Part shown: positions 1 through 64,000 of the stretch, one piece after another
Position numbering within the stretch: position 1 is the first letter of the stretch
Layout: each line of letters opens with the position of its first letter
From: Chrysemys picta bellii
Taxonomy: Eukaryota
Direction: 5' to 3'
DNA: 64,000 nucleotides
NCBI RefSeq assembly: GCF_011386835.1
Contig: NC_088794.1
Span: forward strand, 26,660,001-26,724,000
Position numbers and translations under genes: made by a program
Notes under the pieces: generated by a model
What the model was told of the DNA's origin: nothing
The model's input: only the letters and a program-made list of their open reading frames with translations
The model's database searches: none

Positions 1-149
1 TTAACACACACACCTCCCCAGAGCCACATTCCACACACAGAAGAGAGGCAAGTCCTGCCAGCTAACACCCACCTGTAAAGGGAGGGGATGATAGGATGTA
101 CCACCCCACCACCATTATCAGGCACTGCGTCATGCCCAGAGCCAGCTTA

Positions 150-16490
<16,341 letters not shown>

Positions 16491-17549
16491 GGCGGGGGAG
16501 GGGCGGCCGAAGAGACACAGAGAGCGAGGCCCGCGCAGCCCTGACCGCCGCCTCCCGCACCAGCGAGATACCACCGCCAGAGCGCCGCCGCCGCGCGGGG
16601 CACCACGGGACGGCTACCAGGAGGACCCGCGCGCGCGCCGAGTGGGGCCCGGATGAAGATGAAGAGGACGCTCTGGCCCGCCTGGAGGACCCGCTACGAG
16701 CATAAGAGTCGGCAGGCGGGCGAGTGAGGAGGGGGGTGTGTGCTGCAGAGCAACTCCTCGCTCCCCCGTTTGTGGATGGCACCATGCCCCCACCCCCCGT
16801 TACTCCCCATGGGTGGCGTCGTGCTCCTCTCCCCACCCCCGGCACCCTCTGTGGGTGGCATCGTGTCCCTCGCGCTGCCCCCCATCTGCATGAAACCCAC
16901 TGTGGGTGGCTCGCTGCCCTATCCCTCCCGCCATGCCCATGCTGGTAGCACCATGGCTGCCATCTCTGCTGCTTTGCCCTGCGATGCCCCTGGTGGAAGG
17001 GGCCGTGCCTGCTCTGTCAGCCCCATGGCCGCCTGCCTCAGTTTCCCCACCACAATGGCCCCTTGTGTTCCCCTCCTGCTGCCTCTCCCTGTGTCTCTGC
17101 CGGCCCAGGGAGCGGGGCTGTGGTTTTACACCGAGTACCAGGCTTGGCCTTTGGGTTGGGGGCATGGCAGGCAATAGAGGTACGCCAGTCTCACTGGAGC
17201 ACTGAGCAGGGCCAGGTGGGCGTATCCCTGGGATCACTCTTCCCTGCCTCTCGGCAACGTCCCCTTCCTGGCGCCAGCAGAGTTTGGACTTAGGTTGAAG
17301 TCCGTAGCCCCGCAGGCAGGATTCAGCCTGTTCGCAATCCCACAGGGCTGTTTTGCTGTCCTGTTCAGTATCCTGCTCCCTCCCTGTCTGGCTGGAGTGA
17401 GACAGACATTCCCCCAGACTCACCCCCAGAGCTATATATCCTATCTGACCCCCGATCTCTTGCCCCAGGTGAGGGCAGCTCTGCTAGGAGGAATCGGGCC
17501 CCTTCTTGCTGGGATTCGCTCTGCCCACAGGGGTGCCTCAATCCCCCCC

Positions 17550-26894
<9,345 letters not shown>

Positions 26895-27211
26895 AGTGCA
26901 TGACTCTGCCACCTCCCGCTGCTCCTGGGCACCTCCCTCACTTTATCCTCCTCCCCCCGCAAGTCCCTGGGGCCCTTCTGTGCTGACTTGCACACCCTTT
27001 GTAGGCAAGACAAGGAGAAGTGATGTTTATGGGAGTCCTGGCAAGAGCTGGCTCAATGCTCCTGGATCTGCCCAAACCAGGATCTCATTGGCAGGAATGG
27101 GGGCCAGCAGGGAGACTAGGGTCATCCCTGTGCCCACTGTTCACTGGGTAGCAGGCCCACTGTCCCTCCCAGTTCATCCCTGCTACTGGGTGCTCTGAGC
27201 GCGGTGGCTAT

Positions 27212-27217
27212 AATAAA
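27212..27217 (+). terminator. Likely TKFC polyadenylation signal
   Basis: AATAAA about 320 nt after the TKFC stop. Confidence 0.6.
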
Positions 27218-30200
27218 GAGCTCTGCTCCAGAGGTCATGGCCCGTTCCTTTCTGTAGCAGCAGTGCCTGCCTGCCGCCTCGTTCTCACAGCACAGAACAG
27301 CTCCCCGCCCGGGGTGTTTCTGGCTTTGGAGTTGCTGTGCCTTCTCCCCCTGCCCCCACCCCCAGAGAATCTCCGAGCACCTCGTTCCAGCTGTTGGTGA
27401 ATGAATTGTCCCCACCCCAGGAAGCGGGGTCAGGTAAGGTCCAGATTCTCTATTGCATGGAGGGGGAAACTGAAGCACCCAGCGCTGACAGTCATACGGT
27501 GAGTCAATGCAAAGCTGGCACTAGCTCCGAGCTCCAGAGCTGAGGTTTCAGCCCTGGCCCATGCCTCCTCATACAGTGCACCTGGGAGTGCCCAGTTACC
27601 AGGGCCCTGTGCTACAAGAGGGGACAGGGCAACCACTGAACTGAGCAGCAGAGTTTCCAGTGGAGCACAGGAAAGCCATTGGTGGTGGGGCTGTGCTCAT
27701 CTGCCTCCCCTACCCTGGCACAGAGAGCCATAGCTGAGCTGTGGCAAGACCCTGACTAGAGCACCCCAGGCCCCTTGTTACCAGGAAGCTGGTGACAGAT
27801 GGGAGGAAGGGGGTGGCACATGGAAAGATCTACATCTGTCTGAGTTGGCTAAGGGCTGCTGGGGCCCCACACACACATGCTCCAGCAGTTGTAACGGCTA
27901 CTTCACTGTAAGCACAACACCGGCTCCTGCCGCCTGATGGTGAATGGGCTCGAGCTCTTCCTGCTCTCCCGGCTGGGGTCTCCCCATGCAGCTTTCGGGC
28001 TGGGTAGTACAGAGGAGGGATCTTTCTTCCTCTGTGTTCTCCACCTCCTCCTAGCAGGGGTCTCCTCTCTCTGTGCTTGCAGGCTGCTCCTAGGCTGGGG
28101 ACCCCGCCCCACTCTTTGATTCCCCCTTCCTGTGGGGAGAGAGCCAGGCTCCCCTGGTATGTTTGCTCAGCGCTGCCTGTGCTGTGAGGGAGCTCCCCTA
28201 GAATGTCAGGGCTATGAATTCTCAGAGCAGCAACTCAGCAGGTCTGGGGAGGGGAAGGGATGTGGAGGGGGGCAAGGTATGATGGGGGTGTCTCTGCATA
28301 TGCTGGGGCTGGGTAGAGAGGAGGGGGCAGGGGCTGTGAGTGGGAAGCACTGGGATGAAAGAGCAGAATGCAGCCATGGCTCAGCTTTGTAGTGAGATCC
28401 AGTGGGCTAGGGAAGCCAACTCCCTACACTAGCTGAGTTCAGCCCCTGCAGAGGAGCACCCAGGGTCAGTCTTGCCCTGGCAGGGACAGGTGACTGGGGG
28501 GGCTCATTGTTCCCCACCATGACTACACCCTCTGTCAGCCCCTCAGGGCTACTATGCAGACATTTTATGCTACATAGCTCCTTTGCTGGGGTTTTATTTA
28601 TTCCTCAGCCCTAGCCTGTTACACCAGGTGTTTCAGGCTTTGCACCTCCTCAAAGAGTCTCGTTACCTGCCCTCTCTTAGGGCTCATGGTTACTTTAACT
28701 CCATGGCTCTGCCCTCCCCAGCTGAAGGGATCGTGCTGCTCCTCACAGCTTGGTATGGTTTAGGTCTGTCCTGCAGGGCCTAGCTTTGTGCGGAGGGACT
28801 AGCAGGCCCTTTTTCCTCTGGGTAGAGCCTTTCCCCAGGCTCTCTTCAAGCTCTCCCTGGGCTCCCCTTCTCCCCCCCCAGGTATAGTCCTGAGCAGGTG
28901 TCATTCCATCCCTCAGCAGGCAGCACCTGTTTGGTCTTCAGGGACACAGGACTTGCTTCATTTAAGGGGCCAGCCCCCTGAGATAAAGGGCCTGGAGCAG
29001 GGGGCTTCCCTATCTCACTGTCACTTGAATCAAGGGTGGGGAGGAAGAAGTGCTGAAGCCATGCAGAGGTCTCCTTCCACAGATCCTGAGCTGGTTATTC
29101 CAGCCCAATGTACCACCCTGAAAGCTGCCACTGGAGAAACTCACTCAGCCCATGTGCCCTGGGAGAGCAGGAGCTGGCACCAGCCCAGCTGCACAGGTCA
29201 CATAGCACTGCAGGAGGATTGCGCCAGGCCAAGGGCCATCCCCACTCCACCCCATCCAGCCAGCAAGGTTTGCAGGCTGCTATGGGATTATGAAACAGGG
29301 CGAGGCACTGCCAGCACGTGGTGTGCATTGTCATGAATCCAACCAGGCAAGGTCTGCTTCCTGGAGCATGGACCAGCACATGGAGGGACCAGCTGGATGT
29401 TGCCACAGGCAAACACTGCACCAGCTGGGGGAAGGGCCTGAGCTGAGCAGAGTCCAGGAACAGGCTGAAAGGGACCTAGGAGTGGCAGGGAGATTATCCT
29501 TTTCCTGGATCCTCCCACAGAAGGGAGATTGTGGCACTAGCTGTTACCTGCCAGAAGCAGCTCTTCCAGCTGCCAGCACAATTCATAGCTCCAGCTAAGC
29601 CATGACATGGCAGCATTGCTGGGGGCAGGAGGGGTTTGAGACATGAGCCCAGGTAACTAGCACAGGGGAAAGTGAGCAACCAATGTGCTAGAATTAGAGC
29701 AATGAGGAAATCCAGCTCTGGGCAGGGCTGCAATACACACACCCCTTCCTCTCTGCTGGAGAAGGGTTTGCAGCTGAGCACAGGGCATTTGAGGCAGAGG
29801 GCTAATTCATCAAGCCAACAGATCAGAGCACCCTGCCGGCACCAGCCAGTTCATGGAGTTGAATTGTTAAAAGGAGTATCTTCACCCCAGCAGCCTGCAG
29901 CACTAGGCTCTTTGTCCTGCCTTGCTCTGAGGAGCCGGATCGATAAGGGTGGCCTTACTCCCAGACTGTTAGAGCTTGGTGGGGGGAAATGTACCTGAAA
30001 GGCCAACCTCCCTATTACCTTTGCTCAGCTCCAGCCAGTTACTCCCAGCACTAAGCATATTGAGCAACAGCTGGTTTTTAGGAGGCTCGGTTTCCACCCT
30101 CCCCCAAGAAGACACCCCCTTGACTCCAATTCCAAAACAGTGCTATTTATTAAACAAAGGGTAGTACCACCACCGAGGCCCCAGCGTTTCAAAATAGCCT

Positions 30201-32227
30201 ATTCAGGTGTACAGTTTCCCAGCAAGACATCAGAAGTACCCCAGATATTAACATGGCTAATGCTAGAGCTAGGAGACAAAGCCCGGGGGAAGCCACACAC
30301 TTCAGCCAAGCTTATGAGAGAGAGAGAGACACACACACACACCGCAGGCTGGAAATACACTTCCCCGTTTGGAGCTTTAAGTCATGAACTCTTAGCAAGG
30401 ACTCAGCAGCCAGCTCCTTTCCCTGGAGTTAGGTAGATGTCCAGGCTACACCCCATGAGTTCTCTTTGCAACAGTCACTAATTCATTCCCGTAAGCCCCA
30501 GTACTCAATGGGATGATGCTGGATTGCATCCTGGGTACAGGGGCAGCTGCTCCAATTGCTCCCACTGTCTGCTTTGGCCTCTTTTTTCCCCTTCAGCCTA
30601 GGGCCACCTGATTTTTCAAGGTTGTCTACAGAGCTGGTTGGACATTTTCCACAAACAGTTTTCCATCAGAAAGAGCTGATTGACACAGTCAGTGCATTTT
30701 GGGGAATGCCTGGAGTTAGCTGGACATTTGGGGGAAATCATCCCTGTCAAACATTTCACTTCTAGATAACAAGCCAAACTGAAGCATTGCCCCATCAAAA
30801 GGTGTTGAGACCATCAAACTGAAATCCTCACCGTGCTGTGTGTCACACGGAGTCCCGCCACCGATTTAGCATCCCAGCTCAGAACAAAGCCAGAGATTTG
30901 GAAGTCTGAGAATTTCCCAGGGGACAGAAAACTCAAATTCCAACCAGCTGTAGCTGCATTCCACCTCTCCAGTAGCATGTACTGAGCCTCTGTGTGGATG
31001 CTATCAAACCCCCTGGGCTGGGCAGCTTCTCACATACAACAAATACATTTAATTGCCTCTCTCTGGAAACACTTCTAAGGAAGCCTCCAGTGTCTTCCTA
31101 AGATCTCAGTTTGAGCCATGTGGGCTCACTCCCAACCTACCGCAATAGCACACACCCAGAGAAGCAGAATGCACAGCCATAGAGGATAGGAAGGGCCACC
31201 CGTCCCACCCCCCTGCAATCAGTCATGGGGAAATATTCCCCATTGAGTCAACCATACTTCCTGTCTGCCCTTCTCTGGGGGGTCTGAACCCTTCCCACCA
31301 TGCCCCTGTCTGTTACACCATGTGGGGATGGGAGGGATTAATACCTGGAGAACAATTTAGCCCTAATCCTGTACATGAATCCTTAAACCAGAGTGAAGTA
31401 TCTGCTTCATGGGGACCCCACACCACCCCGGCAGATCCAGTGCCCAGAATGGACAGGATCTTGTCTCAAAGCTTCTGAGCAGCTTGTGGCAGATGCCACC
31501 AAAGGATGCGTAAGCTATGAGTCCATTTTCATTAGTGCTGGCTGGGTCAGGTACCAGACAGTGAGTGTCTGTTGTACAGCCCCCAAATTACATCATGCCA
31601 ATGGTAGCGTGTAGGCACTGGGAGGAGATACAGCTCACGGTGCCTGCCCGCGCTGAGCCGGGACCTGGGAGAGGCCAGCCAGGAAGACTGTGAATTGGCC
31701 AGGCACTAGAGAGCCTCCAGGCCCAACCACTTGGAAATTTTTGCTGGAGTGGCTTTCAGGGCTCAGCACAGCTGAGGCCAGAGCCAGACACCCCAGGTGA
31801 GGTAGGAAAGGCAGACCGGAGCCTGGTGTAGGACTGTGCAGGGTGGAGCTGTGATACAGCACCAGAGACGGCAATACAGCCTAGATCCAAACGGAGAGCT
31901 GCAGGTGAGTGGATTCTGAGCCTGAGCTGTTTTACTAGTTAGAGAAGCTCAGTACAGAGTTTATCTGTGGATCCTGGGCAGAGGAGTGAACAGCATGGCC
32001 CTGGACAGCTCCTCCCACCTTAGCATCCCCAGGGCAGTCAGGCACTGCAGCCGGACTCCCCAGCCCACCTGCACATCACAGCGATGCATGGACAACAGCT
32101 TCCTGCTCTGCAGCCCTCTCCTGGCAGGAGGAAATGTGACTGCTTCCTCCACTCAAAGAGCTGGGACAAGGGAGAGGGAGTATGACCAGGGCTGGAAGCA
32201 AACCCCATGGAGAGCAAATGCTCTGAG

Positions 32228-32351
32228 TAGGATGACCAGACAGCAAGTGTGAAAAATCAAGGCAGGGAGTGGGGGGTAATAGGAACCTATATAGGAAAAA
32301 GACCACAAAATCGGGACTGTCCCTATAAAATCAGGACATCTGGTCACCCTA
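32228..32351. mobile_element. Short hAT-type MITE (TIR TAGGGTGACCAGA, MER96/Tip100-like)
   Basis: TIRs and perfect 8-bp TSD GCTCTGAG (32220-32227 and 32352-32359). Confidence 0.9.
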
Positions 32352-32579
32352 GCTCTGAGCCCTAGCAGAGACTCTCCCAAGGTAGCAGGGGACAGCGCCA
32401 GAGAGCAGAAGTGGGTGCTAAGCTGGCAGTGGGAAAGGGAAGCTGGCTGGAGCTTGGCACACTGATGCCCCAGACGCATGCACGCTGCTACAGCTGAGCG
32501 GCCAGCACAGGCTCCTTACACACAACCAGCCCCTGCCTCCTGCAGAGCCGACGCCAGGGCAAGCGCCACAAAGCAGGCT

Positions 32580-32585
32580 TTTATT
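32580..32585 (-). terminator. Likely CYB561A3 polyadenylation signal
   Basis: TTTATT on plus (AATAAA on minus) about 330 nt after the stop. Confidence 0.55.
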
Positions 32586-32916
32586 TTAGTTCAGGCGACT
32601 TGATCTAGGCCGTAGCGTCAGCCAGGGCCCCTAAGGCACAGCAGCACAATGGCAAGAGGGGCCAAGGCTGCCTGGTGAATCCCAGGAAGAAGCAGCACAT
32701 GCAGGAACCCAGAGCAGAAGGCAGAGGAGTGGCAAGAGCCAGGGATCCGGGAGAGCAGCTGGGTGGTGAGGGAGCAAGGAGAGCACCTCCACCCCTCGGC
32801 TCCGTGCTGGCCAGGCTCCGGAGATGGCTCAGCGCCAACTGCAGGAGCACAAAGCTGCCCTTCTCACCGGAGAGTCTGGGCAGCGGCTCCTCCTCCAGGC
32901 AGCTGCTTCACTTGTC

Positions 32917-35116
32917 CTAATGGAGTAGGGGCTGCGGAGAGAGAGGCCATGAGCAAGGCACCCCCCTCGCCCAGCACTGAGTCGCTTCCAGCACCACATA
33001 TTGCTGCTCCACCAGGGTGGCTCCAAAACCGCCCTGGCCTTGGTGCCACCATCCTGTACTGGACATTCCTGTCTGATTGCTGCCCCCATCTGCCCCACTG
33101 GCTGAGCCGCCGGTTTCCTGGCTCGTCACATTAGCAGGTGTCTTCCCAGGCAGATCAGCGGCGAGTTGACTCGTTATTTCTTGCCCATGTTTCCAATCTC
33201 ATCTCCCACCCTTCCCCTACCACTCCTCCCCACACGCCGAACCCCTCAGCCCCACCCCCGCCACATATCACCTCCATATTGATGCACATAAAGGTAATTC
33301 CGCACATGGATGTAAAATATTTAGAGGGAACATTGCACCCACTCTTCCCCTCCCTCATCCGCCCTAAACCTGGCCTAACTGCAACACTCCACATGCCCAA
33401 CTCCTCCCCGATCCTCAACCCCACAACATCCCCTCCTGCCCACGCTGCTACTCCTCCACAGTGCCCATGTCCTGGGCCATCAGCAACGCGGACTTGGTAC
33501 CTGTCGGTCCTCCAGTGACTCTGACTCTGGGCGCTTCCAGGCCGGCGTGGCAAGAGCCCACAGCACCAGCAACCCAAAGACCAAGATCAGCATCCCCAGA
33601 GAATTGGCGAACCAGGCCTCAGGGGGGAGTTTAGCGTAGGGAACCGTCTTGTTCGTCCTGAGAGAGAAAAGATGGAGCCACCACTTTCATTCGGAGCCAG
33701 CACCAGTGCAAGCACCCTCGCCCCTTACGATCCCAGCTCCCTCTGGAGAGCCCCTGGAGGGGGAAACCCTGCCAGCACTCCCTCAGATGGGTGGGGAGGG
33801 GCCTCTCCCACTTCCTGGAGCATCTATCGGGCCCTGTGAGATCCAGCCATGCCTCAACCCATCTCCAGGGCAGGAGGTTCTAGCCCTTCCTTGGGCACCT
33901 TGCCCAGTCATCTTCACAACCCACTCCCACCCGTAACAGCAGCTCCCCATCCTCTTGAACAGTTACCTAGAGCTGGGGACGCTTCCCAAGTCTCCCCTTA
34001 GTTATCCTCTCTGCACCGAGCCTGCGCAGCCCTTAGATCTTCCTTTCTGGGGCTGTCACCATTCAGCCGCTTGCTGGCATCTCTCAGTCACACAGTGTGT
34101 ATGTGTGGTGGGGGGAGGTGACCCTACCCATGCTTGGGGTGACTCCAGAGCTCTGACTAACATAAGCCAAGAGTGGAAGACAGGGGTGGGTCACTGTGCT
34201 GTTCAGTGCACTCCCCCAAAGCTCTGGTATGGGCCACTGTCAGAGACAAGACACTGGGCAAGATGGACCCTGGTTTGGCCCAGCTCTTAGGAGTGGTGGG
34301 GGAAGCCCTAGGCCGAATGGAGGCCCACACACCCCACACCAGCTCTGGCACTCACAGGCTGAAGAAGAGCTTCTCGTTGATGCCGGAGATGGATGCTGCC
34401 ATGGCCAGCGCGAGGATGGTGGAGCCGAAGAAGACGTGAACAGGCTTGTAGATGATCCGCAGCCAGGCAGGGGACCAGGGTAACAGGAAGGCAGTGAACC
34501 CCATGAGCCACTAGGATGGGGGAACAGAGAAGAGTTTGGAGCACAGAGTGGATCAAGCCATGGCACAGGCAGCCAACAGCAAGAGGGGGAGCCAGGGCAG
34601 AGCTGGGCATCAGAGGGGGAGGCTGGGCACCCACCTGGCAAGAGAAGAACAGCACAGCTGCCAGCCCCAGCCAGCTGTGCAGCGAGTACATGTTGGGGGT
34701 GCCCTGGGCATTGTGGAACCCGAAGACGGCAACGAGCCCCAGCACGACCAGGACAAAGGCTGCTAGGGTCAGCGCCGCGTGCAGCAGCTTCCACGGGAGC
34801 TTGGGGCCCGCCCAGGAGCTGGGCACCCGGTACACCAGCACCGCTGCAGGGGAGAGAGGCCGGCACACTCAGAGCAACCCTTGTATCCACATCCCAGCCC
34901 CCGACGCACCCCCAGGGACAGCACCCACTTACCCGCCCCATACAGAACCAGCATGCCTGTCACCATGCAGATGGGGTGCCAGTTAAACATCTTGGTGGAG
35001 CCATCCCAGGCAAAGCCTCCGCGCCAGTGCTGGGACCAGAACCCTGTGAACACCACACACAGGAGCCCCAGGGTGCCCAGCAGGGCCGAGAAGGGCAAGA
35101 ACTGGAAGGTGGGCAT
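32917..35116 (-). CDS. CYB561A3: Cytochrome b561 family member A3 (lysosomal ascorbate-dependent cytochrome b561), 239 aa
   Basis: Motifs FNWHP, KLLHAAL, YSLHSWLG, KPVHVFFG and GINEKLFF. Exons: 34933-35116, 34635-34843, 34356-34510, 33501-33657, 32917-32931 (PLLH*). Total 720 nt. Acceptor at 35139 lies 23 nt upstream of the ATG. Confidence 0.95.
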
Positions 35117-35259
35117 CACTCCAGCAGCAGGGACTGCACCTGAGGGGGGAAATACCATGCCAGCCGATTGTACTGCCCAGCCTGTGCCCTGCTGCACTCT
35201 GAGCAAATCGCTGCCCCCCACGCCAGACCCTGCACAGCCCACTAGGCTCTGCTGCCTCT

Positions 35260-35830
35260 CGCCCACCCTCCCTCCCTGACCTGCCACCCCTCACCCGCCC
35301 TCCCTCCCTCTCCTCCGTAGGGCTCCGTCTGCCCCTCACTCGCCCACCTGTCTTCCCTCCACTGGGCTCTGGCCACCCTCGCCCACCCACTCAGCCTCCC
35401 TCCTCTCCAGCCACCCTTCACCCGCCGAACTCCGTCCACCCCTCACCCACTTGCCTGGCCTCCCTCCTCTCCAGCCACCCCTCACCCGCCCGGCCTCCCC
35501 TCCCTCCGCCGGGCTCTAGCCACCCCTCACCTGCCCGCCTTCCCTCTCTCGCTCCCTCCCCTCCACTGGGCTCCATCCGCTCCTCGCCCACCTGCCCTCC
35601 ACCGGTCTCCGGAGGCCCCTCGCCCGCTCCTCACCCGCCCACCCTCCCCGCCTGGCTCTGGACGCCCCTCACCCGCCCACCCTCCCCACCCAGCTCCAGC
35701 CGCCCCTCACCCTGCCTCTCCACTGGCCTCACTTTCCCTCCTTCCCTCTCCAGCAGCCCCTTGCCTGCCAGCCCTCCCTCCAACCTCCACCTGGCTCCAG
35801 CCGCTCCTCATCCGCCCTCCCTCACCTCCA
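35260..35830. repeat. C-rich degenerate tandem / low-complexity tract
   Basis: Recurrent CCCTCACCCGCCC, GCCACCCCTC and CTCCCTCCTCTCC units; almost no G-rich segments on the plus strand. Confidence 0.75.
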
Positions 35831-36969
35831 CCAACCTCTGCCAACTGCTGTCAGCCAATGCCCTCCTGTCTCAGAAGGCTGGTTATAGAACCAGGAGCAG
35901 GCGGAGCCCCAGAGTTAATCAGACCGGATCAACAGCTGCTTTAAGTGCAGCCTTAAGTAACAAGCTGCAGGTGGGCGGGGAGGAGCAGCCAACTGCCCTG
36001 AACCCAACCAGAACGGATCCTTCTGGTTGGGAGCTGGCAGGGAAAGTCTCCAGAGACAGAGATGATTTTAGATAATCAAACCTCTGCAGCTAGAGTTCAG
36101 AGGGCAAGAGAGGCCTCTGCCCACCCTGCAGCCTTCACTCCCCTTCCCCTGGAGGACAGCAGGGATCCCAGGTTCCCAAGTAGAGAAGAGCCCTGTTCTC
36201 CCCCCTCCTCCCCAAGGAGTCCCTGCCCTACAGCACTCACACTCTGAAGACCTGTGCTGAGCCAATCAAACCCAACAGCCAGGAGCTGGGCTTTGGGGAT
36301 GCTGTGCCCACACGCCAGCAACCAGCATGACACGGACCCAGCCCCCGCAGCACCGAAGGCTCTCCCACCAGCTGCCACGAGTATCCACAATGGGCTGGCC
36401 AGATCACCAGCTGGCACCAGAAGCACAAGTAGAGTCCAGCAGCCTTCCCACGTGGAAAACACAACCTGACCAGCCACAGAGAGGGAGCTATCTCCAGCCC
36501 AGGGGTTTCAGATCCTCCAAAACACCACCCACTCCCCCAGCGCCCAGAGAGAAAGGAAGGGCCCTCGTCACAGTCACCGAGCCTCCTGCCTGCCACCCTA
36601 GTGGCTGCACCTGTGCTTGGCACTTCCTGTGGGGAGGCAGCGGGTCATGAGACCCTCCCAACTTCTGCTTTCAGATCAGCACTGCACAGCCACTGGGAGG
36701 GGGAGGAGCACAGAGCTAAAGGCACCTGAGACCAACAGTAGAGAGCTCGGGGGAGGGACATCATACATGGGAGTGGGGCTGATCCCCCTGCCTCACTCAC
36801 CCAATGCTCAATCCTGCCCTGCAGCACCCCCTGCTATTCCCATCACAGGGCCCTCTCCAACTCTGCACCCTATTTCTGACAGTATCCAACTATGCTGTTC
36901 CTGTACCACCCCCTCCCCCACCAGAGATTGAGTCTTTAAAGCCAGAAGAGATTATTAGATCATCTAGTC

Positions 36970-37198
36970 CAGTGGTGCTCTCCAGTGGTTCTTTTGTACT
37001 GGTGACTCCTTTCACATAGCAAGCCTCTGAGTGCGACCCTCCCCCTTATAAATTAAAAACACTTTTAAATATATTTAACACCATTATAAATGCAGGAGGC
37101 AAAGCAGGGTTTGGGGTGGAGGCTGACAGCTCGCAACCCTCCATGTAATAACCTTGTGACCCCCTGAGGGGTCCCAACCCCCAGTTTGAGAACCCCTG
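36970..37198. mobile_element. hAT (Charlie-like) MITE inserted into a CR1 3'-end remnant
   Basis: Ends CAGTGGT...GAGAACCCCTG with perfect 8-bp TSD ATCTAGTC (36962-36969 and 37199-37206). The flanks rejoin as minus-strand CR1 tail sequence ...GATCATCTAGTCTGACCTCCTG. Confidence 0.8.
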
Positions 37199-38016
37199 AT
37201 CTAGTCTGACCTCCTGTGAAACACTGGGTGACCATTCTTGGGGCGACCAGGACTGAGTCACCTCCAGCTGCCAGCCACAGGGAGCCTTGCTTGTGCTTAG
37301 CTGGGTGATAGCCCCCTGACACCGCCAGCCTGTTAGCCACCAAAACCATCTCCGCTGGGCTAGGCCAGTCCTCACTTTGCCTTGCAAGTTAACAATCAGT
37401 GCACCCCGGGCCCCTTCGAAGCTTCCCCTATGATATCCAGCCTCTTCTCCACTGAACACCCACAGTAATACCAGCTCTACTGTCCCCACGGGAACTGCGC
37501 TCACACCAGCTCCGGATCAGCTCCTGGTCTAATACCACAGCACTGAGATATATTTACAGTGGAAATAAGGATGATAAACTACTCAAGATTCAAGAGATCA
37601 TGAGTAAGGATGATGGAAACAAAAGGGTTACATATAAAATAAAATCATAACACGATTCCTAGAGACTAAACTGAGCAGGCTAACCTTCCATCTAAAGACA
37701 TTATATCTCACCCAAACATCCTTCGCAGCGTTTCAGGCAAGGCTGTGATCCCGTTTTCGTGAAAGTAACTGCACTGCCCAATTACTTCCTAGGTGCAGGA
37801 CAAAGGGATGTCTTCCTTGCCTTCCCCAGAGTTCACTGTTTGTACCCCGAGTCAGCATAACCCCTGGGGCTTATTGTCCTGTGTTTTGCTATCCTGTCGT
37901 TGTCATAGCCCCCTGTTGACTCTGTGACGGTGGGTTTCCACTGTGTCAGCTTACACTGCTTGATTTAGACGTCAGCAGACAGGTGACTAGACATGCCTGT
38001 GTCCAACAGAAAAGCC

Positions 38017-38056
38017 AGACCTGAAGAAGAGCTCAGTGTAGCTCGAAAGCTTGTCT
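38017..38056 (+). ncRNA. Minimal type I hammerhead ribozyme motif (PLE-associated)
   Basis: Stem I AGAC/GTCT, core CUGAAGA(A), stem II GAGCT/AGCTC, GAAA, palindromic AGCU stem III, CUU triplet. Confidence 0.7.
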
Positions 38057-38085
38057 CTTTCACCAGCAGAAATTAATCAAATAAA

Positions 38086-38508
38086 TGGGTGGAAGTAAGC
38101 CGGTATGGACTGGTACGGCCTACCGGTAAAAAGTGGCTGCCGGTACTGGCTCGTAGCAGTAGACGTTAAAGCGCTGCCGCGGCAACACTTTAAGCAGGGT
38201 CCTTTGCCACGGCAGCGCTTTAACATCATTGCCCCTTTTGCCCCCCCGGGCTGCCGAGGGGGGGGGAGGGGCAAAAGGAGCAGCTGCCCTGGGACCAGCA
38301 ATTTAAAAGGTCCCAGGGCTCCGGCCGCTAGCACAGCAGCAGTGACCGGAGCCCCGGCCCTTTAAATCGCCGCTGGAGCCCTGGGCGGTGCGGGCCAGGC
38401 AGCATGGACCGGCTGGCTGGCTGGCGGACGCTGAACCGTAGCCCCTCCCCTTCCGCCCGAGGCACCGGCCCCCGTACTGGTAAGTGCTGAGTGTTACTTT
38501 CACCTCTG
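38086..38508. mobile_element. hAT-type MITE nested in the Penelope remnant
   Basis: Right end TTACTTTCACCTCTG, degenerate left end TGGGTGGAAGTAA, flanking CAAATAAA / CTAATAAA, internal inverted repeat 38162-38226. Confidence 0.65.
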
Positions 38509-39889
38509 CTAATAAAAGATATTACCTTGCCCACCTATACGCACCAGGATATTCTTGTAACCCTGTGTCAAGTGGCGCTGAGGGGTTCTTAAGGTCACAA
38601 GTAGGCCATTATATTTCACCCTGGTAGCCCTGTGTGGAATCAAGTAACATGTAACACTGCCCTACAGCACTCCCAGGCTGGCCTTGTGCTGAGCTGACGC
38701 CATCAGGAGAGACATCTCTCTGCAATGGGACAGACTCTCCACACAGGGTTCCGCCAACCCTATGACTAAGTGCACACTAGCAAGTTCTCAGGAACTGGGG
38801 GGTGGCATCTCATTTGCTTAGAGATCTGCATCCTCCACCAAAAATACACCCAGCCACCTCAAGGGAGGAAAAGAGCTGCTCATGGGTGAGATTACCAGCA
38901 GTGAACACTACAGCCTCCCAATGATCTCTGGGAGTGGGTGGCTGCAAACTCCAATAGGCCCTGGGCCTCACTTTGTGTATCCCAGTCTAGTGTCATACCT
39001 CTCACATGTCTGCAGATCCAGGGACCTTCAGTCCTATCCACTGGGGTTTATGCAGATGAGCACACATGGACTAACCGTGCGGTGATACAGAGTTTAATGT
39101 CTGCAGCCACAGGAATCCTGCCTGCTGGATGATCAGCAGTTAAAATGCCTGGAGGTCAGGAAAGGAGTCTAGGAGTTGAAAGCTCTTTAAGGCAAGTTTT
39201 ATGCCCTCTTACTTGCATCCAGTGCTCAGCACAATAGGACACCGGATTCTGATTGGAGCTTCTGCAATAATGGTCTTCAGCATGTATGTGAAGAGCACCA
39301 TTTCCTAGTCAGGATCTCAATGTGTTTGTGCATTGAGAGGTTAGATACAACTGCTAAGCAATCGGACAAAACAGTAAGTACCTCTCGGCAGGAACCAATC
39401 AGCATCATGCACAGCGGTAGCACTCGTGATCATTTGCACCAATGGCTTTGCCCCGACTCACTCTGTAGCCCCTCAGCCTCATCTTCCCTACCAGAAAAAC
39501 ATGGATTGTGATGCTTGCCTGTTGCCCAGGAAGGGCTGGAATGCATAAAGCACTTTGAGAGAGCTGGAGGGAAAGTGCTGTACAAACATATTGTCTATTA
39601 TACCCAAGAGCTGCTGGTTCCCAGCCCCCTGCTAAACGCACAAAGCTGAGGGAGGATCAGCAGGACTCCTGCTGCCCCCCACCCAAATGGAGCAATTCCA
39701 ACCCAAACCCTTCGGGAGAGGATGCTCCAGAGATGCTGAGAGGATTTCAAAAAGGACAGAAAGCCCAGTCCCGTGTCCAGTCTCACACAATAGCACCAAC
39801 TCCAAGCATCCAAAAGTTACAGGTCCAGTCCTAAAAAATCATGAGAGTGCCTTAAAAAATCATAAGGCCTTTTTAAAATAAATAAATAA

Positions 39890-41750
39890 ATAAATTTGGG
39901 GAGAACAAGCTGGTGGGAGAAATCTGAAGTGCAAGAGAAACAAAAAAGAATGAATGACTCAAAGGAGCTTGAGAGAGCAGGTCATGATAATGAGACCATC
40001 AAAAAATGCACACAAACAGGCCAAAGAAGGCTACAAAGGCAGTTGCTAAGGCAAGAATGGAGGCTAAAGAGGAATTAAACAGAAAACTGCAGGAAGATGA
40101 TGGCAGGAAATCGGTTTTTGGGTTGGCAAAAAAAAAAAAAAAAAAAGGAACACTAAAGCACAAGAAATGAAGAAATCTTCATATGTGAAGGATAGGTACT
40201 GTGTGGTGGTGACTAACCCCAAACAAGTTGTAGGAGCTATGGAAAAAATAATTCTAAAGGCTGTTAAATGAGAAGAGAGTTACAAGTGCAAGCACTGCTG
40301 ATAATTTTGGGGAAGCCTCCAAAGGTATATAAGAGATTGAATAGGATGAAGAATGGTAAAGCATTTGGAGAAGATGAAATAATTGTTGGTATGATCAAGG
40401 TAGTTGGAAATACTGGAGTAAAGTGGCATCACAGATTACTCAGAGTTTGCTGGGATCAAGCTAGGATACCAAATGACTGGAGAATAGGGTTGATTGTGCC
40501 TCTCTGGAAGGGTAAAGGTGATGCAAATGTTTGATCTGAACTGCTGTCACAGCATCACCTTGTTAAGTCAGCCTCAAAGTCCTGGAGAGAATTTTGAAGG
40601 CAAGGATGAGGTGCAAGGTGGAGAATATAGGAGAGAAGCAACATGGCTTTAGGAAGGGAAGGAGTCAATAGACACAATATTGTTAATGAGACAGAAGTTT
40701 AGAAGAATGATAAGTGGAGGGCATAACTACTATGTAGCATTTATTGATCTGGAGAAAGTGTATGACTTGGTTCCATGGGAGCTGGTGTTTGCAGTATTAA
40801 GATAGATGGGCAGGGGTGTTCAAGAAGTGGAGATGATAAACTAGCTGTATCAAGGGTCAACAGCTAAGGTGAAAACTATACATGCGATTCAGAATTTTGA
40901 AGTGACAATCAGATTGAGACAAGGCGGTATGCTGAGTCCACTTCTCTTCATCCTAGTTATGGCGTTAATTAGTAGGAGAACCAAGTCTGTGGAGACACAG
41001 AGAAAACTAAGGTATGCTGGTGACCTGGCCCTTTTAGTTGACAGCAGAGAGGAATTATTAAATATCTTATGAGAGTGGGCCTCTGTGTTTGAAGCTAAAC
41101 ATAAAGATAACTGAAGTTGTGCAAGTAGGCAAGGCTGAAGAAGAGCTGTTGATAGAAGTTTCAGGAGAGATGCTGAATCAGAAGAATTTGTGTACTTGGG
41201 AAATACACTTAGTACCACTGGAGGGTGGGGAGAGGGAAAGAACCCAATGTGCATGGGCCGCAGTGAAAAAAGTGGCAGGAGTACTGGGGGAGTGGCAATT
41301 AACTAACAAGCTGCAAGGAAAAGTGTATGCTGCCTGCATTTGTCCCTGCCTGCTCTAGTTTGGAAACAGTGGGTCTTACAGAGATGGAAGAGAAAACAAA
41401 AGATATAGGTAGCAGAAAATACTATAGTGAGGAGAATGGCAGGCAAGCAGAGAGTAGACAGAGCACACAGGGAAGAAGTTAGGGGGAAGTTGAACTTGGG
41501 ACTCTCAATGAGAGATAGGCAGGAGAGCACCAGAGCTCGTTTGAACGACCAGCAAAGAAAGCACAGGAGAGGACAGCAAGAAAGGGCATGGAAGACCAAT
41601 GATACAACAGAGTCAGTCAAGAGAAGTTTGACAAAAGGGCTGGAACTTCGAGTCCTAGACCTATGAACCCAAGTCATGGACCCAAAGGAGTGGCAAAGAA
41701 TCATGGGCACCTCTGGGTCTGCGTAAATGGAAAAGAGGTCAAGAAATGAA
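39890..41750 (+). mobile_element. Decayed non-LTR retrotransposon, RTE-clade-like reverse transcriptase
   Basis: Frame-disrupted RT segments IPNDWRIGLIVPLWKGKGD, FRKGRS, AFIDLEKVYD, LRQGGMLSPLLFILVM and YAGDLAL (YADD-like); many stops and frameshifts. Confidence 0.8.
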
Positions 41751-42150
41751 GTGAATGAATGCAAGGCTCACTGTATTTCCCTCGTGCTGTATGAGTCTCC
41801 GGAAGCATGCAGCATCACGATTTCCAGATTTTCTCTGCAACCATGACGGCTAGAAACTTACTTAACTCAAAAGGGCTGATTCTTGTGCAATCTCCAGCAG
41901 CTGAGGCCTTACGAGCGAACACTAAGAATCATGAGACTCACAATAAAGGGGTGAGCTGGCACCATTTAACAGAGCAGGATTCAGAGCAAGGCATTGGCGA
42001 TGCAGGGGTGCCTATCCCCCAGCCTGTAACTAGCCCCTTGTGAGCAACCCCTTTAGCATGCCAGGTCCCCAGGATCCGCACAGTCCCCTGAGGGCAGGCC
42101 TGGGGCCAACACACCATGAAAAGTGGGCCTTGGGGCACCAGTGAACCAGG

Positions 42151-42253
42151 TAGGGTAACAAGAGAGCAAGTGTGAAAAATCGGGACAGGGTGGGAGGGTA
42201 ATAGGAGCCTATATAAGAAAAAGCCCCAAAAATCAGGACATCTGGTCACCCTA
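42151..42253. mobile_element. Short hAT-type MITE, same family as 32228-32351
   Basis: TIRs; TSD GAACCAGG / GAGCCAGG (7/8 match). Confidence 0.85.
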
Positions 42254-42399
42254 GAGCCAGGGCTCCCTGCAGCCAGGCCAGCCCCTCACGCCTCCACCCA
42301 AGGGTCAAAGCCAGGCCCGGCTGGGGAACTGGGGCCCTATGCCAAGGGAGTGCTGCTGGGACATTTCACTGGGCTGGGGGAGGGGTCACCAGGTCACCT

Positions 42400-43150
42400 G
42401 CTGCCCCACAGTAGTGCCCCCCATTGCCCCTTGGACTGGTCCTCTGACCCCTCCCCTGCGTCCACCCCACCGCCCGTCCAGCTCGCACCTCTCGTCCGGC
42501 CCCACCGCGGTGCACGCTGGGAGCGGTAGTTCCAAGGGTCCACGGAACCCCCGCGGCTCACCATGAGCAGCCGCGCGGTCGGCTCGCCTCCCCCTTACAG
42601 CCACGCCCCCGCGCCAGGCACTTCCGAGTCTCGCCCTCCCCCGCGGCACTATGGGAAACGGAGTCTTCGCCGTCCAGCAGCCTCCGCAGCTCATAGAGAC
42701 GAGAACTCTGCCCCACTCTATGATCCAAGGCATCCGGAGGTGCCCCTGGGTTCTATCTGAGCGCTTCCGGTTCCGCCGGCCGGACCGGTCGCCAATGGCT
42801 GTGCGGTCTCCATGGGGATGGAAGATGGCGGCCCGAGGTACGTGCGAGGCCCGGCCCGGCCTGGCTGGGGGAAGGCAGCTGCGCCCGGGGGAACTGCAGG
42901 AGGCGCGATCGGGCCGCTGCGCCCTGGTTATGCAACCAAGGCCCGGGGGGTTCCTGGTGGGGGCCGGGGCTCGGGGGGTTCCCTGGCCGGAACCATTGGA
43001 GGGGGGCCGAGGGGGCCCCTAGGTGTGGAGGCATCAGAAAGCTCCTGGGTCTCCGTGTCCCGAGTCCCCGGAGGCGCTGAATTAAGAGGGATGTCAATTA
43101 CGATGTCCCAGAATCGCCCCCCGCCCCCGTAAATGTTGGCAGGGATTCGC
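42400..43150. promoter_or_regulatory. CpG island / bidirectional promoter of CYB561A3 and TMEM138
   Basis: CpG-rich. Minus-strand donor ATG|GTGAGC at 42562/42561 and plus-strand donor GAG|GTACGT at 42837/42838. Ets-like CTTCCGGTTCC (42764-42774), X-box-like GTCTCCATGGGGAT (42806-42819) and YY1-like AAGATGGCGGC (42822-42832). Confidence 0.8.
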
Positions 43151-44287
43151 CCTGGCCTTCCTGCCCCCACCTACGTGCGATCCCCTAGTATTGTTGCCCC
43201 TCCCACTGGGGGTGACCCAATTTGTTACCCCGACCCCCAGGCGGTGTACGGTACACACATACACATGTGTTATAGCAATCGGGGGGGCGGGGGGGGGGCT
43301 GGCTGGCTCTGAATTGCATTTCCTCTTTTCTCCTATGGACAGACCCATATCCCCTCCCCACGGGTGGGTAAAACCTCATCCCTGGTGTGGCAACCTGCCT
43401 CAGCTCCTATTCCTTGTCTCCTCTTCCCTGCCCGGGGTGATCCTGAGTCTCCAGGAAGGATCCCTCTGCTCCAGTCTCAGGCTGTGCGTGAGTTGCCCCA
43501 AATAAGATCACCCCATTGTCCTCTGCTCAACCCCGTGTCCCTTCACACCACTACCATTGTGGCTGTGCCCCCGCTGGCTCCCAAACCCAAATATATTTAT
43601 GATCCTCTTCCCTTATGGGCATCTGTAACCCCCCAAGATTCTGTCTCCTCTATTCTTCCTCCAGGGTTATGTCCCCCCCCCCACCTTCCTCCAAACGCAT
43701 TCTCTGCCGGTCTGTGGCCTGCCATAACCCTAAAGTAACCTGGGTCAGGCAGAACGAGAGCCCTCTGACTATGACTCACAGGGTAGAGAGCACCCTGGGT
43801 TAGGGCATGGCTCTGCATGGAGCCCCTGAGATCCTCTCCCTGGTATGCCTGCAGCCCCTAGGTAGGAGAGCGCCTGTGTTCTGGGTGAAGGGAGTCCAGG
43901 GTTACTGCTATGACCCTTAAGGGTGTTCTCTTGTAAACATCTTTGCTCTCTAGCCTGGAGCTTGGCTGCTGGCTAGCTGAAACTGAGAAGGTCCGATGGA
44001 TTTGGGCCCAGGTACTGTCTGGGAGCATGTGAAGCAGTTTGGGGAGAACCCCTGGCCAATCTTGGCTTTTGGTTGAGCTGCAGCTTCACCCCTAGGTCAG
44101 GTAGGCATTTGCCACAGGCCCTGCTGGAGATAAACCCTTTCTGACCTTCTCTTCCAGACTCCAGAGCTCAGCTGTAGGGAGCAGGGAGAGGCTGTGGTGC
44201 AGGAGGGGAGCCGAAGCCCCTCTGGCCCTGAGGATGAGCTGGCTCTGTTCTCTGGAATGCACACGCTGAGGGCCCTGGGAAAGGAAG

Positions 44288-47200
44288 ATGCTCCGGACTA
44301 GTAACTACAGCCTGGTGCTCTCCTTGCAGTTCCTGCTGATCGTCTATGACCTCTTTGTCAACTCCTTCTCGGAGCTGCTCCGCACAGCCCCCGTCATCCA
44401 GCTTGTGCTCTTCATGTGAGGCAGCAGGGGCTAGCGGTTGTATTGGGAGAGCTGGGTTCACTTCTCAGTTGTGGGAGGGAGTGCAGGCTAGTGGTTAGAG
44501 CAGGGGACTGGGAGTCAGGAGCCCTGGGTTCTCTTCCAGCTCACTGCCACTGTAGCCAAGAAAATGGGGATGAGAGGACACACTGAGGCAATGGAGTGGA
44601 GGGGGAGGACTTGGGGAAGGTTTTGTCCTCCTTCCCCTGCAGTGGGCAGCAGTACCTGACTGCTTTCCTCTGAAGCATCAGTTGCTAGCTGCCAGGGGGG
44701 AGGGAGGCGTAGCTGCAGGGAGAATCTGGTCTGTGGACAGTGGCTCCATTCCCAGAGCCAGCCCGTGTTCTTGGCACTAAGCCAAGTGTCAGTTACATAA
44801 AGATCTGGGGAAGAACATCTGTGTCTGCCCAGATCAATTATCAAAGCAGGGAATTACTGCACTAGGAGGGGCTGCCTGGGTTGGAGGAACCACCCAGAGC
44901 TGGCTGCCTCTCCTTCCAGGGGCCTGGTGCACGGTGTTGTTCCAGCACAGGCTTTGTGTTTTGCTGTGTAGGCCAGGGCAGCTGGGACACCCCCTAGGAC
45001 AGAGGGCAATGCTTGTGTTGGCCACTGTGTCCAGCACATGGCCCCAGGGAGGGCTGTGGTCTCTGGAAGTGTGCTCATGCATCTGTCTCCCTGCAGCATC
45101 CAGGATATCGCCATCCTCTTCAACATCATCATCATCTTCCTCATGTTTTTCAACACCTTCGTCTTCCAGGCCGGCCTGGTCAACCTCCTCTTCCACAAGT
45201 TTAAAGGGACCATTGTCCTGTCGGCGGCTTACTTGGTTCTGAGCATCGCCTTCCACATCTGGATCATGGTAAGGCAGGGCTTGTTCTCAGGGGGCGTAGG
45301 AACAGCTGTACACATCTGTCTAGATGGGTAGCTCACCCTCTTCCGGAGCAGCTGGGAGCCTGGTGCATCTGATATGATACCCACTTCCTGTAGTCCCAGA
45401 ACCACCCACTGGTCTGATGTCCTGCCCCAGCTGGACACTATCCATCTGCTCTGCTAGCCCCCTTCTGGCATAAAGGTTTAGAGAGGGCCAAAATTCCCCA
45501 TTGTGCAGCAAGCCAGTCCTGCCACACTCTATAAGCAGTGTGTTGTCTTGGCCTCCTGCTGGAGAGCAGCTTATCCTGAGGGAGGAGGGCTGACCCCTGA
45601 GCCTGGAGAGATCAGAGCTTCACTCAGGGCCCCTCTCCCCTTGCAGCTCCAGAGAGGGAGGATTGCTGCTCTGTGGAACGTGTCCGTCTCCCAAGGAGGC
45701 AGCAGCGCATCTCTGGAGAGTGTGGGGCACTCTAAGGAGAGGAGTGAGGTACCAGGAGCTGCCGCTAAGCACCCTTGCACCTGGGCCCTTGCTGATTGGG
45801 GGATTCACCCCATGCTTCAAGCAGGGGGATTGGGCCTGGAGTAGAAGCGGGGGAGGGATACAAGCCCCACTTCCTCTCCTCTCCCTTGGAGGGAGCTCAG
45901 CTGGGCTCCGTGCAGCCCTTCCCCAGCACCTTCCTCCCAACTTGTGACAGGGAGCATTGTTCCTCCCCAACTCAGATCCTTTCTTTGGGGGCACATGTGC
46001 CTCCCCAGCCTCCCCCTCTCTTCTTGGAGATTGGCCGTGGGGCTGGGCAGAAGCACGCCCCATCTGCCAGATTTGGGGAGAGCTGCTCCTCCCACTAGGC
46101 AGCATAGTCAGTTATGGCTCTTTGGGGACCTAATCTGACTCGGGTCTGCGAGCAGCCCTCCTGGCCACTTCAAGCAGAGTCCCCACTGCCGAGAGCAGGA
46201 GTGGGGCCTCACGCAGCAGCCTGTTGCATGGCCATCGGCAGGTGCTGGTGTCCTGGGCCTTGTGCTCTCTTGATGCCATGGTAGGAAACATGGCTGGGGG
46301 AGGCAACTCCACAGTGAGAGTTTATTTGGAGGGGGGATAGTTTGGGATTCAAAATACATTTGAATCCAACTCCTCCCTTGGCGGCTGGGGCCAGAGGATG
46401 GTGGAGGCATTGGTTCTGCCCTCAGGAGCGGTCCCAGGAGTGATCAGAATGCTCACAGTAGGGAAATCAGAGGTGTTCACTCCTAAAGAGGTGGTGGAGT
46501 GGCTGCACTGATCCATCTAGTGTGGTAGCCCACTCCCTCCTGGCACAGCTTGGGCCATTGGCCAGTCTGTTGATATCCTATCACTTCCTCCCAAAGGGAT
46601 TTTGCTCCATCTAAAAACCCAAATCACTGCTCAGCAGAAGCCAGGCCTCAGAGAACACCCTCCTGGCAGGGGACTGTTGGAGCTAGGGTGGAAACTGACC
46701 TGTGTCCTCAACTGTGGTATCCATGAGAGGGCAGTACAGCAAGAGCCTTTCCCTTTGAAATCCCCCTCCTTCCCTTTTCAGCTCCCCCCTGAGCAGCAGC
46801 TCCTGGTCTCGCCGGTTCTGATCAGGATCTAACAGATTAACAATTGCATCCTGGGTTGGATCATGTGTGGGAGCCCTAGGGAGTTGGGTTTACACGGATG
46901 CCTGGCTTGGTCGGTACTTGCCCTGGAAAGCTCCCAAGCCTGCTTTAGAGTCTTGCTGGAATGGCTTCCCCACCAACAAGGCTAATCCTTGGGTGAGCAG
47001 TGCCAATGTCCGCGCAGGGCAGTGCATGGGATAAATCCCCACCAGGAACCAGTGCTGGTTGCAGCAGCTACAGGCTGCGAGTGTCTGTCCCAGTTTGGGT
47101 TGGAGCAAGCACAGCTGCTGGCAGCTCTGCTTGTGCCCTGCCCTCCTCGGAGGAGAAGGGTAGGGAGGGTTGCTCTCTCCCCATCCTCAAGACACCCACC

Positions 47201-48920
47201 ATCCCCTCCTCGCCACTCCCATTAACTCTTTCCTGCCCTGTCTCTTAGGCACTGCGCCCTCCCCCCTTTGATCTCACCCACAGCGCAGAGTCTGTCTCTG
47301 CTACCTGCTGCGACATTGCCAGTCTCTTAAAGGGCTAGCTCCACAAATCCCATTTCTCTGCTGGAGCTGCTGCTTGGCTCTGAGACGCCGGGGTGAGCAC
47401 TGGGGTGACCGGCTGGCTGAGTCTAGTAGTACCTGGCCCAAAGCCACAGGATAATAAACCAGCCTCTTGTGTTGGATTCGACCGTTTGGTGCTGAAGAAC
47501 ATCAGTAATAAGAACCACTGACGCTTGTAACCCGCTGGAACAGAGCATCATGGTGAGGCACTGCCAGCCAGATACCAGCTGCCTTTGCTGCCATGAATGC
47601 CGTGGTCCCCCTCTGCCCTGCTCCAGCACCCCCCAGCCAGGAATTTCAGAACACCTGCCATCCAGCGCCCCCCCATGAAACAGGGAGCCACCAGCATCAT
47701 CTCCCCTCCCTCCCTCCCCCCTGCCACTGCACAGACGGTGACATTGAGGCACAGAGAGGGGCTCAGGGTCAAATCCTCAAGGGTATTTAGGTGCCTAACT
47801 CCCATTGAAATCAGTGGGAGTTAGGCACCTATATACTTCTGAGGAACTGGGCCTAGATGACTTGCCCAAAGCCACCGAGTTAGTGAGTAGCTGGGCAGCG
47901 GGATTTAAGAGGATTTTCTAGGATCTGTGTTGGGAAGCTTGACTGGGTCTTGGTGTTCTGTATAAATCCGCTGATCTGATTAACCTTTGTGTGCTCCCTG
48001 AGCTGCTCCCTGCCACTCACACCCCCGCTCGTAGGGAGGAGGAGGGAAGCCTCTAGACGGCTGGGCCCCAGGGATGGGCTCAGAGAGGGGGATGGTTCTT
48101 GTTGGGAAAGGGTTGTTTTGGAAAGTGGATCAGTACAGTAATAATGCATTTCTCCCCCTGCTGAGGGGCTCAGCCACTAGGGGGAGTCCTCTAACCCTGG
48201 GGAGATAGGGAGCTGCTTCCCACTGGGGATCTGGAGTAAGTGACATGGGGAGGTGACTGAATGGAGCAGCCCGGAGAAGAAAGGAGCAAGGAAGTGAGTA
48301 AAGGGACTCAGCGTGCTGAGCTCTGTGGTGGGCTGGGCAGGTGCTCACGTGTCCGTTTCCTGCCCCCTGATTTCCCTTGTGCCTCTCTCTCTCCTTCAGA
48401 ACCTGCGCTGGAAAAACTCCACCCGCTTTGTATGGACGGACGGGCTGCAGGCCCTCTTTGTGTTCCAGAGGCTGGGTAAGGGCCAAGCTCCATCATGGAC
48501 CCCAACACGCACACACAGACCACAGCCCCAGAGCAGAGCTACCATAGCTGGCGGTGGGCTGGCCCCATCTGCCTTCCCTGCAGTCTCCCTAGGCTGGGCT
48601 TGCGGTGGGTTTGTTAGGGAATGGCAGCTCTTATGTTCCCATGAGTCATACCAACCCCTTCCCATTGGTGCTGGATCTCAGGGAGGCTCTGCCTGTCCTG
48701 AAGGTCCCCAGGGCACACTGGGGTGATCCAGCAGGTGGAGGATGGGGTGGGGGAGAGGACATTCCCTAGCCGGCTGTGTTGTCTCACCTTCCTCTCGCTG
48801 TCCCCAGTGGCCGTGCTGTACTGCTACTTCTACAAGAGGACGGCCTTGCACCTGGGGGACCCCCGCTTCTACCAGGACTCCCTATGGCTGCGCAAGGAGT
48901 TTGCTCAGGTCCGCAGCTGA
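44288..48920 (+). CDS. TMEM138: Transmembrane protein 138 (ciliary), 162 aa
   Basis: Starts [17 protein letters not shown] and ends [16 protein letters not shown]. Exons: 44288-44415, 45097-45268, 48400-48475, 48808-48920 (489 nt). Inferred non-coding exon 1 ends at the donor 42837|GTACGT; exon 2 acceptor at 44158. Confidence 0.97.
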
Positions 48921-49509
48921 TGGCTTCCTCCAGGACCCAGAGCCGTGGCTGGTCCGTGGCTGCTCCCAGCTGGCTGGCATGGAGCCCCCCGTTCCACCTG
49001 CGCTCTCTATCAGCTGTCTGAGAAGCCAGTGTCTCTCAAGCCTGGTCTCACACTCCATCCCATGAACTAAACAGGCTGGAGAGATCCCATCAAGAGACGT
49101 GTCATCCTCGCACCTGCTGCTTTGCTGGTTGCCCGCTCAGGCTCTCCCTCATCCCCAGTAACTCATTCCACTCCCCTCTTGCAGATCAGCGAGCGGTTCC
49201 TGCCCCTTTCTCTCTAGACCCTCACTGAGGAGTGATCCGAAGTGCCAAGCAGGTTTGGCTGAGGACTCCTGTCCTGTAACTGCAGCATGGCTCCTCTTCA
49301 TCCAGAACAATCCTTCCACCAGCCCTACGCACAGCTAACTCGCCGCCTGACCAATGGGGTCCTGTTGGTATCGGCTCCATTTGGCCTCCGCTTTGCATAT
49401 CTGGTGGGATGAGGTGCCAGGACGCAGCCTGTCCTAGCCGCGCAGCGTTAGGCCTGTCCTGGTGGTAGACCCTCCTTTTGTACCTTCGTATTTTTGTAAA
49501 TTATGAGAC

Positions 49510-49515
49510 AATAAA
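49510..49515 (+). terminator. Likely TMEM138 polyadenylation signal
   Basis: AATAAA about 590 nt after the stop, followed by a GT/T-rich stretch. Confidence 0.65.
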
Positions 49516-50648
49516 TTGGCTTCATTTTCCAGAAACGTCCTTGTGTGTGCATGTTTTGGGTGCACCCTCCATACCCGAGGCCCTGTTCTATCCTAGGAGT
49601 ATGTGTCCCCCTCCCCCCCCAAAAAACACTGTTCTGTTCTAGCCCACATTGCAGCTAATTCCCCTACTGGGGGCAGGAGTCCAATGGCCAGAACAGACAC
49701 TCTCCATGCAGCTGCTGAGCTGCCTGTGATGTTTAGTCATTCTCCAGTCATGGATCAGGGCCCTGTTGAGCTAGCCACTGCAGAAACACAGAACAAAGAT
49801 GGCTGCCACCCTAAAGGGCTGACAATGTAAGCAGTAGGCAGGAGACAATAAGACAATACTGATCACCTTGACTGGCGGTGGTAGCAGTAGGGTCTGCGTT
49901 CCTACCACACAGTAGGCATTACTGAATGGGCAACTGCTGAATTCCTCCATCAGCTTGTTGGAGGGCTGAGCAAGGTGCAGAGCCTTGGTAAAGGCCAGGG
50001 CAGAGGTGTGTATCGGGAATGGTGCCGTAACATAGGGCAGGCAGAGTTACATGTAGACCCACATAACATAGCCCTTGTTTCCCATGACATTCCAATCTTG
50101 GAGGGGAGAGAAGATAAAGCACTTGCTAGCCTAATGATCTCAGCTAGATGGAGAAACCCTTCAGCTTGCCAGTGAGCTGTGTTTTCAGCATTGGTTTATT
50201 TCCAGGCTGCCTGCTCCAGAGGAAGGGGCCTGGGTGGTGTTTTGTGGTGATCAGAGCAGAAGGGAGTACAGTCAGGAGTTAGTTATTCAGAAATAAATTC
50301 TGTAATTCAGAACCATGTATTTCCTTTTTCCAGACAGGCTGTGGGGAAGAGGTCGGACAGTGACCCAACTATGCTGCTTTGGGGAAGGGAATGGGGGTCA
50401 CTGGTGAGCAAGGGGGATTACACCAATGCTGGGGGAGGGATATCTCCAAATGACCTGTGTTGTCTGTGGGTCGGGGTGCTGAAGGAGGGAACAGGGTCTC
50501 ATTGGGAAGCAGTGCCAGGGGTACTGCAGAGCGACCAGCCTTGCTGTTAGAGAGGGAGATCAGGATCCATAGCGGACTGTGAGGCACTCAATATTAGCCA
50601 TGAGCCCCTGGATAGCAGGAGGAGCCAATAGCTGCGTTGCCAACTCTT

Positions 50649-50779
50649 ATGCATCTGAAGAAGTGGGCTGTAGCCCACGAAAGCTTATGCTCTAATAAAT
50701 TTGTTAGTCTCTAAGGTGCCACAAGTACTCCTGTTCTTCTTTTTGCGGATACAGACTAACACGGCTGCTACTCTGAAAC
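50649..50779 (+). mobile_element. Penelope-like element terminal fragment (131 bp) with hammerhead motif
   Basis: ATGCATCTGAAGAAGTGGGCTGTAGCCCACGAAAGCTTATGC...ACACGGCTGCTACTCTGAAAC, flanked by a perfect 12-bp direct repeat TTGCCAACTCTT (50637-50648 and 50780-50791). Confidence 0.85.
50651..50690 (+). ncRNA. Minimal type I hammerhead ribozyme motif (PLE-associated)
   Basis: Stem I GCAT/ATGC, core CUGAAGA(A), stem II GTGGGC/GCCCAC with TGTA loop, GAAA, palindromic AGCU stem III, CUU triplet. Confidence 0.78.
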
Positions 50780-50879
50780 TTGCCAACTCTTGTGATGGGA
50801 TGACAAATCTTGTCATAAAGCTCCTGGAGGCAAGAGGCCGGGGGAGCATCGCAATGTCCCCAGCTGCGGGTGGGCAAAG

Positions 50880-51420
50880 GCAACGAGCCACGCAGGCAGG
50901 AGACGGGCTTCGAACCCAGGAGATGTTAAACCAATAATCAAGGCGGGGGGACGAGGGTGTCTGAGCCGGCAGGCTCCCGGGGGGTCCCTGGGCTGGCTGG
51001 AGGAACCCTCCGGGGCAGCGCGGAGATGCCGGGACTCCGGGAGCTGGAGCTTTACGCAGAGCCCCAGCCCCAGAGGGCCTGCCTCTGCCACCGCCACCAA
51101 ACAACGCAGCCCCCGCTGCACAAAGCCCGGCGGGTCCTCCAGCACCATCGAGCCGCGGGGCTGAGCCGGATGGAGCGGCGCGAGCCGCTCTGGCCCCGCA
51201 CTTCCGCTTCCCTAGTCCGCGTTGCCGGAAGCGATGTCGCTGGGTGACAGTTTCCATGGAGATGGAAGATGGCGCCCAGAAGTAAGTGCGGGGAGGGGGT
51301 CCCGGATTCCCTCCCCCCCAGCCCGGTGCGTGGGACACCCCCTCCCCCCCAGGAGCCTTCACCGAGTGCGGGGCGGCAGCATCCGGGGGCGCATGCCGGG
51401 GGGCTGTGCCACGTGACTCC
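50880..51420 (+). promoter_or_regulatory. CpG island / TMEM216 promoter with tandem RFX X-box-like motifs
   Basis: Ets-like CTTCCGCTTCC (51201-51211), X-box GTCGCTGGGTGAC (51236-51248), X-box-like GTTTCCATGGAGAT (51250-51263), and YY1-like AAGATGGCG (51266-51274) overlapping the start codon. Confidence 0.75.
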
Positions 51421-54400
51421 TAATCCTTGCGGGAAAGACACGTGACCTCCCCATTCCCACCTTCGGGGTGCACGTCCCCCTGCCCCACCTTCTACATGGG
51501 ATGCCACGTGACCTCCCACTTCCCTGACCACCCTGGGGCTGCCATGTGACCCCGTCCTCGCGGGAAGGGCCCTTGACCTTCCCCTCCATGGGGGGGAGGA
51601 GCACATCCCTTCCCCCAATCCATCCCAGGGGGCCACCTGCCTCCCTTTCCCCCACCCCATGGACGGAGCTATGCCCCCCCCGCAGCCCTGTTTCCCTCTG
51701 ATTCCCTCCAAGCCTTTCACCCCAGATGCTGATGGAGAGGGTGTCCCTGCCCAATCGCCCCCTCCTGCACCTTCAGGAGCTGGTTTAAACGAGCAGATTT
51801 TATATCTCAGGAAAGCACCGAGCTCCCCCCCCCCCCACAAACACACAGATCCACTGACCCCAGCTGGCTCAAAGGGTGCTGAAAAGGGTCAGGCAGCGTT
51901 AGCTCTGGCAGTGAGATCCATTCTCATAGGGTTACCATATTTTAGTTTTAAAAAAGGAGGACACTCCAGGGAGCCCCAGCCCCGCCCCAAGTCCGCCCCT
52001 TCCCCAAAGTCCCCGCCCCAACTCTGCCCCTTCCCCTGAATGCTCCGTCCCCTGCTCCTCCCCCTCCCCTGCTTCGAATGTTCATGAGAAGCCTGAAACA
52101 GGGAGGCAGCAGGTAAGCTGGGGCGGGGTGCGGCGCGGCCCAGTCCGGCCCAGCGGCTCCCTCTGGCGGCCGACCGGCCCAGGCCAAGAGGCTCTGGCCC
52201 CGGTGTCTCCGGTCCGGCTCGGCTCGGGCCCGGGGGCGCCGGCCCCAGCCCGAGCGGCCCCGGCCTGAGCACCCCCGGCCCAGCACCGCCGGCCTCGGTC
52301 CTGGCCCTGGCCGAGCACCCCCGTCCCCGTCCCGGCCGAGCACCGTCGGCCCCGTCCCCGTCCCGGCCGAGCACCGTCGGCCCCGGCCCCGTCCCGGCCG
52401 AGCACCGTCGGCCCCGGCCCCGTCCCCGTCCCGGCCGAGCACCGTCGGCCCCGGCCCCGTCCCCGTCCCGGCCGAGCACCGTCGGCCCCGGCCCCGGCCC
52501 CGTCCCGGCCGAGCACCGTCGGCCCCGGCCCCGGCCCCGTCCCGGCCGAGCACCGTCGGCCCCGGCCCCGGCCCCGTCCCGGCCGAGCACCGTCGGCCCC
52601 GGCCCCGTCCNNNNNNNNNNNNNNNNNNNNNNNNNNNNNNNNNNNNNNNNNNNNNNNNNNNNNNNNNNNNNNNNNNNNNNNNNNNNNNNNNNNNNNNNNN
52701 NNNNNNNNNNNNNNNNNNNNNNNNNNNNNNNNNNNNNNNNNNNNNNNNNNNNNNNNNNNNNNNNNNNNNNNNNNNNNNNNNNNNNNNNNNNNNNNNNNNN
52801 NNNNNNNNNNNNNNNNNNNNNNNNNNNNNNNNNNNNNNNNNNNNNNNNNNNNNNNNNNNNNNNNNNNNNNNNNNNNNNNNNNNNNNNNNNNNNNNNNNNN
52901 NNNNNNNNNNNNNNNNNNNNNNNNNNNNNNNNNNNNNNNNNNNNNNNNNNNNNNNNNNNNNNNNNNNNNNNNNNNNNNNNNNNNNNNNNNNNNNNNNNNN
53001 NNNNNNNNNNNNNNNNNNNNNNNNNNNNNNNNNNNNNNNNNNNNNNNNNNNNNNNNNNNNNNNNNNNNNNNNNNNNNNNNNNNNNNNNNNNNNNNNNNNN
53101 NNNNNNNNNNNNNNNNNNNNNNNNNNNNNNNNNNNNNNNNNNNNNNNNNNNNNNNNNNNNNNNNNNNNNNNNNNNNNNNNNNNNNNNNNNNNNNNNNNNN
53201 NNNNNNNNNNNNNNNNNNNNNNNNNNNNNNNNNNNNNNNNNNNNNNNNNNNNNNNNNNNNNNNNNNNNNNNNNNNNNNNNNNNNNNNNNNNNNNNNNNNN
53301 NNNNNNNNNNNNNNNNNNNNNNNNNNNNNNNNNNNNNNNNNNNNNNNNNNNNNNNNNNNNNNNNNNNNNNNNNNNNNNNNNNNNNNNNNNNNNNNNNNNN
53401 NNNNNNNNNNNNNNNNNNNNNNNNNNNNNNNNNNNNNNNNNNNNNNNNNNNNNNNNNNNNNNNNNNNNNNNNNNNNNNNNNNNNNNNNNNNNNNNNNNNN
53501 NNNNNNNNNNNNNNNNNNNNNNNNNNNNNNNNNNNNNNNNNNNNNNNNNNNNNNNNNNNNNNNNNNNNNNNNNNNNNNNNNNNNNNNNNNNNNACCGTCG
53601 GCCCCGGCCCCGGCCCCGTCCCCGGCNNNNNNNNNNNNNNNNNNNNNNNNNNNNNNNNNNNNNNNNNNNNNNNNNNNNNNNNNNNNNNNNNNNNNNNNNN
53701 NNNNNNNNNNNNNNNNNNNNNNNNNNNNNNNNNNNNNNNNNNNNNNNNNNNNNNNNNNNNNNNNNNNNNNNNNNNNNNNNNNNNNNNNNNNNNNNNNNNN
53801 NNNNNNNNGGCCCCGTCCCCGGCCCCGTCCCGGCCGAGCACCGTCGGCCCCGTCCCCGTCCCGGCCGAGCACCGTCGGCCCCGTCCCGGCCGAGCAGCGC
53901 CAGCCCCGTCCCCGTCCCGTCCGAGCACCGTCGGCCCCGGCCCGGCTGAGCACCGCCAGCCCCAGCCGAGCACCCCCGCCCCTGCACCCCCGGCCCTGGC
54001 CGAGCACTGCCGGGCCCTCCCTCCCTATTTTCCCAGACATGTCTGGCTTTTTGGAATTTCCTCCCAGACGGAGGATTTGAGGCCCAAAAAGCCGGACATG
54101 TCCGGGAAAATCCGGACGTATGGTAACCCTAATTCTCATCACTAACCTGATTACGATTTATCGGTACCTTGAAAACACCGCATACTACAGGGTTCTGTCA
54201 TCTCATAGACTTTAAGATCAGAAGGGACCATCATGATCATCTAGTCCGGGATGGGCAAACTTTTTGGCCCAAGGGCTACATCTGGTAATGGAAATTGTAT
54301 AGAGGGCCATGAATGATCACAAAATTGGGTGTTGGGGTGCGGGAGGGGGTGAGGGCTCTGGCTGGGGGTGCGAGCTCTGGGGTGGAGCCAGACATGAGGA

Positions 54401-57400
54401 GTTCAGGGTGCGGGAGGGTGGCTCCGGGCTGGGGCAGGGGGTTTGGAGGGCAGGAGGGGAATCAGGGCTGGGGCAGGTGGTTGGGGCATGGGAGGAGGTC
54501 AGGGGTGCAGGCTCCAGGCAGTGCTTACCTCAAGCAGCTCCCAAAAGCAGCGACATGTCCCACCTCTGGCTCCTATGTGGCGATGCAGCCAGGCGGCTTG
54601 GCGCACTGCCTGTCCGCAGGCGCCGCCCCTGCAGCTCCCATTGGCCATGGGTCCAATGAGAGCTGCGGGGACGGCGCTTGAGGTGGGGGCAGCGTGCGGA
54701 GCCCCCTGACTGCACCTACGTGTAGGAGCCAGAGAGGGGACATGCCACTGGTTCCGGGAGCCACACCCTGCCCCCTGGATTAAAATATCTGAAGGGCCGC
54801 ATGCGGCCTCCGGACCGTAGTTTGCCCACCCCAATCTAGTCTGACCCCCTGCACATTGCAGGCCACAGAACCTCACCCACCCACTCCTGAAATAGACCCC
54901 TAACCTCTTGAAGTCCTCAAATCATGGTTTAAAGACTTAAGGTCACAGAGAATCCACCATTTACAGACATATTCCTGGGAACTTTGTTTCACCCCAGTCA
55001 GAACAGAAGACAAGAGCTATGGGTCTCTGGCTTGTTACTTCCAAAACAACATGTTCTACTGCTAAATGACCAGCCCACACAGCTGAAAGCTTGTCTGCCA
55101 CATCACTGCTGGTGGAGTCAATGCTTCACCTTGGCCTGAAGCACCAACCAGATAGAAACAGCCGGCTTGGAGAGTGCGAAGCCAGCTCCTGCTGCCGAGT
55201 TTCACTCCTTGCTGCCTGATACCCTGCTGTAAAGTGGGGTAGGTGGCACACTACTGTGTGGCTGGGCATGTGTAGGAGCTCTTTGATCTTAGTTGGGCCT
55301 GCTGCCCTGCCATGTTTTCTCTTTAAATACAAGTTTCCTGTTCTCAAAAATCCTCTTCCTGCCAAGGGTGGCACCAAGCAGAGGGAGAAAAAAACAAAAT
55401 GTAGTGGGGAAAGCTCCTGCCTGCAGACAGAAAGTGGAGAGGCTTAGAGAACCACAGTGCCTGCTTCTAGCGGAGAAGAGCCAACCACGAAACAACGGCT
55501 GGAAGCTGAAGCTGAAGCTGGACAAATTCAAATTAGACAATAGGCCGACGTTCCCAACAGTGAGGGGACAGACCATGGGAAAAAATGACCCAGGGAAGTG
55601 GGGGAGTTACATCACCTCTCTGGAAGATGCTTTAGTCAAACGCAAGTTACTGGACTCATGCCAGATGTGAGGTCAGCCCCAAGTGGCAGCTCGTCCGGCC
55701 TCTGGGGTAACTTGGCAACCTGTGCTATACAGGAGGTCAGACTCAGTGATCCCTTCTGGCCTTAGACGATGTGAAATCACAATAGCACCCAGCAGCCCCA
55801 GCTGAGATCAGGGCTCCATTCTGCTGCACTAATGCATTGCGAGAACCAGCCCCTGCCCCAGTGAAACAAAATAGGCAAAAGCTGGGAGAAAGCACTGGAA
55901 TGGGTTACCTAGAGAGGTGGTGGAATCTCCTTCCTTAGAGGTTTTTAAGGTCAGGCTTGACAAAGCCCTGGCTGGGATGATTTAGTTGGGAATTGGTCCT
56001 GCTTGAGCAGGGGGTTGGACTAGATGACCTCCTGAAGTCCCTTCCAACCCTGATATTCTATGATTCTATGAAATGAAGGATTCTTATCCCCATTTTACAG
56101 ATGGGAAACTGAGGCCCAGAGAGACTCAGGGTCAGATTTTGAGGTGCCTAAATAGGCAGGTGAGCACCTGTCTACATTTTTAGGTGCCTACATCTCTTTG
56201 TAAGTCTGTGCTCAGTGGCTCGCCCAGGGTCATGCAAGGAGCCTGTTGCAGAGCTGGGAAAGGATCCAGGCCAGTAGTACCTTGACCACCTATCCTCTCA
56301 GTCAGTCCCTTGTGTTCAGCCTATCTCAGAGAGCCAGACAATCCCTCATCCTACGAGGGCGGGGCTCCCATGGGGAGTTAGGGGTTAATGCAGCTCAGGC
56401 CCTTTTGGCTTCCTCTGCCCTCTTTGGGGGGAAGAATAAGGCCGGCAGGCCTGCATGGGGAGCAGCACCTCGCCCATTCATGCTATTCATCTGCCCATCC
56501 CCCAGGCCGCCAGCTCTCCTCTACGCCGCTGGAAATCCTGCTCTTCCTCAATGGATGGTATTATGCCACTTACTTCCTCCTGGAGATCTTCATATTCGTC
56601 TATAAAGGTGAGTTCCCTCCACTGCCATTCCAGATCACCAGGGACTACTACAGAACAGCCTTTGGCAGCAGGGCTGCCCTCTGTGCTGTGGTATCAAGCG
56701 CCACTTGACTGAGGGCAAGGCAGGCAGGACAAGCCCAGTGGAGTGCCAGCTGACTTATTCCACCCAAGCCCCTCAGGCCTCCCAGCCCATCCATGCGTTT
56801 CAGCCACTCCCAGCCCGTTGCAGGGCTGCATCTGGTGGGAGGGAGGAGTAAGAGGAAGCCTTTGGCTCTGATGCTGGGCAAGGGCCGGGACCCATTAGAT
56901 GAGCCACTCTGCACTGCATTTCTGTGGTCCTGCTGGCACCTCTCTGGGGCTCTCCCCCAGACTTGCTGTCCCTGGAGGAAGGCCTTCGGGCTGAGAACCA
57001 CTAGTTATTCACGGCCATCTCCCCTTCCTTAGGGGCCTGTCCCGGTGAGGGACAGTGGCACCCCAGAAAGAGGGTTTGGAGGCCTTGCACTCCTCCTGAA
57101 ACAGGTGACTTGTGTCCACAGGGCTGCTGTTACCATACCCCTCTGCCAACTTGGCCCTGGATCTGGTCATGCTCTTCCTCTACCTCGGCATTGAAGTCAC
57201 TCGGATATTTTTTGGTGAGTGCCTAAGATTAACAGCCAGCTCTGGAACAACAGGGCAAGCAGCCCCCTGGGGGCAAACAGCTCTGAGACAGCTGGACTGG
57301 TGCCTGATTTCACTGGGCCGCCAAGCAGCCAGCACATGACTGGCTTTTGCTCACTCAGCTTGGAGATGGATCAGTGCCTAGAGTTGAAGAGCTCTTTGCC

Positions 57401-58400
57401 TGAGCCAGCCAGGTTTCTGGACCAGGGGCCAGAGGCCTAGAGAGGAAAGGCTCCATGTCCCATTCCCTGCCCTTGGGCTGGATTGGAGCCTGTGTCCTAG
57501 AGGGGATAGGCTCTATATCCCTGTCCCCCCAGTTGTGCCCCTCCAGGAAGCTGCGTGCGTGGATGGCTGCAGGGCAGGGAGCAGTTGCCTTACTAACTGT
57601 GCCACGTGGCAGGCTCCAAGGGGAACCTGTGCCAGCGGAAGGTGCCGCTCTCCATCAGCCTGGCCTTGACATTCCCAGCGGCAGTGATGGCGGCCTATTA
57701 CCTGCTCCTGCAGACCTACGCCCTCCGGCTGGAGGCCATCCTCAATGCCATCCTGCTGCTCTTCTATGCCGTCGAGCTGCTCCTGGGCATCCTCACCCTG
57801 GCCTCCTTCTCCAGGTACCCCACCCCCTCCTGCCCTGAGCAGCAGCACCACTGGGAGGCAGTGGGAAACTGAGCAGCTGTGGGCAGGGTCTGGAGGGGTA
57901 ACATGGGAGGAGCTGGGGTGGACAGACTGGCCAGGAGGGAGACAGGATCCAAGGGGTGAAAAAGCACTGGGGCTGGGGGAGACTGGACCATTCATGGGCT
58001 AGTGGAAATGAGGGAATAACTAGGTCATGAGCAAGGAGGGAGGCTGTGGTGGAGACAGGATGAGGGAGGGAAAGTGTGGAGAGAAAACGCTGATGATACA
58101 AACAGGGAATGGCTGGGCAGGTGGCTCATGCACATGCCTGGGGATCAGGACTCCTGGGTGCCATTCCTGACTGCCCCTGCCTCGGTTTCCTCATCTGCAC
58201 TCCTCTCCTCTGGTTGGCTGCTACGAGGACAGATTCCCAGGGGTGTGTGGAAGCAGTTGGGGTGACAGGGTTGCCCAGGGATGTGAGGGAAGCTCCCCCC
58301 CCCAGCCAGAGCCGTGTGGGGTTGGAGAGGCTGCTGAGGGTCTGCAATTGACGGCCAGGCTCTCTCCTGTTTATCTCCCTCTAGGGTGGACTCATATTAA
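51269..58400 (+). CDS. TMEM216: Transmembrane protein 216 (ciliary transition zone), 141 aa
   Basis: Starts [28 protein letters not shown], contains [10 protein letters not shown] and [10 protein letters not shown], ends FSRVDSY*. Exons: 51269-51281, 56506-56607, 57122-57214, 57613-57814, 58385-58400 (426 nt). Confidence 0.95.
52230..54010. repeat. GC-rich minisatellite, ~25-37-bp units built from CCGAGCACCGTCGG and (CCCCGG/CCCCGT)n
   Basis: Tandem units directly visible on both sides of, and between, the assembly gaps. Confidence 0.9.
52611..53808. other. Assembly gaps (N at 52611-53593 and 53627-53808)
   Basis: Runs of N with a 33-bp repeat island between them. Confidence 1.
54246..54833. 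mobile_element. hAT (Charlie-like) element inserted into a CR1 3'-end remnant
   Basis: Ends GGGATGGGCAAAC ... GTTTGCCCACCCC, ATCTAGT duplicated (54239-54245 and 54834-54840). Flanks 54200-54245 and 54834-54965 rejoin as minus-strand CR1 tail. Confidence 0.8.
55430..55770 (+). mobile_element. Older degraded CR1-like 3' fragment
   Basis: ORF2 C-terminal-like segment ([14 protein letters not shown]) and degraded 3' UTR. Confidence 0.55.
55895..56071 (+). mobile_element. CR1 LINE 3' end
   Basis: CR1 3' UTR GGGGGTTGGACTAGATGACCTCC...CCCTTCCAACCC followed by an ATTCTATGATTCTATGA tail. Confidence 0.9.
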
Positions 58401-59081
58401 GGCTCCATCCAGCCTGTTCCGGGCCAGACAAGGCGACGCGTTGCCCCAGCGCCTGGGACTGAGGCCACACATTCCCTCCCTCCACGGCTGGTCTGATGGC
58501 GGCGTCTCAGCCCCTCAGAGCAGAGCTAGACCCAGCCACAGCCTCGTTCCACATCAGCCCCTCCTGGGCATGAAGCCACCACTGGCGTGCCCAGCAACTT
58601 GGAGAGAGACTTTAACTCGCATCCCAGACCTGGCGCCTCATGAAGCAGCCATTCCGTGTGCCCAGGCATCACTCACCCGCTGCAGGCACCGCCCTCCCCT
58701 GCCTGCTGTGCAGTGGGGGAGAGGAGGGGGGGAAGAGGGGGAGAGGCTGCTGGGAGCTGACATGGATCCCATTCCGGCCCCTACAGCCAGGGCTTAGAGT
58801 TTGTCCGAGCCCACGCATACAAGGCCAAGTGGCCCCTGGCCCAGACCACACCCCCATGGATCATGCCTGCACCTTCTGTGTCCTCCCATTTCAGCACGGG
58901 GGTGGAGAGGCAGACACCCAGGGCCCCCCTTGTAAGTATTAATAAGCTCCTGTCTATCGCATGTGTGACTGATTGAGAGGTGCTTCCACCCGCTCCCCCA
59001 CATTCAGTGTTATTTGCTGTAGCAGTGACTCGTGGCACTTTTCCCCCTCCTCTCGCATCCTCCAAATCAATACTATTTTCC

Positions 59082-59087
59082 AATAAA
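59082..59087 (+). terminator. Likely TMEM216 polyadenylation signal
   Basis: AATAAA followed by the T-rich tract TATTTATTTTTCT. Confidence 0.6.
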
Positions 59088-59482
59088 TATTTATTTTTCT
59101 GCTACTGCTGCTGCCTGGAGCCTTTTCATTAGAGTAGGGCTTCCCCCAGGAGGCAGCAAGGAGGCACCTCCCCCCTGGGCCACTAGGGGGCAGCCTGCTC
59201 CCACTTCAGGACACATGAATGCTCCCTGCGCCACAGAGCACTGCTCTGGCTGGGAGAAGCCCCATCAATTCGCCTCCCCTGACCCACATCTCCTCCCAAC
59301 AGCTGGCTCCAGGTGGCAGGCCAGGCCCATGCCAGCCTGCACTGTCTGCCCCAGCCTGGACCCACTCTCCAGGCAGCAGGAGGGATACTGATAGTGAGGC
59401 AAGATGGGCAATGACCGGGTGGCAGCAGGAGGGGAGGGGGTCCCAGCAATAGGCTGGCAGCACTTGGACAGTGGAAGAGAAG

Positions 59483-59488
59483 TTTATT
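59483..59488 (-). terminator. Likely polyadenylation signal of the fascin-like gene
   Basis: TTTATT on plus, 18 nt downstream of the TAA stop on the minus strand. Confidence 0.65.
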
Positions 59489-59505
59489 TCAGGGGCTAGA
59501 GACCC

Positions 59506-62500
59506 TTAGTAGTGGAAGGGCGTGGCAGAGGCTGCGTCTGAGGCCCCTGCCCACAGGCGGCCCCCCGCCTCCGCCACCAGGTACTTGCTGTTGGGAGCCT
59601 TCAGCACGAGGCAGCTGGAGGAGATGAACTGGAGGGTGAAGTTGCTGGGGTGGTCTCCGTTCGCCATGACCAGCCCGTCCTTATCCAGGCTCCAGTACTT
59701 GGTGGCTGTGGGCCAAAGGGAGCAGTTAGGGCTGGGTGACATGGATCATGGCAGAGGGGGCGGCCAGAGTGAAAGGGCACACTTGTAACCTAGGGGAGGT
59801 GCTGCCGCAGGATGTTATGGGTGGAAGCATTCCAGGAGATGCACACCAGAGCCTTGCTGCAGAGCGGACACTAGGTGGGGCCAGCATGGACTCTGCTCCT
59901 AGGAGGATTATGGGAGGGGCAGAGGGCGCTTCCCCCTTGCCTCTGAAGTGCTGGCTACTGCAAATTGATGGGAAGGGGAGGAGCTGGGGGCCTTCAGCAG
60001 TTCATTGACTGACCCCCCAGTGATGGAAAAGGGCATTTCCAGCCTGGGCAGAGGAACCCTGGGCAACCCTCCTTCCTAAGACATGGCCAAGGGCCCCTCC
60101 CCCCACTTCCAGTCAGGTTCCCCTAGCACCCCCATCCCCAGGGATACTCCAGTGCCTGGCACACCCTCATCACCCTGCACACCCACACTCCAGCCCCTGG
60201 CACAGATCCTCAGTCCCCTCCCCATGCCTGGTACTCCCCAGCCCCCTGGCGTCTCCATGCCCCAGACCCTGGCAGGAACCCCGTGCCGCACCGACTCTGA
60301 AGTGGCAGAAGCCGTCCTCGCTGAGTGTCAGGGCACTGGCATCGTAGGCTGGCCGGTTTCCGTCCAGGCGCTGCGTCCCGGGGAACAGCCCCACGAAGCC
60401 CGCCTCGCTCTGCAGGATCAGCAGGGGCCGGTTCACCAGCAGCAGCAGAAACTCCTCCCCCTTGCCTGAGGGCACAGATCCCCGCAGGCAGCGTTAGCTC
60501 CAGCTGGCCCCACACAGGGCACAGGATGGAGGCTACCAGCTAGGGTGACCAGATGTCCCGATTTTATAGGGACAGTCCCAATTTTTGGGTCTTTTTCTTA
60601 TATAGGCTCCTATTACCCCCCACCCCCTGTCCCGATTTTTCACACTTACTGTCTGGTCACCCTACTACCGGCCTGCAGAGGCGCTGTGTGGAGGCAGACA
60701 GGGCCAAAGCTCTGTCAAGTCAGGTCAGGAGGGGCTGCTGCTGAGAACCATCCCTTCAGTATATGGGGCAGGCCAGGGCCCACTCCCCCGGGGATGGGGG
60801 GAATAGGGGTGACTATAGGAGGCCAAAGCTGCTGTGTGCCCAAAATCACCATCGCTGCTGAAGAGCAAGCCCTGGAAACGGACGCTCTCCTTGCAGGGCA
60901 GTCCTGGCCCCTGCCCCAGGGCCTCATTCCAAGGCCAGGGCGGACCCTGGCTGCAACCAAGGGGGGCAGTTAGTGCCAGTGATCTGGGCAGAGACGTCAC
61001 GTGAGCCCCACAACAGCCACTGCACGGGAGGGATTTATCAGCGCCGCCCCGGGGCTGGATGGGAAGTGTGGGGCACTGAGGTGAAGGGCCTCTATCGCAT
61101 TGTCTACCCCCCTCCCCAATTAGGGGTATCGGCTTCGTCCCGCCCCTACCTGCTGCCTCGGGCACCAGCAGCAGCTGCCCATTGGGCCTGGTGGCCATGT
61201 GTCTGCCGTCAGCCATTCGCAGGGTCACCCTCTGCTCCCGGTACTGGAGTGAGAACCAGACCCCCTTGTCTTGGGTGCTGGTGCTCACCACAGAATCCTT
61301 GGGGCCCTGCAAGGAGGCAGCATTAGGGGGCGGGGACAGGTGCTCAGCCCTCATGTTCCCCCTTTGGGGGGGATCAGGAGCTGCTCCCGTTCCCAGTTGG
61401 GGTCTAGCCACAGGCCCGGTCCTTGGAGCAATGTTCCCCTGCCACAACCTAACACCTCCCTAAGAGAGGGGCAAACATGGCTCTGGGGCAGGGCTAAGGA
61501 GGGCACCAGCTGGGCACAGGGCTGGGCAGAGGAGGGACAGAGGGACTGAGATTCAAAGCTCTCCTACCCAGGCCCCGGCAGGGCCGGCTTTAGGAAGTGC
61601 GGGGCCCAATTCGAACATTTTCAGCGGGGCCCCGGCAGGGATGACTAAAAAAAAAAAAATTCATGTAAAAAAAAGCCTTTCATTTCTTAGCAACCGGTTC
61701 CCTATAAAAAGTTCTGATTTAAGGGATGTGCCACAGTATGTATTTTTTGTACCAATAGGGTTACCATATGTCCATATTTTCCTGGGAGGAATTTTTAAAT
61801 TTTTAAATTTTAAAAATTCCTCCCAGACGGCGATTTAAGAACCAAAAAGCCTGACATGTCCGGAAAAATACGGATGTATGTTAACCCTACCTAAAGTTCT
61901 TTTTTTAAAAAGATGGGCCTGAACTAGAAATGAGCTCCGTTTCACATGTGTGGGTCCCCACCACTCCCTGGGGGTGTGCACATGTGTGGGTCCCAGCTGC
62001 TCCCTGCCCCCCTCATTGAAGCTTCCGGGAAAGGTGTGCAGGATTACTGCCCTGGGAACTCCAGGGCACCACTGGACATGGGGCTGGCTGGAGACAGGGC
62101 AGGGGCTGACTGGAGGTAGGGTCTGGCTGCAGGCAGGGGAAGGGATGAGGGGCTGGCTGGAGACAGGGGTGTGTGCGGTGGGCTGGCTGGCTTCAGGCAG
62201 GGCCGCAGGGGTGTGTGGCATGGGTTGGCAGGGCTGGAGACAGAGGAGTGCGGGACTGGCTGGCTTCAGGCAGGGGTGTGCGGCAGGGGTTGGCTGGAAA
62301 CAGGGCAGAGGGTGCGGGGCTGGCTACAGGCAGGGCAGGGGGTGCAGGGCTGGTGTGGGCAGGGCATAGGGTGCAGGGCTGGTGCGGGCAGGGGTGTGTG
62401 TGGGGCTGGCTGGCTTCAGGAAGGGCTGCAGGGGGGTGCGGCAGGGGCTGGCTGTGGGCAGGGGGTGCAGGGCTGGCTGCAGGCAGTAGCAGGGCAGGGG

Positions 62501-63707
62501 GGGCAGGGCTGGTGCGGGCAGGGGGTGTGGCAGGGGCTGGCTGCGGGCAGGGGGTGCGGGGCTGGCTGGAGACGGGCTGGCTGGAGGCAGGGCAGGGGGT
62601 GCGGGACTGGCTGGAGACGGGGCAGGGGGTGCGGGGCTGGCTAGAGATGGGCTGGTGTGGGCAGGGTAGGAGGTGCGGGGCTGGCTGGAGACAGGGCAGG
62701 GGATGTGGGGTTGGCTAGAGATGGGCTTGCTGCGGGCAGGGCAGGGGGTGCGGGGCTGGAGGCAGGGTAGGGGGTGCAGCAGGGGCTGGCTGCGGGCAGG
62801 GCAGGGGGTGTGGGGCTGGTGCAGGCAGGGGGTGCGGGTACAGCCCACCCTGTACGGTGAGTGCCCCCTCCTCCTCCCTCCCCCACTGGGGTAGCAGCAG
62901 CAGCAGCCGCCCGTGGCTTGGGGGCTATTTAAAGGGCCCGGGGCTCCCCTGCTTCCACTGCCCCAGCCCTGTATATAGCCAAGGGAGCCCTGGGGAAGCG
63001 GTGGGGCTCCAGTGGCTATTTAAAGGGCCAGGGCGGTAGAAGCAACGGGAGCCCTGGACTTTTTAAATAGCCCCCAGAGCTCTGCAGCCCTACCCCAGAG
63101 CTCCAGCAGTGGGGCTCTGGTGGGAATTTAAAGGGCCTGGGGCTCAAGCCCCTGCTGGGAGCCCTGGGTCCTTTAAATTGCCCCCTGGGGAAGCCGGGCC
63201 ACCCTGGTACCGGGGCTTGGGCGCGGGGCCCTTTTAGGCACGGGGCCCGATTCAGGGGAATTGGTTGAATTGGCCTAAAGCCGGCCCTGGGCCCCGAAGC
63301 AAGGGGATTTAACCCCTAACTTGCTGGCACCCTCTGAATAGGCCACTCCTGGAACGGGGCACACTCTAGCAGCTGGGATTGGATAGCAGGGCAGGGGAGA
63401 GCCAGGGCCAGCCTGCCCTGTGCTGGCAGTTGCCTACATCCCTGTCCCAGCGATGTGTTCGCCCCCTGCTGGTAGATCGCCAGAGCTGCACTGCGGCAGG
63501 CAGCATGCTGCAGGCCAAAGCCGGTGGTTCTGTCGATCTCCCCCCATCGGGGGATCTGTGCCAATCCCCTGGCTCCGGCCACACTCACCACAGCAAGATA
63601 GGTGCCGGAGGAGCTGCGAAAGCAGGCCTGCTTAGTGACATCGTTCAGCAGCAGCTGGAAAATCTCCGTGTTGCCGACGGACGTGGCATTGGCATAGATG
63701 TCAGCCC
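59506..63707 (-). CDS. Fascin-family actin-bundling protein, last four coding exons (beta-trefoil domains 3-4; 5'-partial)
   Basis: Exons 63589-63707, 61150-61306, 60292-60465 and 59506-59705 have AG/GT ends and consistent phases (1,0,1,1). Translation includes GADIYANATSVGNTEIFQLLLNDVTKQACFRSSSGTYL, RVTLRMADGRHMATRPNGQL, EEFLLLLVNRPLLILQSEAGFVG, LDGNRPAYD, KYWSL and VLKAPNSKYLVAEAGGRLWA, aligning by eye with FSCN1 residues ~278-493. AATAAA lies 18 nt after the stop. Confidence 0.88.
60541..60664. mobile_element. Short hAT-type MITE, same family as 32228-32351, opposite orientation
   Basis: TAGGGTGACCAGA ... TCTGGTCACCCTA; TSD CTACCAGC / CTACCGGC (7/8 match). Confidence 0.88.
61579..63289. 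mobile_element. ~1.7-kb hAT-type non-autonomous element in the fascin-like gene intron
   Basis: TIR CAGGGCCGGCTTTAGG ... CCTAAAGCCGGCCCTG, TSD GGCCCCGG / GGCCCCGA. Contains a segment (61756-61889) with ends of the TAGGGTTACCAT family. Confidence 0.8.
62070..62840. repeat. Degenerate G-rich minisatellite (GGGGCTGGCTG...CAGGGCAGGGGGTGC units)
   Basis: Directly visible ~28-30-bp imperfect tandem units inside the hAT element. Confidence 0.85.
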
Positions 63708-64000
63708 CTGTGGGCAGCAAGAGACACACAGTAAAAAGGCTGGCAGTGTGGTGCCAGCCTGGAAAGTCAATAACGCCCTCCCCCAGGGCCCAGAAGGGCC
63801 GGTATGTGTATCACTGCTGCCCTCTGCTGGCTGCAGCTGGACCTACTCCAGTCAACTTCCATCCACCACAGCAGATGGGGACACAGCCCTGTGAAGAGAT
63901 CCCAAGGGCTAACTGGGACCCTGTGGCTGCCCACATAATGCAGAGCCCCCTTGAAAATATGAATGGAGGGTAATTAACAATGGGATACCTGCCTGAGGCT

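What the first reader, a model, noticed from the sequence alone, without database searches (positions are those of the whole stretch)
59506..63707. Divergent fascin-family gene tail-to-tail with TMEM216: candidate additional vertebrate fascin paralog
Seen: four clean exons with intact splice sites and frame, a stop and a polyA signal, encoding fascin-type beta-trefoil domains 3-4. Established: human FSCN1, FSCN2 and FSCN3 map to 7p22, 17q25 and 7q32, and the human gene after TMEM216 is CPSF7, so no fascin sits at this locus in human. Inference: this may be a fourth fascin lineage (ohnolog or ancient duplicate) retained in reptiles and lost in mammals, or a relocated divergent FSCN3-type gene. 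An actin bundler next to two ciliary genes may share their regulatory domain.
Basis: partly seen in the sequence, partly recalled or inferred. Interest (0 to 1): 0.8.

Follow-up and report, generated by a model that had tools for sequence, protein, structure and literature searches.

The report
Fourth vertebrate fascin gene, lost in mammals
The window holds the last four exons of an intact, conserved gene for a fourth type of the actin-bundling protein fascin, which sharks, coelacanth, a frog and reptiles keep between CPSF7 and TMEM216, which no mammal was found to have, and which the fascin papers I could search do not mention.

Summary
Four minus-strand exons (63707-63589, 61306-61150, 60465-60292, 59705-59506) have AG/GT borders and join in frame. 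They give 215 residues, a TAA stop and an AATAAA 18 nt after the stop. They are coding exons 4-7 of a 7-exon fascin gene; exons 1-3 lie beyond base 64000.

The gene is not FSCN1, FSCN2 or FSCN3. In a maximum-likelihood tree it sits in a separate clade with 100/100 support, here called FSCN-L. NCBI labels its members only "fascin-like". The clade holds turtle, alligator, python, tegu, tailed frog, coelacanth and cartilaginous-fish genes.

Turtles and pythons also carry a true FSCN3, next to a PAX gene in the turtle. Sharks have FSCN2, FSCN3 and FSCN-L.

Position is conserved: CPSF7 > FSCN-L > < TMEM216 < TMEM138 in python. Alligator and a second turtle show the same TMEM216 side. A shark has the CPSF6/7-type neighbour.

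The gene is under purifying selection (dN/dS 0.11-0.24 between two turtles, no indels). A shared 119-nt exon and phase-0 intron suggest FSCN3 is its sister.

The main reading, a fourth ancient fascin lineage absent from mammals, is supported. Expression, actin bundling and shared regulation with the ciliary genes are untested. Interest is moderate.

The parts
63589..63707 (-). Coding exon 4 of 7 (119 nt). It enters in phase 1 and leaves in phase 0. It encodes the middle of beta-trefoil 3, equivalent to fascin-1 from about residue 279.
   Evidence: AG before and GTGAGT after. Weak Pfam Fascin match. Same 119-nt exon in Emydura, python and tailed frog, 116 nt in alligator. tblastn to alligator 71%, python 62%.
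61150..61306 (-). Coding exon 5 of 7 (157 nt), the end of beta-trefoil 3.
   Evidence: AG before and GTAGGG after. Pfam Fascin 19.4 bits. 157 nt in Emydura, alligator and tailed frog, 154 nt in python.
60292..60465 (-). Coding exon 6 of 7 (174 nt), the first half of beta-trefoil 4. It includes the position equivalent to fascin-1 R398, which is F here.
   Evidence: AG before and GTGCGG after. 174 nt in all four orthologues. 75% identical to alligator. Site table.
59506..59705 (-). Coding exon 7 of 7 (197 nt of coding sequence plus TAA at 59506-59508), the second half of beta-trefoil 4. It carries the clade-typical C-terminus ...PFHY and V at the fascin-1 K471 position.
   Evidence: Pfam Fascin 27.5 bits, above the cut-off. 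Aligns to PDB fascin-1 residues 431-488. E 1.5e-34 to the Emydura fascin-like protein. Site table.
59483..59488 (-). AATAAA polyadenylation hexamer 18 nt after the stop, implying a very short 3' UTR.
   Evidence: Read from the sequence. An AATAAA lies 15-29 nt after the stop in Emydura, alligator and python too.
61579..63289 (.). A 1.7-kb element with terminal inverted repeats, inserted in intron 4. It is not part of the gene's function. It holds a G-rich minisatellite at about 62.1-62.84 kb.
   Evidence: 16-nt perfect inverted ends. This segment is exactly what Emydura intron 4 lacks. Tandem repeats.
56382..59105 (+). TMEM216, the convergent neighbour. Coding exons lie at 56.4-57.9 kb, a last mini-exon maps near 58.40 kb, and AATAAA is at 59082. 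Its 3' end lies about 360 bp from the 3' end of the fascin gene.
   Evidence: Pfam Transmemb_17 on three exon ORFs. Collinear with the Emydura and alligator TMEM216 models.

Best explanation
The window carries coding exons 4-7 of a functional seven-exon gene for a fourth jawed-vertebrate fascin paralog. I call it FSCN-L here; NCBI calls its members 'fascin-like' or 'fascin'.

The paralog arose no later than the jawed-vertebrate ancestor. Its ancestral home is next to CPSF7 and convergent with TMEM216. Cartilaginous fishes, coelacanth, at least one frog (Ascaphus), squamates, crocodilians and turtles keep it. No copy was found in mammals, and none in birds or ray-finned fishes. Its closest paralog is probably FSCN3.

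The protein is a single chain of about 490-500 residues with four beta-trefoils and a fascin-1-like fold.

By inference it cross-links actin filaments as a monomer, through two surfaces formed by trefoils 1+4 and 2+3. The window encodes most of trefoil 3 and all of trefoil 4.

It probably differs from fascin-1 in strength or control. A basic residue kept in nearly every other fascin (K471 of fascin-1) is V or I throughout the clade. The R398 position is not basic. The PKC switch serine S39 is gone in sauropsids.

Shown here: the exons, the selection, the separate clade, the synteny and the fold. Inferred: actin bundling, the changed regulation and the losses.
For: Exons and frame:
- The anatomy is, and fascin identity.
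- The Emydura orthologue (locus L001) has an intact 7-exon, 500-residue reading frame with canonical splice sites. Its last four exon lengths match the window.
- Alligator, python and Ascaphus have the same layout.

Selection:
- Window against Emydura: 89% amino-acid identity, no indels in 645 nt, dN/dS 0.24 (NG86) or 0.11 (YN00).
- Coding identity is 90% against 64-70% in the introns.
- Full-length dN/dS is 0.13-0.34 between turtle, alligator, python and frog.
- The polyA signal is conserved.

Separate clade:
- In the careful ML tree, FSCN-L, FSCN2 and FSCN3 are each 100/100 and FSCN1 is 100/99.
- Window + Emydura 100/95, + alligator 99/97, sauropsids 100/99.
- Identity of the window peptide: 70% alligator, 60% python, 53% Ascaphus, 40-48% shark, 31-36% FSCN1/2, 25-31% FSCN3.

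Four paralogs coexist:
- Fascin-3 is present in Pelodiscus, Gopherus, Sphenodon and Liasis, and the Pelodiscus FSCN3 lies beside a PAX gene.
- Turtles have fascin-2.
- Catsharks have fascin-3-like, fascin-2b and fascin-like genes.

Synteny.

Sisterhood with FSCN3: both share a 119-nt exon followed by a phase-0 intron. FSCN2 and amphioxus instead share a phase-2 intron 14-15 codons downstream.

Fold:
- Pfam finds four Fascin stretches in the orthologues.
- The python protein aligns end to end with fascin-1 (E 4e-102).
- An AlphaFold model of the alligator orthologue has pLDDT 92, and Foldseek gives TM 0.83-0.93 to human fascin-1.

Actin-contact residues: the named residues come from PMC12086090. 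The F29, E27, K22 and R149-R151 positions are kept or conservatively replaced in nearly all FSCN-L sequences compared; exceptions are H at F29 in Ascaphus, Q at K150 in turtle and alligator, and the skate copy of the intronless shark lineage.
Against: - Only four of the seven exons are in the window, so intactness of the whole gene in this species is not shown.
- There is no expression evidence of any kind.
- NCBI's only turtle model found (Emydura, 223 residues) covers just these four exons. No full-length turtle model turned up. This could mean weak or absent transcript support for exons 1-3.
- The K471 and R398 positions are not basic, and S39 is lost, so actin bundling may be weak, altered or absent.
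- FSCN1 is represented only by teleosts in my tree.
- The order of the paralog clades is unresolved by sequence. The FSCN3 sisterhood rests on one intron character.
- Absences in mammals, birds and ray-finned fishes rest on one word-indexed search and on remembered human gene order, not on genome scans.
Confidence: 0.85

Rival explanations
1. It is the turtle orthologue of FSCN3, moved to a new chromosomal position and divergent.
For: FSCN-L and FSCN3 share the 119-nt exon and phase-0 intron. One Callorhinchus member of the clade is labelled 'fascin-3' in nr. A FSCN3 + FSCN-L grouping is not rejected (p-AU 0.44).
Against: Turtles, tuatara, lizards and snakes have a separate fascin-3, and the python Liasis has both genes on different chromosomes. 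The turtle FSCN3 sits beside a PAX gene; from memory this matches human FSCN3-PAX4. The FSCN3 clade (100/100) excludes the window gene. Holding the sauropsid genes with FSCN3, apart from the shark and frog members, is rejected (p-AU 0.0035). The N-terminal introns differ. Identity to FSCN3 is only 25-31%.
Confidence: 0.03
2. It is a decaying or truncated relic in turtles: the C-terminal exons survive, but the gene is no longer expressed as a full fascin.
For: The only turtle gene model found is a 223-residue fragment starting inside intron 3. No full-length turtle model appeared in the search that found alligator and python models. Exons 1-3 are outside the window. There are no expression data.
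Against: Two turtle lineages keep all four exons free of stops and indels, with dN/dS 0.11-0.24 and exons better conserved than introns. Emydura exons 1-3 are intact with canonical splice sites, and against alligator their dN/dS is 0.25. The polyA signal is conserved. The ATG used by the short Emydura model is not an ATG in the window, so that model looks like under-prediction.
Confidence: 0.1
3. It is a recent, reptile-specific duplicate of FSCN1 or FSCN2 that diverged fast, not an ancient paralog.
For: Sequence identity is a little higher to FSCN1/2 (31-36%) than to FSCN3. The best tree weakly (43/53) puts FSCN-L on the FSCN1/2 side.
Against: Orthologues with the same neighbours exist in Ascaphus (TMEM216) and in a shark (CPSF6/7-type gene). 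Coelacanth and chimaera members fall in the same 100/100 clade. The seven-exon layout is the same from frog to turtle and differs from FSCN2.
Confidence: 0.02

Closest known systems
FSCN3 (fascin-3; described as testis fascin in mammals)
   Same: Four-trefoil fascin of about 485-500 residues. It shares with FSCN-L the 119-nt exon followed by a phase-0 intron, which FSCN2 and amphioxus lack. Both are long-branch, fast-evolving paralogs. Both lack a basic residue at the fascin-1 R398 position.
   Different: Separate 100/100 clade, with only 25-31% identity. Different locus: beside a PAX gene rather than between CPSF7 and TMEM216. Different N-terminal introns: one after codon 33, against two after about codons 103 and 185. 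FSCN3 keeps a basic residue at the K471 position except in catshark, while FSCN-L has V or I. FSCN3 is retained in mammals and no mammalian FSCN-L was found.
FSCN1 (fascin-1), the solved and best-studied actin bundler
   Same: End-to-end alignment (E 4e-102, 36% identity) and the same fold (TM 0.83-0.93) for FSCN-L orthologues. The F29, E27, K22 and R149-R151 positions named as actin contacts (PMC12086090) are kept or conservatively replaced, with few exceptions.
   Different: In sauropsids S39 (the PKC site) is replaced by V or Q. K471 is V or I in the whole clade. R398 is F, S or A in tetrapods. The C-terminus reads F(H/R)Y instead of LWEY. FSCN-L has seven coding exons; the FSCN2 type has five (measured for FSCN2, from memory for FSCN1).
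FSCN2 (retinal and hair-cell fascin)
   Same: Same family and domain plan. Both are present in sharks, coelacanth and turtles alongside FSCN-L.
   Different: Separate 100/100 clade. Five coding exons with the ancestral phase-2 intron. Much slower evolving, judging by branch lengths.
NCBI automated models named 'fascin-like' or 'fascin' (for example XP_067397611.1 Emydura, XP_078399051.1 Cetorhinus, the alligator 582-residue 'fascin')
   Same: These are the same gene family member in other species. The window gene is their orthologue.
   Different: They are unnamed as a group. The Emydura model is truncated to 223 residues, and the alligator model carries an apparently spurious 84-residue N-terminal extension. 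I found no paper that treats them as a fourth paralog.

Membership tests
Fascin family (Pfam PF06268) | Significant match to the Fascin domain profile | tested here: met
   Exon 7 scores 27.5 bits against a cut-off of 23.1. Exons 4 and 5 give sub-threshold matches and exon 6 none when scanned alone. Full-length orthologues score 142-184 bits with four stretches.
Fascin family (Pfam PF06268) | A single chain of four tandem beta-trefoils arranged in two lobes | tested here: inconclusive
   Met for the orthologues. The AlphaFold model of the alligator protein has pLDDT 92 and TM 0.83-0.93 to human fascin-1, and the python protein aligns end to end. For the window species only trefoil 3 (partial) and trefoil 4 can be seen, because exons 1-3 are off-window.
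Fascin family (Pfam PF06268) | Conservation of residues that contact F-actin in fascin-1 (F29, E27, K43, S39, R149, R398; also K471) | tested here: inconclusive
   The F29, E27, K22, K41/K43 and R149-R151 positions are mostly kept in FSCN-L. S39 is lost in sauropsids and in the intron-containing shark lineage. The R398 position is non-basic. K471 is V or I in all members (residues named in PMC12086090, and PMC8696220).
Fascin family (Pfam PF06268) | Bundles actin filaments in vitro or in cells | not testable with these tools
   Needs purified protein and a co-sedimentation or imaging assay.
FSCN3 orthologue group | Falls inside the FSCN3 clade | tested here: not met
   The FSCN3 clade (100/100) excludes it. 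The AU test rejects the sauropsid genes + FSCN3 grouping (p 0.0035).
FSCN3 orthologue group | Conserved neighbourhood (next to PAX4) and a single FSCN3-type gene per genome | tested here: not met
   Pelodiscus FSCN3 is beside a PAX/homeodomain gene, while the window gene is beside TMEM216. Liasis has both genes.
FSCN1/FSCN2 orthologue groups | Falls inside the clade and has the five-exon layout | tested here: not met
   Separate clades. FSCN-L has seven coding exons and a different intron 4 position and phase from FSCN2. Tetrapod FSCN1 was not sampled.
Ohnolog from the two vertebrate genome duplications | Orthologues in both cartilaginous and bony vertebrates, but a single gene in amphioxus | tested here: met
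   Each of FSCN2, FSCN3 and FSCN-L has shark and sarcopterygian members. Amphioxus falls with the invertebrate outgroups, outside the vertebrate clade. Only one amphioxus fascin cluster came up in my searches, and gene number in amphioxus was not surveyed.
Ohnolog from the two vertebrate genome duplications | The four loci lie in paralogous chromosome blocks | not tested
   There is only a lead from remembered human map positions: FSCN3-PAX4 at 7q32 against PAX6 and CPSF7/TMEM216 on chromosome 11, and FSCN1-ACTB against FSCN2-ACTG1.

The most novel reading that the evidence does not exclude
FSCN-L is the genome-duplication twin of FSCN3, so jawed vertebrates began with four fascins arranged as (FSCN1, FSCN2) and (FSCN3, FSCN-L). 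It is a working actin cross-linker with a rebuilt trefoil-4 actin surface and no PKC off-switch. It would serve a specialised actin structure in non-mammalian vertebrates, for example in germ cells, sensory cells or ciliated cells. Its constant convergent pairing with TMEM216 would reflect shared regulation, and its loss in mammals would coincide with a change in that structure.
Probability: 0.2. Interest if true: 0.6.

Novelty: new member of a known kind. Interest (0 to 1): 0.5.

Why it matters
Reviews and primary papers state that vertebrates have three fascins (PMC7698196; PMC3082522). The data here indicate four ancient lineages, one of which mammals apparently lack.

This changes how the family's history should be drawn. 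It gives FSCN3, a poorly understood and fast-evolving member, a probable sister for comparison.

It also offers a natural experiment on fascin's actin-binding site 1. The K471 position is hydrophobic across the clade, and the S39 switch is lost in sauropsids.

For annotation, it shows that the Emydura 'fascin-like' model is truncated. It also shows that the scattered 'fascin-like' labels form one orthologue group that deserves a name.

It is not a new kind of system. It is a fairly ordinary case of an old paralog lost in mammals.

Tried and rejected
1. Searching the large word-indexed protein collection with the window peptide was not possible. The peptide has no single reference and single exons fall outside the length filter. 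I searched the representative library with exon 7 and then used the full-length relatives it found as queries.
2. Look-ups of the coelacanth fascin-like and fascin-3 loci and of Pelodiscus FSCN2 found nothing on record. One look-up timed out. Coelacanth synteny is therefore unknown.
3. DNA for the two shark loci was not delivered. Only gene ranges and neighbours are known, so shark exon structure is untested.
4. My first memory-based idea, that FSCN3 has the same seven-exon layout, was wrong in detail. FSCN3 of Pelodiscus has six coding exons with a different N-terminal intron. Only the 119-nt exon and phase-0 intron are shared.
5. The first tblastn-based exon map lost exons to my filters. I replaced it with exact matching.
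6. Literature searches for 'FSCN4' or 'fascin-4', for fascin paralog evolution and for the TMEM138-TMEM216 evolution paper (the Science 2012 paper is not held) gave no description of this gene.
7. The relocated-FSCN3, recent-duplicate and relic readings were considered and are scored under the rival explanations.
8. Presence or absence in birds, mammals, lungfish and ray-finned fishes could not be checked by genome scan with the tools and caps available.


Full report
**1. What is in the sequence**

On the minus strand, four open segments lie at 63707-63589, 61306-61150, 60465-60292 and 59705-59506. Each is preceded by a pyrimidine tract and AG. The first three are each followed by a GT donor. 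Their lengths are 119, 157, 174 and 200 nt.

Joined, they read in one frame. Two nucleotides finish a codon from an upstream exon, followed by 215 codons and a TAA at 59508-59506. An AATAAA lies at 59488-59483, 18 nt after the stop.

Taken alone, exon 7 passes the Pfam Fascin cut-off. Exons 4 and 5 give weaker Fascin matches. Exon 7 aligns to residues 431-488 of human fascin-1 in the PDB. Through the python orthologue, the window peptide corresponds to about residues 279-493 of fascin-1. That is beta-trefoil 3 without its first strands, plus all of trefoil 4.

**2. The neighbourhood**

- TMEM216 lies on the plus strand at 56.4-57.9 kb (Pfam Transmemb_17 on three exon ORFs). A last mini-exon maps near 58.40 kb and its AATAAA is at 59082.
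- TMEM138 lies on the plus strand at 45.0-48.9 kb by Pfam; an upstream exon ORF at 44270-44416, conserved with alligator, gave no Pfam match.
- The order is therefore TMEM138 > TMEM216 > < fascin. The two convergent 3' ends are about 360 bp apart.
- The window is collinear with a scaffold of the turtle Emydura macquarii at 72-84% DNA identity across all three genes. The window is therefore from another turtle.

**3. The gene is seven exons long and the window holds the last four**

A search of 1.8 billion representative proteins with exon 7 gave two close hits.
- A 223-residue NCBI model, 'fascin-like' of Emydura (E 1.5e-34).
- An unnamed 95-residue fragment.

More distant hits were a shark 'fascin-like' protein of 487 residues and a coelacanth 'fascin-like' fragment.

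The Emydura model covers exactly the same four exons and starts at an ATG inside intron 3. That ATG is not present in the window.

Upstream of the Emydura model, tblastn with the alligator, python, frog and shark proteins finds three more exons. A splice-aware reconstruction gives an intact reading frame of 500 residues. Its seven exons measure 321, 250, 282, 119, 157, 174 and 200 nt, all with GT-AG borders.

The annotated alligator, python (Liasis) and tailed-frog (Ascaphus) genes have the same layout: a variable first exon, then 250, 282, 119 (116), 157 (154), 174 and 200 (206) nt. So the window's exons are numbers 4-7. Exons 1-3 should lie beyond base 64000, and homologous intron-3 sequence runs to the window's end.

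**4. It is under purifying selection**

- Window against Emydura over 645 coding nt: no indels, 89% amino-acid identity, most differences at third codon positions.
- dN/dS is 0.24 (NG86) or 0.11 (YN00).
- Coding identity is 90%, against about 64-70% for the two introns compared.
- Full-length comparisons among turtle, alligator, python and frog give dN/dS 0.13-0.34. Exons 1-3 are as constrained as exons 4-7.
- An AATAAA 15-29 nt after the stop is present in all four sauropsids.

This argues against a pseudogene, although there is no expression evidence.

**5. It is not FSCN1, 2 or 3**

Searches with full-length relatives recovered three sets of proteins.
- (a) The 'fascin-like' set: two groups in sharks, rays and chimaera, plus Ascaphus, alligator, two pythons and a tegu.
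- (b) Genuine fascin-3 of mammals, coelacanth, paddlefish, turtles (Pelodiscus, Gopherus), tuatara, lizards and snakes including Liasis.
- (c) Fascin-2 of all jawed-vertebrate groups, including five turtles and sharks.

Catsharks also have a 'fascin-3-like' gene.

A careful maximum-likelihood tree of 56 proteins (LG+C20+F+G4) gives these clades.
- FSCN2: 100/100.
- FSCN3: 100/100.
- Teleost FSCN1: 100/99.
- Lamprey fascin.
- A fourth clade, FSCN-L: 100/100, stem length 0.84, holding all the 'fascin-like' proteins.

Within FSCN-L the window peptide joins Emydura (100/95), then alligator (99/97), then squamates (100/99).

Identity of the window peptide falls steadily: 89% Emydura, 70% alligator, 60% python, 53% Ascaphus, 40-48% cartilaginous fish, 31-36% FSCN1/2, 25-31% FSCN3.

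Forcing the sauropsid genes to group with FSCN3, apart from the shark and frog members, is rejected (p-AU 0.0035). Because Liasis carries both FSCN3 and FSCN-L on different chromosomes, the 'relocated FSCN3' reading fails.

**6. Synteny**

- Emydura: FSCN-L > < TMEM216 < TMEM138.
- Alligator: the same, followed by a cytochrome b561 gene.
- Liasis: a CPSF7-type gene (RRM plus CPSF6/7 domain) > FSCN-L > < TMEM216 < TMEM138.
- Ascaphus: FSCN-L > an unknown 275-residue gene > < TMEM216.
- White shark: a CPSF6/7-type gene lies about 10 kb upstream of the intron-containing FSCN-L gene, in the same orientation as in python.
- By contrast, the turtle FSCN3 lies beside a PAX/homeodomain gene. From memory, this is as human FSCN3 lies beside PAX4.

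From memory of the human map, TMEM216 and CPSF7 are immediate convergent neighbours. The fascin gene is therefore missing from exactly this interval in human. No mammalian, avian or ray-finned-fish member of the clade appeared. That search is word-indexed, so these absences are provisional.

**7. Relation to the other paralogs**

Sequence does not resolve the order of the paralog clades. Gene structure helps.

| Gene | Coding exon lengths (nt) | Intron phases |
|---|---|---|
| Amphioxus fascin | 820, 178, 162, 128, 206 | 1, 2, 2, 1 |
| Turtle FSCN2 | 823, 157, 122, 168, 206 | 1, 2, 1, 1 |
| Turtle FSCN3 | 99, 700, 119, 160, 171, 206 | 0, 1, 0, 1, 1 |
| FSCN-L | ~300, 250, 282, 119, 157, 174, 200 | 0, 1, 1, 0, 1, 1 |

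FSCN3 and FSCN-L share a 119-nt exon closed by a phase-0 intron at the same alignment column. FSCN2 and amphioxus share a phase-2 intron 14-15 codons further on. Taking amphioxus as the outgroup state, the phase-0 intron is a derived character uniting FSCN3 and FSCN-L.

This fits a history of two duplications giving (FSCN1, FSCN2) and (FSCN3, FSCN-L). It is not contradicted by the AU test (p 0.44). It rests on one character, and FSCN1 structure was not measured here.

**8. What the protein is likely to do**

Evidence for a standard fascin fold:
- The orthologues have four Pfam Fascin stretches.
- The python protein aligns with fascin-1 from end to end (E 4e-102).
- An AlphaFold model of the alligator protein (pLDDT 92, pTM 0.89) superposes on human fascin-1 structures with TM 0.83-0.93.

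In fascin-1, trefoils 1+4 and 2+3 form the two actin-binding sites. F29, E27, K43, S39, R149 and R398 are named contacts (PMC12086090). K471 acetylation is reported to lower bundling (PMC8696220).

In FSCN-L the pattern is mixed.
- The F29, E27, K22, K41/K43 and R149-R151 positions are mostly kept or conservatively replaced.
- The K471 position is V or I in every member. Among the other fascins compared it is K or R in all but catshark FSCN3 (C).
- The R398 position is F in the window and non-basic across the clade. It also varies in FSCN2.
- S39 is V or Q in sauropsids and I in the intron-containing shark lineage.

My inference is a monomeric actin cross-linker whose trefoil-4 contact and PKC control differ from fascin-1. 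I am moderately confident of actin binding and less so of efficient bundling. Nothing here speaks to tissue or to shared regulation with the ciliary genes.

**9. Novelty**

Automated pipelines already predict these genes as 'fascin-like' or 'fascin'. Papers I could search say vertebrates have three fascins (PMC7698196; PMC3082522). Searches for a fourth fascin found nothing.

I rate it a new member of a known kind. It is a real and tidy finding for the family's evolution and for annotation, but it is an ordinary type of event: an ancient paralog lost in mammals. Interest 0.5.

**10. Limits**

- Only four exons of this species' gene are seen.
- There are no expression data.
- FSCN1 is sampled from teleosts only.
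- The losses are inferred from limited searches.
- The masked N runs at 52611-53593 and 53627-53808 were left untouched.

Noticed in passing
related proteins P0005, P0073, P0083-P0089 and P0097 (sharks, rays, chimaera); place shown: Cartilaginous fishes have a second FSCN-L copy whose called gene range in Scyliorhinus canicula is 1464 bp for 487 codons, so it is intronless. It forms a 100/100 sister clade to the intron-containing copy. A Callorhinchus fragment (P0097) is 79% identical to shark P0005 and joined this clade in the quick tree. This looks like a very old retrocopy kept intact with a constant 487-residue length. In both catsharks it sits on the same chromosome-sized record as the fascin-3-like gene.
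   Followed up: partly
L001:5808-12313 (Emydura macquarii, GCA_026122565.2): NCBI's model XP_067397611.1 (223 residues) is an under-prediction. Three intact upstream exons give a 500-residue protein, and the model's start codon lies in intron 3 and is not conserved in the window. The alligator model (582 residues) seems to carry a spurious 84-residue N-terminal extension.
   Followed up: yes
window 61579-63289: A 1.7-kb insertion in intron 4 is bounded by perfect 16-nt inverted repeats (CAGGGCCGGCTTTAGG and its complement). It is absent from the Emydura intron. It looks like a non-autonomous DNA transposon and holds a G-rich minisatellite with units of about 30 nt at 62.1-62.84 kb.
   Followed up: partly
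window 60541-60666 and 61756-61889: Two short elements have GGGTGACCAGATGTCC- or GGGTTACCATATGTCC-type inverted ends and AT-rich centres. They look like MITEs, one in intron 5 and one inside the larger insertion. The second has a 22-nt near-perfect central palindrome (I3).
   Followed up: no
window 52611-53593 and 53627-53808: Two runs of N lie between TMEM138 and TMEM216. From memory, in mammals this intergenic stretch holds the shared regulatory element of the two ciliopathy genes.
   Followed up: no
L004:16357-20057 (Ascaphus truei): In the tailed frog an unannotated 275-residue gene with no Pfam hit lies between FSCN-L and TMEM216. TMEM138 is not within the 10 kb shown. From memory, TMEM138 and TMEM216 are reported to have become neighbours only in amniotes (Lee et al. 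2012, not held), which would be consistent.
   Followed up: no
L005, L006, L007 (Pelodiscus FSCN3, Chelonia FSCN2, amphioxus fascin): All vertebrate fascin paralogs measured share an intron at one column (phase 1) where amphioxus has one 12 columns downstream (phase 2). The last intron and the intron after the large N-terminal region are at common positions in all of them.
   Followed up: partly
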